From Escherichia coli (GTDB taxonomy: Bacteria > Pseudomonadota > Gammaproteobacteria > Enterobacterales > Enterobacteriaceae): a stretch of 64,000 nucleotides of DNA. The stretch lies in the NCBI RefSeq assembly GCF_030384885.1, contig NZ_CP128613.1; one strand, written 5' to 3'. The notes beneath the pieces were generated by a model. It worked only from the letters and a program-made list of their open reading frames with translations. It made no database searches and had not been told where the DNA came from. The position numbers and the translations under genes are program-made. This document shows, piece after piece, positions 1 through 64,000 of the stretch (positions are counted from its first letter, which is position 1; each line of letters begins with the position of its first letter).

Positions 1-256
1 CAATAACCCGCGTCATCCGTACACCCAGGCGCTACTCTCCGCAACGCCGCGCCTGAACCCGGACGATCGCCGCGAGCGCATTAAGCTCACCGGTGAACTG
101 CCAAGCCCGCTCAATCCACCGCCGGGCTGCGCGTTTAACGCCCGCTGTCGTCGGCGCTTCGGCCCCTGCACCCAGTTGCAGCCGCAGCTAAAAGACTACG
201 GCGGTCAACTGGTAGCTTGTTTTGCTGTTGATCAGGATGAAAATCCGCAGCGGTAA
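1..256 (+). CDS. dppF: Dipeptide ABC transporter ATP-binding protein DppF, C-terminal fragment (5' end outside window)
   Basis: Open frame from window edge ending at TAA 254-256; position convergent with yhjV matches known dpp-yhjV neighbourhood; C-terminal peptide consistent with oligopeptide ABC ATPase tail. Confidence 0.75.
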   Translation, partial: NNPRHPYTQALLSATPRLNPDDRRERIKLTGELPSPLNPPPGCAFNARCRRRFGPCTQLQPQLKDYGGQLVACFAVDQDENPQR

Positions 257-285
257 CTCACAAAACCGGGGCCATGCGCTCCGGT

Positions 286-1557
286 TTACTCAATCAGCTT
301 CAACAGTGGCGACAAGCATAACAAAATGCCGTACAGCAGAATCATCCAGGCTTTAAACCCGCGAAGTTTTTCCAGTTGTGAGACTTTTGAGATCAGGAAA
401 AACGGAATGAGGCACGACACAATGCCATATAACGGGCTTCCCAACTGAAAGAACACCAGCACCGATACACGAAACGAAACCCAAATCGTCAACGTAATGA
501 CGATAAAAGCGCAGATCGCCAGAGTCAGCATACGTGAGTTAATTTTCTGGGTATCAATAATTCGGCTTAACAGATTGAGAATAATGCCTTTAATGGCCTC
601 GTGGAAACCGAGATAAATGCCAAAGAATGCGGTCAGTACGGCAAAGATATTCAGCACCGTAGAGGTGATATGAATGATATGCCCAGGGATCACCTGCGCG
701 GCCAGTGCCAGTGCCGAGATATTTTGTTCAAAGGCAGAAACGGCTTCTTCGTGGCTAATTGAGAAGGTAAACGAAAAGGCAAAAAACAGGATCACCGCGA
801 TGAGCGTGACATAACTAATTCGGTGGGTGCGCAGCGCGAGCCGGGTTGCCAGTACTTTATCCGCTTCCCGTTTACGATAGGCAATATTCATTGGGTTAAG
901 TACCTGAATAAATACCGCAGAAAAGAAGCAAAAGGGAATGGTAAGCAGGACATCGCGGAAAAAGACGGAGGCTTGCGGGAAGGCGGTTATATTGGCGAAA
1001 TTCCAGTGCGGGATCATCGCAAAACCGAACACGACGATAATCCCTACTTTGACCACCACCATTGGCCCGGAAATCTTAAACAGTAATCGTTCACCACCAG
1101 ACGCAATTGCCACCAGTACGGCGAAAATGGCGACTTTATAAAGTAGAGATTGTGAAAGATCGGCATCGGTTAAACCGAAGGTTTTCAGGTACGAGGCGCT
1201 GTCGAAAACCACGGAGAGAGAGTAGATAAAAATCCCGTGGATAATCATCAAAAAGTAGATAACCCCGAGGAAAATTCCCCAGTTCTTCCCCAGGTAATGA
1301 CTGATAATATCGGTGTAGTCATTACAGGAATCGCTTTCAGAAAGGGTTTTTAAATAAATGTCCTGCACTACCCAGGTGGCAGGATAAGCAATGATCGCTG
1401 CGGTAATAAATACCCAAATTCCCTTCAAGCCAATTTGTACTGGCATCAGCACGGTTCCGGCACCAATCGCCATGCCTATGCATAATAAAACCCAGCCGAA
1501 GTCGTAGCGTGTAAACGGCATTTTCTGATCGTGTTTCGGTAGTGTGTTGTGCTGCAT
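286..1557 (-). CDS. yhjV: Inner-membrane transporter YhjV (HAAAP-family amino-acid permease-like), 423 aa
   Basis: ORF track 286..1620; start trimmed to internal ATG ([15 protein letters not shown]...) to give the 423-aa product; highly hydrophobic multi-TM sequence. Confidence 0.85.
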
Positions 1558-1915
1558 AAAGTCCTGTCCAGAAAGAAGTCGGCCTCGCAAAAATGAATAA
1601 ACCCAGTTTCTCTTGCGCAACAGGTGGAGAAGTCGAATACGCAGTATGTAAAAAATGAGGCAACAGATTCACTGGGGAGGTCGCGAGGAGGCGCAATTCT
1701 ACAAAATTGCGCATTTCACTACCAGTCTGGAGTCAGCCCGGATATGAACTGCAACTATTGCAAATAAAGAAATTAAGCTGGAAGGCATCACGCAATGAGG
1801 AAGATTGCCGGGTGCTGACGGTAAAAAGCAATCGTAAAAGCAGCGGCAAGCCGGAAAGGTTCCGGTGAGGCGCAATGTTGCGAGGGCTTAATCCCTGGTG
1901 GCATTGGTTGCTGGA

Positions 1916-1984
1916 GAGAGAAAACCCCCGCACGTTGCAGATATTCACCTGACAACATCACGGGGGCTAATCTTGAACCTAGAC
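1916..1984 (-). ncRNA. rdlD: Rdl-type antisense sRNA (antitoxin of Ldr), copy 1; ends approximate
   Basis: Minus-strand sequence 'GTCTAGGTTCAAGATTAGCCCCCGTGATGTTGTCAGGTG...CTGCAACGTGCGGGGGTTTTCTCTC' matches recalled Rdl RNA; lies antisense in ldr 5' leader. Confidence 0.5.
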
Positions 1985-2032
1985 CACTCAAGAATAGCCG
2001 CGAAACGTTGTCATTACAACACAGGCGGCTAT

Positions 2033-2140
2033 ATGACGCTCGCAGAACTGGGCATGGCCTTCTGGCATGATTTAGCGGCTCCGGTCATTGCTGGCATTCT
2101 TGCCAGCATGATCGTGAACTGGCTGAATAAGCGGAAGTAA
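2033..2140 (+). CDS. ldrD: Type I toxin Ldr (35 aa, MTLAELGMAFWHDLAAPVIAGILASMIVNWLNKRK), copy 1
   Basis: 35-codon ORF at C-terminus of track ORF 1898..2140; sequence matches Ldr family small hydrophobic toxin; followed by hairpin+T-run. Confidence 0.8.
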   Translation: MTLAELGMAFWHDLAAPVIAGILASMIVNWLNKRK

Positions 2141-2190
2141 CGTGTCAGACGGGCGTCAGGCTGCCGTAATGGCAATTTGCGCCCGGACCA

Positions 2191-2222
2191 GGCCGCAGGG
2201 ATAAAACTCTGCGGCCTTTTTC
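2191..2222 (+). terminator. Rho-independent terminator of ldr copy 1
   Basis: GC stem ggccgcag / ctgcggcc followed by TTTTT. Confidence 0.6.
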
Positions 2223-2396
2223 GTAAGAAAAATGCAACGGTTGCAAGCGGATAATATTCTGCGGAATGCGCAGCACAGAGTGAAGAAGTGATGGATTCCG
2301 GAACAGAAAAACAGTCGTAGAATCAGCGGCAAGCCGGAAGGGTTCCGGTGAGGCGCAATGTTGCGGGGGCTTAATCCCTGGTGGCATTGGTTGCTG

Positions 2397-2465
2397 GAGA
2401 GAGAAAACCCCCGCACGTTGCAGGTATGCACCTGACAACATCACGGGGGCTAATCTTGAACCCAA
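2397..2465 (-). ncRNA. rdlD: Rdl-type antisense sRNA, copy 2; ends approximate
   Basis: Second copy of the Rdl-like sequence (GCATACCTGCAACGTGCGGGGGTTTTCTCTC on minus strand). Confidence 0.5.
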
Positions 2466-2515
2466 ACAACTCAAGAATAGCCGCGAAACGTTGTCATTAC
2501 AACAGAGGCGGCTAT

Positions 2516-2623
2516 ATGACGCTCGCAGAACTGGGCATGGCCTTCTGGCATGATTTAGCGGCTCCGGTCATTGCTGGCATTCTTGCCAGTCTGATCGTGA
2601 ACTCGCTGAATAAGCGGAAGTAA
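2516..2623 (+). CDS. ldrD: Type I toxin Ldr (35 aa), copy 2 (differs at 2 residues from copy 1)
   Basis: MTLAELGMAFWHDLAAPVIAGILASLIVNSLNKRK at C-terminus of track ORF 2381..2623. Confidence 0.8.
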   Translation: MTLAELGMAFWHDLAAPVIAGILASLIVNSLNKRK

Positions 2624-2673
2624 CGTGTCATGCGGGCGTCAGGCTGCCGTAATGGCAATTTGCGCCCGGATCA

Positions 2674-2705
2674 GGCCGCAGGGGTGAAACTCTGCGGCCT
2701 TTTTC
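2674..2705 (+). terminator. Rho-independent terminator of ldr copy 2 (possibly bidirectional with bcsG end)
   Basis: ggccgcag...ctgcggcc hairpin followed by T-run, 5 nt from bcsG stop. Confidence 0.55.
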
Positions 2706-2709
2706 GTTC

Positions 2710-4389
2710 TTATTGCGGGTAAGGCACCCAGTCGCCGCCGTTCAGGCGAACGTACGGTTTATCCTGGTATTGAATAACTACTGCATTTGAGTTCTCGGAG
2801 ACCGGTGCTGTTTGTGGCAACCCACTGGTGAGTTTTTTCCAGTCAACATTGTCTTCGGTGAAAATCTTACCATCAAGAACGCGAACCACCAGATCGGAGA
2901 TAGCCAGGAAGCTGCTCGGTTGGTTGATGACAATCGGTGCCCCCTGATGTGGTGCCTTCATGCCGAAGAATTTCACCCCAACGGGGACGTCTGTGATAGA
3001 CGGGCTAGGGATATCACGTAGGCCAGATACCTGCATTCTGTCGCCCTTCAGCGCGCCACCGTGTTCCGGCACCACTACCACCATCACTTTACGACCCGAT
3101 TTCTCCAGTTCAGTAAAGAAGGCGTCCAGCTCATCAAAGAATTTCTGCGCTCGCGCTTTGTAATCCGCTGTTTTGCTGACGCCCGGATAATGGTTGCCGT
3201 CATGCAGTGGAAGCGTGTTGTAGAACGTGGCACTACGGCTGTTTTTATCTTTTTCGGTAACGTCCAGCCAGCGGTTAAGCACGGCGGTATCGTCATAAAC
3301 CGGCGAACCATCAAAGCCCAACAAAATAACCGGCAGATTTGTTTGATCCATCAATTCGGTCTGCATGCCGCCATTTTCGCGAACTTCTTTCAAAAAACCG
3401 CCGAACTGGCCGTTATGTCCCATCATCAGGTGCTGGGTAAAGCCCAGTTTCGACAGGTTATCAAACAGATAGCAGTCGTTATTTGCCGGTTGATACAGAT
3501 TAGTGTGCGAAGTCTGCCCGCAGCTGGCGCGCAGTAAACGGATCGCTGCCGGGCCACTGTAGGAGGTGGCGGAGTTAAAGTTCTTGAACTCAATATCGAA
3601 ATGCGACCACAGCGGATGCGACATCAACCCGGCGGCTTCAATATCCGACCAGGAAAGCGAACAGATATTAATCACCAGTAGTTCAAATGGCTGAGCATCA
3701 GCGGGCAGCGAAGACGGGAAGGTCGATTTACGTTTCGCCTCCGCGTTATAGAAATTATTCAGCCAGGCGTTAAGGTTCGCCGTTGTTGGCGGTGCAGTTT
3801 GTGCGGGCATATCACCCACTACCGGTGCGCCACCCGTCGCCGCAACGGTTGCCGCTGCGTTACCACCCGTCGTTGTTACAGTGGTCGTCGGTTGACCGGC
3901 AGGCCACAAGGAGAAACTTGGTCCCGCCAGGGTAAGTACGTTCAGCCATAGCAGAATGGCAACCACAAAAACGGTAATGCGAATCCATTGTGATAGGAAT
4001 AACCAGGCCACTAATAAAACAAAAATGGCCCCAATCATCTGCCAGTTAATAAAGCGTGTGACAAGGTCGATTAAATAATCGGTACTGAACCCCGCCACCT
4101 GCGAACCCTGGCTCATTATGCTTTCCGGGCCAGGCAACCAGGTGTCATGCCAGAACAAAGCAAAGCCGATCGGCAGGGCAATCCAGTGGCGTAAGCGATG
4201 CAGGCTGTAGCGCGGAATGGGCATCAGCAGAAACGCGGCAAACACCAGATTGAGGAGCGGATGGAAGTTAAGATATCCCGCCCACAACAGGCCGAACTTA
4301 ACCAGAAAATAGAAGTTCCAGCCGGAAAGGCCGCGCCAGTATTGCCAGAGGGAAGAAGGCATGGCGGTATTTTGCGTAAATTGAGTCAT
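2710..4389 (-). CDS. bcsG: Cellulose phosphoethanolamine transferase BcsG (559 aa)
   Basis: ORF track; N-terminal TM helices plus alkaline-phosphatase-like periplasmic domain; size and position (bcsEFG operon) match. Confidence 0.9.
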
Positions 4390-4577
4390 TTTTTGGTTGC
4401 CCTGGCTTTTTCCGTGCGGCGTAACGTCCCGGCCGGTTTAACATAACGAGGTTTAGCAAAGAACAAACGTAAGGTGTCGCGAATGCGTCGCAAAGAGTGC
4501 CGCGCCAGATAGCCCAGCGGGAAAAATATCAGTGCGCAAACGACAATAATTTCAATGATATCGCTGATGGTCATCAT
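4386..4577 (-). CDS. bcsF: Cellulose biosynthesis small membrane protein BcsF (63 aa)
   Basis: 63-aa ORF overlapping bcsG start by 4 nt and bcsE stop by 4 nt (translational coupling); single TM helix. Confidence 0.85.
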
Positions 4578-6145
4578 GATGAGCGCTCCACAGTATCATC
4601 TAACAGTCGCATTGGTTCTGGTATTCTTCGCCAGTGGCGACCATCGTGCTCGGCATTGATGACCGGTTTAGAACTTTGCGTTAAAGGCAGCGGCATGCCC
4701 CATTGTTCTGGAGCAAGCAGGCGCATCTGCACCAGCTCGGCACTGATTTGATCATCTTCAAACCAGACCATACGGTTTGAGAAAATGTCGCCAGTCGGCA
4801 ATGGGAAAATATGATTCAACGCGGTATCCAGATCGTTAATCCGACAGAATGAGAGAAACAGCACCAGCCGATTACCGCCAATGGTCATGATATCGCCGGT
4901 ACGGTTAGGGCGACACAGCGTCAGGGCTTGCTCAACGCGGATACCCGGTACCGGACGTAGGGCAACCAGAACGCCTTTACCATGTGCAGGCAAGAGAGGG
5001 TTATTCATCATGTTGTTAACGGCATTACAGAACACATCCCACTTCTGGAAACCACGTAGTTTGAGCGGCTGGGTCATTGACAGCAAGGTAGTGATATCTT
5101 CCGGCACATAGCGACTAAACTTCTGCCCTTGCACGCTTTCGATCATCGTCAGACAGCGGGAGAGTGGCGCATTCCACGGGATAACCATATTTGCACCGCA
5201 GGCCAATAACAAACGTTCATCGGTGGCGCGCAAGCTTGCGGTATTTTCCCGTACGAGGATTTTCATCGCACTACCGCGCTGGCGACGCAGAGTATGAATG
5301 CTGCGGGCCAGTGGCTCGATTTGCGCATTTTGCTGTAAAGAAAAGACCACCGTTGCCGCCTGAGCGGTACGGGCTTCATTGAACAGAATTTCGTTATTGT
5401 TGAACAGTTGCCAGTGTTCCGATAGCGGCGGCGCACCTTCCAGTACAGCAACATTACTCAGAATGCGTTTTTCGTCGCTGCGTGGTTGGATCTCCGCCTC
5501 TTCGCTTTGAACTAATGTCCAGATACCTTTTTGTTGCTGAACGCTAAGCTGCTGACGGGCGCTGACCCCTTTTTCGTTGCACCAGAAGGCAATATCCAGC
5601 AAATGTTGGTCGCCCTGAAAACGCAAACTGGCAAGACCAAAAAGTGAACGGTATTCCTCAAGCAACAATGAAAATTGTTTATCGTTATTATTTCCGGGAT
5701 TAATTACCAAAAGCGAACAATGGTTTAACCTGCTCCATTTATTCATTTTATCCAACCATGAGCGAAGCCGCTCGGCAGGAATGTTTTGCCATGCGTTATT
5801 TGCGCAAACAAGAATAAAAAGGTAATTATTGGGAACAATAGAACACTGCAAATCACGGGCCAAATAGTATAGACCTTTTTCATGATTTAGCATTGAAAAT
5901 AATTTTATTTTTTCCGGCCCTTGAGAATCATCTAATTGAAAGATTTTCGCCGGATCGCTGTCCATGCTAATGACCGCGACGTGTGCGGTTTCAGCCTGGG
6001 ATGCAATTGTTTGATTCGCCAGACTGATAGCATCTTCATGGCGATCGACGTTAAACCACCAGACGCCGCCTGCTGGCATATGTCGCAGCTCATCCCATAA
6101 TGATGAGATACCGATAGAGAATACAGGGTCCACAATGTCCCTCAT
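4574..6145 (-). CDS. bcsE: c-di-GMP-binding cellulose biosynthesis protein BcsE (523 aa)
   Basis: ORF track 523 aa; first gene of bcsEFG, divergent from bcsR. Confidence 0.9.
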
Positions 6146-6416
6146 GTCACCATTTTGTCTGATTATCAGTTTACTAGCGAAAGCTAAGAAATAAACCTAC
6201 CATTGAAATTAAAACTTATCAGATTTAGCATGTGAATCAATTTAGCAGGTCACAAGACGTGTGATTTTAGTCTTTTCGTTTTTAACTTTTTTTGTTGCGT
6301 AACGGAAAGTCAAAAAGTGAGCAAATTCCCGTCTCGCCGTAAACAATAAACCGGCGAAATGCTCACGGTTAGAATTGTCTCATGAACGGTGCGGTTATTT
6401 CATAGGGATCAAGCAA

Positions 6417-6605
6417 ATGAATAACAATGAACCAGATACTCTGCCTGATCCCGCGATAGGCTATATCTTCCAGAATGATATTTTGGCGTTAAAGCAGGCG
6501 TTTTCACTGCCTGATATTGATTATGCCGATATTTCCCAACGCGAACAGTTGGCCGCGGCATTAAAACGCTGGCCGTTGCTGGCAGAGTTTGCGCAACAAA
6601 AGTAG
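6417..6605 (+). CDS. bcsR: Cellulose biosynthesis protein BcsR (62 aa)
   Basis: ATG at 6417 inside track ORF 6375..6605 (MNNNEPDTLPDP...); immediately upstream of bcsQ. Confidence 0.8.
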   Translation: MNNNEPDTLPDPAIGYIFQNDILALKQAFSLPDIDYADISQREQLAAALKRWPLLAEFAQQK

Positions 6606-6616
6606 GGGATTGGTGA

Positions 6617-7369
6617 ATGGCCGTACTGGGATTGCAGGGGGTGCGGGGAGGCGTGGGAACAACAACCATCACTGCCGCATTAGCCTGGTCATTACAAATG
6701 TTGGGAGAAGATGTCCTGGTGGTCGATGCCTGCCCGGACAACTTGTTGCGCCTGTCATTTAACGTTGATTTTACCCACCGTCAGGGCTGGGCCAGAGCCA
6801 TGCTGGACGGTCAGGACTGGCGTGACGCCGGGTTGCGCTATACCTCGCAACTCGATTTGCTGCCTTTTGGTCAGTTATCCATTGAAGAACAAGAAAATCC
6901 ACAGCACTGGCAAACCCGGCTGAGCGATATTTGCTCCGGCTTACAGCAACTAAAAGCCAGCGGGCGTTACCAGTGGATTTTAATCGACTTACCGCGTGAT
7001 GCCTCGCAGATAACCCACCAGCTGCTGAGTTTGTGCGATCACTCGCTGGCAATCGTCAATGTGGATGCCAACTGCCATATCCGGCTGCATCAGCAGGCGC
7101 TGCCGGATGGCGCGCATATTTTGATTAATGACTTCCGCATTGGCAGTCAGGTTCAGGACGATATTTACCAGCTTTGGTTGCAAAGCCAGCGCCGATTACT
7201 GCCAATGCTCATTCATCGTGATGAAGCGATGGCTCAATGCCTGGCGGCTAAGCAACCAGTCGGTGAATACCGCAGTGATGCGCTGGCGGCTGAAGAGATA
7301 CTGACGCTGGCTAACTGGTGCCTGTTGAACTATTCCGGGCTGAAAACGCCAGTCGGGAGTGCATCATGA
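6617..7369 (+). CDS. bcsQ: Cellulose synthase operon protein BcsQ (ParA/MinD-like ATPase), intact 250 aa
   Basis: Full-length ORF; codon 6 is TTG (Leu), not the TAG stop found in K-12. Confidence 0.9.
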   Translation: MAVLGLQGVRGGVGTTTITAALAWSLQMLGEDVLVVDACPDNLLRLSFNVDFTHRQGWARAMLDGQDWRDAGLRYTSQLDLLPFGQLSIEEQENPQHWQTRLSDICSGLQQLKASGRYQWILIDLPRDASQITHQLLSLCDHSLAIVNVDANCHIRLHQQALPDGAHILINDFRIGSQVQDDIYQLWLQSQRRLLPMLIHRDEAMAQCLAAKQPVGEYRSDALAAEEILTLANWCLLNYSGLKTPVGSAS

Positions 7370-9984
7370 GTATCCTGACCCGGTGGTTGCTTATCCCGCC
7401 GGTCAACGCGCGGCTTATCGGGCGTTATCGCGATTATCGTCGTCACGGCGCGTCGGCTTTCAGCGCGACGCTCGGCTGTTTTTGGTTGATCCTGGCCTGG
7501 ATTTTTATTCCGCTGGAGCACCCGCGCTGGCAGCGTATTCGCGCAGAACATAAAAACCTGTATCCGCATATCAACGCCTCGCGTCCGCGTCCGCTGGACC
7601 CGGTCCGTTATCTCATTCAAACATGCTGGTTACTGATCGGTACATCGCGCAAAGAAACGCCGAAACCGCGCAGGCGGACATTTTCAGGTCTGCAGAATAT
7701 TCGTGGACGTTACCATCAATGGATGAACGAGCTGCCTGAGCGCGTTAGCCATAAAACACAGCATCTCGATGAGAAAAAAGAACTCGGCCATTTGAGCGCC
7801 GGGGCGCGGCGGTTGATCCTCGGTATCATCGTCACCTTCTCGCTGATTCTGGCGTTAATCTGCGTTACCCAGCCGTTTAACCCGCTGGCGCAGTTTATCT
7901 TCCTGATGCTGCTGTGGGGTGTAGCGCTGATCGTACGGCGGATGCCGGGGCGCTTCTCGGCGCTAATGTTGATTGTGCTGTCGCTGACCGTTTCTTGCCG
8001 TTATATCTGGTGGCGCTACACCTCTACGCTGAACTGGGACGATCCGGTCAGTCTGGTGTGCGGGCTTATACTGCTGTTCGCTGAAACGTACGCGTGGATT
8101 GTGCTGGTGCTCGGCTACTTCCAGGTGGTATGGCCGCTGAATCGTCAGCCAGTACCGTTGCCGAAAGATATGTCGCTGTGGCCGTCGGTAGATATCTTTG
8201 TCCCGACTTACAACGAAGATCTCAACGTGGTGAAAAATACGATTTACGCCTCGCTGGGTATCGACTGGCCGAAAGACAAGCTGAACATCTGGATCCTCGA
8301 TGACGGCGGCAGGGAAGAGTTTCGCCAGTTTGCACAAAACGTGGGGGTGAAATATATCGCCCGTACCACTCATGAACATGCGAAAGCAGGCAACATCAAC
8401 AATGCGCTGAAATATGCCAAAGGCGAGTTCGTGTCGATTTTCGACTGCGACCACGTGCCGACGCGCTCATTCCTGCAAATGACCATGGGCTGGTTCCTGA
8501 AAGAAAAACAGTTGGCGATGATGCAGACGCCGCACCACTTCTTCTCACCGGATCCGTTTGAACGTAACTTGGGGCGTTTTCGTAAAACGCCAAACGAAGG
8601 CACGCTGTTTTATGGTCTGGTGCAGGACGGCAATGATATGTGGGATGCCACTTTCTTCTGCGGTTCCTGTGCGGTGATTCGTCGTAAGCCGCTGGATGAG
8701 ATTGGCGGCATTGCTGTCGAAACGGTAACCGAAGATGCGCATACTTCTCTGCGTTTGCACCGTCGTGGCTACACCTCTGCATATATGCGTATTCCGCAGG
8801 CGGCGGGGCTGGCGACCGAAAGTCTGTCGGCGCATATCGGTCAGCGTATTCGCTGGGCGCGCGGGATGGTGCAAATCTTCCGTCTCGATAACCCGCTCAC
8901 CGGTAAAGGGCTGAAGTTTGCTCAGCGGCTGTGCTACGTCAACGCCATGTTCCATTTCTTGTCGGGCATTCCACGACTGATCTTTCTGACTGCGCCGCTG
9001 GCGTTCCTGCTGCTGCATGCCTACATCATCTACGCGCCTGCGTTAATGATCGCTCTGTTTGTGCTGCCGCATATGATTCACGCCAGCCTGACCAACTCGA
9101 AGATTCAGGGTAAATATCGCCACTCTTTCTGGAGCGAAATCTACGAAACGGTACTGGCGTGGTATATCGCACCACCGACGCTGGTGGCGCTGATTAACCC
9201 GCACAAAGGCAAATTTAACGTCACCGCCAAAGGTGGACTGGTGGAAGAAGAGTACGTCGACTGGGTGATCTCACGGCCCTACATTTTCCTGGTATTGCTC
9301 AACCTGGTCGGTATTGCGGTCGGTATCTGGCGTTACTTCTACGGCCCGCCAACCGAGATGCTCACTGTCATCGTCAGTATGGTGTGGGTGTTCTACAACC
9401 TGATTATTCTCGGTGGTGCGGTAGCGGTATCGGTAGAAAGCAAACAGGTTCGCCGATCGCACCGCGTGGAGATGACGATGCCCGCGGCAATTGCCCGCGA
9501 AGATGGTCACCTCTTCTCGTGTACCGTTCAGGATTTCTCCGACGGTGGTTTGGGGATCAAGATCAACGGTCAGGCACAGATTCTGGAAGGGCAGAAAGTG
9601 AATCTGTTGCTTAAACGCGGTCAGCAAGAATACGTCTTCCCGGCCCAGGTGGCGCGCGTGATGGGTAATGAAGTTGGGCTGAAATTAATGCCGCTCACCA
9701 CCCAGCAACATATCGATTTTGTGCAGTGTACGTTTGCCCGTGCGGATACATGGGCGCTCTGGCAGGACAGCTATCCGGAAGATAAGCCGCTGGAAAGTCT
9801 GCTGGATATTCTGAAGCTCGGCTTCCGTGGCTACCGCCATCTGGCGGAGTTTGCGCCTTCTTCGGTGAAGGGCATATTCCGTGTGCTGACTTCTCTGGTT
9901 TCCTGGGTTGTATCGTTTATTCCGCGCCGCCCGGCGCGGAGCGAAACGGCACAACCATCGGATCAGGCTTTGGCTCAACAATGA
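7366..9984 (+). CDS. bcsA: Cellulose synthase catalytic subunit BcsA (872 aa, GT2 + PilZ)
   Basis: ATG at 7366 (MSILTRWLL...) overlapping bcsQ stop (ATGA); GT2 motifs (DDG, DCD, QTPH, QRIRW) and C-terminal PilZ. Confidence 0.95.
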   Translation: MSILTRWLLIPPVNARLIGRYRDYRRHGASAFSATLGCFWLILAWIFIPLEHPRWQRIRAEHKNLYPHINASRPRPLDPVRYLIQTCWLLIGTSRKETPKPRRRTFSGLQNIRGRYHQWMNELPERVSHKTQHLDEKKELGHLSAGARRLILGIIVTFSLILALICVTQPFNPLAQFIFLMLLWGVALIVRRMPGRFSALMLIVLSLTVSCRYIWWRYTSTLNWDDPVSLVCGLILLFAETYAWIVLVLGYFQVVWPLNRQPVPLPKDMSLWPSVDIFVPTYNEDLNVVKNTIYASLGIDWPKDKLNIWILDDGGREEFRQFAQNVGVKYIARTTHEHAKAGNINNALKYAKGEFVSIFDCDHVPTRSFLQMTMGWFLKEKQLAMMQTPHHFFSPDPFERNLGRFRKTPNEGTLFYGLVQDGNDMWDATFFCGSCAVIRRKPLDEIGGIAVETVTEDAHTSLRLHRRGYTSAYMRIPQAAGLATESLSAHIGQRIRWARGMVQIFRLDNPLTGKGLKFAQRLCYVNAMFHFLSGIPRLIFLTAPLAFLLLHAYIIYAPALMIALFVLPHMIHASLTNSKIQGKYRHSFWSEIYETVLAWYIAPPTLVALINPHKGKFNVTAKGGLVEEEYVDWVISRPYIFLVLLNLVGIAVGIWRYFYGPPTEMLTVIVSMVWVFYNLIILGGAVAVSVESKQVRRSHRVEMTMPAAIAREDGHLFSCTVQDFSDGGLGIKINGQAQILEGQKVNLLLKRGQQEYVFPAQVARVMGNEVGLKLMPLTTQQHIDFVQCTFARADTWALWQDSYPEDKPLESLLDILKLGFRGYRHLAEFAPSSVKGIFRVLTSLVSWVVSFIPRRPARSETAQPSDQALAQQ

Positions 9985-9994
9985 TGATAACGCG

Positions 9995-12334
9995 ATGAAA
10001 AGAAAACTATTCTGGATTTGTGCAGTGGCTATGGGGATGAGTGCGTTCCCCTCTTTCATGACGCAGGCGACGCCAGCAACGCAACCACTGATCAATGCTG
10101 AGCCAGCTGTAGCCGCCCAGACGGAACAAAATCCGCAGGTGGGGCAAGTGATGCCGGGCGTGCAGGGCGCTAATGCCCCCATCGTGGCGCAGAACGGTCC
10201 TTCGCGTGATGTGAAGCTGACCTTTGCGCAAATTGCGCCACCGCCGGGCAGCATGGTGCTACGTGGCATTAACCCGAACGGCAGCATTGAGTTTGGTATG
10301 CGCAGCGATGAAGTGGTGACGAAGGCGATGCTCAACCTCGAATACACGCCATCGCCATCGTTACTGCCTGTCCAGTCGCAGTTAAAGGTTTATCTCAATG
10401 ATGAACTGATGGGCGTGCTGCCAGTGACCAAAGAACAGTTGGGTAAAAAAACGCTGGCACAAATGCCAATTAACCCACTGTTTATTACCGACTTCAACCG
10501 TGTGCGGCTGGAGTTTGTCGGTCATTATCAGGACGTGTGCGAAAACCCGGCCAGCACCACGCTTTGGCTGGATGTTGGGCGGAGCAGTGGACTGGATCTG
10601 ACCTATCAGACCCTGAATGTGAAGAATGATCTGTCACACTTCCCGGTACCATTCTTTGACCCGCGTGATAACCGCACCAACACCTTGCCGATGGTCTTTG
10701 CGGGTGCGCCGGATGTTGGGCTGCAACAAGCATCTGCCATTGTCGCCTCGTGGTTTGGTTCGCGTTCTGGCTGGCGTGGGCAGAACTTCCCGGTGCTCTA
10801 TAACCAACTGCCGGATCGCAATGCCATCGTTTTTGCCACTAATGACAAACGCCCGGACTTCCTGCGCGATCATCCGGCGGTAAAAGCCCCGGTGATTGAG
10901 ATGATCAACCATCCACAGAATCCTTACGTCAAACTGCTGGTGGTCTTTGGTCGTGACGACAAAGACCTGTTGCAGGCAGCAAAAGGTATCGCTCAGGGTA
11001 ACATTCTGTTCCGTGGTGAAAGCGTGGTAGTGAATGAAGTAAAACCGCTGCTACCGCGTAAGCCGTACGATGCGCCGAACTGGGTGCGTACCGATCGCCC
11101 GGTCACCTTTGGTGAACTAAAAACCTATGAAGAACAGTTACAATCCAGCGGTCTTGAGCCAGCAGCGATTAACGTTTCGCTAAACCTGCCGCCGGATCTC
11201 TACCTGATGCGCAGTACCGGCATTGATATGGATATCAACTATCGCTACACCATGCCGCCGGTGAAAGACAGTTCGCGGATGGATATCAGCCTGAATAACC
11301 AGTTCCTGCAATCCTTCAACCTGAGCAGTAAACAGGAGGCGAACCGCCTGCTGCTGCGTATTCCGGTATTACAAGGTTTGCTGGATGGCAAAACGGATGT
11401 CTCTATTCCGGCGCTGAAACTGGGCGCGACCAACCAGTTGCGGTTCGACTTTGAGTATATGAACCCGATGCCGGGCGGTTCGGTGGATAACTGTATTACC
11501 TTCCAGCCGGTGCAGAATCATGTGGTGATTGGTGACGACTCCACCATCGACTTCTCGAAGTATTACCACTTCATCCCGATGCCGGATCTACGCGCCTTTG
11601 CTAACGCGGGCTTCCCGTTCAGCCGGATGGCGGATCTGTCACAAACCATCACCGTGATGCCGAAAGCGCCTAACGAAGCACAGATGGAAACCTTGCTGAA
11701 TACCGTTGGCTTTATCGGTGCGCAGACGGGCTTCCCGGCGATTAACCTGACGGTGACCGATGATGGCAGCACCATTCAGGGCAAAGATGCCGACATCATG
11801 ATCATCGGTGGTATCCCGGACAAACTGAAAGACGACAAGCAGATCGACCTGTTGGTGCAGGCGACCGAAAGCTGGGTGAAAACGCCGATGCGCCAGACCC
11901 CGTTCCCCGGCATTGTGCCGGACGAGAGCGATCGCGCGGCAGAAACTCAATCAACGCTGACCTCTTCCGGTGCGATGGCAGCGGTGATTGGCTTCCAGTC
12001 GCCGTATAACGACCAGCGTAGCGTGATTGCGCTGCTGGCAGATAGCCCACGCGGTTATGAAATGCTTAACGATGCGGTGAACGATAGCGGCAAACGCGCC
12101 ACCATGTTCGGCTCGGTCGCGGTGATCCGCGAGTCCGGTATCAATAGCCTGCGTGTTGGCGACGTCTATTACGTTGGCCATCTGCCGTGGTTCGAACGCT
12201 TATGGTATGCGCTGGCAAACCATCCGATTCTGCTGGCAGTGCTGGCGGCAATCAGCGTCGTGCTGCTGGCCTGGGTACTGTGGCGTTTGCTGCGTATTAT
12301 CAGCCGTCGTCGTCTTAACCCGGATAACGAGTAA
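9995..12334 (+). CDS. bcsB: Cellulose synthase periplasmic subunit BcsB (779 aa)
   Basis: ATG at 9995 (MKRKLFWICAVAMGMSA... signal peptide) within track ORF 9908..12334. Confidence 0.9.
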   Translation: MKRKLFWICAVAMGMSAFPSFMTQATPATQPLINAEPAVAAQTEQNPQVGQVMPGVQGANAPIVAQNGPSRDVKLTFAQIAPPPGSMVLRGINPNGSIEFGMRSDEVVTKAMLNLEYTPSPSLLPVQSQLKVYLNDELMGVLPVTKEQLGKKTLAQMPINPLFITDFNRVRLEFVGHYQDVCENPASTTLWLDVGRSSGLDLTYQTLNVKNDLSHFPVPFFDPRDNRTNTLPMVFAGAPDVGLQQASAIVASWFGSRSGWRGQNFPVLYNQLPDRNAIVFATNDKRPDFLRDHPAVKAPVIEMINHPQNPYVKLLVVFGRDDKDLLQAAKGIAQGNILFRGESVVVNEVKPLLPRKPYDAPNWVRTDRPVTFGELKTYEEQLQSSGLEPAAINVSLNLPPDLYLMRSTGIDMDINYRYTMPPVKDSSRMDISLNNQFLQSFNLSSKQEANRLLLRIPVLQGLLDGKTDVSIPALKLGATNQLRFDFEYMNPMPGGSVDNCITFQPVQNHVVIGDDSTIDFSKYYHFIPMPDLRAFANAGFPFSRMADLSQTITVMPKAPNEAQMETLLNTVGFIGAQTGFPAINLTVTDDGSTIQGKDADIMIIGGIPDKLKDDKQIDLLVQATESWVKTPMRQTPFPGIVPDESDRAAETQSTLTSSGAMAAVIGFQSPYNDQRSVIALLADSPRGYEMLNDAVNDSGKRATMFGSVAVIRESGINSLRVGDVYYVGHLPWFERLWYALANHPILLAVLAAISVVLLAWVLWRLLRIISRRRLNPDNE

Positions 12335-12340
12335 TTGAAG

Positions 12341-13447
12341 ATGAATGTGTTGCGTAGTGGACTCGTGACGATGCTGCTGCTGGCTGCCTTTAGTGTTCAG
12401 GCAGCCTGCAACTGGCCTGCCTGGGAGCAGTTCAAAAAGGATTACATCAGTCAGGAAGGGCGCGTCATCGACCCCAGCGACGCGCGCAAAATCACCACCT
12501 CCGAAGGGCAAAGTTACGGCATGTTCTTTGCCCTGGCGGCTAACGACCGTGCAGCTTTCGATAATATTCTCGACTGGACGCAGAACAATCTCGCTCAGGG
12601 TTCTTTAAAAGAACATTTGCCCGCCTGGCTGTGGGGCAAGAAAGAGAACAGTAAGTGGGAAGTGCTGGACAGCAATTCGGCCTCTGATGGTGATGTCTGG
12701 ATGGCCTGGTCACTGCTGGAGGCGGGGCGTTTGTGGAAAGAGCAGCGTTATACCGACATCGGCAGCGCGTTGTTAAAACGTATTGCGCGGGAGGAAGTGG
12801 TGACGGTGCTTGGGCTGGGTTCCATGTTGTTGCCGGGCAAAGTGGGATTTGCTGAGGATAACAGCTGGCGTTTTAACCCCAGCTACCTGCCGCCGACGCT
12901 GGCGCAGTATTTCACCCGCTTTGGCGCGCCGTGGACTACGCTGCGCGAAACCAATCAACGTTTATTGCTGGAAACCGCCCCGAAAGGCTTTTCGCCAGAC
13001 TGGGTGCGCTATGAGAAAGACAAAGGCTGGCAGCTAAAAGCCGAAAAAACATTGATCAGCAGCTACGACGCTATCCGTGTTTACATGTGGGTAGGCATGA
13101 TGCCTGACAGCGATCCGCAAAAAGCGCGGATGCTCAACCGGTTTAAACCGATGGCGACATTCACCGAGAAAAACGGCTATCCGCCGGAAAAAGTCGATGT
13201 GGCTACGGGGAAAGCGCAGGGTAAAGGACCGGTCGGTTTTTCTGCCGCCATGCTGCCCTTTTTACAAAACCGCGATGCACAGGCCGTTCAGCGCCAGCGC
13301 GTGGCCGATAACTTTCCCGGCAGCGATGCCTATTACAACTATGTGCTGACCCTGTTTGGACAAGGCTGGGATCAACACCGTTTCCGCTTCTCGACAAAAG
13401 GTGAGTTATTACCTGACTGGGGCCAGGAATGCGCAAATTCACACTAA
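12341..13447 (+). CDS. bcsZ: Endo-1,4-beta-glucanase BcsZ (GH8, 368 aa)
   Basis: [21 protein letters not shown] signal peptide; GH8 family sequence; position after bcsB. Confidence 0.9.
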
Positions 13448-16400
13448 ACATATTCACGCTTTCCCTCGGTCTGGCCGTCATTCCGATGGTTGAGGCAGCA
13501 CCAACCGCTCAGCAACAGTTGCTGGAGCAAGTTCGGTTAGGCGAAGCGACCCATCGTGAAGACCTGGTGCAACAGTCGTTGTATCGGCTGGAACTTATTG
13601 ATCCGAATAACCCGGACGTCGTTGCCGCCCGTTTCCGTTCTCTGTTACGTCAGGGCGATATTGATGGCGCGCAAAAACAGCTCGATCGGCTGTCGCAGTT
13701 AGCGCCGAGTTCAAATGCGTATAAATCGTCGCGGACCACAATGTTACTTTCTACGCCGGATGGTCGTCAGGCACTGCAACAGGCAAGATTGCAGGCGACT
13801 ACCGGTCATGCAGAAGAAGCTGTGGCGAGTTACAACAAGCTGTTCAACGGTGCGCCGCCAGAAGGTGATATTGCCGTCGAGTACTGGAGTACGGTGGCGA
13901 AAATTCCGGCTCGCCGTGGCGAAGCGATTAATCAGCTAAAACGCATTAATGCGGATACGCCGGGCAATACGGGCCTGCAAAACAATCTGGCGCTATTGCT
14001 GTTTAGTAGCGATCGGCGTGATGAAGGTTTTGCTGTACTGGAGCAGATGGCGAAATCGAACGCCGGGCGCGAGGGAGCCTCTAAAATCTGGTACGGGCAG
14101 ATTAAAGACATGCCTGTCAGCGATGCCAGCGTGCAGGCGCTGAAAAAATATCTCTCTATCTTTAGCGATGGCGACAGCGTAGCTGCTGCGCAATCGCAAC
14201 TGGCAGAACAGCAAAAACAGCTGGCCGACCCTGCTTTCCGCGCTCGTGCGCAAGGTTTAGCGGCAGTGGACTCTGGCATGGCGGGTAAAGCCATTCCCGA
14301 ACTACAACAGGCAGTGCGGGCGAACCCGAAAGACAGTGAGGCACTGGGGGCGCTGGGCCAGGCGTATTCTCAGAAAGGCGATCGCGCCAATGCGGTGGCG
14401 AATCTGGAAAAAGCCCTCGCACTGGACCCGCACAGCAGCAACAACGACAAATGGAACAGTCTGCTGAAAGTAAACCGCTACTGGCTGGCGATCCAGCAGG
14501 GTGATGCCGCGCTGAAAGCCAATAATCCTGACCGGGCAGAACGCCTGTTCCAGCAGGCGCGTAACGTTGATAATACTGACAGCTATGCAGTGTTGGGGCT
14601 GGGCGATGTGGCGATGGCGCGAAAAGATTATTCCGCCGCCGAACGCTATTACCAGCAGACCTTGCGTATGGACAGCGGCAACACTAACGCCGTGCGCGGG
14701 CTGGCGAATATTTACCGCCAGCAGTCGCCAGAAAAAGCAGAAGCGTTTATCGCCTCGCTCTCTGCCAGCCAGCGGCGCAGCATTGATGATATCGAACGTA
14801 GCCTGCAAAACGATCGTCTGGCACAGCAGGCAGAGGCACTGGAAAACCAGGGCAAATGGGCGCAGGCAGCAGCACTTCAGCGGCAACGACTGGCACTGGA
14901 CCCCGGCAGTGTATGGATTACTTACCGACTTTCGCAGGATCTCTGGCAGGCCGGACAACGCAGCCAGGCTGATACATTAATGCGCAATCTGGCACAGCAG
15001 AAGCCGAACGACCCGGAGCAGGTTTACGCTTACGGGCTGTACCTCTCAGGTCACGACCAGGACAGAGCGGCACTGGCTCATATCAACAGCCTGCCGCGCG
15101 CGCAGTGGAACAGCAATATTCAGGAGCTGGTTAATCGGCTGCAAAGCGACCAGGTGCTGGAAACCGCTAATCGCCTGCGAGAAAACGGTAAAGAGGCAGA
15201 AGCAGAAGCGATGCTGCGCCAGCAACCGCCTTCCTCGCGTATTGATCTGACGCTGGCTGACTGGGCGCAACAACGACGTGATTACGCTGCTGCCCGTGCT
15301 GCATATCAGAATGTCCTGACGCGGGAGCCAACTAACGCTGATGCCATTCTTGGCCTGACGGAAGTGGATATCGCTGCCGGTGACAAAGCGGCGGCACGTA
15401 GCCAACTGGCGAAACTGCCTGCCACCGATAACGCCTCCCTGAACACACAGCGGCGCGTGGCGCTGGCGCAGGCGCAGCTTGGCGATACCGCAGCGGCGCA
15501 GCAGACATTTAACAAGCTGATCCCGCAGGCAAAATCTCAGCCACCGTCGATGGAAAGCGCGATGGTACTGCGCGACGGTGCGAAGTTTGAAGCGCAGGCG
15601 GGCGATCCAAAGCAGGCGCTGGAAACCTACAAAGACGCGATGGTCGCATCCGGTGTGACCACGACGCGTCCGCAGGATAACGACACCTTTACCCGGCTGA
15701 CCCGTAACGACGAGAAAGATGACTGGCTGAAACGCGGCGTGCGCAGCGATGCAGCGGACCTCTATCGCCAGCAGGATCTTAACGTCACCCTCGAGCACGA
15801 TTACTGGGGGTCGAGCGGCACCGGTGGTTACTCCGATCTGAAAGCGCACACCACCATGTTGCAGGTGGACGCACCGTATTCTGACGGGCGGATGTTCTTT
15901 CGCAGTGATTTCGTCAATATGAACGTCGGCAGTTTCTCCACTAATGCCGATGGCAAATGGGATGACAACTGGGGCACCTGTACATTACAGGACTGTAGCG
16001 GCAACCGCAGCCAGTCGGATTCCGGTGCCAGCGTGGCGGTCGGCTGGCGAAATGACGTCTGGAGCTGGGATATCGGCACCACGCCGATGGGCTTCAACGT
16101 GGTGGATGTGGTCGGCGGCATCAGTTACAGTGATGATATCGGGCCGCTGGGTTACACCGTTAACGCCCATCGTCGGCCCATTTCCAGTTCTTTGCTGGCC
16201 TTTGGCGGGCAAAAAGACTCCCCGAGCAATACCGGGAAAAAATGGGGTGGCGTGCGTGCTGATGGCGTAGGACTAAGCCTGAGCTACGATAAAGGTGAAG
16301 CAAACGGCGTCTGGGCATCGCTTAGCGGCGACCAGTTAACCGGTAAAAATGTTGAAGATAACTGGCGTGTGCGCTGGATGACGGGCTATTACTATAAGGT

Positions 16401-16902
16401 CATCAACCAGAACAATCGCCGCGTGACAATCGGCCTGAACAACATGATCTGGCATTACGACAAAGACCTGAGTGGGTACTCACTCGGTCAGGGCGGTTAC
16501 TACAGCCCGCAGGAATACCTGTCGTTTGCCATTCCGGTGATGTGGCGTGAGCGGACAGAAAACTGGTCGTGGGAGCTGGGGGCGTCTGGTTCGTGGTCGC
16601 ATTCGCGCACCAAAACCATGCCGCGGTATCCGCTGATGAATCTGATCCCGACTGACTGGCAGGAAGAAGCTGCGCGGCAATCCAACGATGGCGGCAGCAG
16701 TCAGGGCTTTGGCTATACGGCGCGGGCATTACTTGAGCGTCGCGTCACATCCAACTGGTTTGTCGGTACGGCAATTGATATCCAGCAGGCGAAAGATTAC
16801 GCGCCCAGCCATTTCCTGCTCTACGTACGTTATTCCGCCGCCGGATGGCAGGGTGACATGGATTTACCGCCGCAGCCGCTGATACCTTACGCCGACTGGT
16901 AA
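13429..16902 (+). CDS. bcsC: Cellulose synthase outer-membrane/TPR subunit BcsC (1157 aa)
   Basis: ORF track; signal peptide, long TPR region, C-terminal beta-barrel; overlaps bcsZ end by 19 nt. Confidence 0.95.
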
Positions 16903-16983
16903 GTTTTCAGATAGCGCCTCTCTTAATGCCGCTGCGATCGGGTATACTCGGGCGGCAATCTGGGATTTCCGGGGGGAGACAAT

Positions 16984-18972
16984 TTGCGCGTAAGTCGCTC
17001 GTTAACAATCAAGCAGATGGCAATGGTGGCAGCCGTTGTCCTGGTGTTCGTTTTTATTTTTTGCACCGTTTTGCTGTTCCATCTGGTCCAGCAGAATCGC
17101 TATAACACGGCTACGCAACTGGAAAGCATTGCTCGCTCTGTCCGCGAACCCTTATCTTCTGCCATTTTGAAAGGCGATATTCCCGAAGCGGAAGCTATTC
17201 TTGCCAGCATTAAACCGGCAGGCGTGGTCAGCCGTGCCGATGTGGTGCTGCCTAACCAGTTCCAGGCGCTGCGTAAAAGTTTTATTCCAGAGCGTCCGGT
17301 GCCGGTAATGGTTACTCGCATGTTTGAGCTACCGGTGCAAATCTCGCTGGGCGTTTACTCGCTGGAACGTCCGGCAAACCCGCAGCCAATTGCCTATCTG
17401 GTGCTACAGGCGGATTCCTTCCGCATGTATAAGTTCGTGATGAGCACCCTCTCAACGTTAGTGACCATTTACTTACTTTTGTCGTTAATATTGACGGTGG
17501 CGATTAGCTGGTGCATTAACCGCCTGATTTTGCATCCGTTACGCAATATTGCTCGTGAACTTAACGCCATCCCAGCCCAGGAGCTTGTTGGTCACCAACT
17601 GGCATTACCACGTCTGCATCAGGACGATGAAATCGGTATGCTGGTGCGCAGTTACAACCTCAACCAGCAATTGCTGCAGCGCCATTATGAAGAACAGAAC
17701 GAAAATGCGATGCGCTTCCCGGTGTCGGATTTGCCGAACAAAGCCTTGCTGATGGAGATGCTGGAGCAGGTTGTCGCGCGTAAACAAACCACCGCGCTGA
17801 TGATTATCACCTGTGAAACCCTGCGTGATACTGCGGGCGTGCTGAAAGAGGCGCAACGAGAAATTCTGCTGCTGACGCTGGTGGAAAAACTCAAATCGGT
17901 ACTGTCGCCACGTATGATCCTCGCGCAAATTAGTGGTTATGACTTTGCTGTCATTGCCAACGGTGTACAGGAACCGTGGCATGCTATTACTTTAGGTCAG
18001 CAAGTGCTCACTATCATGAGCGAGCGCCTGCCGATTGAACGTATTCAACTTCGTCCGCACTGTAGCATTGGCGTGGCGATGTTCTACGGCGATCTCACCG
18101 CCGAACAGCTTTACAGTCGCGCTATTTCTGCGGCATTTACCGCTCGCCATAAAGGTAAGAATCAGATTCAGTTCTTTGATCCGCAGCAGATGGAAGCCGC
18201 CCAACAGCGGTTGACGGAAGAGAGCGATATCCTTAATGCACTGGAAAATCATCAGTTTGCGATTTGGTTACAGCCACAGGTCGAGATGACCAGCGGTAAA
18301 CTGGTCAGTGCGGAAGTGTTACTGCGTATCCAGCAACCGGATGGCAGTTGGGATCTGCCGGATGGCTTAATCGATCGCATTGAGTGCTGTGGGCTGATGG
18401 TTACCGTCGGTCACTGGGTGCTGGAAGAGTCCTGTCGACTGCTGGCTGCCTGGCAAGAGCGCGGCATTATGTTGCCCTTGTCGGTAAACCTCTCAGCGCT
18501 GCAACTGATGCACCCGAATATGGTAGCGGATATGCTGGAACTGTTAACCCGCTATCGCATTCAGCCGGGAACACTGATTCTGGAAGTGACAGAAAGCCGA
18601 CGTATTGACGACCCTCATGCAGCGGTGGCAATCCTCCGCCCGTTGCGTAATGCCGGCGTTCGGGTGGCGCTGGATGATTTCGGCATGGGCTACGCAGGGC
18701 TGCGTCAGCTGCAGCATATGAAATCGTTGCCAATCGACGTGTTAAAAATCGACAAAATGTTTGTTGAAGGCTTGCCGGAAGATAGCAGCATGATTGCTGC
18801 AATTATCATGTTGGCGCAAAGCCTGAACTTACAAATGATTGCCGAAGGCGTGGAGACTGAAGCACAACGCGACTGGCTGGCAAAAGCGGGCGTTGGTATT
18901 GCCCAGGGCTTCCTTTTTGCTCGCCCACTCCCTATTGAAATCTTCGAAGAGAGTTACCTGGAAGAAAAGTAG
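16984..18972 (+). CDS. pdeK: c-di-GMP phosphodiesterase PdeK/YhjK (HAMP - degenerate GGDEF - EAL), start probably TTG
   Basis: ORF track 662 aa beginning at TTG 16984 preceded by gggggga RBS; EAL motifs present (ELTE..., DDFGMGYAG); alternative ATG starts at 17017/17023. Confidence 0.8.
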
Positions 18973-19118
18973 CTACCCCAAACTGATTACAAAACTTTAA
19001 AAAGTGCTGGTTTGTGCGAGCCAGCTCAAACTTTTTAACCTTTTTGTTTCAATTATGATCCAGGTACATTTCTGTGATGTTGTCTGGGTGTTATTTTAAG
19101 GCCGCAGGTACCCCATAA

Positions 19119-20441
<1,323 letters not shown>

Positions 20442-20448
20442 TCTCACC

Positions 20449-20486
20449 ACTTATGCCCGCACTCCCTTCCCCGAGTGCGGGTGTTT
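20449..20486 (+). terminator. Putative intrinsic terminator after dctA
   Basis: Inverted repeat cccgcactc / gagtgcggg followed by gtgtttg. Confidence 0.45.
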
Positions 20487-20660
20487 GCGCATAATTGACC
20501 CCTGTGCCTGAACTTACCACCTGGGTGAGTTCAGGTTTATTTCACTTCTTCCGTGACATTTTCATGTTCTTGCGGTCTAACACGAAGTGTTTTTAATGTC
20601 ATTTAGACTGACCGACAACGGGCAGTTTTTTATTACCAGGATAGTTGATCAGGGGTTCAC

Positions 20661-22157
20661 ATGCAGGGCACAAAAATTCGACTTTTAGCGGGCGGTTTGC
20701 TGATGATGGCCACTGCTGGCTATGTGCAGGCAGATGCGCTCCAGCCTGATCCAGCATGGCAACAGGGGACGCTTTCCAACGGTTTACAGTGGCAAGTGCT
20801 GACCACGCCCCAGCGTCCCAGCGATCGCGTTGAAATTCGCCTGCTGGTTAATACCGGTTCGCTCGCCGAAAGTACACAACAGAGCGGTTACAGTCACGCC
20901 ATCCCTCGTATTGCGTTAACGCAAAGCGGTGGCCTTGAAGCAGCACAGGCGCGTTCATTGTGGCAGCAGGGGATCGACCCTAAACGCCCGATGCCGCCGG
21001 TAATTGTCTCTTATGACACCACGCTGTTTAATCTGAGTTTGCCCAATAACCGTAACGACTTGCTGAAAGAAGCGCTCTCTTATCTGGCAAATGCCACTGG
21101 CAAACTGACTATCACGCCAGAAACCATCAACCACGCGCTGCAAAGTCAGGACATGGTGGCAACCTGGCCTGCCGATACTAAAGAGGGCTGGTGGCGCTAT
21201 CGTCTGAAAGGATCAACCTTGTTAGGTCACGATCCTGCCGATCCGCTGAAACAACCCGTTGAAGCGGAAAAGATTAAAGATTTCTATCAGAAATGGTACA
21301 CCCCGGATGCAATGACGCTGCTGGTGGTGGGAAACGTGGATGCGCGCTCGGTTGTCGACCAAATCAACAAAACGTTTGGCGAACTGAAAGGCAAACGTGA
21401 AACACCGGCTCCGGTGCCGACGCTTTCTCCGCTGCGTCCTGAAGCGGTGAGTATTATGACCGATGCGGTACGTCAGGACCGGTTATCTATCATGTGGGAT
21501 ACGCCGTGGCAGCCTATTCGTGAATCAGCCGCACTGCTGCGCTACTGGCGTGCGGACCTGGCCCGTGAGGCGCTGTTCTGGCACGTTCAGCAAGCGTTAA
21601 GCACCAGTAACAGCAAAGACATCGGTCTTGGATTTGACTGCCGTGTGCTGTATCTGCGTGCGCAGTGTGCCATCAACATCGAATCACCAAACGACAAGCT
21701 GAACAGCAACCTTAATTTGGTAGCGCGTGAGCTGGCAAAGGTTCGCGATAAAGGTCTGCCGGAAGAAGAGTTCAATGCGTTAGTGGCGCAAAAGAAACTG
21801 GAGCTGCAGAAACTGTTTGCCGCCTATGCGCGAGCTGATACCGATATTTTGATGGGTCAGCGGATGCGTTCGTTGCAAAATCAGGTCGTTGATATCGCGC
21901 CGGAGCAATATCAGAAACTGCGCCAGGACTTCCTTAACAGCCTGACGGTGGAGATGTTAAATCAGGATCTGCGTCAGCAGTTGTCGAACGATATGGCGTT
22001 AATTCTTCTGCAGCCGAAAGGCGAGCCAGAATTTAACATGAAAGCGTTGCAGGCGGCCTGGGATCAAATCATGGCCCCATCTACTACTGCTGCCACAACC
22101 TCAGTTGCCACGGATGACGTACATCCTGAAGTGACGGATATTCCACCCGCACAGTAA
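20661..22157 (+). CDS. yhjJ: Periplasmic M16-family peptidase-like protein YhjJ (498 aa)
   Basis: ORF track; signal peptide; size and position match yhjJ. Confidence 0.85.
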   Translation: MQGTKIRLLAGGLLMMATAGYVQADALQPDPAWQQGTLSNGLQWQVLTTPQRPSDRVEIRLLVNTGSLAESTQQSGYSHAIPRIALTQSGGLEAAQARSLWQQGIDPKRPMPPVIVSYDTTLFNLSLPNNRNDLLKEALSYLANATGKLTITPETINHALQSQDMVATWPADTKEGWWRYRLKGSTLLGHDPADPLKQPVEAEKIKDFYQKWYTPDAMTLLVVGNVDARSVVDQINKTFGELKGKRETPAPVPTLSPLRPEAVSIMTDAVRQDRLSIMWDTPWQPIRESAALLRYWRADLAREALFWHVQQALSTSNSKDIGLGFDCRVLYLRAQCAINIESPNDKLNSNLNLVARELAKVRDKGLPEEEFNALVAQKKLELQKLFAAYARADTDILMGQRMRSLQNQVVDIAPEQYQKLRQDFLNSLTVEMLNQDLRQQLSNDMALILLQPKGEPEFNMKALQAAWDQIMAPSTTAATTSVATDDVHPEVTDIPPAQ

Positions 22158-22360
22158 TAAATCACCCGGCAGCGTTTCTTCTGCGCTGCCGGGATTAACG
22201 GTAATAAATTAGTTACCGTGATATAACCGCAGATATTTTTCCTGGCACGGCGGTAGCGCGCAGATAACCATTCATTATTAAAATAAACTTACCGTAGAGT
22301 GGGTTTAATTATTTATTAGCTGAATAAATTATACCGGTGCCTCCTGGAAGGAGTGAGTTT

Positions 22361-22786
22361 ATGCTTGTGTTAAAATCACAATCGATTGGATTCAGGATTT
22401 CCACAGCTTATTTATCTTTAACATATACAGAGTCTGATGGCGTCAAGATTAAAGTAGATGCTCTGGAGTTAATATCAACAGAGAGAGATTATGTTCAAAT
22501 TGAACTGGTCTTCACTACTGTTGCTGAAGTTAAGTGTGCTACCGTCAATTTTTATGAAGCCAACTATAACAATATTGTTATTAAGAAGGTTGATGGTGAA
22601 AATCTGGACTCCGGTATATATCAAGTAATGAATTCTGTACCGCTTGAAGAAAAAGAGAAATTATATGATCCTAAAAAACGGTTGAAGTTAAAACATTATA
22701 TTATAGCAGGTTATGATAGTTATGTTGAGATTTTAGCTACTGGTTTTAGCTGTATACGATGCCAGGCAATAGATGGTGTTAAATAA
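22361..22786 (+). CDS. Hypothetical protein (141 aa), AT-rich accessory ORF 1
   Basis: ATG at 22361 preceded by ggaaggagtg RBS (track ORF 22337..22786); low GC; no recognised family. Confidence 0.5.
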   Translation: MLVLKSQSIGFRISTAYLSLTYTESDGVKIKVDALELISTERDYVQIELVFTTVAEVKCATVNFYEANYNNIVIKKVDGENLDSGIYQVMNSVPLEEKEKLYDPKKRLKLKHYIIAGYDSYVEILATGFSCIRCQAIDGVK

Positions 22787-23040
22787 TGGCCTATCATATA
22801 GAAATATTGAAAATTGAAGAAACTGATAAAGTAGTAAAATATGAATTTGGACCTACATCTTCTGACTATTGTAGATCTGATTACGGCGAATTCGTGATAG
22901 ATAAAAGAACGGGTGAGATGACATTAGTCAGAATGGTTAAAAACGATTCAGCTAATAAATTTTATTTGCGAGCGAGTTTTAAGATTCTGACCTGTTGGCG
23001 AAAGGGCTATTTGCCAAAAAATGAGGAATGGGCTTCTTAA
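22786..23040 (+). CDS. Hypothetical protein (84 aa), AT-rich accessory ORF 2
   Basis: ATG overlaps stop of ORF 1 (TAATG), suggesting translational coupling. Confidence 0.45.
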   Translation: MAYHIEILKIEETDKVVKYEFGPTSSDYCRSDYGEFVIDKRTGEMTLVRMVKNDSANKFYLRASFKILTCWRKGYLPKNEEWAS

Positions 23041-23139
23041 TAAGTAACTTTGCAGAATAAGTGAATTTTCCCATTTTTTTGGGGGCAGTCGTTGATTCTT
23101 ACACAGTTTATGTTATGGGTGCCAAATTTAGGATAGGCT

Positions 23140-23619
23140 ATGGATTTTCACTTGGATATTTTGCTCCCTACACAATTCGCTCCAGAGGAACTAGATCTAC
23201 AAGAGGTTATGATTCACTGGGGTGGGGAAACCTTTCATCGCGACCCTCCGGTATACGCCTGGTGTAATCATCATCTTTTGCAGAGATGCAATCTACCGAT
23301 TACTTATGGCCCACCTTTAGATGAGCACATAGACTTTAATGAATATCATGTTTACAACTTCAATGGTTCTTTAGTCGATGACCTGGAAATGGCTGTGAAT
23401 AAAGGAAAGGATATTTCAACCAATCCTATAATTAAATTTATTAACAACCTGGTTAGCAAAAATTACGGGGGGTGGGTAATCTTGTCATTAGATGATGAAA
23501 AAATAGAAGTGATTAAAAATATAAGCTTCCAGTATTCTTTTCTATCATTATTAGTTGATGGACTAAAATGGGAAAGACCGCATGGGGTGGCAATATTATA
23601 TAATTCACACTTAATTTAA
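23140..23619 (+). CDS. Hypothetical protein (159 aa), AT-rich accessory ORF 3
   Basis: ORF track; low GC; no recognised family. Confidence 0.45.
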   Translation: MDFHLDILLPTQFAPEELDLQEVMIHWGGETFHRDPPVYAWCNHHLLQRCNLPITYGPPLDEHIDFNEYHVYNFNGSLVDDLEMAVNKGKDISTNPIIKFINNLVSKNYGGWVILSLDDEKIEVIKNISFQYSFLSLLVDGLKWERPHGVAILYNSHLI

Positions 23620-23640
23620 TTAATTAATGAATGGAAACAT

Positions 23641-23943
23641 ATGTATCGTGTAAAGGTTGTTTGGCTTACAGAAAATGAAGGTGGCAGAAGGAGCGCACCT
23701 CCTATCGGTAGATATTATCCCGTCTCCAGGTTTCCAGAGGAGAAAACTGACTGGCAAAATAATGCATGGAGTGTTGTTTTTGAATTGGAAAAACCTAATG
23801 TAACCGATGGACGTATCGTTTCAATGGGGTGCGTTCAGTTCCTTTTCGATACCGCCCCTGAACAATGGATGACTAAGTACGAGGCATTTGAGATCTACGA
23901 AGGACCAAGAAAAGTCGCAGATGTATTATTGATAGGGAATTAA
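23641..23943 (+). CDS. Hypothetical protein (100 aa), AT-rich accessory ORF 4
   Basis: ORF track; 21 nt after ORF 3; low GC. Confidence 0.45.
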   Translation: MYRVKVVWLTENEGGRRSAPPIGRYYPVSRFPEEKTDWQNNAWSVVFELEKPNVTDGRIVSMGCVQFLFDTAPEQWMTKYEAFEIYEGPRKVADVLLIGN

Positions 23944-24004
23944 TTTTATTTATGTCAGGCTATTTAATTATATTTGCGACCTCAACGCATTTTCAGGAGT
24001 ATAA

Positions 24005-24538
24005 ATGCGTAACAAAAAACGCATACTATTCTTGCTAACAGTCATTTTTTGCTTAACAGGTCTTTATTCCTGCAACAAAAATTTTCTCTTACTCTGGGAT
24101 GCCAATAATATGTATGTCAGCACAAGAAATAATATCGATAAAGACAAGGTAAAAATAGAATTCGGTATCAGCGTCAACACGATCAACCGAGAAACGGATG
24201 CCGAATTATTTGCTGACAGAGATAAGTATGCAGTGCTCTTCGATGGTAGCCTGAAAAATAAGATGATAAGCGAATACGGAGAAAATGATTTTTTAATTAC
24301 CTACGATAACCGCTGCTATTTATCATTTCGTCAATTTAAAACAAATCGTCGTCATCAACATGACTATTATTTTGACTTCTTTAACAAGGATGGGAATGTC
24401 TTCGTCACGGTCGAAATTAAAGGTGAGAACCCGCTTAAATTTACGCGTAGTTTTAATGATATGCGTCAGCAGTTTTCACCATTCCGTAAGGGTAGCCCTT
24501 CTCACTCCTGCAAGGTTATTTCTTCAGATCCTTCTTAA
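24005..24538 (+). CDS. Hypothetical exported protein, possible lipoprotein (177 aa), AT-rich accessory ORF 5
   Basis: N-terminal signal peptide MRNKKRILFLLTVIFCLTGLYSC with Cys after hydrophobic core; ggagt RBS upstream; 3' end overlaps convergent gene by 23 nt. Confidence 0.5.
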   Translation: MRNKKRILFLLTVIFCLTGLYSCNKNFLLLWDANNMYVSTRNNIDKDKVKIEFGISVNTINRETDAELFADRDKYAVLFDGSLKNKMISEYGENDFLITYDNRCYLSFRQFKTNRRHQHDYYFDFFNKDGNVFVTVEIKGENPLKFTRSFNDMRQQFSPFRKGSPSHSCKVISSDPS

Positions 24539-26510
24539 ACACTGGTTCTGGACAATCACGACCAAAATGCGCCGCCCAGTCAAAAGATTTACCGTTTTTC
24601 ACGTAGCGTTGATAAATTAATGCACCGGTTTCTGGATCAAGATATCTGATCCAACTTGCAGCATGGCATAACACGGCAGCCCAAGCCTGGGTTTTAGGGT
24701 GAAGTAAATCGGCTGATTGTCCGGCCCATTCCGCAGCCTGCCAGCGGTAATGCAAAAAATGCTCATCAACAGTGGGGATTGCGTGGCGGAAACGTTGTTT
24801 TTCTTTACGACTTATCCACTGATCGTTATTGCTGTATTCAAAGGGTTCTGAATACTGCCCGCTGGTAATGGCATAATCGGGATACATTTCATAAGCCGCC
24901 AATTCGATACCACTGAAACGCAAAAGCCGCGCAGCTTCGTATTGCGCCTGGGCGCGTTGCTTATCAGGGATGTTTTTATTTTTTGCTATCGCCATTAAAT
25001 CAGCCAGTTTTTGTGCGGCCTGGCGATAATTGGGAATATCAAACCAATTGATGGCCTGCTGGTACTGGCCATGACGAATTAATCGTCTACCCAATAACGC
25101 CCGTAATTTAACATCCGTTGGAATGATATCTGGCGAAAGATAATAACCGTCATTGTTATTATTTAAATCTACAGGTTTTAAAGGGTGCTGAGGTACCGGT
25201 ACGTTTTTTTCAACAAACGCCTGTAACTCCGGTAAGGTCAAAACGTTTTCTGCAACCCAGGCTAAATCGGCCCAATAGAGATCTTTGGCCTGGTAAAACA
25301 ATGCGGTGGCCTGAAGATAATCATCGCGTTTTAATGCCAAAATCGCCTGCTCACTGGCAATACGGCAAGATGGGATAATAACTTTATCTCCATGATAATA
25401 AGGACTTTCCGGGTCCATACTTCCCCACACTTCATCGGTCGGGAACATCGGGGCTGCGCGAGCATAGTGACGCGTTGCCAGTGGAATATCTCCGGCTCGT
25501 AATGCCATTTTTGCTTTTAACCATTCGCTTAATCCACTTTCTGGCGCATCCTGCAACAGCGTTTGTGCTAACGAATAATTTCCTGCCCGATACGCCAGTG
25601 CTGCCAGGCGATCGCTATAACTAAATCCTTTAACTCTGTGTTGACTTAGCAACTTAATTAAACGGTCGCGATGCGTTGGACAGGTATAATCTACAAGGTC
25701 CTTAGTACAGGCTTCGCTAACATACCCCCAGTCATGACGAATAAAGAGCTCTGCGATTACCAGTTGCTGAACCAGAGAATCATTAATAACCGACTCCAGC
25801 AGTGGTAAATTTTTCTCCCTGGTTATATACAGCGAAATCATCCGTAGCGACGCTTTCCCGGAGGGCGAACCCTGGGCCGCTTGCCGGGCATACATTTTTA
25901 CTGCCGCAGCGACATCACCTTTTTTCAGATAATAATGCCCAATCTGACCGAGACTGGCGAGAGAGAGCAATTCAGGATCGGCTGCGCCATTACGCACTTC
26001 TTCAATGATTTGCTGATAACGCTGTATGGCCTGCTCAGCAAGTTCCTGATTAAAGCCACCTTTATTGATTATAAGATCGAGATCGTCGTCAGAGGCATCA
26101 AATCCCCCCCTTGCCAGACTATATAGCGCAGCCAGCCGCCATTCTCCTTGCTCTGTTTTCGGCAAGGCTAATAATTGCTGAAAGTATGGGCTATCGTATT
26201 TTCCCTGATGGAAATCCTTAGCTCCTGAATAATAAAGTTCCAGTGCCCGATTTTGCACAGGAGGTTCAGCATCTGTATCTGTCTGCGTTGCCTCTTCAGG
26301 CGTATTTTCTTGCCATACTGGTAAACCAGGATCGCGTTTAACCAACTGTTGTACTTCAAAGACAAAACTGCCATTTGGCATTTCCAGCAGTGCGCTATTG
26401 CGGTCAGTTAACAGATGATTGGGAATAAATGGTCCACAGGCATTAACGTTGGCGCTAATTAGCGAGAGAAATACAACAACGGAAAGCCGCGATATTTTAG
26501 GGGATAACAT
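24516..26510 (-). CDS. Secreted helical-repeat (TPR/Sel1-like) protein of unknown function (~664 aa)
   Basis: Track ORF 24516..26735 trimmed to ATG at 26510 (MLSPKISRLSVVVFLSLISANVNA signal peptide, ggagag RBS, 8 nt after stop of upstream gene); Sel1/TPR-like segments (e.g. VKMYARQAAQG) seen by eye. Confidence 0.6.
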   Translation of the reverse strand: MLSPKISRLSVVVFLSLISANVNACGPFIPNHLLTDRNSALLEMPNGSFVFEVQQLVKRDPGLPVWQENTPEEATQTDTDAEPPVQNRALELYYSGAKDFHQGKYDSPYFQQLLALPKTEQGEWRLAALYSLARGGFDASDDDLDLIINKGGFNQELAEQAIQRYQQIIEEVRNGAADPELLSLASLGQIGHYYLKKGDVAAAVKMYARQAAQGSPSGKASLRMISLYITREKNLPLLESVINDSLVQQLVIAELFIRHDWGYVSEACTKDLVDYTCPTHRDRLIKLLSQHRVKGFSYSDRLAALAYRAGNYSLAQTLLQDAPESGLSEWLKAKMALRAGDIPLATRHYARAAPMFPTDEVWGSMDPESPYYHGDKVIIPSCRIASEQAILALKRDDYLQATALFYQAKDLYWADLAWVAENVLTLPELQAFVEKNVPVPQHPLKPVDLNNNNDGYYLSPDIIPTDVKLRALLGRRLIRHGQYQQAINWFDIPNYRQAAQKLADLMAIAKNKNIPDKQRAQAQYEAARLLRFSGIELAAYEMYPDYAITSGQYSEPFEYSNNDQWISRKEKQRFRHAIPTVDEHFLHYRWQAAEWAGQSADLLHPKTQAWAAVLCHAASWIRYLDPETGALIYQRYVKNGKSFDWAAHFGRDCPEPVFKKDLKK

Positions 26511-27705
26511 TGAACTCTCCTTGTAAATTTGGGGTGCATCGCGCCCATCCCAGCGCACTGCTTTCACCAGCACGCAACTGCCTGGTACTGATGCGAATAA
26601 AACGTAACGAGGATGCGTTGGTTTGTGCCTGATAATGGCCTGCGCCATCAGCATATGTGCATTGAGCAGCAGGCAGCTCGATCTGTTGTGGCAATGGCGC
26701 GTCAATATCACCATTGTTTTTAATGGCCAAATCAATAAGTTGCTTGTCAGCCTGTGGCGAAATTATCAAAGACCAGCGCGGCGTCAAAGGTTTATGGTGA
26801 ATAACGGCATCTAAAGTAGACAGGGACCAGGCGCGGCGATCATTTGCCAGCGGGAGTCGGAACCAGATAAATCCCTGTAACCCTGAGGGCGGTTTTTGTT
26901 CCAGCTGTTGGGTAAAATCAGCCAACGTTTGTGGCGCCACACTCAGCTCCCGCAACTCTTGTGCAATATACAGTGGGGCTTCGCTTTCAATACGGTTATC
27001 GCGCGTCAGCGCAGAACCGTAAGCCGGCAGAGCGATGTAAAAAGGATGGGGAGAAATACGTGCATATTGCGTGCTCCAGCGCTTAGCCAGTTTACTGTCG
27101 AATAATCCCTGTTGCGGCGATAACACCGTATGCACCTGCAAAACAGAAATATCGGCGTCAGCCAGCAGCGCAGGCAGATGTGGTGAATTCAGCCAGTCAG
27201 GTAATGCAGTAATACTGAGTTTTAATTCTGCAGGAAGATTCTGGCGCAATGTCCTTAGCAACTGTTGGTATTCCACCAGTTTTGCCGTTGGCGCATCGAA
27301 ATCAATTTCAATGCCAGCCAGCTTAATACCCGCCTCTTTCCACTCATTCATTGTTCGTACAATGTTCTGCACAACATTTTGTTGATTAATATGAGAGAGC
27401 TTACCGTCCAGTCGCGCAACCAGCCAGACGGGGCGATCATCTTGTTTTATAAATGTTTTATTAACGGCGGTGTAGCGTATACCTTCCTGAGGATGAACTT
27501 GTAGCTCCAGAATGCGTAGCGTTGAGAACAGATTACGGCTCTGTTTTAGTGCGTGCTCATGTTGCGCGGTCCACAAACGCTGCCAGATATAGACTTGTTG
27601 ATCGAGGGGGCGTGTTTTTTGCGGCATAAGCCGGGTCAGCAGCCCATATCCAGAGCCGATAAAAACGATGAGTGAAATGGCAAAAATCCATTTGCGAGAG
27701 GGCAT
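26497..27705 (-). CDS. Membrane-anchored periplasmic protein of unknown function (402 aa)
   Basis: ORF track; single N-terminal TM helix (WIFAISLIVFIGSGYGLL) then soluble domain; first gene of two-gene operon. Confidence 0.6.
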   Translation of the reverse strand: MPSRKWIFAISLIVFIGSGYGLLTRLMPQKTRPLDQQVYIWQRLWTAQHEHALKQSRNLFSTLRILELQVHPQEGIRYTAVNKTFIKQDDRPVWLVARLDGKLSHINQQNVVQNIVRTMNEWKEAGIKLAGIEIDFDAPTAKLVEYQQLLRTLRQNLPAELKLSITALPDWLNSPHLPALLADADISVLQVHTVLSPQQGLFDSKLAKRWSTQYARISPHPFYIALPAYGSALTRDNRIESEAPLYIAQELRELSVAPQTLADFTQQLEQKPPSGLQGFIWFRLPLANDRRAWSLSTLDAVIHHKPLTPRWSLIISPQADKQLIDLAIKNNGDIDAPLPQQIELPAAQCTYADGAGHYQAQTNASSLRFIRISTRQLRAGESSALGWARCTPNLQGEFNVIP

Positions 27706-27759
27706 TTGAACCCGGAATCCATGTGGTCAATAACAGAAAGTATACTGCGGAACTATTTA

Positions 27760-27789
27760 GCGGAGAAATTATTCCATTAATTTCTCCGC
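27760..27789. terminator. Perfect hairpin between kdgK 3' end and accessory operon start
   Basis: gcggagaaatta-ttcc-ttaatttctccgc inverted repeat. Confidence 0.4.
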
Positions 27790-27806
27790 TATGATTGATG
27801 TGTTAT

Positions 27807-28736
27807 TTACTGAGGCATGGCTTCGCGAGGAATAATCGCGCCGCGATACTGAATAACGGTACTTGCGGTCAGGTGCCCGCGTTTCGCCGCATTTTCCGCA
27901 CTGGCGCCCGTCAAACGTACCGCCAGATAACCGGCACTGAAAGAGTCGCCAGCTGCAGTGGTATCGATCACTTTTTCTTTTGGCAGTTTCACCGCCGGAA
28001 CATCCACTAACCCCTCGCCAGCAATGGACACCAGGCAAGAATCCGCCCCGCGTTTCACCACCACTTCTTTCACGCCCGCGTTATGGGTGCGCGCAATGAC
28101 GTCTTCCACCGGTTGTTGACCCCACAGCGCGTCTTCGTCGTCCAGCGTCAGGAAGGCGATATCCGTGCATTCCAGCATTTGCTGGTACATCTGCTGTGTC
28201 TCTTCTTTGCTGGCCCACAAGCGCGGACGGTAGTTATTGTCGAAAATCACTTTTCCACCGTTAGTGCGGCATTCGCGCAGCAGGGAAAGCAGCTTTTCGC
28301 GGCTGGTCGGGCTTAAGATTGCCAGGCTAATCCCGCTCAGGTAGAGATAATCAAAATTCGCCAGCTCTGCACAAATCGCTGCGGATTGCTCACTCTCCAG
28401 CCAAAATTTGGCGGCGGCTTCGTTACGCCAGTAGTAGAACGTACGTTCGCCAGTGCTGTCGGTTTCAATGTAGTAAAGACCCGGCAGACGGTTTTCCATC
28501 CGCTGGGTCAGGGAAGTATCAACGTTCTCGCCGTGCCAGGCGTCCAGCATCTGCTGACTAAAACTGTCCGTTCCCAGCGCCGTCACGTAATGAACGGTTA
28601 ATGCCGCAGGATCGACCTGACGGGCGATATAGACGGAAGTGTTCAGGGTATCGCCGCCGAAACCGCGCTTAACGTCCGCGCCTTTCTCGGAAAGCTCAAT
28701 CATGCATTCGCCAATCACGGCAATCTTTTTGGACAT
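27807..28736 (-). CDS. kdgK: 2-dehydro-3-deoxygluconokinase KdgK (309 aa)
   Basis: ORF track; PfkB-family sugar kinase sequence; size matches. Confidence 0.9.
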   Translation of the reverse strand: MSKKIAVIGECMIELSEKGADVKRGFGGDTLNTSVYIARQVDPAALTVHYVTALGTDSFSQQMLDAWHGENVDTSLTQRMENRLPGLYYIETDSTGERTFYYWRNEAAAKFWLESEQSAAICAELANFDYLYLSGISLAILSPTSREKLLSLLRECRTNGGKVIFDNNYRPRLWASKEETQQMYQQMLECTDIAFLTLDDEDALWGQQPVEDVIARTHNAGVKEVVVKRGADSCLVSIAGEGLVDVPAVKLPKEKVIDTTAAGDSFSAGYLAVRLTGASAENAAKRGHLTASTVIQYRGAIIPREAMPQ

Positions 28737-28966
28737 AGTCGTGAACCTGATCTGTAAAAATTAGCGTTAGTTTGCGCTGTGGTGGTTTGCTGGTCAACCA
28801 TATTAAAACAGTGTTCCATTATTTTTTTGAGCCAGAACGTATTCCTGAAAGATTCCGTAGTGGAGTGGGGAAATTTAACCCGGTCAGGCGGTAAAGTTCT
28901 GCTCTTGCGCGCCGATAATCTTTGTCAAGTCCGGGCAGCATCACTTTTAAACACAGGACATCTTTG

Positions 28967-29734
28967 ATGATAAGGCAGGTTATCCAGCGAATAAGCAACC
29001 CTGAAGCAAGCATCGAGAGCTTGCAGGAACGGCGTTTTTGGTTGCAGTGTGAGCGTGCTTACACCTGGCAGCCGATCTATCAAACCTGCGGACGGTTAAT
29101 GGCCGTGGAGCTATTAACGGTGGTCACGCATCCCTCGAACCCTTTACAACGTCTGCCGCCGGATCGCTATTTTACTGAAATCACCGTCAGCCATCGGATG
29201 GAGGTTGTGAAAGAGCAGATTGATTTGCTGGCGCAAAATGCCGACTTCTTTGTCGAGCACGGCCTGCTGGCATCGGTCAATATTGATGGTCCTACGCTCA
29301 TCGCCCTGCGTCAGCAACCAAAAATCCTGCGCCAGATTGAGCATCTTCCCTGGCTGCGTTTCGAACTGGTAGAACACATCCGCCTGCCAAAAGACTCAAC
29401 CTTTGCCTCGATGTGTGAATTTGGTCCGCTGTGGCTGGATGATTTCGGCACTGGGATGGCAAATTTCTCTGCGCTAAGTGAAGTACGTTACGACTACATC
29501 AAAATCGCCCGTGAGCTGTTTGTGATGCTGCGTCAGTCGCCGGAAGGACGCACGCTCTTTTCTCAGCTTTTACATCTAATGAATCGCTATTGTCGCGGGG
29601 TGATTGTCGAAGGTGTGGAAACGCAGGAAGAGTGGCGCGATGTACAAAATTCGCCTGCATTTGCCGCACAAGGCTGGTTTCTTTCACGCCCGGCACCGAT
29701 AGAAACGCTGAATTCGGCAGTTCTGGCGCTATAA
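28967..29734 (+). CDS. pdeH: c-di-GMP phosphodiesterase PdeH/YhjH (EAL only, 255 aa)
   Basis: ATG at 28967 (MIRQVIQRISNPEA...) inside track ORF 28922..29734; EAL domain motifs. Confidence 0.9.
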   Translation: MIRQVIQRISNPEASIESLQERRFWLQCERAYTWQPIYQTCGRLMAVELLTVVTHPSNPLQRLPPDRYFTEITVSHRMEVVKEQIDLLAQNADFFVEHGLLASVNIDGPTLIALRQQPKILRQIEHLPWLRFELVEHIRLPKDSTFASMCEFGPLWLDDFGTGMANFSALSEVRYDYIKIARELFVMLRQSPEGRTLFSQLLHLMNRYCRGVIVEGVETQEEWRDVQNSPAFAAQGWFLSRPAPIETLNSAVLAL

Positions 29735-29804
29735 GCTGCCTCATTTTCTGCCTGGCTGGACTATCTTTAGGACTGGCACAGGAAGAAATATGAGGAAGCG
29801 AATG

Positions 29805-31865
29805 ATGAGCAAGGCAGGCAAAATAACCGCTGCGATTTCAGGGACTTTCTTGTTGTTGATTGTCGTGGCGATCATTTTGATTGCAACATTTGACTGGAAT
29901 CGACTCAAACCGACCATCAACCAGAAAGTCTCTGCGGAGTTGAATCGTCCATTCGCTATCCGTGGCGATCTGGGCGTGGTGTGGGAGCGGCAAAAACAAG
30001 AAACCGGCTGGCGCAGCTGGGTGCCGTGGCCTCATGTGCATGCAGAAGACATCATTCTTGGCAATCCGCCGGATATTCCCGAAGTAACAATGGTGCATTT
30101 GCCGCGGGTAGAAGCGACGCTGGCCCCGCTGGCGTTGCTGACCAAAACGGTCTGGCTGCCGTGGATAAAACTGGAGAAGCCCGACGCGCGTCTGATTCGT
30201 CTCTCTGAAAAGAACAATAACTGGACCTTTAATCTCGCCAATGATGACAACAAAGACATGAATGCAAAGCCGTCTGCGTGGTCGTTTCGACTGGATAATA
30301 TTCTGTTCGATCAAGGGCGGATCGCTATTGATGACAAAGTAAGCAAAGCGGATCTGGAAATTTTTGTCGATCCGTTAGGCAAGCCGCTGCCGTTCAGTGA
30401 AGTTACCGGATCGAAAGGTAAAGCGGACAAAGAAAAGGTGGGCGATTACGTTTTTGGTCTGAAGGCGCAGGGACGTTATAACGGTGAACCGCTCACGGGC
30501 AAAGGTAAAATCGGCGGTATGCTGGCACTACGCGGCGAAGGTACACCGTTTCCGGTACAGGCTGATTTCCGCTCCGGGAATACTCGCGTCGCTTTTGATG
30601 GCGTCGTGAATGACCCAATGAAGATGGGCGGTGTCGATTTACGGCTTAAATTTTCTGGCGATTCGCTGGGTGATCTCTATGAACTGACGGGCGTTCTGCT
30701 GCCCGATACCCCGCCGTTTGAAACGGATGGTCGGCTGGTAGCGAAAATCGACACTGAAAAATCGTCGGTCTTTGATTATCGCGGTTTTAATGGGCGCATT
30801 GGCGATAGCGATATCCACGGTTCTCTGGTCTACACCACCGGCAAGCCACGACCAAAACTGGAAGGTGATGTCGAATCGCGGCAATTGCGGCTGGCAGATT
30901 TAGGGCCATTGATTGGCGTTGATTCTGGAAAAGGTGCAGAAAAGTCGAAACGGTCTGAGCAGAAGAAAGGCGAAAAAAGCGTTCAGCCTGCGGGCAAAGT
31001 GCTGCCTTATGACCGCTTCGAAACCGATAAATGGGACGTCATGGATGCCGATGTCCGCTTCAAAGGTCGGCGCATTGAACATGGTAGTAGCTTGCCGATT
31101 AGCGATCTCTCTACCCATATCATTCTCAAAAATGCTGACCTGCGCCTGCAACCGCTGAAATTTGGCATGGCAGGCGGCAGCATTGCGGCGAATATTCATC
31201 TGGAAGGCGATAAAAAGCCGATGCAAGGGCGGGCTGATATTCAGGCGCGTCGGCTGAAACTCAAAGAACTGATGCCCGATGTAGAACTGATGCAGAAGAC
31301 GCTGGGGGAAATGAACGGTGACGCGGAACTACGCGGTAGCGGTAACTCGGTGGCGGCGCTTTTAGGCAACAGTAACGGCAACCTGAAACTGTTGATGAAT
31401 GACGGGCTGGTGAGCCGCAACCTGATGGAGATTGTCGGCCTGAATGTCGGCAACTACATTGTCGGTGCGATATTTGGTGATGATGAGGTGCGGGTGAACT
31501 GCGCGGCAGCGAATCTGGATATTGCCAACGGTGTAGCGCGTCCGCAGATTTTTGCTTTTGATACTGAGAATGCGTTGATCAATGTTACCGGCACGGCAAG
31601 TTTTGCTTCGGAGCAACTGGATTTGACTATCGATCCAGAAAGTAAAGGGATTCGGATTATCACACTGCGTTCGCCGCTGTATGTGCGTGGGACATTTAAA
31701 AATCCGCAGGCTGGGGTGAAAGCCGGACCGTTGATTGCTCGCGGAGCCGTCGCGGCGGCACTGGCAACGCTGGTAACACCGGCGGCGGCGTTACTGGCGC
31801 TGATCTCTCCTTCCGAAGGGGAGGCTAATCAGTGTCGGACGATTTTGTCGCAGATGAAGAAGTGA
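29805..31865 (+). CDS. yhjG: AsmA-family inner-membrane protein YhjG (686 aa)
   Basis: ATG at 29805 with gaggaag RBS; N-terminal TM anchor, long periplasmic domain. Confidence 0.85.
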   Translation: MSKAGKITAAISGTFLLLIVVAIILIATFDWNRLKPTINQKVSAELNRPFAIRGDLGVVWERQKQETGWRSWVPWPHVHAEDIILGNPPDIPEVTMVHLPRVEATLAPLALLTKTVWLPWIKLEKPDARLIRLSEKNNNWTFNLANDDNKDMNAKPSAWSFRLDNILFDQGRIAIDDKVSKADLEIFVDPLGKPLPFSEVTGSKGKADKEKVGDYVFGLKAQGRYNGEPLTGKGKIGGMLALRGEGTPFPVQADFRSGNTRVAFDGVVNDPMKMGGVDLRLKFSGDSLGDLYELTGVLLPDTPPFETDGRLVAKIDTEKSSVFDYRGFNGRIGDSDIHGSLVYTTGKPRPKLEGDVESRQLRLADLGPLIGVDSGKGAEKSKRSEQKKGEKSVQPAGKVLPYDRFETDKWDVMDADVRFKGRRIEHGSSLPISDLSTHIILKNADLRLQPLKFGMAGGSIAANIHLEGDKKPMQGRADIQARRLKLKELMPDVELMQKTLGEMNGDAELRGSGNSVAALLGNSNGNLKLLMNDGLVSRNLMEIVGLNVGNYIVGAIFGDDEVRVNCAAANLDIANGVARPQIFAFDTENALINVTGTASFASEQLDLTIDPESKGIRIITLRSPLYVRGTFKNPQAGVKAGPLIARGAVAAALATLVTPAAALLALISPSEGEANQCRTILSQMKK

Positions 31866-31872
31866 TGGAAAC

Positions 31873-31970
31873 TGCCGGATGCGGCGTGAACGCCTTATCC
31901 GGCCTACAAATCCTTGCGAATTCAATATATTTTATGGAAATTCAGGCCTGATAAGCGTAGCGCATCAGGC
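31873..31970. repeat. REP/BIME palindromic element
   Basis: gccggatgcggcgtgaacgccttatccggcctac and inverted partner aggcctgataagcgtagcgcatcaggc. Confidence 0.75.
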
Positions 31971-31982
31971 TTTTCACTCTTA

Positions 31983-33305
31983 TTACAACGACTGATGTCG
32001 CGTTTCATGGGTCAGCAGCAGGGCGATTAACGTCAAGCCAGCCATCGCCGCCAGATATAACCCCACCGCACCTAACCCGTAGTTAGTCTGCAACCAGGCT
32101 GCGATATATGGCGCAACGGAAGCCCCAAGAATCGACGATACGTTGTAAGAGAACGATGCTCCGGTGTAACGCACTTCTGTCGGGAACAGCTCTGGTAACA
32201 GCGCGCCCATCGGCCCGAAGGTCAGTCCCATCAGACTTAACCCCAGCAGCAGGAAGGCAAAAACCAGAATCGGGTTGCCAGAACCGAGCAGCGGGTTAAA
32301 GGCGAACAGCGCGAACAGGATGATCAGCGTGGTGATGATTACCATGCTTTTACGGCGACCAAAGGCATCAGCCAGTAATCCGGCGACTGGCACCATCACG
32401 CCAAAACCAATCACTGCCATCATCAGCATCCACAACACTTCGTTACGCGGCAGGCCAAGCCCAACTGGCGCGGCGGCGGTACTAAAGGTCATAGAGTAGA
32501 CCGTCATGATGTAAAACAGCGTATAGGTTGCCAGCATAATGAACGTACCCAGTACGGTTACGCGAACATGTTTGGTCAGCAGCGTACCCAGCGGGATCTT
32601 CACCTGTTTTTTCGCTTTAGCGACTTTCTCAAACACCGGCGACTCATGCAGCGATACGCGAACATACAGGCCGATAATGACCAGCACCGCCGAGAAGATA
32701 AATGGCACCCGCCAGCCCCAGCTCATAAACTGCTCGTCGGTCAGTAGCCAGGAAAGCAGTAAGAAAGTGCCGTTGGCAAAGAAGAAGCCAATCGGTGCGC
32801 CCAGCTGCGGGAAGGAGCCGTACAATGCACGTTTGCGCGGTGGTGCGTTCTCGGTTGCCAGCAGCGCCGCTCCGCCCCATTCGCCGCCTAAGCCCAGACC
32901 CTGACCAAATCGAGCCAGTGCCAGCAGCAGCGGGGCGAAAATACCAATCGTGGCATAGCCCGGCAGCAGACCAATCACCACGGTCGAAATCCCCATCGTT
33001 AGCAACGAGGCGACCAGCGTCGCTTTACGCCCAACGCGATCGCCAAAATGACCAAAGACGGCAGAGCCAATAGGGCGCGCGACGAAGGCGATGGCGAAGG
33101 TGGCAAGCGACTGTAGCGTTGCTGCCGTAGGATCACCCTGTGGGAAGAAGATATGCGGGAACACAATAACGGCTGCCGTTGCGTAAATATAGAAGTCGAA
33201 GAACTCAATGGCTGTACCGATGAGTGAGGCAACCAGAACTTTATTACGTGAGTTTACCGGCGTAAATTCCTGGTTATTTTCGAGTGTTGTGGCTGTTGCT
33301 TGCAT
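31983..33305 (-). CDS. yhjE: MFS transporter YhjE (440 aa)
   Basis: ORF track; 12-TM MFS-like sequence. Confidence 0.9.
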   Translation of the reverse strand: MQATATTLENNQEFTPVNSRNKVLVASLIGTAIEFFDFYIYATAAVIVFPHIFFPQGDPTAATLQSLATFAIAFVARPIGSAVFGHFGDRVGRKATLVASLLTMGISTVVIGLLPGYATIGIFAPLLLALARFGQGLGLGGEWGGAALLATENAPPRKRALYGSFPQLGAPIGFFFANGTFLLLSWLLTDEQFMSWGWRVPFIFSAVLVIIGLYVRVSLHESPVFEKVAKAKKQVKIPLGTLLTKHVRVTVLGTFIMLATYTLFYIMTVYSMTFSTAAAPVGLGLPRNEVLWMLMMAVIGFGVMVPVAGLLADAFGRRKSMVIITTLIILFALFAFNPLLGSGNPILVFAFLLLGLSLMGLTFGPMGALLPELFPTEVRYTGASFSYNVSSILGASVAPYIAAWLQTNYGLGAVGLYLAAMAGLTLIALLLTHETRHQSL

Positions 33306-33614
33306 AATCTTTTCTTATTTTTTGGCTAACGAATAGCCATATTACGCACAGCAAAAGTGATATTTCAATGTGTAACAAATCGCGGAGTTGGTCGAAAATC
33401 AGCCAAAAAGGGAATAATGTTTAAGCTGGTGATTTTTCTTCTATGAAATGCTTCACATAATTTCATAAATGGTGGATAAAACTGGTTTTAGGTTAAATAA
33501 AAGTTACCAACTGGATTTATATGCTGGAGTAATGAGTTGGAATGAAATTGTTTGCTCCTAAGAGATGACAGAAAAGGCTCTGGGGAAGAGTTTAAGTGGT
33601 TATGTGCGCATGAT

Positions 33615-33708
33615 AGCCGGATGCGATGCTGGCGCATTTTATCCGGCCTACGGGGAGCCAGGCCGAATAAATTCGTAGGCCGGATAAGGCGTTACGCTGC
33701 ATCCGGCA
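33615..33708. repeat. REP/BIME palindromic element pair
   Basis: agccggatgcg...atccggcctac and gtaggccggataaggcgttacgctgcatccggca. Confidence 0.75.
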
Positions 33709-33712
33709 TATT

Positions 33713-34726
33713 TTAAGACTGCGTTTTCCCCGGCATTCTCGGGTCGTCTTTGTATTCGGCGGTGGCAATCCACGCCGCGCAAAACAGCGTCAGACGAGCG
33801 AAGAAGTAGAAAAACGCCATCAGTCCCAGCACGGAGCCAAATGCTGCGCCAGACGGAGATTTCATCAGCGATGGCAGTGTGTAGGTCATCACGATTTTAA
33901 TCACTTCAAAACCTATAGCAGCAAGAAATGTTCCGCGAATTAGCGCTTTTTTGCGCGGACGGTGGCGCGGCAATCGCCAAAAGATCCAGAAGAAAAGCAG
34001 ATAGTTGGCGAAGATGGAAATCGCAAGACCAATCAACCGCCACGTTGGTTTCAGCCACTCAATGCTGTTCAGGTGCAGGGCGCTAATAATCATTTGCTGC
34101 GCCGAACCGGCAACCGAGGTGATCGAAAGCGTCACAATGAGCGCAATCAACAAACCAATCAGCGAAATAAAATCACGCAGATATTTAACCCAAAATTTTT
34201 CCTGATCCTGTGGCGAACGTTCCCAGACATCGCGCGATTGAGCGCGAATCGCTTCACGCAGGTTACCCATCCAGTTGATGCCGGAATAAAGCGCCACCGC
34301 CAGGCCGACAAGCCCTACCGTCGTACGCTGTTGAACGGCGGTATTGATGGTGTTTTTCAATGTAGCTGCCAGCGTCGGATCGCTAATATTTTGCAGAATT
34401 TTGTCGAAGATATCCTGCAGCAGCATCGGATGGGAGGCCAGAACGAAACCAGCGGCGGCAAACGACACCATCAAAATCGGAATCATCGACAAAAATGAGA
34501 AATAGGTGATAGCCGCACCAAACTGATTACCCAGCCGATCGTTAAAGCGTTCAGTCGCGCGAATCAGGTGCGCAATAATCGGTTGGCGTTGGACTTTTTC
34601 GGCAGTAGTGGTGACGGTTTCCAGCGCCTGGCTAACTTTGCCGCCTTTCTCGCTATTATCCAGCGGTTTAATCGGCTCGAGCTCCAGATCCTGGGTGGGA
34701 CGTTTAATCTCGTTTTCCTGCGTCAT
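33713..34726 (-). CDS. yhjD: Inner membrane protein YhjD (YihY/BrkB family, 337 aa)
   Basis: ORF track; multi-TM. Confidence 0.85.
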   Translation of the reverse strand: MTQENEIKRPTQDLELEPIKPLDNSEKGGKVSQALETVTTTAEKVQRQPIIAHLIRATERFNDRLGNQFGAAITYFSFLSMIPILMVSFAAAGFVLASHPMLLQDIFDKILQNISDPTLAATLKNTINTAVQQRTTVGLVGLAVALYSGINWMGNLREAIRAQSRDVWERSPQDQEKFWVKYLRDFISLIGLLIALIVTLSITSVAGSAQQMIISALHLNSIEWLKPTWRLIGLAISIFANYLLFFWIFWRLPRHRPRKKALIRGTFLAAIGFEVIKIVMTYTLPSLMKSPSGAAFGSVLGLMAFFYFFARLTLFCAAWIATAEYKDDPRMPGKTQS

Positions 34727-34774
34727 CCGCTCATTTATCCTTCTGTCTTTATCATTCTTAAAAAGTATAGTCTG

Positions 34775-35674
34775 TCAGTCTAGGTACTCTTTCATTACGC
34801 CAGCCAGCCACTGCATAAACAGGTTTACACGCCGGGAAAGCTCCCGACGCTGCGGATAAACCAGCGAAAGGGAGAGCGGCTCGGCACGGTAGCCAGGTAA
34901 TACTTCAATAAGCCGCCCGGCACGCAGGGCTTCGCGCACGGCAATGCGCGGGATCTGGATAATCCCCAGACCGGCAAGACCGGCGGCGAGATAGTTTTCG
35001 CTACTGTTTACCGTCAACATGCCGCCAGACTTAAACCACTGGACACCATTAACGCTGGCAACCTCAAAACCTAACGGATGTACGCCCAGGTGCGGTGTGT
35101 AACGCACTATTGCGTGTGAAGTCAGATCATCGGGGCTTTGCGGATAACCAAAGCGCGTCAGATAGTGCGGACTGGCACAGTTGACCATGGTCAGTTTGCC
35201 GAGGGGACGGGCGATAACGCCATCTTCCGATAACGCGCCAGTGCGTATCACGCAATCAAAACCATCATGAAGAATATCTACCGGACGGTCATGGCTACTC
35301 AGTTCCAGCTCAATTCCCGGATGCTGATAGAGAAATTCCGACAGGCGCGGCAGTAACAGGCTTTTCGCGATTCCTGGTGGGATGTCGATGCGTAATTTAC
35401 CGCTGATACTGGTGGCATCCTGTTGAAACAGACCGTCCAGTTCGTTGAGATTACTCAACACATCTTTTGCCCGTTGATAATAGGTCATGCCTTCTGGCGT
35501 GAGTTTGACCCGTCGCGTGGTGCGCTGGAGAAGCTGGGTGCCAAGTTGATGTTCCAGTGCCTGTATCTGGCGCGAAACGCTTCCCTTTGGCAAAGCAAAG
35601 AAATCCGCTGCGCGGGAAAAACTTTCCAGCTCCGCGACTTTGATGAACAACTGCATTGCGTGAATTTTATCCAT
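34775..35674 (-). CDS. yhjC: LysR-family transcriptional regulator YhjC (299 aa)
   Basis: N-terminal HTH (MDKIHAMQLFIKVAELESFSRAAD...) typical of LysR family. Confidence 0.9.
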   Translation of the reverse strand: MDKIHAMQLFIKVAELESFSRAADFFALPKGSVSRQIQALEHQLGTQLLQRTTRRVKLTPEGMTYYQRAKDVLSNLNELDGLFQQDATSISGKLRIDIPPGIAKSLLLPRLSEFLYQHPGIELELSSHDRPVDILHDGFDCVIRTGALSEDGVIARPLGKLTMVNCASPHYLTRFGYPQSPDDLTSHAIVRYTPHLGVHPLGFEVASVNGVQWFKSGGMLTVNSSENYLAAGLAGLGIIQIPRIAVREALRAGRLIEVLPGYRAEPLSLSLVYPQRRELSRRVNLFMQWLAGVMKEYLD

Positions 35675-36192
35675 TTCTTTGGCCGATTGTTGTTCACAGC
35701 GAAACAGTAACGCGCATATCGCATTGTTTATTGTTTTTCTAACATCTAATGCTGGGTTTCACAATGTTGTCATGACGAATGTGGCGATTTCTCAGTAGGA
35801 AAAGGGTGGAATAGCTTTATGAGAAAGGTGAATCCCCTTAAACAGAGCGTATTTTTCAGCGATTCCCTTTAAAGTGAACAGAGGACGTATTGGCTATTTG
35901 TGCTTATTTTTGTCTCATTGCCGTTTGTTATTTTGGCTTGTGGTCGCGGAATTTCATTTTTAATTGCATGCGTACTAGCCATCAATATAAGGAAATCCTC
36001 AAAATTGTTTTAAATAATGCCCTCGACATGTAATTTCAGGCGCTTAGCTGTAACTATTTATATCGGTAACTATTTTCTACGCGTCATCTCTGTAGAATGG
36101 CCACCGCCAAATGGCGAATTCTTATTTTTTCTCGCGGGTAATACCCTTCCACTACTTAAGTCTTTTTAACGTATTCAGGTGGAGATTCAGTT

Positions 36193-36795
36193 ATGCAAAT
36201 AGTCATGTTTGACAGGCAGTCAATATTTATTCATGGAATGAAAATCAGTTTACAGCAACGTATTCCAGGAGTGAGTATTCAGGGGGCCAGTCAGGCAGAC
36301 GAGTTATGGCAAAAGCTGGAAAGTTACCCTGAAGCCTTAGTGATGCTCGATGGCGATCAGGATGGTGAGTTTTGCTACTGGTTGCTGCAAAAAACCGTGG
36401 TGCAATTTCCTGAGGTTAAGGTGTTAATTACGGCGACGGATTGCAATAAACGGTGGTTACAGGAAGTTATTCATTTTAATGTGCTGGCCATTGTGCCTCG
36501 TGATTCAACCGTCGAGACATTTGCGTTGGCGGTCAATAGTGCGGCGATGGGGATGATGTTTCTGCCTGGAGACTGGCGAACGACGCCGGAAAAGGACATT
36601 AAAGATCTCAAATCGTTAAGCGCCCGCCAGCGGGAGATTTTAACCATGTTAGCGGCGGGCGAATCAAATAAAGAGATCGGCAGGGCGCTGAATATCAGTA
36701 CCGGAACGGTAAAAGCGCATCTGGAATCACTGTATCGCCGTCTGGAAGTGAAAAATCGCACCCAGGCGGCAATGATGTTAAATATCTCCTCCTGA
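36193..36795 (+). CDS. yhjB: LuxR/FixJ-family response-regulator-like protein YhjB (200 aa)
   Basis: C-terminal LuxR HTH (LSARQREILTMLAAGESNKEIGRALNISTGTVKAH). Confidence 0.9.
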   Translation: MQIVMFDRQSIFIHGMKISLQQRIPGVSIQGASQADELWQKLESYPEALVMLDGDQDGEFCYWLLQKTVVQFPEVKVLITATDCNKRWLQEVIHFNVLAIVPRDSTVETFALAVNSAAMGMMFLPGDWRTTPEKDIKDLKSLSARQREILTMLAAGESNKEIGRALNISTGTVKAHLESLYRRLEVKNRTQAAMMLNISS

Positions 36796-36805
36796 AGAGG
36801 ATAAT

Positions 36806-36840
36806 TTTACAGCCAGCAGGAAGTTAGCGGCTGGCTGTAA
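36806..36840. terminator. Bidirectional terminator between convergent yhjB and treF
   Basis: cagccagc...gctggctg hairpin flanked by A/T runs. Confidence 0.55.
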
Positions 36841-36845
36841 AAATA

Positions 36846-38525
<1,680 letters not shown>

Positions 38526-38899
38526 TTATCGGGCTTTTCTTTAAGGGTAGTCATTCGCTCCGCCTGGTGGGCGACAAAGCGTGCGGTGGATCACGTTTAT
38601 TAACTTGTCAAAAAATATAACGCACTAATATCAATAGAATTTATAAAAATACGGATTCCGTGTTGTTTTTCATTTTCAGAACATTCAATCCTGCTCTCGT
38701 CGCAATCATGATATGCCATCCCTGCTCTTTATAATAGGCACAGGCTATCTTATTGATAGTTTATATTCATGTAATTGATTGATTCCTATCAAAAAGCGTA
38801 TTTCCCTGTTTTTTATGATGGCTTTGTCTCGCAGAGACGTTTGCAGCATTCTGGAAAATTTTCTGGGTCACAATAACTCACCACCGTGAGGGAAGAATA

Positions 38900-40297
38900 A
38901 TGAAAATGGTCTCACGTATTACCGCGATCGGCCTGGCTGGCGTCGCGATTTGCTATTTAGGGTTATCTGGTTATGTGTGGTACCACGATAATAAACGCAG
39001 TAAACAGGCCGATGTTCAGGCATCTGCTGTCAGTGAAAATAATCAGGTTTTAGGTTTTCTTCGCGAAAAAGGATGCGACTATTGTCATACGCCTTCGGCA
39101 GAATTACCCGCCTATTATTATATTCCTGGCGCGAAACAGTTGATGGATTACGACATTAAGCTTGGATATAAATCTTTTAACCTCGAGGCCGTGCGTGCGG
39201 CTCTGTTGGCAGATAAACCCGTTTCGCAAAGCGATCTGAATAAGATTGAATGGGTGATGCAGTATGAAACTATGCCGCCAACGCGTTACACCGCGCTACA
39301 CTGGGCGGGTAAGGTGAGTGATGAAGAGCGGGCGGAAATACTTGCCTGGATTGCAAAACAGCGCGCGGAATATTACGCCAGTAATGATACTGCTCCGGAG
39401 CATCGCAATGAACCGGTGCAGCCTATTCCGCAAAAACTGCCTACCGATGCGCAAAAAGTGGCGTTGGGTTTTACGCTGTATCATGATCCCCGTTTATCGG
39501 CTGATAGCACCATTTCATGTGCACATTGCCATGCGTTAAATGCGGGTGGCGTTGATGGCAGAAAAACGTCGATTGGTGTTGGTGGTGCCGTTGGACCGAT
39601 TAACGCACCGACGGTCTTTAACTCAGTATTTAACGTTGAGCAGTTCTGGGATGGTCGTGCGGCAACATTGCAGGATCAGGCGGGGGGACCGCCGTTGAAC
39701 CCGATTGAAATGGCGTCGAAATCCTGGGACGAAATTATTGCTAAGCTGGAAAAAGATCCGCAGCTTAAAGCGCAGTTCCTCGAAGTCTATCCGCAAGGTT
39801 TCAGTGGCGAAAATATTACTGATGCTATTGCTGAATTTGAGAAAACATTAATTACGCCGGATTCCCCATTTGATAAATGGTTGCGTGGAGATGAGAATGC
39901 GCTGACGGTGCAACAGAAAAAAGGCTATCAATTATTTAAAGATAATAAATGTGCAACTTGTCATGGTGGTATTATTCTCGGCGGACGTTCTTTCGAGCCG
40001 TTGGGGCTGAAAAAAGACTTTAACTTTGGGGAAATTACGGCGGCGGATATTGGTCGTATGAATGTTACTAAAGAAGAGCGTGATAAATTGCGTCAGAAAG
40101 TACCCGGTTTACGTAACGTTGCTTTAACGGCACCGTACTTCCATCGCGGTGACGTGCCGACGCTGGACGGGGCGGTAAAACTGATGCTGCGCTATCAGGT
40201 AGGCAAAGAGCTGCCGCAGGAGGATGTGGATGATATCGTAGCTTTCCTGCACAGTCTGAACGGGGTATATACGCCGTATATGCAGGATAAACAATAA
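38900..40297 (+). CDS. yhjA: Cytochrome c peroxidase YhjA/Ccp (465 aa)
   Basis: Multiple CxxCH haem motifs (CDYCH, CAHCH, CATCH). Confidence 0.9.
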   Translation: MKMVSRITAIGLAGVAICYLGLSGYVWYHDNKRSKQADVQASAVSENNQVLGFLREKGCDYCHTPSAELPAYYYIPGAKQLMDYDIKLGYKSFNLEAVRAALLADKPVSQSDLNKIEWVMQYETMPPTRYTALHWAGKVSDEERAEILAWIAKQRAEYYASNDTAPEHRNEPVQPIPQKLPTDAQKVALGFTLYHDPRLSADSTISCAHCHALNAGGVDGRKTSIGVGGAVGPINAPTVFNSVFNVEQFWDGRAATLQDQAGGPPLNPIEMASKSWDEIIAKLEKDPQLKAQFLEVYPQGFSGENITDAIAEFEKTLITPDSPFDKWLRGDENALTVQQKKGYQLFKDNKCATCHGGIILGGRSFEPLGLKKDFNFGEITAADIGRMNVTKEERDKLRQKVPGLRNVALTAPYFHRGDVPTLDGAVKLMLRYQVGKELPQEDVDDIVAFLHSLNGVYTPYMQDKQ

Positions 40298-40507
40298 TTA
40301 ATTTGATCGCCTGAACAGGAATGTTTGGGCGATTTTTATTACGACAATAAAGTCTGTTTTTAATATTATCATGTTAAATGTTTATATTATAAAAAGTCGT
40401 TTTTCTGCTTAGGATTTTGTTATTTAAATTAAGCCTGTAATGCCTTGCTTCCATTGCGGATAAATCCTACTTTTTTATTGCCTTCAAATAAATTTAAGGA
40501 GTTCGAA

Positions 40508-41908
40508 ATGGACCAGAAGCTGTTAACGGATTTCCGCTCAGAACTACTCGATTCACGTTTTGGCGCAAAGGCCATTTCTACTATCGCGGAGTCAAAACGA
40601 TTTCCGCTGCACGAAATGCGCGATGATGTCGCATTCCAGATTATCAATGATGAATTATATCTTGATGGCAACGCTCGTCAGAACCTGGCCACTTTCTGCC
40701 AGACCTGGGACGACGAAAACGTCCATAAATTGATGGATTTGTCGATCAACAAAAACTGGATCGACAAAGAAGAATATCCGCAATCTGCAGCTATCGACCT
40801 GCGTTGCGTAAATATGGTTGCTGACTTGTGGCATGCGCCTGCGCCGAAAAATGGTCAGGCCGTTGGCACCAACACCATTGGCTCTTCCGAGGCCTGTATG
40901 CTCGGCGGGATGGCGATGAAATGGCGTTGGCGCAAGCGTATGGAAGCCGCAGGCAAGCCAACGGATAAACCTAATCTGGTGTGCGGCCCGGTACAAATCT
41001 GCTGGCATAAATTCGCCCGTTACTGGGATGTGGAGCTGCGTGAAATCCCTATGCGCCCCGGTCAGTTGTTTATGGATCCGAAACGCATGATTGAAGCCTG
41101 CGACGAAAACACCATCGGCGTGGTGCCGACTTTCGGCGTGACCTACACCGGTAACTATGAATTCCCGCAACCGCTGCACGATGCACTGGATAAATTCCAG
41201 GCCGACACCGGTATCGACATCGACATGCACATCGACGCCGCCAGCGGTGGCTTCCTGGCACCGTTCGTCGCCCCGGATATCGTCTGGGACTTCCGCCTGC
41301 CTCGTGTGAAATCGATCAGTGCTTCAGGCCACAAATTCGGTCTGGCTCCGCTGGGCTGCGGCTGGGTTATCTGGCGTGACGAAGAAGCGCTGCCGCAGGA
41401 ACTGGTATTCAACGTTGACTACCTCGGTGGTCAGATTGGCACTTTCGCCATCAACTTCTCCCGTCCGGCGGGCCAGGTAATTGCACAGTACTACGAGTTC
41501 TTGCGCCTCGGTCGTGAAGGCTATACCAAAGTACAGAACGCTTCCTACCAGGTAGCTGCCTATCTGGCAGATGAAATCGCCAAACTGGGGCCGTATGAGT
41601 TCATCTGTACCGGTCGCCCGGATGAAGGCATCCCGGCGGTTTGCTTCAAACTGAAAGATGGTGAAGATCCGGGATACACCCTGTATGACCTCTCTGAACG
41701 TCTGCGTCTGCGCGGCTGGCAGGTTCCGGCCTTCACCCTCGGCGGTGAAGCCACCGACATCGTGGTGATGCGCATTATGTGCCGTCGTGGCTTCGAAATG
41801 GACTTTGCTGAACTGTTACTGGAAGACTACAAAGCCTCCCTGAAATACCTCAGCGATCACCCGAAACTGCAGGGTATAGCCCAGCAGAACAGCTTTAAAC
41901 ACACCTGA
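40508..41908 (+). CDS. gadA: Glutamate decarboxylase alpha GadA (466 aa)
   Basis: ATG at 40508 ([19 protein letters not shown]...); PLP-dependent decarboxylase; adjacent to gadX, hence gadA rather than gadB. Confidence 0.95.
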
Positions 41909-42276
41909 TAACATAATTTTGTAAAAACCGAATGCCCCGACCTTAAAAAACAGGTGGGGTATTCGGTTACTTATTCATGCAATAATATATTGGCTGTTTA
42001 TTCATCGTGTTGATAAGATATATGTTATATGAATGTTATTAAGGGTGGCAGGACCGTTTAATATCACAATAAGGGATTATTTGCTTACTAATAATTTCTC
42101 TGCGTTTTTAACGCCTTTTTTTGTATTATAAATCCAGTTATCCAGCCCGATTATCATCACACATCATCATCCTGTTTTCCCGCTTCGTTTAAATTTATTT
42201 ATCAATCAATTTGACTTAAGAGGGCGGCGTGCTACATTAATAAACAGTAATATGTTTATGTAATATTAAGCCGACT

Positions 42277-43101
42277 ATGCAATCACTACATGGTAATTGT
42301 CTAATTGCGTACGCAAGACATAAATATATTCTCACCATGGTTAATGGTGAATATCGCTATTTTAATGGCGGTGAACTGGTTTTTGCGGATGCAAGTCAAA
42401 TTCAAGTGGATAAGTGTGTCGAGAATTTTGTATTAGTTTCAAGGGACACGCTTTCATTATTTCTCCCGATGCTCAAGGAGGAGGCATTAAATCTTCATGC
42501 ACATAAAAAAGTTCCTTCGTTACTCGTTCATCACTGTACCAGAGATATTCCTGTTTTTCAGGAGGTTGCGCAACTATCGCAGAATAAGAATCTGCGCTAT
42601 GCAGAAATGCTCCGTAAAAGAGCATTAATCTTTGCGTTGTTATCTGTTTTCCTGGAGGACGAGCAGTTTATACCGCTGCTTCTGAACGTTTTGCAACCGA
42701 ACATGCGAACACGAGTTTGTACGGTCATCAATAATAATATCGCCCATGAGTGGACATTAGCCCAAATCGCCAGCGAGCTGTTGATGAGTTCAAGCCTGTT
42801 AAAGAAAAAATTGCGCGAAGAAGGTACGTCATATTCACAGTTGCTTACTGAGTGTAGAATGCAACGTGCTTTACAACTTATTGTTATACATGGGTTTTCA
42901 ATTAAAAGAGTCGCAGTGTCCTGTGGTTATCACAGCGTGTCGTATTTCATTTACGTTTTTCGAAATTATTATGGGATGACGCCCACAGAGTATCAGGAGC
43001 GATCGGCACAAGAATTGCCGAACCGTGACTCGGTGGCAAGTATTGTTGCACAAGGGAATTTTTACGGCACTGACCGTTCTGCGGAAGAAATAAGATTATA
43101 G
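42277..43101 (+). CDS. gadX: AraC-family acid-resistance regulator GadX (274 aa)
   Basis: ORF track; C-terminal AraC HTH. Confidence 0.95.
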   Translation: MQSLHGNCLIAYARHKYILTMVNGEYRYFNGGELVFADASQIQVDKCVENFVLVSRDTLSLFLPMLKEEALNLHAHKKVPSLLVHHCTRDIPVFQEVAQLSQNKNLRYAEMLRKRALIFALLSVFLEDEQFIPLLLNVLQPNMRTRVCTVINNNIAHEWTLAQIASELLMSSSLLKKKLREEGTSYSQLLTECRMQRALQLIVIHGFSIKRVAVSCGYHSVSYFIYVFRNYYGMTPTEYQERSAQELPNRDSVASIVAQGNFYGTDRSAEEIRL

Positions 43102-43116
43102 TTTTTACCCAGACAT

Positions 43117-43222
43117 AAAAAAAACCCGGCATAGGGGACCGGGAAGAGGATAGTCTGCCGTCTCCAGACTAATAAACCGTTATAACACTCCCTGTTGGCA
43201 CGGGAAACTTTGTGCTCTCAGT
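43117..43222 (-). ncRNA. gadY: GadY small RNA (antisense to gadX 3' end)
   Basis: Minus-strand sequence ACTGAGAGCACAAAGTTTCCCGTGCCAACAGGGAGTGTTATAACGG...CCTATGCCGGGTTTTTTTT matches recalled GadY, ending in a hairpin and T-run. Confidence 0.8.
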
Positions 43223-43468
43223 AAGTTAAATATAACTTTTACTGGAGATAAGATCAGCCATTTTTTTATAAACATAAGCTATGCGCTGTGTGAAAATATA
43301 TTCTTCTTGCATTTTCTTATTATCAATTAACTGTTATGTCAAACTACTTTTTGGATAACTTTTGGTCCTACCAAATATGGCAGTTTATGCACGAAGAAGC
43401 GGTCTGGCATCATTTCATTAGTATACTGAAATTGAAATAATCGCAGTAATGAAATATAAGGGATAGTC

Positions 43469-44197
43469 ATGACTCATGTCTGCTCGGTGATCCTCGTTCG
43501 TCGTTCATTGGATATTCATCATGAACAGCAAAAAATATCGTTGCACAACGAAAGTATTCTACTGCTGGATAAAAATTTGGCAGACGATTTTGCGTTTTGT
43601 TCACCGGATACGCGACGACTGGATATCGATGAGCTGACAGTTTGCCATTACTTACAAAATATTCGTCAGTTACCGCGCAATTTAGGGTTACATAGCAAAG
43701 ACCGTTTGTTAATTAACCAGTCCCCGCCCATGCCTCTGGTGACGGCGATTTTTGATAGTTTCAATGAATCCGGAGTAAATTCGCCGATACTGAGCAATAT
43801 GCTCTACCTTTCCTGTTTATCTATGTTTTCTCATAAGAAAGAACTAATCCCCTTACTTTTCAATAGTATCAGCACTGTTTCAGGAAAAGTTGAACGCCTT
43901 ATTAGCTTTGATATCGCTAAACGTTGGTATCTACGCGATATCGCGGAAAGAATGTATACCAGCGAGAGTCTAATCAAAAAAAAGTTGCAGGACGAAAATA
44001 CCTGTTTCAGTAAAATATTACTCGCTTCCAGGATGTCGATGGCCAGACGATTACTCGAGTTACGTCAAATTCCTTTGCATACTATTGCTGAAAAATGTGG
44101 GTATAGCAGTACGTCATACTTTATAAACACATTTCGACAATATTATGGTGTAACGCCACATCAGTTTGCGCAACATTCGCCGGGTACCTTTTCCTGA
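43469..44197 (+). CDS. gadW: AraC-family regulator GadW (242 aa)
   Basis: ORF track; AraC HTH. Confidence 0.95.
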   Translation: MTHVCSVILVRRSLDIHHEQQKISLHNESILLLDKNLADDFAFCSPDTRRLDIDELTVCHYLQNIRQLPRNLGLHSKDRLLINQSPPMPLVTAIFDSFNESGVNSPILSNMLYLSCLSMFSHKKELIPLLFNSISTVSGKVERLISFDIAKRWYLRDIAERMYTSESLIKKKLQDENTCFSKILLASRMSMARRLLELRQIPLHTIAEKCGYSSTSYFINTFRQYYGVTPHQFAQHSPGTFS

Positions 44198-44558
44198 CCT
44201 ATTTCGTATTTGAATATTGGTCAGGATCTCGCACCTGCTTCATGTGAAACTCTTTCCTGATGATTTTGCCGGGCTACCGGCAAGATCTCTTTCGCAGTAT
44301 GCCAGGCGGTATAGGTATTTTCAGGAGGAAAAGACTCGGCATGTTTGGGATTATTAAGCTGACAATTCATACGATTACGGGAATGTGGGTCAGTATTGTG
44401 CTGTTCAAATTGATGACGAATGGCTGGAGTGGCTTCTACTTTCAGTGCTGTGTACTAAGCCTGGTATTCCTGACGGTCAGCTGGTTGTTGAGTGGTGAAT
44501 GGTTAGCAGGAAAGAGTAAGGCTGAACCCTCACGTTCAACCTTACTCTCATTTACACG

Positions 44559-47500
44559 TTACGCTTTTTTAAAGCGGGCAAAGAGATGTTCCACTACAAC
44601 GAAAAAGACTGGAACGAAGTAAATGGCCAGCACTGTTGCGGCAAACATCCCGCCCATCACGCCGGTACCTACCGCGTTTTGCGCGCCGGAACCGGCACCA
44701 TGACTGATTACCAGCGGCAGCACGCCGAGAATAAAGGCCAGAGAGGTCATCAGGATTGGGCGTAAACGCATTCGCGCCGCTTCGATGATCGCCTCTATCG
44801 GCGTTTTCCCTTCTTTCTGCATCATCTCAACGGCAAATTCGACGATCAGGATGGCGTTCTTGGCGGAAAGCCCGATGGTAGTCAGCAAACCAACCTGGAA
44901 GTAGACGTCATTACTTAAGCCGCGCAGATCGGTGGCCAGTAATGCGCCAACGACGCCTAACGGTACAACCAACATCACCGAGAACGGAATTGACCAGCTC
45001 TCATAAAGTGCGGCAAGGGCGAGGAACACCACGACCAGTGAAATGGCATACAGCGCGGGAGCCTGATTTGAGGATAACGCTTCCTGATACGACAGTCCGG
45101 TCCATGAGTAGCCGACGCCTGCCGGAAGTTTAGCGACCAGGTCTGCCATAAATTTCATGGCGTCACCGGTACTTTTCCCGGCCGCCGCTTCACCTAAAAT
45201 CTCCATTGACGGGATGCCGTTGTAGCGTTCCAGTCGCGGTGAACCATAGGTCCATTCGGTAGACGAATAGGCCGAAAGCGGTGCCATCGTGCCAGAGGCG
45301 TTGCGTACATACCACTGGTTGATGTTATCCGGCAACATACGGAACGGCGTGCCTGCCTGGACATACACTTTTTTCACCCGCCCCTGGTTGAGGAAGTCGT
45401 TCACGTAGCTGCTGCCGAAGGCGGTGGAAATTGTCTGGTTGATATCAGACAGCGCCACACCCATTGCCTCGGCTTTCGCGGCGTTGACGTTCACTTTGAA
45501 CATCGGCGTATCTTCCAGTCCGTTCGGGCGTACCCCGGTGACCTGATTCGGTGATTGCGCTGCCAGTGATAATAGCTCGTTTCGCGCCTGGGTCAGTTTT
45601 TCGTGCCCCAGGTTACCGTTGTCCAGCAGTTCCATATCAAAACCTGACGCGGTACCCAGTTCAGCCACCGCGGGTAAGTTGAACGGGAAGACGACGGCTT
45701 TATTGATACTGCTTAACGCAATCATTGCCCGCTGAATGATCGCGGTAACCGAGTTTTCCTCACCGACACGTTCAGACCACGGTTTGAGGCTGATAAACGC
45801 CAGACCGTTGTTTTGCCCCTGGCCACTGAAGCCAAAGCCGCCAACGGTAAACACCGACTGAACATTATCTTTCTCTTTTGTCAGATAATAATCAGTCACC
45901 TGTTGCAGCACTTTCGTGGTGTTAACCATGGTTGCACCGGAAGGTAACTGCGCGGTGGTCATAAATACCCCCTGATCCTCTTCTGGTAAGAAAGAGGTCG
46001 GCGTACGCAGGAACAGCACCGCCATCCCGGCGCAAATCAGCAGGTAGACCACCATGTAGCGACCGGTACAACGCAACAGCGAGCGGGTGCTGTCGGTATA
46101 GTGATGAGTCGATTTTTCAAACAGCGTGTTGAAGCGTGCGAACAGGGCGTTAGGTTTGTGACCGCCTTCCGGCGCGGCTTTCAGAATGGTGGCGCACAGG
46201 GCAGGGGTCAGGCTCATTGCCACAAATACTGAAAGCAGCATGGAGGAGATCAGCGTGATGGAGAACTGTCGGTAGATCTCCCCGGTTGCACCGCTCATAA
46301 AGGCCATCGGCATAAACACTGCGGAAAGAACAACGGCAATCCCGACCAGCGCACGTTGGATCTGCCCCATCGATTTATGCGTCGCTTCCTTCGGCGGTAG
46401 TTTATCTTCCGCAATGACACGCTCGACGTTCTCCACCACCACGATGGCGTCATCCACCAGTAACCCTATCGCCAGCACCATCCCGAACATAGTTAACGTG
46501 TTGATGGTGAAACCGACCGCCGACAAGATCGCAAACGTCCCGAGAATAACCACCGGTACGGCAATCGTCGGGATGATTGTGGCGCGGAAATTCTGCAAAA
46601 ACAGATACATGACCAGGAAGACGAGGATGATAGCCTCAACCAGCGTTTTGAAAACTTCCTGAATAGAAATTTTGATAAACGGTGTGGTGTCGTAAGGATA
46701 AACCGTCTTCAGGCTTGTGGGGAAATAAGCCGATAAACGGTTCAGCTCCTCTTTCACCGCTCGCGAGGTATCCAGGGCGTTTGCTCCGGTAGCCAGTTTG
46801 ATGGCGATCCCGGCAGCAGGTTTGCCGTTATAGCGCGCCACGGTGGAATAATCTTCCGCCCCAAGTTCGACGCGGGCGACATCACGCAGCAGTACTTGCG
46901 AACCATCTTGCTGAACTTTCAACAGGATTTTGCCAAATTCTTCCGGCGTTTGCAGACGCGTCTGCACAATGATCGAGGCGTTCAGTTGCTGGTCTGCCGC
47001 CTGTGGCATGCCACCCAGTTGACCACCGGAAATCTGGTTGTTTTGCACCTTAATCTGGGAAATAACATCGGAAGGTACCAGGTTATATTTATTGAGTTTT
47101 TGCGGGTCCAGCCAGATACGCATGGCGTACTCGGAACCAAAGAGTTGTACGCTACCAACGCCCGCGGTACGGCTTAGCGGGTCTTTGATATTAGACGCTA
47201 CATAGTCCGCGATATCGTACTGGTTGAGACTGCCGTTATCAGAAATGAACGCCGCTACCATCAGGATATTACTGCTCGACTTATCGACGCTAATACCCTG
47301 CTGCTGCACCGCTTCAGGTAATGAAGGCATAGCGAGTTGCAGTTTATTTTGCACCTGAACCTGCGCGATATCAGGCGATGTCCCCGTCTCAAAGGTCAGA
47401 GTGATGGAGGCATTACCCGCCGCATCGCTGGTTGAAGACATGTACATCAGGCCATCAAGCCCATTCATATTTTGCTCAATCACCTGAGTGACCGAGTCTT

Positions 47501-47672
47501 CTACCGTTTGCGCATCGGCACCCGGATAGGTTGCGCTGACGGTAATGGTTGGTGGCGCAATCTGCGGATATTGCGCAACCGGTAAGTTCATGATCGCCAG
47601 ACCACCTGCAAGCATCATAATAATGGCAAGTACCCAGGCAAAAACCGGGCGATCAATAAAATAGTTAGCCAT
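44559..47672 (-). CDS. mdtF: RND multidrug efflux pump MdtF (1037 aa)
   Basis: ORF track; AcrB-like RND transporter. Confidence 0.95.
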
Positions 47673-47696
47673 GAAAGTCCCCTTAAGCCTGCAACG

Positions 47697-48854
47697 TTAT
47701 TGTTTCGATTCGGTGCTGGCGTTTTCCTGGCTGGAGGAAATTGCACGTGCTTTGATACCCGGACGAATGCGTTGCAACCCGGAAACGATCACCCGATCGC
47801 CAGCCTGCAAGCCAGAGGTGACAACCCACTGGTCGCCGATGGCTTTGCTGGCTTCAATTTCGCGTAGCTGCACAACATCGTCTTTATCCAGAATGAGCGC
47901 CGTTGCTTTACCCTGCGCGTTGTGGGTGACGCCTTCCTGCGGCACCAGTAATACATTCTGGCGGCTACCTTCATCCACTAATGCCGTGACATACATACCT
48001 GGCAGCAAGTCACCATTTGGGTTGGGGAAAATCGCCCGTAACGTCACGGAGCCCGTGGTTTCATCCACCGTCGGGTCGGAGAATTTCAGCGTGCCGGTCT
48101 GGCTGTAACGTTTACCATTTTCCAGATTGAGCTGTACTGGCGTACTGCCCTGAACCTGTTTGATTTGTCCACTGGCGACCTCTTCTTTCATGCGCAAAAA
48201 ATCCTGCACCGACTGCGTGAGATCGACATAAATCGGGTCCAGACGTTGTACGGTAACCAGCGAATCTGCCTGATTAGCGGTAACGAGTGCGCCGACGGTC
48301 ACCGACGATTTCCCGCTGACGCCCGTAATCGGCGAGGTGACATTTGCGTATTGCAGGTTGATAGTCGCCTGTTCAACAGCCGCTTTGGCGACGGTGACAT
48401 TGGCTTCTGCTTCATTCAGCTGGGTGCGCGCGGTGTCGTAATCCTGACGGCTAACGTAGTTGGTCTTCAGCAATGATGCCTGGCGGTTGAAGGTGATGCG
48501 GGCATTGCTGGCGGTAGAGAGCGCTTTCGCCAGCGTGCCTTTGGCGGAGTTTAGATCGGCCTGTAAAGGCGCAGGATCAATCTGATACAGCGAATCGCCC
48601 TGGTTCACTTTATCGCCTTCGATAAAGTTGCGTTTAATGATAATACCGCCCACCTGGGGGCGTATCTCGGCAACTTCATAAGGAACGGTTCTACCGGGCA
48701 ATTCGCTCAACACATTGACCGAACCGGGGGAGAGTGTGACGACACCGACCTCAGGCGTCATGGCGGCGGCGTTTTCCGTCGATTTGTCATCGCAGGCGGT
48801 GAGCATCGTGCCGCAGAATAACAACGGTATTAACAGTTTTCTTCTTCTGTTCAT
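47697..48854 (-). CDS. mdtE: RND efflux membrane fusion protein MdtE (385 aa)
   Basis: ORF track; lipoprotein signal (LTAC) and MFP fold sequence. Confidence 0.95.
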   Translation of the reverse strand: MNRRRKLLIPLLFCGTMLTACDDKSTENAAAMTPEVGVVTLSPGSVNVLSELPGRTVPYEVAEIRPQVGGIIIKRNFIEGDKVNQGDSLYQIDPAPLQADLNSAKGTLAKALSTASNARITFNRQASLLKTNYVSRQDYDTARTQLNEAEANVTVAKAAVEQATINLQYANVTSPITGVSGKSSVTVGALVTANQADSLVTVQRLDPIYVDLTQSVQDFLRMKEEVASGQIKQVQGSTPVQLNLENGKRYSQTGTLKFSDPTVDETTGSVTLRAIFPNPNGDLLPGMYVTALVDEGSRQNVLLVPQEGVTHNAQGKATALILDKDDVVQLREIEASKAIGDQWVVTSGLQAGDRVIVSGLQRIRPGIKARAISSSQENASTESKQ

Positions 48855-49192
48855 TTTAGTCCCTGAAAATTCTTGAGATATAACGGTTCTTTAAATTGCG
48901 CGCGAGGAGAGGTATGAGGGATTTACAGACCAGCGGCATAGTGGGGTTGTCAGCCAGTAAGATGGGATGCAAGCACAGTGATCGACATGGTGAGGTCAAC
49001 GACAAAAAAAATGTTGCCGTTCTGCCAACAGTTCCTGCCAGCATTCGGGCAACGAAGGGTTCTACTGGTGGATACACATACCAGGGGAATAAAGTCGTTT
49101 TCGCCTCTCCTTTAGTCATCACCGGGGATAATGAAATCAGCATCTGCATCCCTCTTCATGCCTGCCATCATTTTCAGTTAATTATGTCCTGA

Positions 49193-49720
49193 CTAAAAAT
49201 AAGATGTGATACCCAGGGTGACGATGTCGCTCATACGTCTTAGTTTCAGCTTGTACATAATGTTGAATTTCTGAATCTTTAATGTTTGTTGCGAAATATT
49301 GAGCGTTGACGTGATATTGCTTTCGTTTTTGTTTTTCAGAATCAGCTGCATAATTTTGAACTGATTATGTGAAAAACATAATTGTGAATTCTTATGGGGC
49401 AAGTGTTTACCATAAGTAATCTCAAGAAGATTTTTGATACTTTCTTTGCGGCTGACAAAATAAATAGGCGCTTTAGCTTTTAGTTTACTGATGTGATAAG
49501 GTGCCAAAACAATAATTCTCTCGGCGTCTAATTTCTCCAGAAATTTAATCGCTTCTTCATCAAGGATATGGTTGTGATAGGTATCAATGATAACCTTGAA
49601 GGGTTTATTACCTACTTTTTTGATCTCTGACAGGGAATTGATTTTTATCATTTCGTGATTATCTTTCAACTGCCAAAAGCCCTGTAAAAGAAAAGAATCT
49701 TTCGTCATGAGAAAAATCAT
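49193..49720 (-). CDS. gadE: LuxR-family acid-resistance master regulator GadE (175 aa)
   Basis: ATG at 49720 (MIFLMTKDSFLLQGFW...) with ggag RBS, inside track ORF 49193..49798. Confidence 0.9.
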   Translation of the reverse strand: MIFLMTKDSFLLQGFWQLKDNHEMIKINSLSEIKKVGNKPFKVIIDTYHNHILDEEAIKFLEKLDAERIIVLAPYHISKLKAKAPIYFVSRKESIKNLLEITYGKHLPHKNSQLCFSHNQFKIMQLILKNKNESNITSTLNISQQTLKIQKFNIMYKLKLRRMSDIVTLGITSYF

Positions 49721-50518
49721 AACTTGCTCCTTAGCCGTTATCGTTTCGAACATGTCATCCTTTTCATTATTTACATCCCTGTCCGAATCGTTGTTCAATA
49801 TAGTAAACGCCTATAAGAACCTTGCCCTTCGTGAACTAATACGTCTATTAACACTAATCAATAATTCAGATTTATCCATCACGCACTCCATATATTGATC
49901 CTAAGTAAAATTCCTGGTTGTTATCAGATTGTAAACTGCAAACAAAAAATTAACGTTTGCGGATTACTGCCCAAGAATAAGTTATCAATAACCAGTTTGT
50001 GATCTCTGAAGAATATTACTAAAGTTAAAATGTAATCCGATTTAAATATCGAGTCTCCTTGTTTCGACTTAAGCTGGCAATTGGATTGCCAGCTTTCTTT
50101 TAACGCATTGAAATTACCTGAGTAAATAACTCATTCATGTCTTCAGGTTATTATATAGCGTCTGGAGACACGGATATTTATGCAATGTAATCAACGCCAA
50201 TTGCAAAAAAATGAACCCGGATTACTTATTTAACCGCCCATAGCATCAACGCCTACGGAACTCTTTGTTCACTTTCCCACAGCACTTTTAAAACATTAAA
50301 CCTGACTACGGAAAATATCAGCCATGATAATGTTTGAAATGGCTAATTTGCCATGCAATGAAAAAAATCAGATAAAATTCAGTAGGTTGAAATACTTATC
50401 AGCAGGTAATTATTTCAATGATAGCGCGCAATTGATCTAAAATGCTGTGTAGCGGAGAGAGTATTAATTGGATCATAGTCACATCAAGTGACTATGATCC
50501 AGGTGGCAATAGGGATAA
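49721..50518 (-). promoter_or_regulatory. Long AT-rich gadE upstream control region
   Basis: ~800 bp non-coding AT-rich tract between hdeD 3' end and gadE start; established knowledge that gadE has an extended multi-promoter regulatory region. Confidence 0.6.
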
Positions 50519-51091
50519 TTATTGCTTTTTAACAAACAAACTGGCGAAGCTGAACAGGCTAGCGGCGCTAAATATCAGTTCAATTCCCACTAGTGTGGAA
50601 ACCAGCGTTACAGAAACCATCGGCGTTGCGCCAAGGAATATCCAGGCAATGACGATATCCAGCACACCAATAACGAGCTGTAGCCAACTGCCTTTCATTG
50701 AACGCTGACGATACCAACTCATCAGACGAATAACTCCTGCCACACAGAACAAACCGGCAATAAATGCCGCAATGGCAAAAATGCCCAGCTCCGGTGCGCG
50801 GATGAAGAAATAGCCGATCAATAAATAGGCGATTGCGACGAGGAAACCGGATAATACAGGCCAGAAATTATGACTGCGGTTGCTGAATAACCCGACAATA
50901 AGCGCAATACCTGAGCAGATTAATAATGCACCCACTACTGTGCTTAAAATGTCGCCAGAGACGAACGGGAAACTGATACACAGCAACCCGACGATAAACA
51001 GCAGCACGGCAATAAACTGGATTGCTCTACGGTGCTTTTTAAGCATCTCCAGATCAAACTTCAAAATTGTTGCCTTATCTATATATAACAT
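50519..51091 (-). CDS. hdeD: Acid-resistance membrane protein HdeD (190 aa)
   Basis: ORF track; multi-TM. Confidence 0.9.
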   Translation of the reverse strand: MLYIDKATILKFDLEMLKKHRRAIQFIAVLLFIVGLLCISFPFVSGDILSTVVGALLICSGIALIVGLFSNRSHNFWPVLSGFLVAIAYLLIGYFFIRAPELGIFAIAAFIAGLFCVAGVIRLMSWYRQRSMKGSWLQLVIGVLDIVIAWIFLGATPMVSVTLVSTLVGIELIFSAASLFSFASLFVKKQ

Positions 51092-51345
51092 ATAACCACC
51101 CTATAAAATTAAGAAGAAAATCCCCTGCTATCAATCTATGCCAAAAACGCGTCTAAGAATGCAGTCGATTTAATAAAAATTTCCTAATTACAGTATCTGA
51201 TGCATCTGTAACTCATTGTATTGAAATAAAAATATCTGATTTTGATATTTTCCATCAACATGACATATACAGAAAACCAGGTTATAACCTCAGTGTCGAA
51301 ATTAATTCGTGACGGCTCTTTCACTTTATAGTTGAGGATATTACG

Positions 51346-51678
51346 ATGAAAAAAGTATTAGGCGTTATTCTTGGTGGTCTGCTTCTTCTGCCAGTGGTGA
51401 GCAATGCAGCGGATGCACAAAAAGCAGCTGATAACAAAAAACCGGTCAACACCTGGACCTGTGAAGATTTTCTGGCTGTGGACGAATCCTTCCAGCCAAC
51501 TGCAGTTGGTTTTGCTGAAGCACTGAACAATAAAGATAAACCAGAAGATGCGGTTTTAGATGTTCAGGGTATTGCAACCGTAACCCCAGCGATCGTTCAG
51601 GCTTGTACTCAGGATAAACAAGCCAACTTTAAAGATAAAGTTAAAAGCGAATGGGACAAAGTTAAGAAAGATATGTAA
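51346..51678 (+). CDS. hdeA: Periplasmic acid stress chaperone HdeA (110 aa)
   Basis: ORF track; signal peptide; aggata RBS. Confidence 0.95.
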   Translation: MKKVLGVILGGLLLLPVVSNAADAQKAADNKKPVNTWTCEDFLAVDESFQPTAVGFAEALNNKDKPEDAVLDVQGIATVTPAIVQACTQDKQANFKDKVKSEWDKVKKDM

Positions 51679-51793
51679 TTCCGGGAATACGTTACATCGT
51701 ACTTCCTTGCATATTGAACAGGTAGGAATACCTTCTTCAAAAGCAGCTATTCCTTCTGTTCATATTTAATCTCTATATTGAATGGGTTACAAA

Positions 51794-52120
51794 ATGAATA
51801 TTTCATCTCTCCGTAAAGCGTTTATTTTTATGGGCGCTGTAGCGGCTTTGTCACTGGTGAACGCACAATCTGCGCTGGCAGCCAATGAATCCGCTAAAGA
51901 TATGACTTGCCAGGAATTTATTGATCTGAATCCAAAAGCAATGACACCGGTTGCGTGGTGGATGCTGCATGAAGAAACAGTTTATAAAGGTGGTGATACT
52001 GTTACTTTAAATGAAACCGATCTTACTCAAATTCCTAAAGTGATCGAATACTGCAAAAAAAATCCGCAGAAAAATTTGTATACTTTCAAAAATCAAGCAT
52101 CTAATGACTTGCCGAATTAA
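51794..52120 (+). CDS. hdeB: Periplasmic acid stress chaperone HdeB (108 aa)
   Basis: ATG at 51794 (MNISSLRKAFIFMGAVAALSLVNA...) within track ORF 51782..52120. Confidence 0.9.
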   Translation: MNISSLRKAFIFMGAVAALSLVNAQSALAANESAKDMTCQEFIDLNPKAMTPVAWWMLHEETVYKGGDTVTLNETDLTQIPKVIEYCKKNPQKNLYTFKNQASNDLPN

Positions 52121-52183
52121 TGGGGCACAAGTAAAAAGGAGTAGCAAGTTGAGCCATCTTGCTGCTCCTTTTTGCATTTTTAT

Positions 52184-52831
52184 ATGACAGCAGAATTTAT
52201 TATACGTCTTATACTCGCAGCAATTGCCTGTGGCGCTATTGGCATGGAAAGGCAAATGCGCGGCAAAGGAGCAGGGTTACGCACACATGTATTAATTGGC
52301 ATGGGAAGCGCCCTGTTTATGATTGTTTCGAAATATGGTTTTGCTGACGTGCTGTCTTTAGATCACGTCGGACTGGACCCCAGCCGTATTGCTGCTCAGG
52401 TGGTGACGGGCGTCGGGTTTATCGGTGCAGGTAACATTCTCGTTCGTAACCAAAATATTGTGGGTCTGACGACGGCAGCCGATATCTGGGTGACTGCGGC
52501 TATTGGTATGGTGATTGGCAGCGGTATGTATGAGCTGGGCATTTATGGTTCAGTAATGACCTTGCTGGTGCTGGAAGTCTTCCATCAATTAACCTTCCGC
52601 CTGATGAATAAAAATTACCATTTACAGCTGACATTAGTGAACGGTAATACGGTATCAATGCTCGACTGGTTTAAGCAGCAAAAAATAAAAACGGATTTAG
52701 TTTCGTTGCAGGAAAATGAAGATCATGAAGTGGTCGCCATTGATATCCAGCTTCATGCCACGACGTCGATAGAAGATCTGTTGCGATTATTAAAAGGTAT
52801 GGCAGGGGTGAAAGGCGTTTCAATTAGCTAA
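52184..52831 (+). CDS. yhiD: MgtC-family inner membrane protein YhiD (215 aa)
   Basis: ATG at 52184 (MTAEFIIRLILAAIACGAIGMERQ...) - MgtC/SapB signature. Confidence 0.9.
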   Translation: MTAEFIIRLILAAIACGAIGMERQMRGKGAGLRTHVLIGMGSALFMIVSKYGFADVLSLDHVGLDPSRIAAQVVTGVGFIGAGNILVRNQNIVGLTTAADIWVTAAIGMVIGSGMYELGIYGSVMTLLVLEVFHQLTFRLMNKNYHLQLTLVNGNTVSMLDWFKQQKIKTDLVSLQENEDHEVVAIDIQLHATTSIEDLLRLLKGMAGVKGVSIS

Positions 52832-52873
52832 TCTGTGTGGTAGCGAAATCACACTCGCCACCCTACTGGAAAT

Positions 52874-53404
52874 TCACACCAGATAATCAATATGCTGATG
52901 GCGTACCAACTCATTGATCCGCTTAAGATTGAGGATCATCATGATATTGTGTTTATGGCAGTAGAACGTTTTTAGCGATATTTTCAGTTTCTCCAGAATA
53001 TCTTCCGTTGTCATTTGATTCGCAATACAGCTTAGAACCTGATGCTGCTTGCGCGAAAGGGACACATCCGCTTCAGGCACAGAGCAGTAACTGCCATTGA
53101 TGAGTGCGACAAAGTCGATGATGGTGATAGTTCGCGGAACAAAGGTCACCGGTACTTTCCCCAGGCAGCGTTTAATATTAAAGGGAGAGAAAATAATCAC
53201 ATGGACAGGTTTTAATCGTTCAATCTGAGTGAGCAAATTAGAATGAAATACATTATTCATTAATGTATCAATAATGACGAAGGCATGCTGATGCAACATT
53301 ACGTCGATCTCTTCTTCGTTCTGTATATGAACGACATTACCTTTGCTCAGAATGTTTTTCATCGCAGTGAAGAACATCGTATCCCTGGTAATTATAAGAA
53401 ACAT
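52874..53404 (-). CDS. dctR: LuxR-family regulator DctR/YhiF (176 aa)
   Basis: ORF track; C-terminal LuxR HTH. Confidence 0.9.
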   Translation of the reverse strand: MFLIITRDTMFFTAMKNILSKGNVVHIQNEEEIDVMLHQHAFVIIDTLMNNVFHSNLLTQIERLKPVHVIIFSPFNIKRCLGKVPVTFVPRTITIIDFVALINGSYCSVPEADVSLSRKQHQVLSCIANQMTTEDILEKLKISLKTFYCHKHNIMMILNLKRINELVRHQHIDYLV

Positions 53405-53556
53405 AACCGACTCCTGGTGCGGACATTAACTTTATAATCAGTTTGCCAAAGGTAATTAACAGGACAGGGCTTATAATAATAGTTAGCTGGCTGTGTATTA
53501 ATTTGATGCAATGCATGATGCAGATGCTGAGAAAGCATCTGCATCTCTCGGTGGTG

Positions 53557-54123
53557 TTATTTGACCAGCTCAGGTGTTACTTGACTCACCGCATTGGTGT
53601 AGTAAGGCGCGCCCCAGCCCGGTTCCGGCCAGAATGCACCATAGCCGTAATCCCACAGGTTATAGGTGGTATTAACCACTTCTCTCAAATGCCACACCTG
53701 GATGCCCTGCATATTCACTTCCAGGAAGTTATACGGGACTTTATTGATAAAGCCAGGTTGTTCACCCTGAATGGTACCGAGGATGGTAACAAAGTGATTA
53801 CGATAGTTCACTGGATCAAGGAAGCCGCTTTGTCTGGCGAGCAGTCGGCCCTGATAGTTGGCTTCAATATCAGGCTTCGCATAGCTATCCAACGGTAATA
53901 CAGCGATTTCTAACAACGTATCCGTTTTGCCATTGATAACGTTGATAACCTTCCCGCCAAAGCGCGCTTGTTGACCAACATATAACCCCGGCTGGTTATG
54001 AACAGCAACAAAACTTTTTTGAATATCAGGTTGGTTATTGCCTTTGATATTTTGCGGAATTGAACTACATGCGGCAAGCAAAAATGAAAGGCTGAGGATG
54101 AGTGCACCTTTTGTCATGTTCAT
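53557..54123 (-). CDS. slp: Outer-membrane starvation lipoprotein Slp (188 aa)
   Basis: ATG at 54123 (MNMTKGALILSLSFLLAACSS lipobox) inside track ORF 53557..54342. Confidence 0.9.
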   Translation of the reverse strand: MNMTKGALILSLSFLLAACSSIPQNIKGNNQPDIQKSFVAVHNQPGLYVGQQARFGGKVINVINGKTDTLLEIAVLPLDSYAKPDIEANYQGRLLARQSGFLDPVNYRNHFVTILGTIQGEQPGFINKVPYNFLEVNMQGIQVWHLREVVNTTYNLWDYGYGAFWPEPGWGAPYYTNAVSQVTPELVK

Positions 54124-54368
54124 GTTACTATCCTTATCAACAAATATTAAAACCATAATAGATATTTCTTTATAGTTTTCATCTGATTCTGAGGCGATAT
54201 GCCTGATAGTAACGTAAACCTGTCTGATGTTTATATCCATTCTGTTTAGTTTAATTCTGTTAATTTTGGGGCGTGACATGAGTATCCATCGCCCCATAAA
54301 ATAGCCTTTTTTTAAAGGTACATAAAATCTATTTTTATTCAATGCTTATAAAGCGCTAATGTTCAATA

Positions 54369-55592
54369 TTATGGGATTATATTCTGGTAATGATTTGATA
54401 AGCGAATTCTTTTGCCAGTTGATATTTCTATTTCCACCCCATAATTTATAGTTTTTTCATCAGGTAGCGATCTCTTTAAATAAGGTGCGTATGACATTTT
54501 TTTAGGATGAAACGTATCGTGTTGAAATATTTCGAATTGATATTCAGACATTTGTGCCCATGTTTGAATTTTATTGTATCGGGAGAGTGTCGTAAAGGCT
54601 TTAACTTGCTTATAACATTGTTTTTGGAATTCTTGCTGATATTTTAATATGTCGTTGTATGAAAGATTGGTTATCCTGGCCTCTAAAAACTTAATTATCG
54701 TCGAAGCAACTTCAGCTTTTGCTCGTAAAAAGTTGTCATTAATGGTTAATAATGTTGAAAATAAACCTTCAATTTGTTTGTCAAGATATTGTTCATCTTT
54801 ATATAATTTATGGGTAGGGTGTTCCTTATGTGAAAAAATAGTGTCACATAAATTTGCGTCAGTGAAATTTATATTAAGTAGATCTTCGAAATAAAACCTT
54901 GACAAGGTTAGAACGAACCCGGACAGGTTCTGTCCTGTCATATTGAAATCAATAAAGTTGGTTCCGGCAAAGACTTTCATTCTGTTTTTATTTTCACTGT
55001 GCTCAATATATAACTTCGTCATTTTTTGATACAGGCTTTGAATATCTTTTATATTAGTTGGTAAGTCAGCTCGTTGTTCAGCAATAAAATTAGTATCTGA
55101 AAACATGGTTTGGACACTGAATGTTATGGGTATTCCCTCTTCTACGCTAATTTTAGTTATGATTGCCTTGTCGGGTTTAGGATTAGCGACAACAATGATT
55201 CGACATTCAGCACTTTTGTTCTTTTCGTATCTAATGTTATTAATCTGATTAAGTATTGATTGTGTCTGTTGCGTAAGTGGTGTCGAACTTATCGTTTCAA
55301 TGTTATTAATAAGTTTTACAAGTTGAGCCACAACTTTTGAGTAGTCTGCATTTGTATATGTGGTGTTCGTGTGGCACGCATTAATTTGTTGGAGTTGTTG
55401 TTGCGCTAAATCAAATTGTTCAGCGTTATATCCTTCTTCAGACAATGAAAAATTAATGGGTTGCTGTTCTTCCTGATTATCACAAGGCCACATCGGTGTG
55501 TTTGGTGTTTTAATATTGTCGGTATCTGTTGTGCGGTTATAAATATCGCCGTGATATGTATTTATCATACCTGGGGTAAAGTCAATTGACAT
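54369..55592 (-). CDS. yhiS: YhiS-like protein, intact (407 aa), pentapeptide-repeat-like central region
   Basis: ORF track; AT-rich; position between slp and ars region corresponds to yhiS, which in K-12 is split by IS5; no IS seen here. Confidence 0.7.
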
Positions 55593-56172
55593 AACATTCC
55601 TTATTGTTCATCTATTTCGCTAAATTTTTGCAAATCGGAGAATTAGAACAGGAATGGATTTTCTTCTACGCGGAAATAAACACAATGCGTCATATCTTCC
55701 TGATATAATTACCTTTAACTTCCCTTTCATTTCCACCCGGTAATATTTGTGTATAAAAAAAGGGCAGTGATAGTATCGTAAAGGAAAACATTAACAACTA
55801 TCAAAAAGCGCTCATTTTAAAAAGTTATGATGTTCTCCGATAGTGTGTGAAGTGATATTTTTGTGATGTTTTAGATGTGTAATAATGAACCAGGTTAAAG
55901 TGTATTTAAAAATGTGTTGTATTGGCGACTGAAATCTGCCCTTTAAAAGGGGGGATAGCACTGAGACAAAGAGGCATTGCTTCTCCGATAAAATGTCAGA
56001 GAAGCATGATTGCGTGGTGATTGTCGATTGATGACTTACTGACGGATCCGTCATCATTCTCAAAGCATTAGTTAAGTTATTTGTGATTTTTAAGGATTAT
56101 CCTATCTATGATTTTCTACTCAGAAGGATAAGGCACTCACAATGCTCCTTATAGTTTACTGCTGGCATCTAT

Positions 56173-57186
56173 TTAAAATAGCATTTGAGTCAAATAGCCC
56201 ATCAAGATAGCCATACCTAAGATAACCGTCAGGAATGCAACTATCATCGGTATTCTGAACATTGATTTAAGTAATATCACTTCCGTCAGACTTGCGCCGG
56301 CACTGCCGATGATTAATGCCATTAATGCTCCCAGACCCATTCCTTTTGTCATCAGAACAGATGCCAGAGGGATAACCGCCTCTGCCCGGATATACAGCGG
56401 GATTCCGACAACGGCGCTCAATGGGATGGCGAAGGGATTATCTGCCCCTGCATGAGCGGCAATCCACGCTGAGGGAATAAAGCCATAAATAAAAGAGCCT
56501 ATTAATACCCCTAACAAAAGATATGGCAGTACATCTTTAAACTGTTGCAACGCATCTTTGGTGGCTAGTTTTATGGGATTAATACTTACCACAGCTTTGG
56601 TACTGCAACAGTTTACTACCGGTTTCTCAATGGCTTTAGCCGCTGGACTACAGCAACTCACTTTTATTGGCGTATATGTCGTCCCCGGCGAAGTTTTGGC
56701 TGGAGAGCAACAATTTGCTGATGAGCTTTTACTGGCAATGATATGACGTTCAAATCTCAGAGAATCCAGGATAATACTGGCAAGTACGGAGACGCCGGCG
56801 GCGATAATCGCGTACAACAAGGTAACTTTCCAACCAAAGGTCACCCACATTAACCCGACGATAATGGGATTAAGTAACGGTGAAACAAATAAAAAAGTGA
56901 GAGTCGGACCAAACCCGGCTTTCGCTGACAACAATCCACGTAGCATGGGTATTGTCGAGCAACTACAGAACGGGGTAACGGCTCCCAACAGAGCAGCCAG
57001 GAGATAGCCTCTCCCTTTTCTGGCCCCCATCATCTGCTGGATTTTATGGTCTGGCACCTTTTGTCTTATCAGGCTGACACCGGCACTAATCACCATAAAC
57101 AGCAAAGAAAGCTCGACGGCGAGAAACACAAACATCTCTGCGGCATCTTGCAGCATCGCAAGCCAACTACTCATAAGTAACCTCAT
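56173..57186 (-). CDS. DUF318/ArsP-like permease with TPFCSCS motif and Cys-rich loop (337 aa)
   Basis: ORF track; multi-TM; motif GAVTPFCSCSTIPM; loop with three CC pairs; divergent from an ArsR-family regulator. Confidence 0.65.
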   Translation of the reverse strand: MRLLMSSWLAMLQDAAEMFVFLAVELSLLFMVISAGVSLIRQKVPDHKIQQMMGARKGRGYLLAALLGAVTPFCSCSTIPMLRGLLSAKAGFGPTLTFLFVSPLLNPIIVGLMWVTFGWKVTLLYAIIAAGVSVLASIILDSLRFERHIIASKSSSANCCSPAKTSPGTTYTPIKVSCCSPAAKAIEKPVVNCCSTKAVVSINPIKLATKDALQQFKDVLPYLLLGVLIGSFIYGFIPSAWIAAHAGADNPFAIPLSAVVGIPLYIRAEAVIPLASVLMTKGMGLGALMALIIGSAGASLTEVILLKSMFRIPMIVAFLTVILGMAILMGYLTQMLF

Positions 57187-57281
57187 TGAATAAAACTATA
57201 TTTCCAGAATAATCGAAATGAAGTTCAGATCAAGATATTTCTGGTATTATCGAAATATCAACCAGACAGAGGGGGTGACAC

Positions 57282-57602
57282 ATGCAATTGGAAGAGGTCG
57301 CTAAGGCACTGAAAGAGTTAGGTCATCCGACCCGTTTGTTCATATTTAAGCATCTGGTCAAAGCGGGGGAACAAGGGTTGCCGGTCGGTGAGTTGCAAAA
57401 GCAGCTTGGGATACCCGGCTCTACACTCAGTCACCATATTTCAGCACTGGTATCGGTAGGGTTGGTCAAACAAAACCGTGAGAGTCGGACGCTGATGTGT
57501 GTTTCGCAATACGCAATGCTGGAAGCGATAATTGAATTTTTATGTGAGGAGTGCTGCGTAAACAGCAAAACAGATGGCGAAGGAGCCACGAAGAACAAAT
57601 AA
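57282..57602 (+). CDS. ArsR/SmtB-family metalloregulatory transcriptional repressor (106 aa)
   Basis: HTH signature (LGHPTRLFIFKHL...VGELQKQLGIPGSTLSHHISAL) and C-terminal CEECC cysteine cluster. Confidence 0.7.
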   Translation: MQLEEVAKALKELGHPTRLFIFKHLVKAGEQGLPVGELQKQLGIPGSTLSHHISALVSVGLVKQNRESRTLMCVSQYAMLEAIIEFLCEECCVNSKTDGEGATKNK

Positions 57603-57622
57603 GGGGGCATATCCCCCTATAG

Positions 57623-58048
57623 TTATTTCAGGCGTTTACCCGCTTCATCAACCACTTTTTCGCCATCTTCCTTGGTGAACGCGCCTTGTTGCGCATCTGG
57701 CAGAATTTCCAGCACCACTTCTGAAGGGCGGCACAGGCGAGTTCCTAGCGGCGTCACCACAATCGGGCGATTAATCAGAATCGGGTGCTGAAGCATAAAG
57801 TCGATTAACCGATCGTCAGTAAATTTATCTTCTGCAAGGCCCAGTTCCTCATACGGCTCGACGTTTTTACGCAACAGCGCGCGTACGGAAATCCCCATAT
57901 CGGCAATGAGTTTGACCAGCTCATCGCGCGTTGGCGGTGTTTCCAGATAATAGATAATGGTCGGTTCTGTACCGCTGTTGCGGATCATCTCCAGCGTATT
58001 ACGCGACGTGCCGCAGGCCGGGTTGTGATAAATAGTAATGTTGCTCAT
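57623..58048 (-). CDS. arsC: Arsenate reductase ArsC (141 aa)
   Basis: ORF track; MSNITIYHNPACGTSRNTLEMIR - glutaredoxin-coupled ArsC catalytic Cys motif. Confidence 0.95.
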   Translation of the reverse strand: MSNITIYHNPACGTSRNTLEMIRNSGTEPTIIYYLETPPTRDELVKLIADMGISVRALLRKNVEPYEELGLAEDKFTDDRLIDFMLQHPILINRPIVVTPLGTRLCRPSEVVLEILPDAQQGAFTKEDGEKVVDEAGKRLK

Positions 58049-58060
58049 ATCAGTATCTCA

Positions 58061-59350
58061 TTACGATGTGAAAGAGAGACGAAGCGCCAGCGCGGTAAGC
58101 GTCACAAACAGCACCGGCAGGGTCATGATAATCCCTGTACGGAAGTAATATCCCCAGCTGATAGTCATATTCTTCTGCGAAAGTACGTGCAGCCAGAGCA
58201 GCGTTGCCAGGCTACCAATCGGTGTAATTTTCGGCCCCAAATCGCAGCCAATCACGTTGGCATAAACCATCGCTTCTTTGATGACACCAGATGCCGTGCT
58301 GCCATCAATGGACAACGCGCCAACCAGTACCGTCGGCATATTGTTCATAATAGAAGAGAGGAAGGCGGTGAGGAATCCGGTGCCGAGCGTCGCCGCCCAC
58401 AGGCCGTGATCCGCCAGCACGTTGAGTACGCCAGAAAGATATTCCGTTAGTCCGGCATTGCGCAGGCCGTAAACCACCAGATACATGCCGAGCGAGAAGA
58501 TGACAATCTGCCAGGGGGCACCGCGCAGCACTTTACCCGTATTAATCGCATGGCCGCGTTTAGCGACGGCAAATAATATCAGCGCGCCTACTGCCGCAAT
58601 GGCGCTTACCGGAATGCCGAGCGGTTCCAGGACGAAAAATCCCACCAGCAGAAGCAGTAAAACAACCCAGCCAGTTTTGAAGGTGGCAGGATCTTTAACC
58701 GCTTCTACGGGAGATTTAAGCAGCGCCATGTCGTAGTTCTGCGGAATATCTTTGCGGAAATAGAGATGCAACATCACCAGGGTAGCCAGTATTGCAGCGA
58801 TATCCACCGGCACCATCACCGAGGCATATTCGCGAAAACCAAGGCCAAAGAAATCTGCTGAAACGATATTCACCAGGTTAGAGACAATAAGCGGCAGACT
58901 GGCGGTATCGGCAATGAATCCGGCCGCCATAACAAACGCCAGCGTAGTGCCTTTGCTGAACCCTAAAGCCAGCAGCATGGCGATGACAATCGGCGTCAAA
59001 ATAAGCGCCGCACCATCATTGGCAAACAGGGCAGCAACGGTAGCACCGAGCAGGACAATCCAGGTAAACAGCAAGCGACCGCGCCCATTGCCCCAGCGTG
59101 AGACGTGCAGTGCCGCCCATTCAAAAAAGCCGGACTCATCCAGCAGCAGGCTGATGATAATGACGGCAATAAACGCAGCCGTCGCGTTCCAGACGATATT
59201 CCACACCACCGGAATATCGCCCGGATGGACCACGCCAGTAACTAACGCCAGTACGGCGCCCAGTGTCGCACTCCAGCCGATGCCTAAACCTTTCGGCTGC
59301 CAGATAACCAATACGATGGTCAGGACAAAGATAGCGCCCGCCAGTAACAT
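58061..59350 (-). CDS. arsB: Arsenite efflux pump ArsB (429 aa)
   Basis: ATG ([11 protein letters not shown]...) inside track ORF 58061..59371. Confidence 0.9.
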
Positions 59351-59404
59351 CATGCCTCCTGGATAAAACACATTCGAATATTCATATGTGTTTAGATAAA
59401 TTTT

Positions 59405-59758
59405 TTAACTACAAATATTCTTACTGTCTGCGGAACAATTTTGTCTGACGAGGTTACGGACAATCACCTGAACCTTTTCCTGTTCGCATCGCCAGGCCTG
59501 CTCAATAATTTTCGCCGCCCATGCTGGAATATGCGGCGATAAGCGATAATGAACCCACTTACCCTGCTTGCGGTCCAGCAATAGCCCACTTTCACGCAGT
59601 AATGCCAGATGGCGGGAGATCTTGGGCTGCGACTGATCGAGGGCAGTGCAGAGATCGCAGACGCATAACTCTCCCAGTTCGCTGAGCAGTAAAACGATGC
59701 CCAGACGGGTTTCATCGGCAAGAATTTTGAACAATTGGATGGGTAACAGAAATGACAT
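59405..59758 (-). CDS. arsR: Arsenical resistance operon repressor ArsR (117 aa)
   Basis: ORF track; ELCVCDLC metal-binding motif plus HTH. Confidence 0.95.
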   Translation of the reverse strand: MSFLLPIQLFKILADETRLGIVLLLSELGELCVCDLCTALDQSQPKISRHLALLRESGLLLDRKQGKWVHYRLSPHIPAWAAKIIEQAWRCEQEKVQVIVRNLVRQNCSADSKNICS

Positions 59759-59911
59759 ATTGCGCTCCTGATTGTTGCAGGTAGTGTCTCTCTTCGAAGC
59801 GGATAAGTCAAAAACATATATGTTTTAACGAATGTGTAAGTGCAGAGGAAGGTAATAGGTGTGAATTAAGCGTTGGGTGTTCATTTGAAAGGAAGTCTGA
59901 ATCAGGATGTA

Positions 59912-60005
59912 AAAAAACCGACTTTGCGTCGGTTTTTTACTCTTCAGCCAGAGTTGGTGGCTCTGGCTGGAGTGAGAATGCCCACATCTAACGGTTCAAT
60001 ACTAT
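59912..60005 (-). ncRNA. agrB: AgrB-like sRNA (antisense regulator of dinQ); ends approximate
   Basis: Repeat unit 'ggctctggctggagtgaga-tgcccacatctaac' whose minus-strand transcript is complementary to the dinQ leader copy at ~60395-60430; ends in hairpin ccgac-gcaaa-gtcgg plus T-run. Confidence 0.45.
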
Positions 60006-60147
60006 TAGCCAGTGGCTAACATTGCAAGCGTTAGCGATTTCTTCAGCTGGCGAAGGGACAGTTTGCTATACATGGTGGTGAAAGAGGATTGATATACTTT
60101 CATCGGGTCGCTGCCGTACCAAGCCTTGTCCGAATCCGGACGTAAAA

Positions 60148-60240
60148 AAACCGACTTCGCGTCGGTTTTTTTACTCTTCAGCCCAGAATTGGTGGCTCTG
60201 GCTGGAGTGAGATAGCCATCATCTAACACATCAATGCTAA
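60148..60240 (-). ncRNA. agrA: AgrA-like sRNA (antisense regulator of dinQ); ends approximate
   Basis: Second copy of the repeat plus the same terminator hairpin. Confidence 0.45.
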
Positions 60241-60291
60241 TACCATACTGAAACTATTGCAAGGACGTGCTGGTTTTATAACCCGCAAGTA

Positions 60292-60307
60292 CTGTATAAT
60301 TATCCAG
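60292..60307 (+). promoter_or_regulatory. LexA (SOS) box overlapping a TATAAT -10 element, upstream of dinQ
   Basis: CTGTATAATTATCCAG matches CTGT-N8-ACAG with one mismatch; TATAAT at 60295-60300. Confidence 0.6.
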
Positions 60308-60500
60308 TTAGCTCTGAGGCATTTTCACTCTGGTAATGCGCATAAACGCTTTCAAAGTCCTGGTCAGAAGTACGGGTGGTGCCGTTAACTGATGCTCTGG
60401 CCGGAGTGAGATTGCCCACATCTAACAATGAGGCATGCGCCGTGACAGGCAGTGGATGAGTAAGCGGATGCATTCTCACTCCATCGCATGGAGAAAACGG

Positions 60501-60584
60501 GTGATTGATAAAGCAATCATCGTTCTTGGGGCGTTAATTGCGCTGATGGAACTGATCCGCTTCCTGCTTCAGCTTCTGAACTGA
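60501..60584 (+). CDS. dinQ: SOS-induced type I toxin peptide DinQ (27 aa, GTG start)
   Basis: GTG-initiated ORF VIDKAIIVLGALIALMELIRFLLQLLN, hydrophobic single helix; followed by terminator hairpin. Confidence 0.7.
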   Translation: MIDKAIIVLGALIALMELIRFLLQLLN

Positions 60585-60601
60585 TAGCGGAAACGTAACT
60601 A

Positions 60602-60637
60602 AGGGCAAAGAGCACACCACTCTTTGCCCTTTAACAT
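60602..60637. terminator. Bidirectional terminator between dinQ and gor
   Basis: gggcaaagag-cacaccac-tctttgccc hairpin followed by T-rich tract. Confidence 0.55.
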
Positions 60638-61990
60638 TTAACGCATGGTAACGAACTCTTCTGCCGCCGTTGGGTGAATGGCGACGGTATTGTCGAAGTC
60701 TTTTTTGGTTGCGCCCATCTTCAGCGCCACTGCGAAGCCCTGCAACATTTCATCCATACCAAAGCCAATGCCGTGAATACCGACAATCTTCTCTTCCGGT
60801 CCAACGCACACCAGTTTCATGCGGCACGGCTGGCGGTGCGTGGTGACGGCGGTATACATCGCGGTGAAAGAGGATTTATACACTTTCACCTGATCGTCGC
60901 CGTATTGCTCGCGCGCCTGCGGTTCCGTTAAACCAACAGTCCCAATCGGCGGATGGCTGAAGACCACGGTCGGAATATTGCTGTAATCCAGATGCTCATC
61001 CGGCTTGTTATTAAACAGGCGTTCAGAGAGGCGGCGGCCTGCTGCAACTGCCACCGGTGTCAGTTCCACTGCGCCCGTGTTATCGCCCACCGCGTAAATA
61101 CCTTCAACGCTGGTATTTTGATATTTATCGACGACGATATAGCCTTTTTCGTTGGTTTTTACGCCAGCGGCTTCGAGGTTAATGTTGTCATTGGCAGGCT
61201 CACGACCAATCGCCCAAATCAGGCAATCCACCGTTTCACTGCGACCATCTTCCAGCTCCAGCGTCAGGCTGCCATCAGCATTTTTCACGACCGCTTTCGG
61301 GATGGCGTTGGTGTGCAACTGCGGACCTTCGGCGTTCATCACTTCGACCAGCGTTTCAGAGATCATCGGGTCGAAGCTGCGCAGCGGCGCATGTTTACGA
61401 ACAAACAGATGCGTCTTTGCGCCGAGGCCGTTAATCACACCCGCCAGTTCAACGGCGATGTAACCCGCGCCAACAACCGCTACACGCTCTGGCAAAGCAG
61501 GAAGGGCGAAGAAGCCATCGGAATCAATACCGTATTCCACGCCCGGAATATCCGGGTGGCTCGGGCGACCGCCGGTGGCGATCAGGATATGATCGGCCGT
61601 GATGGTTTCGCCGTTTACTTCAATGGTTTTGGCATCAACGAAGCGGGCAAAGCCTTTGATTACATCAACGTTATTTTTACCGAGCACGTTTTCATAGGAG
61701 GTATGAATACGGTCGATATAGGCGGTACGGCTGGCGATCAACGTTTCCCAGTTGAACTTATTGATGGTGGTATCGAAACCATAATCCGGGCCGTACATGT
61801 GGATCGCTTCACGGATTTGCGCCGCGTGCCACATCACTTTTTTCGGCACGCAGCCAACATTCACGCAGGTGCCGCCCAGTTCTTTGGCTTCAATCAGCGC
61901 GCATTTCTGACCGTACATAGCCGCGCGGTTGATGGAGGCGATACCGCCGCTGCCGCCGCCGATGGCGATGTAATCATAGTGTTTAGTCAT
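60638..61990 (-). CDS. gor: Glutathione reductase Gor (450 aa)
   Basis: ORF track; FAD/NAD-binding GxGxxG motifs and redox-active CVNVGC. Confidence 0.95.
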
Positions 61991-62061
61991 GACATATTGT
62001 CCTTATCGTTGATTACCGCGATTGTAGCGCGAGACGTAATAGGTGCCAGCAATGGCTGCAA

Positions 62062-62904
62062 TTACTCTGGCACGATCCAGCTTACGGTGGCATGTCCGGT
62101 GCCAGCCGGAACCAGTTTGCTATGCAACCACGGCAACACGTTATTCATCTGCTGTTCCAGCTTCCACGGCGGGTTAATCACAATCATGCCGGAAGCGGTC
62201 ATGCCACGGCGATCGCTGTCTGGCAATACTGCCAGTTCAATTTGCATAATCTTGCGAATACCGGTCGCTTCCAGATCGTGGATCATGCGCTTGATTTGCT
62301 GACGCAGCACCACTGGATACCACAGCGCGTAGACGCCTGTGGCAAAACGTTTATACCCCTCGTTAATGCCGCTGACCACCGCCTGATAGTCGGTTTTCAT
62401 TTCATACGGCGGGTCGATAAGGATTAAACCACGGCGAGAAACCGGCGGCAGCTTGGCTTTAAGCTGCTGGAAACCGTCGGCTTTTTCCACGCGCGCACGG
62501 CTGTCTTTCTGAAATTCAGAGCGCAGCAACGGGTAATCGCTCGGGTGCAGCTCGGTCAGTTGTAGACTGTCCTGCTCGCGCAGTAGCTGGCGAGCAATCA
62601 ACGGCGAACCTGGGTAGTAACGTAACTGCCCGCTACGGTTAAAATGTTCCACCACGCTGATGTACGGTTCCAGCTCCGCAGGCAGATCGTCCTGCTGCCA
62701 GATACGGGCGATACCTTCGAGATATTCGCCGGTACGCTCGGCATGTTCACTGCCTAACTGATAACGCCCCGCACCCGCGTGGGTATCCAGATAGAGAAAC
62801 GGTTTATCTTTCTCTTTCAGTGACTCGATGATCAGGCTCTGAACGGTATGTTTAAGGACGTCGGCGTGGTTGCCAGCGTGAAAGCTGTGGCGATAACTGA
62901 GCAT
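62062..62904 (-). CDS. rlmJ: 23S rRNA m6A2030 methyltransferase RlmJ/YhiR (280 aa)
   Basis: ATG at 62904 (MLSYRHSFHAGNHADVLKH...) inside track ORF 62062..62955. Confidence 0.85.
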   Translation of the reverse strand: MLSYRHSFHAGNHADVLKHTVQSLIIESLKEKDKPFLYLDTHAGAGRYQLGSEHAERTGEYLEGIARIWQQDDLPAELEPYISVVEHFNRSGQLRYYPGSPLIARQLLREQDSLQLTELHPSDYPLLRSEFQKDSRARVEKADGFQQLKAKLPPVSRRGLILIDPPYEMKTDYQAVVSGINEGYKRFATGVYALWYPVVLRQQIKRMIHDLEATGIRKIMQIELAVLPDSDRRGMTASGMIVINPPWKLEQQMNNVLPWLHSKLVPAGTGHATVSWIVPE

Positions 62905-63106
62905 GGGTAAAGGTGTTCCGGTAAGTAAAAATCGGCCCGTATTCGGGGCGCACAAAAGCCTATCAGGACAGTATACCGAAAAGAGGCCGTCGCCGCGAAA
63001 GCGTAACGTTTCTCATTGAAATTCACTACACTTAACCCCATGCTACACACATTATGTAAAGCGCCTGTTGAGCGCTTCCTTAACCTCTTTAACCAGGACT
63101 GCGCTA

Positions 63107-64000
63107 ATGACGAATCCGTTACTGACTCCCTTTGAATTGCCTCCGTTTTCTAAAATTCTCCCGGAACATGTGGTTCCAGCCGTGACGAAGGCATTGAATG
63201 ACTGCCGCGAAAATGTGGAGCGCGTAGTAGCGCAAGGGGCACCGTACACCTGGGAAAATCTCTGCCAGCCGCTGGCGGAAGTGGACGATGTGTTGGGGCG
63301 TATCTTCTCCCCGGTCAGCCACCTGAACTCGGTGAAAAATAGCCCGGAACTGCGTGAAGCCTACGAACAAACCCTGCCACTGCTGTCGGAATACAGCACC
63401 TGGGTAGGGCAACATGAAGGGCTGTATAAAGCGTACCGCGATCTGCGCGATGGCGATCATTACGCCACGCTGAATACGGCGCAGAAGAAAGCGGTTGATA
63501 ACGCCCTGCGTGATTTTGAACTCTCTGGCATCGGTCTGCCGAAAGAGAAACAGCAACGCTACGGCGAAATTGCTACCCGTCTTTCCGAGCTGGGCAACCA
63601 GTACAGCAACAACGTCCTTGATGCGACGATGGGCTGGACCAAACTCGTTACCGACGAAGCGGAACTGGCGGGTATGCCAGAAAGCGCGCTGGCGGCGGCA
63701 AAAGCCCAGGCCGAAGCGAAAGAACTGGAAGGCTACTTGCTGACGCTGGATATCCCAAGCTATTTGCCGGTAATGACCTACTGCGACAACCAGGCCTTGC
63801 GTGAAGAGATGTATCGCGCTTACAGCACCCGCGCTTCCGATCAAGGCCCGAACGCCGGTAAGTGGGACAATAGCAAGGTGATGGAAGAGATCCTCGCTCT
63901 GCGTCACGAACTGGCGCAACTGCTGGGCTTTGAAAACTACGCCTTTAAATCTCTGGCTACCAAAATGGCGGAGAACCCGCAGCAGGTGCTTGATTTCTTA
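63107..64000 (+). CDS. prlC: Oligopeptidase A PrlC, N-terminal fragment (3' end outside window)
   Basis: ATG at 63107 (MTNPLLTPFELPPFSKI...) open to window end; divergent from rlmJ as expected. Confidence 0.85.
   Translation, partial: MTNPLLTPFELPPFSKILPEHVVPAVTKALNDCRENVERVVAQGAPYTWENLCQPLAEVDDVLGRIFSPVSHLNSVKNSPELREAYEQTLPLLSEYSTWVGQHEGLYKAYRDLRDGDHYATLNTAQKKAVDNALRDFELSGIGLPKEKQQRYGEIATRLSELGNQYSNNVLDATMGWTKLVTDEAELAGMPESALAAAKAQAEAKELEGYLLTLDIPSYLPVMTYCDNQALREEMYRAYSTRASDQGPNAGKWDNSKVMEEILALRHELAQLLGFENYAFKSLATKMAENPQQVLDFL

Follow-up and report, generated by a model that had tools for sequence, protein, structure and literature searches.

Organization of the locus

A divergently oriented regulator-permease pair lies between yhiS and arsC in the ORF list of the window, the 64,000-nucleotide stretch of E. 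coli DNA analysed here, which is 100% identical to the chromosome of E. coli 2013C-4282 (Table 1). The two ORFs that the original prediction placed there were both found in position and intact. RefSeq lists their products as "permease" (WP_032304001, 333 aa) and "ArsR/SmtB family transcription factor" (WP_001175588). The longest permease ORF, spanning 56173..57186 on the minus strand, encodes the 337 residues first proposed. Translation probably begins at ATG 57174, because this codon is preceded by a GAGG Shine-Dalgarno element 7 nt upstream, agrees with the N-termini of homologues (MNSWL/MSSWL) and is the RefSeq choice. The likely real product is therefore 333 aa, and the intergenic region, correctly described as divergent, measures 107 bp with this start instead of 95.

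Next to the pair, arsC, arsB and arsR of the canonical operon each match an NCBIfam model above its cutoff, in agreement with the RefSeq annotation. The hairpin separating the convergent stops of the regulator and arsC is terminator-like on either strand and is partly kept at the junction in genomes without the pair. At the other end, DNA alignment places the limit of homology to the K-12-like strain MLI023K2 at about window position 55935.

Table 1. Features of the regulator-permease segment and its neighbours (window coordinates)
Feature	Position	Strand	Remarks
Non-coding tail of the variable segment	55935..56172	.	Downstream of permease stop; missing from K-12-type genomes
arsP-type permease CDS	56173..57174	-	333 aa from ATG 57174, stop codon included
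GIPLYIRAE codons	56380..56406	-	Match helix break of permease second half; conserved residues and predicted model
Permease central loop, residues 145-213	56548..56754	-	Three Cys-Cys pairs, NCCSP/SCCSP/NCCST
TPFCSCS codons, residues 71-77	56956..56976	-	Cys74/Cys76 thiol pair; family C(S/T)C motif
Candidate sigma-70 promoter, regulator	57186..57213	+	TTGAAT, 16 nt, AATAAT; consensus scan
Predicted operator box A, ATTTCCAGAATAATCGAAAT	57200..57219	.	ATTTC-N10-GAAAT; overlaps candidate regulator promoter
Candidate sigma-70 promoter, permease	57232..57261	-	TTGATA, 18 nt, TATCTT; consensus scan
Predicted operator box B, ATTTCTGGTATTATCGAAAT	57237..57256	.	ATTTC-N10-GAAAT; overlaps candidate permease promoter
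SpArsR-type ArsR/SmtB repressor CDS	57282..57602	+	106 aa; HTH_20/HTH_5, NF033788
Cys73 codon	57498..57500	+	Aligned to SpArsR Cys83; 85% of 68 regulators
Cys88 codon, allele-specific third cysteine	57543..57545	+	Arg in major E. coli allele
Cys91-Cys92 codons, predicted arsenical-binding vicinal pair	57552..57557	+	Aligned to SpArsR Cys101/102 and AfArsR Cys95/96
GC-rich hairpin, AGGGGGCATATCCCCCT	57602..57618	.	Between convergent stops of regulator and arsC
Canonical arsR-arsB-arsC operon	57623..59758	-	arsC 57623-58048, arsB 58061-59350, arsR 59405-59758

Architecture of the permease

The permease matches the Pfam profile ArsP_1 (PF03773) with an E value of 1.1e-52, query residues 14-334 covering model positions 4-293 of 294. 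The ArsP (DUF318) assignment, originally proposed from recall of a motif, is thus borne out by a full-length profile match together with the C-S-C motif, and TPFCSCS itself is present as claimed. A C(S/T)C transmembrane motif is universal among ArsP homologues, with a "tPF" prefix in cluster 2 (Yang et al. 2015, PMC4435449); the permease carries it as TPF-C74-S-C76, with the cluster 2 prefix. TPFCSCS is invariant in 81 of 81 homologues, an invariance that for TPFCS over the 80 surveyed loci partly reflects the search itself, since this peptide belonged to the search pattern. In most homologues the motif contains the sole cysteines outside the central loop. The confident predicted model places TPFCSCS at a helix break (residues 67-70 in 333-aa numbering), between two helices. 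The second half of the protein has a helix break at permease residues 261-263 of the predicted model, and G257, P259, L260, Y261 and R263 (333-aa numbering) vary little or not at all among homologues.

The central loop, 69 residues containing six Cys, nine Lys plus Arg and three Asp plus Glu, has a pLDDT of about 50 in the predicted model and is probably disordered and cytoplasmic. Across homologues it ranges from 32 to 105 aa in length and from 0 to 10 in cysteine count. The predicted fold resembles solved elevator carriers of the ion-transporter superfamily (ArsB, DASS/INDY and Pho90), a resemblance and not membership: sequence identity is 8-11%, the permease is smaller (333 aa versus 428-541), and Foldseek with the predicted model returned no significant match.

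Cysteines of the regulator

The 106-aa regulator matches the HTH_20 profile (E 2.9e-14), HTH_5 and NF033788 (61.2 bits, above the cutoff of 55), upholding its predicted ArsR/SmtB-type identity. Canonical E. coli/R773 ArsR, with its type 1 site (Cys32-Cys34-Cys37), belongs to the same winged-helix family, and one copy lies 1.8 kb away at the same locus. The locus holds two ArsR-type regulators, as had been proposed, with only 29% identity to each other over 62 residues. The CVCDLC site is found in the canonical protein only; an R773/E. coli-type site in the regulator was rejected, the stretch aligned to CVCDLC reading GLPVGELQ, with zero cysteines.

The best solved-structure match is AfArsR of Acidithiobacillus ferrooxidans (PDB 6j05, E 2.6e-10), whose Cys95-Cys96 coincides in the alignment with Cys91-Cys92, at the C-terminus of the last helix. 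This vicinal pair is kept in 90-94% of 68 regulators. AfArsR, which senses inorganic As(III), completes its type 2 site with a third ligand, Cys102; the regulator lacks an equivalent, having no cysteine after the pair, and in the window allele carries Cys88 three residues upstream of it. The C-terminal CEECC cluster of the original prediction is present within LCEECC (Cys88, Cys91 and Cys92), with conservation limited to Cys91-Cys92. Position 88 is Cys in one of the 68 regulators; outside the Cys88 allele it is Arg or Gln in the major E. coli allele and other genera, with Arg in E. fergusonii, Salmonella, Citrobacter, Aeromonas and plasmid copies. The Cys88 allele was found on 538 contigs, compared with at least 1000 for Arg88.

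The third cysteine bears on a reading in which the pair senses and exports inorganic As(III)/Sb(III), backing up ArsR/ArsB, with Cys88, Cys91 and Cys92 forming a three-sulfur site. On the predicted helix that carries the Cys pair, Cys88 precedes that pair by 3-4 residues, a spacing comparable to the C-x-C-x-x-C of R773 ArsR. In 17 of the 68 family members a third cysteine follows the pair by 4-5 residues, like AfArsR Cys102, so that the family contains probable As(III) sensors, and arsD-arsA directly upstream of the permease in Endozoicomonas hints at As(III) handling. Cys88 is, however, not found in the major E. coli allele or in any other genus, and so cannot define the function of the module; the permease has just two conserved membrane thiols, and ArsB is already at the locus. 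Moreover, Campylobacter jejuni ArsP is reported to export MAs(III) and Rox(III) and not to extrude inorganic arsenite (PMC6205960). We regard this reading as distinctly unlikely.

The extra Cys88 might nevertheless alter the ligand selectivity of the window allele. In a more specific proposal, which we find unlikely, Arg88Cys in the E. coli lineage of the window (LCEECC versus LREECC) would have created a natural three-cysteine site, turning a methylarsenite-selective sensor into one that responds to inorganic As(III)/Sb(III) as well, and the Cys-Cys-rich cytoplasmic loop of enteric permeases would additionally serve as a built-in, arsenical-capturing ArsD-like domain. The three-cysteine site or the ArsD-like loop, if true, would each be a case from nature in which the ligand range of a metalloid sensor or pump has evolved.

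Predicted operator boxes in the intergenic region

The pattern ATTTC-N10-GAAAT occurs twice in the 64 kb (0.16 expected), the two occurrences being boxes A and B. Both are essentially invariant across five genera, from E. coli to Aeromonas, and the family-wide box consensus is ATTTCGATAnTnCTAGAAAT. All 45 divergent homologous loci carry predicted operator boxes, averaging 2.42 per region versus 0.09 in controls. The candidate sigma-70 promoters that they overlap are consensus matches alone, showing no enrichment over shuffled sequence.

Comparison with SpArsR/arsP and Campylobacter ArsP

The regulator is 58% identical, in a gapless alignment, to SpArsR of Shewanella putrefaciens 200 (Sput200_1227, E 2e-40), with SpArsR Cys83/101/102 aligned to Cys73/91/92 and Cys88 of the window allele constituting an extra cysteine. 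The SpArsR sequence used here was reconstructed; Shewanella genomes encode exactly this sequence within an arsenic island, divergent from an ArsP_1 gene at a distance of 222 bp. To the product of the arsP controlled by SpArsR (Sput200_1226, E 3e-113), which has a similar Cys-Cys-rich central loop, the permease shows 52% identity, and to the other Shewanella ArsP_1 type only 30%. Box B with its two flanking bases agrees with a box of the S. putrefaciens arsP promoter at 21 of 22 positions. Both systems have the divergent regulator-permease layout and other ars genes adjacent. They differ in the intergenic region, 107 bp with two boxes in E. coli versus 222 bp with three in Shewanella, and in the neighbours, which comprise arsRBC with a glutaredoxin-type arsC in E. 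coli and a LMW-PTP arsC, a second ArsR, a second ArsP_1 plus thioredoxin-like gene, GAPDH-arsJ and arr genes in Shewanella. At the sequence level, the E. coli pair is supported as an ortholog-level relative of S. putrefaciens 200 SpArsR/arsP. Published work describes SpArsR as a MAs(III)-selective repressor regulating the arsP promoter (PMC11868830, PMC13236881, PMC12124457) and an S. putrefaciens arsP promoter fragment as SpArsR-repressed and MAs(III)-induced (PMC12124457).

The regulator could instead be a redox, sulfur-species or electrophile sensor, a thiol switch of the BigR/YgaV/HlyU kind, with the permease exporting a non-metal compound. It has a weak NCBIfam match to BigR (38.6 bits), weak matches to YgaV and BigR structures, and in marine bacteria the module is usually found by itself. 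The BigR score lies far under the cutoff of 155, and the conserved cysteines form a vicinal pair at the AfArsR/SpArsR position, unlike BigR-type sensors, in which the Cys pair is spread over two helices. The direct homologue SpArsR responds to MAs(III) (PMC12124457). A thiol switch of this kind appears highly improbable.

C. jejuni ArsP, the prototype methylarsenite/roxarsone(III) efflux permease, has the ArsP_1 family name in common with the E. coli permease and is, to our knowledge, the only ArsP with direct transport data. Its gene stands in the order arsP-arsR-arsC-acr3 under a canonical ArsR, an arrangement that, unlike that of E. coli, contains no divergent pair with its own SpArsR-type repressor. 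The two permeases share the universal C(S/T)C pair (PMC4435449), and PMC6205960 and PMC4435449 place C. jejuni arsP and acr3 in one ars operon. For the "tPF" cluster-2 ArsP type, the predicted transport draws its support from regulation and context.

Distribution and history of the pair

At least 80% of the segment length is present in 2222 of 5426 complete E. coli genomes (about 41%), and the pair is missing from 59%, including K-12, O157 EDL933 and Nissle 1917. In K-12 MG1655, arsC is followed by 628 bp and then by an IS5-split yhiS, and MLI023K2 has the same arsC-yhiS junction; both agree with the K-12 order of arsC then yhiS, without the pair, given in the original prediction. Genomes that do not carry the pair have, at the place of window ~55935-57621, unrelated sequence of about 290 bp that is REP-like. 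The original prediction described the pair as inserted; what is observed is a presence/absence polymorphism, which could reflect gain or loss. The pair may have been retained in the window strain and lost from K-12, and its species-level dS of 0.22-0.30 favours old presence over recent insertion, as judged from sequence divergence. The presence of the pair at the same junction in E. fergusonii was considered as an argument for ancestry and rejected: over the arsC-prlC flank, the window and the E. fergusonii contig share 97-100% identity, pointing to recent exchange.

A survey of 80 species, mainly marine Gammaproteobacteria and obtained with a search pattern including TPFCS, found the permease accompanied by the regulator in 67. 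No other neighbour family occurred in more than 9 of the 80 loci, and homologues of arsB, arsC, arsD, arsA and arsH were not detected within 10 kb in most of the species. The pair adjoins ars genes in E. coli, E. fergusonii, Salmonella (arsH), Citrobacter, Shewanella, Endozoicomonas (arsD-arsA) and Pseudoalteromonas (arsH). Plasmid versions, 74-79% identical, occur in about 1000 records, and for 639 of these plasmids conjugation is predicted. In three of three inspected plasmids the pair lies beside IS elements and in two beside antibiotic-resistance genes, and these copies stand alone, without ars neighbours. Because most surveyed loci and plasmid copies lack ars neighbours, the genomic association with arsenic is sporadic; by its distribution, the pair is an autonomous module.

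The missing ars neighbours at most loci would also fit a permease whose substrate is a different thiophilic metal (Cu, Zn, Cd, Hg) or an organometal, which it would export, with the regulator as metal sensor. The SO_0444 Cu/Zn efflux and SaoE branches of PF03773 share the Pfam family and a TPFCSCS-type core with the permease and are its best NCBIfam matches, and Cys-rich loops are typical of soft-metal binding. Both assignments were nonetheless rejected, the scores of 108.7 bits for the SO_0444 transporter (NF033936) and 83.4 bits for SaoE (NF040736) lying far under the curated equivalog cutoffs of 300 and 325. In addition, the regulator is orthologous to an arsenical sensor, with Cys positions and operator in common, and where functional neighbours recur they are ars genes only. 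Another metal as substrate is therefore very unlikely.

The absence of the pair from a majority of complete genomes, together with IS insertions in some E. coli copies, could mark it as a non-functional remnant in E. coli. Both ORFs are intact, however, the operator is invariant across genera, and the pair is widespread on conjugative plasmids. The dN/dS ratios (0.013-0.05 for the regulator and 0.07-0.20 for the permease; 0.013-0.20 overall) indicate from sequence comparison that both genes are under purifying selection. A remnant is barely credible.

Proposed function and mechanism

The pair is likely to be an autonomous module, orthologous to SpArsR/arsP, that represses its own expression and confers resistance to trivalent organoarsenicals. 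In this organoarsenical model, the regulator, presumably a dimer, would bind the two 20-bp near-palindromic ATTTC-N10-GAAAT boxes, which overlap both candidate divergent promoters, and would thereby silence its own gene and that of the permease. Methylarsenite, and probably aromatic trivalent arsenicals too, would bind the vicinal Cys91-Cys92 pair at the C-terminus of the dimerisation helix, two sulfur ligands being sufficient for an R-As(III) species, and binding would free the regulator from DNA. The permease, an ArsP_1 protein with an elevator-type predicted fold, would then export the organoarsenical, with Cys74-Ser-Cys76 at the membrane helix break as a putative two-thiol substrate site and the Lys/Arg-rich, Cys-Cys-rich central loop possibly capturing substrate on the cytoplasmic side. 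Together with arsRBC, which handles arsenite, antimonite and arsenate, the pair would bring methylated and aromatic forms of As(III) within the range of resistance. The sequence analysis shows homology, conservation of key residues and of the operator, synteny and purifying selection, whereas the ligand, the transport direction, the energy source and what the loop and Cys88 do are inferred. MAs(III) sensitivity is reported for K-12, a strain without the pair (bioRxiv 10.1101/2023.01.09.523296).

Significance

The E. coli pair is so far unnamed, and its kind is already known from SpArsR/arsP. Its RefSeq labels are generic although about two-fifths of complete E. coli genomes carry it. If resistance to methylarsenite and aromatic arsenicals holds true, E. 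coli strains would differ in a gut and soil "arsenic warfare" trait, and K-12, the usual test host, would be atypical, given its reported MAs(III) sensitivity. Organoarsenical feed additives could then co-select multidrug-resistance plasmids, and the conserved operator and regulator offer a possible enteric-native part for methylarsenite biosensors.

A divergent regulator-permease pair between yhiS and arsC

The two predicted ORFs, an ArsP_1 permease and an ArsR/SmtB regulator, are present between yhiS and arsC at the predicted lengths, with the motifs TPFCSCS (permease residues 71-77) and LCEECC (regulator Cys88, Cys91 and Cys92). RefSeq annotation goes no further than 'permease' for the first, given as 333 aa, and 'ArsR/SmtB family transcription factor' for the second. 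The E. coli 2013C-4282 chromosome matches the window at 100% identity. The real permease start is likely ATG 57174, which gives a protein shorter than the longest ORF: a GAGG Shine-Dalgarno sequence precedes it by 7 nt, and homologous proteins open with MNSWL or MSSWL. The intergenic region would then be 107 bp rather than the predicted 95 bp.

Features of the yhiS-arsC interval
Feature	Coordinates	Strand	Description
yhiS	54369-55592		one neighbour of the interval
Permease ORF	56173-57186	minus	337 aa as longest ORF
Box A	57200-57219		intergenic, 20 bp, ATTTCCAGAATAATCGAAAT
Box B	57237-57256		intergenic, 20 bp, ATTTCTGGTATTATCGAAAT
Regulator ORF	57282-57602	plus	106 aa
arsC	57623-58048		other neighbour of the interval

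K-12 MG1655 lacks the pair; there 628 bp separate arsC from yhiS, which is split by IS5. The K-12-like strain MLI023K2 (L002) shares this arrangement: homology with the window ends at ~55935 and resumes at a hairpin past the regulator stop, with ~290 bp of unrelated REP-like sequence (L002 ~4320-4600) replacing window 55935-57621. This junction carries a REP/BIME-like palindromic element, seen in genomes without the pair, and a remnant that is similar to the GGGGGCATATCCCCC hairpin of the window. An unbroken yhiS-like ORF (407 aa) is found in the window and matches nothing in NCBIfam; its 2013C-4282 counterpart is flagged as frameshifted by RefSeq. Between arsR and dinQ, two ~115-bp segments (59895-60007 and 60128-60242) each align with the counterpart of the other at 85-87% identity and correspond to the agrA/agrB small-RNA repeat region annotated in K-12.

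Family and predicted structure of the permease

The HMM search proposed as a check of the ArsP assignment returned a full-length match to Pfam ArsP_1 (PF03773; E 1.1e-52), and all NCBIfam matches were sub-threshold. The permease is neither an SO_0444 Cu/Zn efflux protein (108.7 bits; cutoff 300) nor SaoE (83.4 bits; cutoff 325), since both scores fall under the NCBIfam cutoffs. Yang et al. 2015 (PMC4435449) define ArsP homologues by a transmembrane C(S/T)C motif shared by all of them, which follows 'LAV' in cluster 1 but 'tPF' in cluster 2. This bears out the link first drawn between TPFCSCS and ArsP; TPF-CSC fits cluster 2. Across homologues, the C-S-C pair usually provides the sole cysteines outside a central loop of 32 to 105 residues and 0 to 10 cysteines; the search pattern itself contained 'TPFCS', which accounts for part of the invariance of this peptide.

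A confident AlphaFold model (87 sequences, pLDDT 87.3, pTM 0.83) displays two similar halves, with helix breaks at TPFCSCS in the first and GIPLYIRAE at the equivalent position in the second. Neither sequence search nor Foldseek found a matching solved structure. The central loop is disordered and carries nine Lys+Arg against three Asp+Glu, suggesting a cytoplasmic location by the positive-inside rule. A second ArsP_1 type, ~30% identical and without the Cys-rich loop, occurs in Salmonella (L004/L005 1-1159) and Shewanella (L094 9264-10510). In every case a small Thioredoxin_3 gene comes next, and in Shewanella a canonical ArsR precedes the permease; this type appears to be a separate ArsP subtype that has a partner protein of its own.

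The regulator and the SpArsR/arsP system

The regulator scores 61.2 bits on the ArsR/SmtB metalloregulator model, above the cutoff of 55, and its nearest solved relative is AfArsR of Acidithiobacillus ferrooxidans (6j05; E 2.6e-10), whose As(III)-binding Cys95-Cys96 align exactly onto Cys91-Cys92. The As(III) ligands of AfArsR are Cys95, Cys96 and Cys102; SpArsR of Shewanella putrefaciens 200 responds to methylarsenite and not arsenite because it retains the vicinal pair Cys101/102 only (PMC11868830, PMC13236881). Among 68 regulators, Cys73, Cys91 and Cys92 are conserved in 85%, 90% and 94%, and 17 place a third, AfArsR-like cysteine 4-5 residues past the pair. The predicted C-terminal CEECC cluster exists, yet Cys88 is specific to the window's allele (1/68). 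This Arg88Cys change (codon 57543-57545), an extra third cysteine three residues ahead of the conserved pair, is confined to the window's E. coli lineage: LCEECC occurs on 538 contigs, the major allele LREECC on at least 1000, and plasmid copies carry LREECC or LQEECC.

SpArsR (Sput200_1227) regulates the promoter of the adjoining arsP, Sput200_1226 (PMC12124457). Both the SpArsR and promoter sequences were taken from that paper's supplement, where two nucleotides are dropped from the extracted text; reading across frames rebuilt a 105-aa protein with cysteines 83, 101 and 102 as published, which Shewanella genomes encode exactly. SpArsR is 58% identical to the window regulator (92 gapless residues, E 2e-40), with Cys83, Cys101 and Cys102 aligned to Cys73, Cys91 and Cys92. 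Its gene lies within a large arsenic island, divergent from and 222 bp apart from an ArsP_1 gene whose product is 52% identical to the window permease (E 3e-113) with a similar Cys-Cys-rich loop, whereas the island's second, thioredoxin-linked ArsP_1 is only 30% identical. The predicted ArsP permease and ArsR regulator are supported by these identities and the full-length ArsP_1 match.

Predicted operator boxes in the intergenic region

The pattern ATTTC-N10-GAAAT occurs in the 64 kb only at boxes A and B (expected 0.16), and each overlaps one candidate sigma-70 promoter, called by consensus match only. From E. coli to Aeromonas the two boxes hardly change, while the intervening spacer diverges. 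In Shewanella, the native promoter contains three boxes of this type, one reproducing box B and flanking bases at 21/22 positions. All 45 divergent regulator-permease loci of other species contain at least one box and 42 at least two (consensus ATTTCGATAnTnCTAGAAAT), averaging 2.42 per divergent region versus 0.09 in same-length control segments.

Distribution and genomic context

Scanning one genome per species for a sequence pattern yielded 80 loci (36-66% identity), mostly in marine Gammaproteobacteria. The regulator accompanies the permease in 67, within 300 bp in 57 and divergently in 45, and when every ORF within 5 kb was clustered without bias, no other neighbour family occurred in more than 9/80 loci. 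The pair is an autonomous module.

Nearby ars genes (arsB, arsC, arsD, arsA and arsH queries) are sporadic. In Endozoicomonas (L018 1173-4709; L020 7448-10999), arsD-arsA directly adjoin the permease on its upstream side, and in L020 the regulator lies downstream of it; this hints at a possible pairing of an ArsP-type permease with the ArsA ATPase. In Pseudoalteromonas, arsH lies 1.3 kb away, and Aeromonas has the pair alone. In Salmonella it comes after arsRDABC and arsH within a Tn3/IS66 island; in Citrobacter (L011-L013, 3230-9092) a lambdoid prophage carries arsRDABC and then the pair as cargo, flanked by replication genes (DnaT, lambda P) on one side and DinI/RusA on the other.

Homologues occur in ~1000 plasmid records; identity is 60-80% in 629 of these, and 639 are predicted to be conjugative. 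On the three inspected plasmids (L097, IncHI2, Salmonella from chicken; L098, IncY, E. coli; L099, IncC, Yersinia ruckeri), the pair stands alone, flanked by IS26, IS1, Tn3 or ISL3 elements and adjoined by antibiotic-resistance genes on two of them, aph(3')-IIa and mph(A) on IncHI2 and dfrI on IncC. The IncC plasmid, pYR1, has two copies.

Selection and history

The regulator dN/dS is 0.013 against E. fergusonii and 0.033 against Salmonella, and that of the permease 0.20 and 0.07, low ratios indicative of functional genes. E. fergusonii carries the pair at the same junction, 20 bp after arsC. The 97-100% identity of the arsC-prlC flank to E. fergusonii contig L010 would imply recent interspecies exchange. 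Long residence of the pair appears favoured over recent insertion, because its dS (0.22-0.30) exceeds that of arsR, arsB and arsC (0.13-0.16) and gor (0.10).

Window 56172-64000 is 96.7% identical to L010 (GCA_024331405.1) over 7.8 kb, reaching 99.8-100% over most of 61757-64000 (rlmJ/prlC), nearer than K-12-like E. coli (94-95%); this suggests recent E. coli/E. fergusonii recombination of the flank, or a mislabelled assembly. Against L002, the whole acid-fitness-island/ars neighbourhood (51625-62097) shows unusual divergence in a mosaic pattern, identity ranging over 90-99.5% from one 400-bp step to another, with a gor dS of 0.19 between these two E. coli strains. A 2.5-kb query gave matches of at least 99% in 14 records only. 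In E. fergusonii GCA_020034915.1 (L009 5783-7127), arsB is not called and tblastn yields two overlapping pieces, suggesting a frameshift; the pair is intact.

Functional interpretation

The pair, which neighbours the canonical arsRBC operon, is best explained, from sequence comparison, as a methylarsenite/organoarsenical-responsive repressor and efflux permease, an orthologue of the SpArsR/arsP system. It lacks its own name, but the kind of system is already known and the mechanism is not new. K-12, without the pair, is reported to be sensitive to MAs(III) (bioRxiv 10.1101/2023.01.09.523296).

Follow-up and report, generated by a model that had tools for sequence, protein, structure and literature searches.

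Vicinal cysteine pairs in the central loop of an Escherichia coli ArsP/DUF318 permease: a possible cytoplasmic tether for thiophilic substrates

Among the closest described systems, ArsP of Campylobacter jejuni is an energy-dependent efflux permease that gives resistance to the trivalent organoarsenicals MAs(III) (methylarsenite) and Rox(III) (roxarsone(III)), with MAs(III) as its substrate (as reviewed in PMC6205960), and SO_0444 exports Cu and Zn under a ZntR/MerR-type regulator (PMC3219624), so that the family gives conflicting hints about what its members carry. All ArsP homologues have a C(S/T)C motif, which takes the form tPF-CSC in "cluster 2" (PMC4435449), and selenocysteine (USC) variants of CSC exist in the SO_0444 family (bioRxiv 10.1101/2022.07.06.499078). 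ArsP_1 proteins have a hydrophilic loop of variable size between two homologous halves, and the published scheme gives them a 4+4 TMS arrangement within the TOG superfamily (PMC7176098). Accounts of ArsP stress the membrane CSC cysteines alone, whereas the Escherichia coli permease analysed here also has a central loop rich in CC pairs; we found no description of such a loop in ArsP/DUF318 proteins in the searchable literature.

Comparable cysteines are known from two other kinds of protein. In plant HMA4, di-Cys motifs of the cytosolic tail bind Zn with nanomolar affinity and are needed for function; it is the CC pairs that matter in that tail, whose remaining sequence differs from species to species, as does the count of pairs (PMC6255694). 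HMA4 and HMA2 thus resemble our permease in that a cytosolic appendage of a metal exporter, divergent and unstructured, holds several CC dipeptides; for the permease both the side of the membrane and the disorder are predicted. The likeness is one of analogy rather than homology: HMA4 is an ATP-driven P1B-ATPase whose C-terminal tail holds 11-13 pairs and a His stretch, whereas the permease is presumably a secondary carrier of the ArsP_1 type with 3 pairs in a loop between its repeats. ArsD has vicinal pairs at Cys12-13, Cys112-113 and Cys119-120 (PMC4562236) and passes As(III) to the efflux system (PMC4562236; PMC6205960). Vicinal Cys pairs and an arsenic-resistance context are common to ArsD and the permease, but ArsD is a separate folded protein serving the ArsA ATPase, whereas the pairs of the permease are fused into the transporter itself.

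Our window is a stretch of 64,000 nucleotides from E. coli (contig NZ_CP128613.1), in which the permease gene occupies 56173..57174 on the minus strand and encodes 333 aa as annotated, by the ORF list, the RefSeq annotation of an identical strain and Pfam. The frame is open upstream of the annotated start (ORF 56173..57186(-); RefSeq start 57174). RefSeq names the protein (WP_032304001) "permease", and its relatives likewise carry just that name in their source annotation. It matches PF03773 (ArsP_1/DUF318; TCDB 2.A.119) over its full length (E=1.1e-52, residues 14-334 against model positions 4-293 of 294), and in the AF2 model the helix pattern repeats on either side of the variable hydrophilic loop, as in the two halves of ArsP_1. 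The nearest curated families, SO_0444 and SaoE, belong to the same fold family and have the CSC motif, which in some members reads USC. We nevertheless reject equivalog identity with either, since the permease scores 108.7 bits against a cut-off of 300 for SO_0444 (NF033936) and 83.4 bits against 325 for SaoE (NF040736), and in a test of the query and 20 relatives every score fell short of the cut-offs. No SAO genes lie near the permease gene in the neighbourhood of the annotated identical strain, and the ArsR-type regulator described below differs from the ZntR/MerR-type regulator of SO_0444. Judged by its sequence, the permease is an ArsP_1/DUF318 protein of an unnamed clade.

The intramembrane Cys70-Ser71-Cys72 (56959..56967, minus strand) belongs to the conserved motif TPFCSCS (residues 67-73). 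In an alignment of 99 sequences F69 never varies and each of C70, S71 and C72 is conserved in at least 90%, and in the AF2 model CSC sits at a break between helices 55-66 and 71-83. We presume Cys70-x-Cys72 to be the substrate site of the permease, the one that the loop would feed. The permease thus has in common with C. jejuni ArsP its membership of PF03773, the intramembrane C(S/T)C motif, putative control by an ArsR-type regulator and physical linkage to ars genes. It differs in having a divergent regulator and promoter of its own, and we liken the two by family and not as orthologs.

The central linker, which joins one structural repeat to the other, spans residues ~145-206 (56557..56742, minus strand), as delimited by AF2 pLDDT, composition and homologue variability. 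The minus-strand translation of 56586-56724 reads SSANCCSPAKTSPGTTYTPIKVSCCSPAAKAIEKPVVNCCSTKAVV. The original prediction of three CC pairs in a hydrophilic loop at these coordinates, good to within 3 nt although its peptide string was one codon off, is borne out by the translation: the pairs are Cys155-Cys156 (TGT TGC, 56707..56712), Cys174-Cys175 (TGC TGT, 56650..56655) and Cys189-Cys190 (TGT TGC, 56605..56610), all on the minus strand. The linker's 62 residues are hydrophilic and rich in Ser, Thr, Pro, Ala and Lys, with 8 K+R against 1 D+E. When the loop with its six Cys was shuffled, three adjacent pairs arose in 547 of 1,000,000 trials (analytic value 5.3e-4). AF2 pLDDT is 48-58 at residues ~146-199 and above 90 in the core, so that confidence is low in the loop only, and the linker is predicted from this model to be intrinsically disordered.

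The loop had also been described as a motif repeated three times, which holds only loosely. The peptide motif [NS]-C-C-S-[PT] does recur, first after 19 and then after 15 residues, but the DNA-level matches between its copies are weak (15 nt at 73%, 13 nt at 85%), so that the DNA does not support a recent tandem duplication as their source. Nor does the linker resemble a metallothionein. In metallothioneins Cys typically makes up 15-30% of the residues and falls in CxC and CxxC clusters that form metal-thiolate clusters, whereas here Cys accounts for 6 of 62 residues (~10%), always in isolated CC pairs spaced at 15-19 residues.

Across Escherichia, Salmonella, Proteus, Citrobacter and Aeromonas the membrane core of the permease keeps 84-98% identity, against just 22-64% for the loop, whose length ranges from 56 to 104 aa. 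At least one CC nevertheless occurs in the loop of every close homologue whose loop could be parsed between anchors (107/107; range 1-4 pairs, loops of 56-104 aa), and from E. fergusonii to Aeromonas 2-4 pairs persist despite the divergence around them. We also considered a diverged set, the 94 nearest family representatives at no more than 50% identity. Their loops contain 62 CC where 13.5 are expected (4.6-fold over shuffles), 26 CxC where 12.5 are expected and 0 CxxC where 11.7 are expected. In homologue loops one CC follows another at a median distance of 16 residues, and each pair is flanked by small residues, S, A or N before the pair and S, P, A, T or G after it. Within E. coli, the ratio of synonymous to non-synonymous changes in the loop codons is 2:1 and 7:1 against two other alleles, and the codons of Cys156 and Cys174 vary between TGT and TGC, both coding for Cys. 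Taken together, these comparisons show that the CC pairs are selectively retained, unlike the fast-evolving loop sequence that surrounds them.

The pairs are not individually indispensable. Some natural alleles lack a given pair, SCC being replaced by SSS, SYC or SCR, which implies that no one pair is essential, and over close and diverged homologues together the number per loop varies from 1 to 7. About one third of the diverged relatives have no loop cysteine at all. The absence of the module from such a fraction of the wider family marks it as accessory, outside the core transport mechanism, and together with the losses of single pairs it suggests that the module improves or modulates transport while being dispensable for it.

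On which side of the membrane does the loop lie? A topology prediction had been proposed as a check. By predicted fold and charge statistics it places the linker on the cytoplasmic side. Averaged over 99 sequences, K+R is 4.45 in L1, 1.2 in L2, 8.0 in the linker and 1.8 in L7, the segments proposed to be inside, and 0.97 at the N-terminus, 0.6 in L3, 0.5 in L5, 0.7 in L6 and 0.1 at the C-terminus, the segments proposed to be outside, a distribution that agrees with a cytoplasmic linker. Under the 4+4 TMS scheme, however, the linker shares a side with both termini and the charge bias becomes ambiguous. A PDB sequence search with the permease returned no match to any solved structure, and Foldseek with its model returned no hit. 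Compared with the Ion Transporter superfamily folds (ArsB, DASS/INDY, Pho90), the permease has no detectable sequence similarity to solved structures, and its model has ~280 structured residues as against their 430-540.

Cysteine modules also turn up elsewhere in the relatives. Some of those with short loops have a K/R-rich N-terminal tail with CC, CCC or CACAC followed by one extra transmembrane helix, which would put the module on the same predicted side as the linker. Moreover, wherever a relative has a short loop without Cys and its contig extends far enough, as in five cases, the permease gene adjoins a gene for a small hydrophilic Cys protein (P0166 and P0182 were left out of the comparison because their contigs are too short). 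In four of the five cases the neighbour, a putative small ORF of 42, 45, 73 or 105 aa, carries CC or CCC, and in the fifth it is a Thioredoxin_3 protein with CPGC (CxxC). These CC peptides of 42-105 aa have no ArsD domain, in which they differ from ArsD. At the long-loop loci we found no small hydrophilic CC ORF; apart from the regulator, a few short hydrophobic CC ORFs occur there. If it holds, given the few loci and the putative nature of the small ORFs, the pattern would be one of complementarity between a fused loop and a neighbouring CC protein. Relative P0162 shows a hint of a MerT-like N-terminal fusion, in a weak Pfam match (E=0.01). SaoC, which we considered as a counterpart of the loop in trans, was rejected since it has a signal or lipoprotein peptide.

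Divergently from the permease gene lies that of an ArsR/SmtB-family repressor of 106 aa (57282..57602, plus strand; NCBIfam HTH_metalloreg, 61 bits). Its Cys73, Cys91 and Cys92 are conserved in E. coli, an IncHI2 plasmid, Aeromonas, Citrobacter and a metagenome, and in this strain an additional Cys88 gives CEECC. The best PDB match is AfArsR (6J05), with whose Cys95-Cys96 the CC of the repressor aligns; the position equivalent to Cys102 of AfArsR holds no Cys. The As(III) site of AfArsR consists of Cys95, Cys96 and Cys102, while SpArsR, which lacks Cys102, is selective for MAs(III) (PMC11868830). As a candidate for a type 2 site of the AfArsR kind, the repressor has the aligned CC and, beyond it, the extra conserved Cys73; in having no Cys at the Cys102 position it resembles SpArsR (PMC11868830). 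Searches of the literature by accession and locus tag gave no relevant publication on the repressor. Between the two genes, where the putative divergent promoter region covers 95 bp (57187-57281), a repeat search found two 22-nt operator-like repeats, ATATTTCCAGAATAATCGAAAT and ATATTTCTGGTATTATCGAAAT (57198..57256), both with ATTTC-N10-GAAAT, which jointly overlap the promoter-like hexamers that a promoter scan assigns to the permease and repressor genes; we read them as putative operators for both. A terminator scan of both strands found a GC-rich hairpin resembling a bidirectional terminator (57602..57618) between the convergent repressor gene and arsC, which would separate the repressor-permease module from arsRBC.

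Of 5426 complete E. coli genomes, 2224 (~41%) carry the module, meaning the ArsR-like repressor with the CC-loop permease. It also occurs on 648 PLSDB plasmids, mostly conjugative, from Escherichia, Salmonella, Klebsiella and others, and there it often borders antibiotic-resistance regions bounded by IS26. In E. coli the pair directly adjoins arsC of arsRBC, the permease gene forming its own divergent unit with its own promoter outside the ars operon; in a Citrobacter prophage the pair adjoins arsRDABC. No arsenic genes lie nearby in the neighbourhoods of the Aeromonas and plasmid copies that we examined.

We propose, with confidence somewhat better than even, that the linker works as a di-thiol tether on the cytoplasmic side, where it would catch a thiophilic substrate on behalf of the CSC site in the membrane. 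In this proposal, a disordered cytoplasmic tether with three vicinal Cys-Cys sites, 15-19 residues apart, would be built into a secondary exporter of the ArsP/DUF318 type, and each pair would chelate a thiophilic species in bidentate mode. The biarsenical dye FlAsH binds CC pairs. Candidate ligands would be trivalent arsenicals and antimonials and ions of Hg, Cd, Zn or Cu, among which R-As(III) species would be especially suited to CC, since two thiolates suffice for them; trivalent (organo)arsenicals are our favoured candidates. The anchoring of the tether at the cytoplasmic mouth of the transporter would raise the local concentration of substrate, which could then pass by ligand exchange from a CC pair to Cys70-x-Cys72 and be exported. 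The co-encoded ArsR-type repressor would probably sense the same ligand via its own CC and so switch the pair on. Binding, hand-off and the identity of the substrate are what we infer from these observations. The original prediction of a capturing or sensing loop fits the retention of CC, the predicted disorder and cytoplasmic side, the CC of the repressor and the neighbouring CC proteins, the substrate and its binding being putative.

Could the loop instead be a regulatory sensor or a buffer? In the one case metal(loid) binding would alter the conformation of the loop and gate or de-inhibit the transporter; in the other the toxin would be sequestered as by a tethered mini-metallothionein. The sequence facts that fit hand-off fit this reading too. 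Regulation and buffering have both been proposed for the di-Cys tail of HMA4 (PMC6255694), the C-terminal CC pairs of ArsD have been linked to regulation (PMC4562236), and a pair number free to vary from 1 to 7 would suit capacity or avidity rather than precise geometry. Against this, three to four sites per transporter would offer negligible buffering capacity, and the small free CC peptides beside short-loop relatives resemble diffusible carriers more than gates; we regard a sensor or buffer as unlikely. We give a lower probability, a rather small one, to a periplasmic loop in an 8-TMS protein with N-terminus, linker and C-terminus outside, where the pairs would receive metal(loid)s on the exit side or form disulfides. 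The permease does have eight hydropathy peaks, in keeping with the 4+4 TMS arrangement of the literature (PMC7176098), and eight full crossings with the strongly basic L1 inside would put the linker outside. Furthermore SaoC, the CC partner of the related exporter SaoE, is extracytoplasmic, indicating that CC modules can act there as well. It is the predicted fold, taken with the charge statistics, that points to the cytoplasmic side.

Less probable again is a module for reactive sulfur or redox stress, in which the CC pairs and the cysteines of the repressor would undergo persulfidation or oxidation and the permease would export a sulfur compound. The repressor also resembles BigR and YgaV (PDB, 34.3 and 32.7 bits), with a weak NCBIfam match to BigR, and metal genes are missing from the surroundings of the plasmid and Aeromonas copies. 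However, AfArsR matches the repressor best, CC aligning with CC, the NCBIfam BigR score is 38.6 against a cut-off of 155, the characterised members of the family all act on metal(loid)s, the pair lies beside ars genes in two settings, and the full avoidance of CxxC in the loops argues against a disulfide-switch design. Finally, the loop might be a functionless low-complexity insertion, as the original prediction had allowed, with cysteines due to chance or composition. Its hypervariability in length and sequence, its absence from many relatives and the loss of single CC pairs would be expected of such an insertion. The homologue alignment opposes it, with CC kept in all 107 close homologues at 22-64% loop identity, and so do the 4.6-fold excess of CC and the absence of CxxC in diverged loops, the purifying substitution pattern within E. 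coli and, from this protein alone, a shuffle p of ~5e-4; we consider this explanation very improbable.

More broadly, the observations could be joined into a single reading that combines a portable CC-bead module across ArsP/DUF318, a resistance determinant that has gone unrecognised, and a hairpin rather than a 4+4 TOG fold. Taken as a whole this is tentative, and we think it likelier to fail in some part than to hold throughout. The CC beads may come as a central linker, as an N-terminal helix-anchored tail, or as a separate molecule, which may be a tiny cytoplasmic CC peptide encoded beside the permease, and all three forms would serve as a thiolate shuttle to the membrane CSC site. The fold would be an ArsB/INDY-like hairpin, possibly of the elevator type. 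If this joint reading is true, the E. coli and plasmid version marks a widespread, unrecognised determinant of metal(loid) resistance.

If the loop is a thiolate trap, the module becomes a candidate for plasmid co-selection by metal(loid)s or by organoarsenical feed additives. The loop is also a simple system to test, having six cysteines and natural alleles with 1-7 pairs. Should the pattern of fused loop versus neighbouring CC peptide hold, it would provide a rule by which to look for new small metallochaperones in genomes. Disordered appendages that bind metal are already known, as His-rich loops in CDF and ZIP transporters and as the di-Cys tails of plant HMA pumps; our proposal, if true, would extend the idea to a family of bacterial secondary carriers.

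Our analysis indicates that the central hydrophilic loop of the permease is a real, selected feature, and that it is very probably functional. Between 56000 and 57700 the window is 100% identical to E. coli strain 2013C-4282, and the window is E. coli chromosome. The flagged bases (56586-56724) translate on the minus strand to SSANCCSPAKTSPGTTYTPIKVSCCSPAAKAIEKPVVNCCSTKAVV, one codon off the peptide of the original prediction, and lie in an open reading frame (56173..57186, minus strand) that RefSeq annotates as a 'permease' of 333 aa with its start at 57174, and that Pfam ArsP_1 (PF03773) matches full-length (E=1.1e-52). The translation confirms the three adjacent Cys-Cys (CC) pairs that had been proposed inside the permease, at residues 155-156, 174-175 and 189-190; three adjacent pairs from six Cys in a 62-residue loop arise in 547 of 10^6 shuffles. 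The further claim that the segment is repeated three times is only loosely true, because the repeats share a short peptide motif, [NS]CCS[PT], recurring at the three CC sites, but their DNA similarity is weak.

Is the loop conserved among homologues, as the original prediction proposed to check by alignment? From the 120 closest 90%-identity clusters, 107 members could be parsed by anchor motifs, and all 107 carry CC (1-4 pairs) in loops of 56-104 aa with 4-10 Cys. The transmembrane core is 84-98% identical to that of the E. coli permease in E. fergusonii, the Salmonella/plasmid type, Citrobacter and Aeromonas; loop identity is 64%, 31%, 27% and 22%, respectively, and each of these loops has 2-4 CC pairs. 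Comparison of the loop with two other E. coli alleles gives synonymous to non-synonymous ratios of 2:1 and 7:1, with TGT<->TGC changes at the Cys156 and Cys174 codons, so that the substitution pattern within E. coli is purifying. Since single pairs are now and then replaced in close homologues (SCC by SSS, SYC or SCR), the pairs are redundant. In the wider family, for which the 50%-identity clusters were searched exhaustively and 94 full-length representatives taken, 32 loops hold at least one CC (the maximum is seven, in a 131-aa loop), 34 are Cys-free and mostly short (22-40 aa), and the remainder are in some cases CxC-rich and in others His-rich. Against within-loop shuffles of these 94 loops, CC occurs 62 times where 13.5 are expected, CxC 26 times against 12.5, and CxxC not once against 11.7; consecutive CC pairs lie a median of 16 residues apart and are flanked by small residues. 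This pattern is one of selection for neighbouring thiols on a spacer that is otherwise free to evolve, and the CC loop is an accessory module outside the conserved transport core. One ArsP_1 relative, P0162 (486 aa), has an N-terminal extension (residues 1-190) with a membrane 'ITCCGFP' segment and a weak Pfam MerT match (E=0.01), and the linker from this extension to the permease core holds five CC pairs (SSCC three times, SCC and PCC).

What accompanies a permease whose loop holds no Cys? We fetched the encoding contigs for six representatives with short Cys-free loops, five of them with enough flanking DNA, and in all five a small Cys protein touches the permease gene. These are a 42-aa putative peptide, MGIKDVLKKLKPQEQSCCSVEIEEKKEKNEKEQLDNNNCCNN, starting 13 nt past the permease stop codon and seen among ArsD/ArsA/ArsR genes in each of two independent metagenomes; a 45-aa putative peptide with GCCD, starting 34 nt downstream; a 105-aa putative protein ending SSGGCCCG..., which overlaps the permease start codon; a 73-aa putative protein, ending 36 nt upstream, in which SSCC lies close to the N-terminus and SCCG at the C-terminus; and a Thioredoxin_3 protein with CPGC that overlaps the permease start. 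None of the five has a signal peptide or hydrophobic segment. The sixth contig ends 44 nt past the stop codon, where a ribosome-binding site and an ORF beginning MNWLQKLLRP are present, a start that resembles the other small peptides. The same scan of nine long-CC-loop loci found no hydrophilic CC peptide; apart from the regulator it picked up a few hydrophobic ORFs, all short. Because small Cys proteins thus complement Cys-free loops, in a small sample of putative ORFs, we suggest that the CC element acts together with the permease, whether fused to it or as a separate cytoplasmic partner. The putative tiny hydrophilic CC/CCC ORFs (42-105 aa) beside Cys-free-loop permeases lie at 3399-3527 of contig L016, L017 1046-1174 and L020 3444-3581, with others of the series at L018 2187-2504, L023 1743-1964 and L022 947-990. 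Several share a similar amphipathic 'xxLKKLL' start, and they may form a family of small thiolate partners that has so far gone unannotated.

An AlphaFold2 model of the permease, built on a 99-sequence alignment, has a mean pLDDT of 88 and a pTM of 0.84, with the core above 90; pLDDT drops to 48-58 only at residues ~146-199, which are predicted to be disordered. Helices 55-66/71-83 are broken exactly at the TPFC of the TPFCSCS motif, and helices 249-260/264-276 at YIR. Each repeat would then comprise three membrane crossings and one hairpin, which would place the linker opposite both termini. Averaged over the 99 sequences, K+R counts agree with a topology that has the linker inside and the termini outside: 4.45 (L1), 1.2 (L2), 8.0 (linker) and 1.8 (L7) in the proposed inside segments, and 0.97 (N-terminus), 0.6 (L3), 0.5 (L5), 0.7 (L6) and 0.1 (C-terminus) in the proposed outside ones. 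In the E. coli linker, 8 K+R stand against 1 D+E. Independent support comes from several short-loop relatives: a K/R-rich N-terminal tail (with KKCC, CSC..CC, CCC or CACAC) is followed by one extra transmembrane helix, so that the core N-terminus would lie outside and the Cys module, again, on the side predicted to be cytoplasmic. Such a topology departs from the published 4+4 TMS/TOG description (PMC7176098), and on it we consider a cytoplasmic loop probable. Four relatives (P0160, P0171, P0176, P0186) have LC(T/N)(F/I)S or VCTFS instead of FCSCS and ~80-residue, extremely His/Asp/Glu-rich N-terminal tails, three of the four almost without K/R; these tails would fit a translocated N-terminus, and their composition suggests a different metal preference in this subfamily.

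The gene order in the window is slp, a yhiS-like ORF, the permease (minus strand), an ArsR/SmtB regulator (57282-57602, plus strand), then arsC, arsB and arsR (minus strand). The yhiS-like ORF (54369-55592, minus strand) is open for 407 aa and has no NCBIfam match; it is a frameshifted pseudogene in the annotation of the identical RefSeq strain and a 407-aa 'hypothetical protein' in other strains. A 95-bp spacer lies between the divergently transcribed genes for permease and regulator and holds two 22-nt operator-like repeats (57198-57219 and 57235-57256); each repeat contains ATTTC-N10-GAAAT, and together they overlap -35/-10-like hexamers of both genes. Since a GC-rich hairpin also separates the regulator from the convergent arsC, we read the pair as a self-contained unit next to arsRBC. 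In many E. coli strains ~78 extra bases lie between regulator and arsC (4580-4701 of contig L002, against 57603-57622 here) and strain PT62 has IS621 there, marking this junction as an insertion hotspot.

The pair occurs in 2224 of 5426 complete E. coli genomes (at least 80% coverage), and a diverged allele in 648 PLSDB plasmids, 456 of them conjugative, from Escherichia, Salmonella, Klebsiella, Shigella, Citrobacter and other hosts. The plasmid copies typically adjoin IS26 or IS1 at the edge of antibiotic-resistance regions and have no metal genes around them. The pair stands alone in Aeromonas; in Citrobacter it follows arsRDABC inside a lambdoid prophage, as cargo at 1230-7092 of L007/L008, with lambda P and DnaT upstream and DinI, RusA, holin and lysozyme downstream. 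Plasmid pZ1323CEC0005_1-4 (L013, IncFIA/IncX1) carries permease, regulator, IS1, ~1.1 kb and dinQ at 6001-9576; since dinQ lies just past arsRBC on the E. coli chromosome, this module may have been captured from a chromosomal ars locus, the ars genes being later lost at IS1.

The best solved relative of the regulator is AfArsR (6J05, E=2.6e-10), which BigR and YgaV fall behind as matches. The alignment pairs FLCEECCVNSK with LTENCCHGTR and so sets Cys91-Cys92 on AfArsR Cys95-Cys96. AfArsR binds As(III) via Cys95, Cys96 and Cys102, and SpArsR, without Cys102, responds to MAs(III) only (PMC11868830); unlike AfArsR, our regulator lacks a Cys at the Cys102-equivalent position, as SpArsR does. Conservation is far higher in the regulator than in the permease loop, and Cys73, Cys91 and Cys92 are conserved in copies from E. 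coli through to Aeromonas, as well as in a metagenomic relative. The copy studied here has an extra Cys88 (57543-57545), giving FLCEECC, which would bring the cysteines clustered close to the presumed sensing site to three; position 88 is R in other E. coli, plasmid, Aeromonas and Citrobacter copies (FLREECC being the E. coli, plasmid and Citrobacter form) and M in the metagenomic relative. This copy is also extended at the C-terminus (57570-57602), with 106 aa in all where strains L002 and L003 have a 98-aa form that ends ...SKIA.

How might such a loop act? C. jejuni ArsP moves MAs(III) and the trivalent form of roxarsone out of the cell, but not As(III) (PMC6205960), and a membrane C(S/T)C motif is common to all ArsP homologues (PMC4435449). 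SO_0444, partnered with a ZntR-like regulator, is needed under Zn and Cu stress (PMC3219624); some SO_0444-family proteins carry USC, with selenocysteine, in place of CSC (bioRxiv 10.1101/2022.07.06.499078), which supports a metal-ligand role of the motif. Membership of SO_0444/SaoE was rejected, our permease and 20 relatives scoring only 78-126 bits against cut-offs of 300 and 325; our protein belongs to an unnamed clade, in databases only 'permease'. The closest functional precedent for the loop is the di-Cys tail of plant HMA4, in which CC pairs bind Zn with nanomolar affinity and are needed in vivo, with their number and the surrounding sequence drifting (PMC6255694). ArsD, with its vicinal Cys pairs, is an arsenic-specific precedent for a thiolate chaperone.

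We propose that the linker is a cytoplasmic disordered tether whose three bidentate di-thiol sites would capture a thiophilic substrate and hand it on through ligand exchange to Cys70/Cys72, in the tip of a hairpin that faces the cytoplasm, for export, and that the repressor would sense the same ligand via its own CC site. A vicinal pair, we infer, cannot easily close into an intrapair disulfide; this would account for the total avoidance of CxxC as well as for the preference for CC. Two thiolates suffice for a trivalent organoarsenical, and CC pairs are bound by biarsenical dyes such as FlAsH; taken with the ars neighbourhood and the SpArsR-like site of the regulator, these points put R-As(III), As(III) or Sb(III) first, if tentatively, among the candidate substrates. 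Cd, Zn, Hg or Cu would come second, possible but less favoured.

Other readings of the loop must be weighed against a capturing tether. The original prediction allowed for a functionless low-complexity insertion; this is disfavoured by the rarity of three adjacent pairs in shuffles, by the retention of CC throughout the close homologues, by the purifying pattern in E. coli, and by CC enrichment together with the absence of CxxC. A regulatory or buffering role for the loop is unlikely. If the eight-crossing topology is right, the loop would face the periplasm, and the CC protein SaoC is secreted; we find this placement quite improbable. That the loop senses reactive sulfur or redox stress seems to us more improbable still.

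On our preferred reading, the CC loop is akin to the known disordered metal-binding appendages of metal exporters and is new for the ArsP_1 family, where the searchable literature describes none. Its value lies in how widely an uncharacterised module is spread over chromosomes and plasmids, in clear-cut CC/CxxC statistics, in a possible fused-versus-separate rule and in the prediction of an ArsB/INDY-like fold, which together make the CC-loop module a worthwhile and easily testable lead.

Follow-up and report, generated by a model that had tools for sequence, protein, structure and literature searches.

Genes and repeats of the arsR–gor region

Positions 59759–60637 of the window (the whole 64,000-nt stretch of Escherichia coli DNA that was analyzed) are the arsR–gor intergenic region, which very probably carries a rare allele of the chromosomal dinQ/agrAB locus of E. 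coli. This type I toxin-antitoxin system has been described before and comprises the SOS-regulated DinQ membrane toxin and two small antisense RNA genes, AgrA and AgrB. In the rare allele of this strain, the toxin leader and AgrB have changed together. The genes and gene remnants of the region and its flanks are:

59405–59758, − strand: arsR CDS, left flank (117-aa ORF; named arsR in 2013C-4282 and K-12)
59911–59991, − strand: agrB small antisense RNA gene (Rfam RF02891; ends mapped from the K-12 agrB annotation by alignment)
60067–60118, − strand: gor relic, a coding fragment lying in the agrB–agrA interval (52 nt, 83% identical to gor 60853–60904)
60144–60226, − strand: agrA small RNA gene, paralogue of agrB (Rfam RF02891; mapped from the K-12 agrA annotation)
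60501–60584, + strand: dinQ ORF, GTG start, 27 aa (translation; NCBIfam DinQ; annotated in 2013C-4282)
60638–61990, − strand: gor (glutathione reductase) CDS, right flank (450-aa ORF; annotated gorA/gor)

The gene order arsR, agrB, agrA, dinQ, gor is that of K-12, both flanking ORFs are annotated alike in 2013C-4282 and K-12, and synteny identifies the copy nearer to arsR as agrB and the middle one as agrA. The region is 100% identical to strain 2013C-4282, in which RefSeq annotates dinQ at the same spot. The K-12 alignment that the initial annotation of this DNA had proposed as a check covers the whole length of the region at 91.6% identity (megablast). Among 5,426 complete E. coli genomes the region is present in 5,422, on the chromosome every time, and no plasmid match to the whole region was found. 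Combined with the matches to Rfam AgrB and the NCBIfam DinQ equivalog, K-12 synteny and the RefSeq dinQ of the identical strain bear out the dinQ-agrA-agrB identity first proposed. That proposal had staked itself on the repeats lying opposite to dinQ, and the K-12 RefSeq annotation, with agr on the strand opposite dinQ, agrees with it.

A repeat search identified three direct copies of one element (family D1; 59948–60007, 60183–60242, and 60382–60441) with conserved cores of ~33 nt (ends at 59991, 60226, and 60425); the copies first noted at ~59958, ~60196, and ~60398 lie near these. The consensus given with them fits less well at copy 2, where the agrA copy departs from the dinQ copy at three positions of a 9-nt block. 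Copies 1 and 2 each adjoin a hairpin with an A-run and a T-run on its sides, which is GTAAAAAAACCGACTTTGCGTCGGTTTTTTAC at copy 1 (59909–59940) and the same sequence with the loop TTCGCG and one extra T at copy 2 (60142–60174). The terminators reported beside these copies are present, but they are near-identical and not identical as claimed (family D2, 91% identity over 44 nt). The gor relic aligns to gor 60853–60904 with a pairwise E of 1e-9, and its translation (YGSDPMKVYQSSFTTMY) was compared with the Gor segment. REP or IS elements were considered for the repeats and are ruled out by the Rfam matches, the fixed chromosomal site, and the K-12 annotation.

Both agr genes match the Rfam AgrB family (RF02891) over the full length of the model, agrB at 90.0 bits (E = 8e-16, 59909–59991) and agrA at 86.6 bits (E = 4e-15, 60142–60226), and with a gathering score of 40 bits both are far beyond chance. 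The 5′ end of agrB is a U at 59991, its initial 32 nt are complementary to the dinQ leader, and an internal stem-loop is accompanied by a Rho-independent terminator hairpin at 59909–59940. The 5′ end of agrA is a U at 60226 and its terminator hairpin lies at 60142–60174. The internal stem-loop and the terminator are visible in the MFE folds of the agr RNAs, which together with RF02891 give the architecture of an AgrB-family antitoxin, in which an unstructured 5′ tail precedes a stem-loop and a terminator. Putative agr promoters were read from the sequence:

59999–60027, − strand: inferred agrB promoter (−35 TTGCAA 60022–60027, 17-nt spacer, −10 TAGTAT 59999–60004)
60234–60262, − strand: inferred agrA promoter (−35 TTGCAA 60257–60262, 17-nt spacer, −10 TAGCAT 60234–60239)

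In the alignment, both agrB hexamers are identical to those of K-12, in which primer extension has located the agrB start (PMC3567139), and the putative agrA promoter is likewise identical to K-12. A promoter/terminator scan picked up neither agr terminator and none of the three known promoters. The agr promoters agree with the consensus at only 8 of 12 positions, which is the reason that the agrB promoter was missed, and the agr terminators probably escaped the scan since their A/T runs are absorbed into the terminator stems; the scan is thus uninformative and does not count against these elements.

The dinQ ORF translates to VIDKAIIVLGALIALMELIRFLLQLLN, a small hydrophobic single-helix peptide of 27 aa that belongs to the DinQ family and scores 51.9 bits against the NCBIfam equivalog toxin_DinQ NF041472.1 (cutoff 30, E = 6.6e-14), confirming the GTG-initiated ORF of the initial annotation. 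The DqlB equivalog NF041473.1 does not recognize the peptide (12.4 bits, cutoff 35). A Pfam search returned no model for DinQ, nor for an antisense 59-aa ORF at 60300–60479. The peptide is identical to K-12 DinQ at 26 of 27 residues, with M16 here and L16 in K-12. The ALMEL versus ALLEL difference raised in the initial annotation is thus a genuine and nearly private variant, L16M occurring in 1 of 5,426 complete E. coli genomes.

The dinQ promoter and predicted LexA operators

60270–60285, + strand: candidate second, weak LexA operator CTGGTTTTATAACCCG (putative position, read from the sequence)
60292–60307, + strand: main LexA operator CTGTATAATTATCCAG, overlapping the dinQ −10 TATAAT (60295–60300) and ending at the dinQ +1 (G, 60307)

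The main operator has the form CTG-N10-CAG and agrees with CTGTATATATATACAG at 13 of 16 positions. With three or fewer mismatches allowed, no other match occurs in the 64-kb window; the chance expectation is 0.19 matches, and 16 of 100 shuffled sequences contain one or more. The near-consensus LexA box first reported over the TATAAT at 60292–60307 stands. With this operator overlapping the dinQ promoter, SOS control is predicted at the sequence level, and the K-12 dinQ operator and its SOS control have been described (PMC3567139). A second operator near the first one, with an HI of 13.82, was reported in the same study (PMC3567139). The dinQ −10 is TATAAT here and TATGAT in the K-12 alignment. 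The A variant is found in 1 of 5,426 complete E. coli genomes, the same strain that carries L16M, and the substitution also brings the LexA box nearer to consensus (13/16 versus 12/16).

The dinQ leader and its predicted pairing with the Agr RNAs

60307–60637, + strand: dinQ primary transcript, +1 to +331 (positions carried over from PMC5066626 numbering)
60322–60334, + strand: leader element 1 (nt 16–28), partner of element 2 in stem S1 of the inert +1 mRNA (defined in PMC5066626)
60394–60425, + strand: Agr target (nt 88–119), the third repeat copy (repeat family D1, duplexes, block alleles across 35 leader haplotypes)
60428–60435, + strand: 3′ arm of the SL3 hairpin (nt 122–129), which covaries with the 9-nt block
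60473–60493, + strand: elements 3 (60473–60484) and 4 (60488–60493) (inverted repeats I3 and I5)
60601–60631, + strand: dinQ terminator hairpin (inverted repeat I6; SL9 A295–U325 of PMC5066626)

Transferred from the same numbering (PMC5066626), the processing site +44 is a U at 60350, G97–A105 is GGAGUGAGA at 60403–60411, and the Shine–Dalgarno sequence (SD) G184–G187 lies at 60490–60493. Outside the variable block, the leader aligns to K-12 with near identity, and elements 1–4, the SD, and the GTG show little or no variation across 35 leader haplotypes. The anti-SD CUCC has two alternative partners, the SD GGAG (60490–60493) or, as part of element 3, element 2. In the MFE fold of the +1 RNA, nt 17–28 pair with nt 94–105 (S1) and the SD hairpin is closed, so that the 1:2 and 3:4 pairings are both recovered, and a 2:3 duplex is feasible at −21.5 kcal/mol. 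The SD hairpin (173–176/184–187) is seen in the folds, and the columns of elements 3 and 4 are invariant across the 35 haplotypes. The MFE fold of the +44 mRNA keeps the SD hairpin closed, unlike the published open-SD state; the result is the same for K-12, and therefore this fold does not discriminate and the ON state rests on published SHAPE and mutational data. At the 3′ end, the dinQ terminator and the gor stop codon lie back-to-back, and the hairpin probably acts as terminator for both of the convergent genes; the scan called a terminator-like site here on the − strand.

The Agr target holds element 2 (60400–60412), a hypervariable 9-nt block (60411–60419, ATTGCCCAC), and a conserved AUCUAAC (60420–60426). 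The two agr genes lie on the − strand upstream of the dinQ mRNA (+ strand, from 60307) and do not overlap it, and their 5′ ends are complementary to its 5′ UTR. The complementarity of the minus-strand RNAs of copies 1 and 2 to copy 3, as anticipated by the initial annotation, extends to 30 of 32 Watson–Crick pairs for AgrB (−59.1 kcal/mol) and 28 of 32 for AgrA (−49.1 kcal/mol) over dinQ nt 88–119. The K-12 control duplexes reach −58.2 kcal/mol for AgrB and −42.7 kcal/mol for AgrA, the latter with 25 Watson–Crick pairs and 4 G·U. A cofold of AgrB with +44 dinQ gives the 32-bp duplex and a closed SD hairpin.

The better partner of dinQ in this strain is AgrB, with two mismatches to the four of AgrA. 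AgrA is probably a weaker or inactive paralogue, as in K-12, yet it is nearer to cognate here. The division of labor between the two RNAs is less clear-cut than in K-12, because the AgrB duplex has an additional U·U mismatch at leader nt 106, absent from K-12, and AgrA is only ~10 kcal/mol weaker.

Allelic variation across E. coli

Across E. coli (35 leader haplotypes) the 9-nt repeat block is hypervariable, with at least 10 alleles across Escherichia, and the allele of this strain, ATTGCCCAC, is found in 13 of 5,426 genomes. Within a genome, the dinQ block nearly always matches one of the agr copies, and this copy sits at the agrB or at the agrA position depending on the strain (best match at agrA in L007, L012, L013, L015 (O157:H7), L017, L018, and L026). 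Over 14 distinct haplotypes, all from isolate genomes, the mean difference between the dinQ block and the closest agr block of its own genome is 1.00 of 9 positions; the shuffled mean is 2.66, and none of 10,000 shuffles reaches the observed value. The differences that do occur are mostly G·U-compatible. This natural covariation supports RNA–RNA pairing between Agr and dinQ.

The SL3 hairpin changes in a similar fashion. Its pair 109:127 is CG in 16, UA in 15, and UG in 2 haplotypes, and 113:124 is CG in 19, UA in 8, and UG in 7; overall, 90.6% of SL3 cells are paired, with at most 57% in slid controls. No description of the block hypervariability, the alternating cognate copy, or the SL3 compensation was found in the dinQ/agr literature examined.

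Several K-12-like haplotypes on metagenome contigs carry a single agr copy that mismatches dinQ, with the junction inside a stretch of >50 nt common to agrA and agrB. These were rejected as probable assembly collapses, given the position of the junction and that no complete genome holds such a haplotype at 100% (best 99.2%). A genuine exception occurs in the complete genome of strain HH97, with 3 of 9 block positions differing. The agr genes and the dinQ promoter have been lost through repeat-mediated deletion in roughly 15% of E. coli genomes.

Proposed mechanism and alternative explanations

If the sequence elements of this locus have the activities established by experiments in K-12 (PMC3567139, PMC5066626), LexA bound at 60292–60307 would cover the −10 and keep dinQ off until SOS induction. 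The primary 331-nt mRNA would be inert, with element 1 (60322–60334) holding element 2 (60400–60412) and the anti-SD of element 3 sequestering the SD (60490–60493). Removal of the first 43 nt, creating a new 5′ end at 60350, would free element 2 for element 3 and open the SD, allowing the 27-aa inner-membrane peptide DinQ to be made from the GTG at 60501. AgrB, presumably transcribed constitutively from the opposite strand (59991 down to 59911), would place its single-stranded 5′ 32 nt on leader nt 88–119, withdrawing element 2 from element 3, re-closing the SD hairpin, and forming an RNase III substrate. In K-12, translation is switched on by processing at +44 and blocked by AgrB, which also triggers RNase III cleavage, and DinQ depolarizes the inner membrane (PMC3567139, PMC5066626).

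The chances seem evenly balanced that the 9-nt block, set between conserved GGAGUGAG and AUCUAAC, is a strain-specific ‘address’ of the DinQ/Agr system. The cognate agr position would then be lineage-dependent (agrB in K-12 and this window, agrA in, e.g., O157:H7 and L026), AgrA would be a spare or alternative antitoxin instead of a dead paralogue, and the changes in SL3 and at S1 nt 13 would be compensatory, going beyond gene conversion. If true, the two-sRNA arrangement would allow partner switching by inter-repeat conversion, with the cell never exposed to unrepressed toxin.

An alternative is that AgrA, alone or with AgrB, is the effective antitoxin in this strain, such that the AgrB-only rule of K-12 does not transfer. 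The AgrA pairing is stronger here than in K-12, and the strains best matched at the agrA position show that the cognate copy depends on the strain, but we consider this alternative unlikely. AgrB remains the better match in this window by two mismatches and ~10 kcal/mol, and the AgrA mismatches fall in the block beside the 5′ seed, the same place as in the AgrA of K-12, which did not close the SD or stop translation (PMC5066626).

Still less probable is a decaying or attenuated locus, in which L16M, beside Glu17, weakens the toxin and so tolerates or compensates the promoter-up change TATGAT to TATAAT. Both changes are private to the same strain, and the locus is dispensable, since ~15% of genomes lack the agr genes as well as the dinQ promoter. 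However, Leu to Met is conservative within a membrane helix, the DinQ model still scores the peptide at 51.9 bits, and the ORF, SD, switch elements, and both agr genes with their promoters are intact; the improvement of the LexA box means that net expression may not rise.

That the three copies are a neutral remnant of tandem duplication or gene conversion, their blocks matched by conversion and not kept for RNA pairing, is very improbable: the units are direct with >50 nt of common flanks, deletions or fusions exactly at the repeats are common (L022 and L023), the gor relic between copies suggests a duplication origin, and conversion could yield matched blocks without selection, but the SL3 3′ arm, which could not be copied from an agr gene because it lies outside the repeated DNA, changes with the block and is compensatory at 109:127 and 113:124, the differences between agr and dinQ blocks mostly run in the direction that yields G·U and not A·C, and the pairing is functional by K-12 genetics and biochemistry (PMC3567139, PMC5066626).

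The locus itself changes nothing that is known, being a textbook DinQ/AgrB system that was recognized correctly from raw sequence. The modest added value is at the population level, where natural allelic covariation independently supports three interactions in vivo, namely the binding of Agr to the dinQ leader, the SL3 hairpin, and a portion of stem S1. That the cognate antitoxin may vary among E. coli lineages bears on carrying the K-12 conclusion that ‘only AgrB counts’ over to pathogens such as O157:H7, and on annotation pipelines that name agr copies by position. The private pair of changes in this strain (a consensus −10 in the LexA box and L16M beside Glu17) could serve as a natural probe of promoter strength and toxin activity.

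Comparison with known systems

The closest relative is dinQ/agrA/agrB of K-12 (b4613, b4712, and b4713; Weel-Sneve et al. 2013, PMC3567139; Kristiansen et al. 2016, PMC5066626), which shares the site, order, and strands. Also shared are the GTG-initiated 27-aa peptide bar one residue, the position of the LexA operator, the four leader elements, the SD hairpin, the terminator, and two agr paralogues with conserved promoters and terminators. The dinQ 9-nt block differs by six substitutions (ATTGCCCAC here, AGAGTTCTT in K-12) and the agrB block has changed to match (AATGCCCAC here, AGAGTTCTT in K-12), whereas the agrA block ATAGCCATC is unchanged. Further differences from K-12 are G instead of A at nt 127 in the SL3 3′ arm, U28 instead of C28 in element 1, a slightly stronger predicted element 2:3 duplex (−21.5 versus −19.3 kcal/mol), and TATAAT with DinQ L16M in place of TATGAT with L16.

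The dinQ-like dqlA/dqlB systems of Enterobacteriaceae chromosomes and plasmids (Kristiansen et al. 2016) have a similar peptide and the same leader architecture, and agr-like sequences occur on plasmids too (83 plasmid places). The peptide of this window falls with DinQ (51.9 bits) and not DqlB (12.4 bits, cutoff 35), and its gene occupies the canonical dinQ site.

E. coli has one other SOS-controlled type I toxin-antitoxin system, tisB/istR-1, which likewise has a LexA-repressed mRNA with an inert primary transcript and 5′ processing (+42 versus +44), a divergently encoded trans-acting antisense RNA, a translation block exerted at a distance, RNase III cleavage, and a small inner-membrane peptide (PMC5066626). 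The sequences and peptides of the two systems are unrelated, and tisB/istR-1 has one antitoxin gene and not two paralogues. TisB relies on a ribosome standby site instead of the swap between element 2:3 and 3:4 hairpins (PMC5066626).

Identity and organization of the locus

The 879-bp gap between two minus-strand genes, arsR and gor, is filled entirely by the feature at 59759-60637, which the initial annotation read as a dinQ-agrA-agrB locus, the SOS-regulated DinQ toxin gene with its small antisense RNA genes. That reading stands with small corrections to the copy assignment, the terminators and the status of one DinQ residue; the three repeat copies, the GTG ORF and the LexA box were all confirmed. 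Rfam AgrB (RF02891, gathering score 40) matched twice at full model length on the minus strand, at 59909-59991 (90.0 bits, E 8e-16) and 60142-60226 (86.6 bits, E 4e-15), and the DinQ peptide scored 51.9 bits against a cutoff of 30 for the NCBI DinQ equivalog NF041472. In K-12 the genes are annotated as gor, dinQ, agrA, agrB, arsR in that order, dinQ lying on one strand and agrA and agrB on the other, and both agr promoters retain the -35 TTGCAA and -10 hexamers of K-12. DqlB was rejected as the family of the peptide (12.4 bits, cutoff 35). The region occurs in 5,422 of 5,426 complete E. coli genomes, chromosomal in every case, and in strain 2013C-4282 it is 100% identical, with RefSeq dinQ annotated at the same spot.

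Genes of the locus and its flanks (agr copies assigned by synteny and an alignment of the region to K-12, A1)
59405-59758, minus strand: arsR, left flank
59911-59991, minus strand: agrB, the arsR-proximal copy
60144-60226, minus strand: agrA, the middle copy
60501-60584, plus strand: dinQ ORF, GTG start, 27-aa peptide VIDKAIIVLGALIALMELIRFLLQLLN
60638-61990, minus strand: gor, right flank

A repeat search placed the three direct copies (family D1) at 59948-60007, 60183-60242 and 60382-60441. A hairpin bordered by an A-run on one side and a T-run on the other precedes each of copies 1 and 2 (D2, 91% over 44 nt; inverted repeats I1 and I2). These two terminators, initially described as identical, are near-identical: one base in the loop and a single T set them apart. 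The 16-mer CTGTATAATTATCCAG at 60292-60307 is the predicted LexA box and holds a consensus TATAAT, as the initial annotation had proposed; it is the sole match to the LexA consensus with three or fewer mismatches in the 64-kb window, where chance alone predicts about 0.19 and at least one turned up in 16 of 100 shuffles.

Between agrB and agrA, a 52-nt relic of gor coding sequence lies on the gor strand at 60067-60118, with 83% identity to gor 60853-60904 and a translation, YGSDPMKVYQSSFTTMY, that resembles Gor; this relic suggests that a gor-containing segment took part in the agr duplication. PGAP calls a 'hypothetical protein' across the relic region in some strains (e.g., 646-984 of the sampled locus L011). 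A 59-aa GTG ORF at 60300-60479 on the minus strand, antisense to the dinQ leader, is also annotated by RefSeq as a 'hypothetical protein', both in 2013C-4282 and in numerous other strains; Pfam gave no match to it, and the call is probably spurious. The left flank of the window, about 56.8-59.8 kb (L001 1-3000), carries arsRBC, and beyond arsC the annotation of the identical strain lists a second ArsR/SmtB-family regulator gene and a permease gene.

Leader map and antitoxin pairing

The mRNA numbering of Kristiansen et al. 2016 (PMC5066626) could be carried onto the window without indels, and elements 1-4, the leader segments with alternative pairings 1:2, 2:3 and 3:4, are conserved along with the Shine-Dalgarno (SD) sequence.

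dinQ mRNA features on the plus strand (transferred numbering)
G 60307 (+1): transcription start
60322-60334 (nt 16-28): element 1
U 60350 (+44): processing site
60394-60425 (nt 88-119): Agr target
60400-60412 (nt 94-106): element 2
60473-60484 (nt 167-178): element 3
60490-60493 (nt 184-187): SD
60501-60503 (nt 195-197): GTG start codon
60601-60631 (nt 295-325): dinQ terminator
60637 (+331): mRNA 3' end

Experiments in K-12 showed that dinQ is repressed by LexA, that the +1 RNA is inert as 1:2 pairing leaves element 3 to sequester the SD, and that the +44 RNA is translated once 2:3 pairing frees it; by base-pairing with nt 88-119, AgrB shuts the SD hairpin again and brings about RNase III cleavage, whereas AgrA, with more mismatches, does not have this effect (PMC3567139, PMC5066626). 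Minimum free energy (MFE) folding of the window's +1 RNA recovered the 1:2 stem (S1) and a closed SD hairpin, and in the cofold of AgrB and the +44 leader a 32-bp duplex formed while the SD hairpin was closed. The open-SD state of the +44 RNA was not recovered by plain MFE folding for either the window or K-12, so the evidence for this step is the SHAPE and mutational work already published. We infer the activity of dinQ/agr in this strain from conservation throughout.

AgrB is the best-supported candidate antitoxin in this strain, with 30 Watson-Crick pairs over 32 nt and a duplex energy of -59.1 kcal/mol, compared to 28 pairs over 32 nt and -49.1 kcal/mol for AgrA. The gap is smaller than in K-12, where the corresponding values are 31 pairs over 32 nt (-58.2 kcal/mol) and 25 pairs plus four G·U over 32 nt (-42.7 kcal/mol). 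AgrB RNA (59968-59981) also carries GCAUUCUCACUCCA, the same as dinQ nt 164-177 (60470-60483; element 3 plus flank), making it a 14-nt mimic of element 3.

Differences from K-12 and covariation of the repeat block

Substitutions relative to K-12 are tightly clustered. In the hypervariable 9-nt block of the repeat, which follows GGAGTGAG in the dinQ leader, the window has ATTGCCCAC and K-12 has AGAGTTCTT; the agrB block is AATGCCCAC in the window versus AGAGTTCTT in K-12, and the agrA block, ATAGCCATC, is the same in both. The Agr target and AgrB have thus changed together, as both blocks differ from K-12. Short-query searches requiring an exact 28-mer across each variant found the leader allele ATTGCCCAC in 13 of 5,426 genomes, and the -10 change from TATGAT to TATAAT and the DinQ L16M codon in one each (1/5,426), strain 2013C-4282 in both cases. 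The ALMEL versus ALLEL discrepancy pointed out in the initial annotation is therefore a real and essentially private variant; M16 adjoins Glu17, a residue of the DinQ polar patch (PMC3567139).

Loci were sampled from complete or chromosome-level E. coli assemblies (18 further loci), species-representative genomes (8 loci, E. albertii and E. whittamii among them) and 74 metagenome contigs. The 200-nt leader averaged 96% conservation over 35 distinct haplotypes, with variation concentrated at nt 106-113 and 124-128 and at least ten block alleles. In the small isolate sample (14 distinct haplotypes), the dinQ block differed from the best agr copy of the same genome by a mean of 1.00 of 9 positions, mostly G·U-compatible, compared to 2.66 when blocks were shuffled among haplotypes (as low as observed in 0 of 10,000). 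Which copy matches depends on the strain: in K-12, the window and five sampled loci (L011, L014, L016, L024 and L025) it is the one at the agrB position, and it is the agrA-position copy, not the agrB one, in seven others (L007, L012, L013, L015 [O157:H7 H2495], L017, L018 and L026), so position-based naming may mislabel the antitoxin in the latter. In single-agr genomes, E. albertii included, the dinQ block usually matches that copy. Among complete genomes, HH97 is one exception to the matching, with three differences. The metagenome contig L088 (Ga0153982_1000001) holds a dinQ-type locus that is more divergent, with many differences in promoter and leader; its single agr copy and dinQ leader nonetheless have the unique block AGTTCCATC in common and so form a further matched pair outside the common E. 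coli alleles.

The 3' arm of the leader hairpin SL3 changes in step with the block and, lying outside the repeated DNA, is not copyable from an agr gene. Pair 109:127 is C-G in 16, U-A in 15 and U-G in 2 haplotypes, and pair 113:124 is C-G in 19, U-A in 8 and U-G in 7. Using the window's own fold, and among haplotypes that are related and recombinant, 90.6% of SL3 cells are paired (slid controls, at most 57%) and the covariation score is higher than in any of 500 shuffles. S1 pair 13:109 is G-C in 16, G-U in 11 and A-U in 6 haplotypes. For block alleles starting AATGC, the predicted 2:3 duplex has 13 perfect pairs (-24.7 versus -19.3 kcal/mol in K-12), with the predicted S1 duplex strengthened in parallel.

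Structural variation

At 60 evenly spaced ranks among the 5,422 matching genomes, about 70% held the full two-agr locus, about 15% a fusion whose junction, precisely at the repeat, links an agr flank with the dinQ leader, and about 15% a single agr copy. These forms show the locus to be dispensable and prone to repeat-mediated rearrangement. In fusion genomes such as L022 (NZ_CM133354) and L023 (NZ_CM172720), a repeat-mediated deletion has joined an agr terminator and flank to the leader, at the cost of agrA, agrB, the dinQ promoter and about the first 90 nt of the leader; the dinQ ORF is kept and still annotated. Genomes of this type also lack arsR and arsB, with arsC adjoining the locus.

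Seven K-12-like metagenome contigs (L042, L047, L066, L073, L074, L080 and L081) carry one agr copy, with the junction inside the stretch common to agrA and agrB. No complete genome matched this haplotype at 100%, and these contigs are probably short-read assembly collapses of the tandem repeat.

Relation to known systems

A 240-nt query (an agr gene with flanks) gave 83 further matches on E. coli plasmids, which would fit the dinQ-like (dql) loci that Kristiansen et al. 2016 (PMC5066626) described on plasmids. Where two candidate sRNAs exist, the T1TAdb algorithm selects the more stable (PMC8594479); allelic covariation and partner switching are not described in PMC8594479, PMC3567139 or PMC5066626. 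The system itself is already known, and the allelic covariation is the sole part that might merit follow-up.
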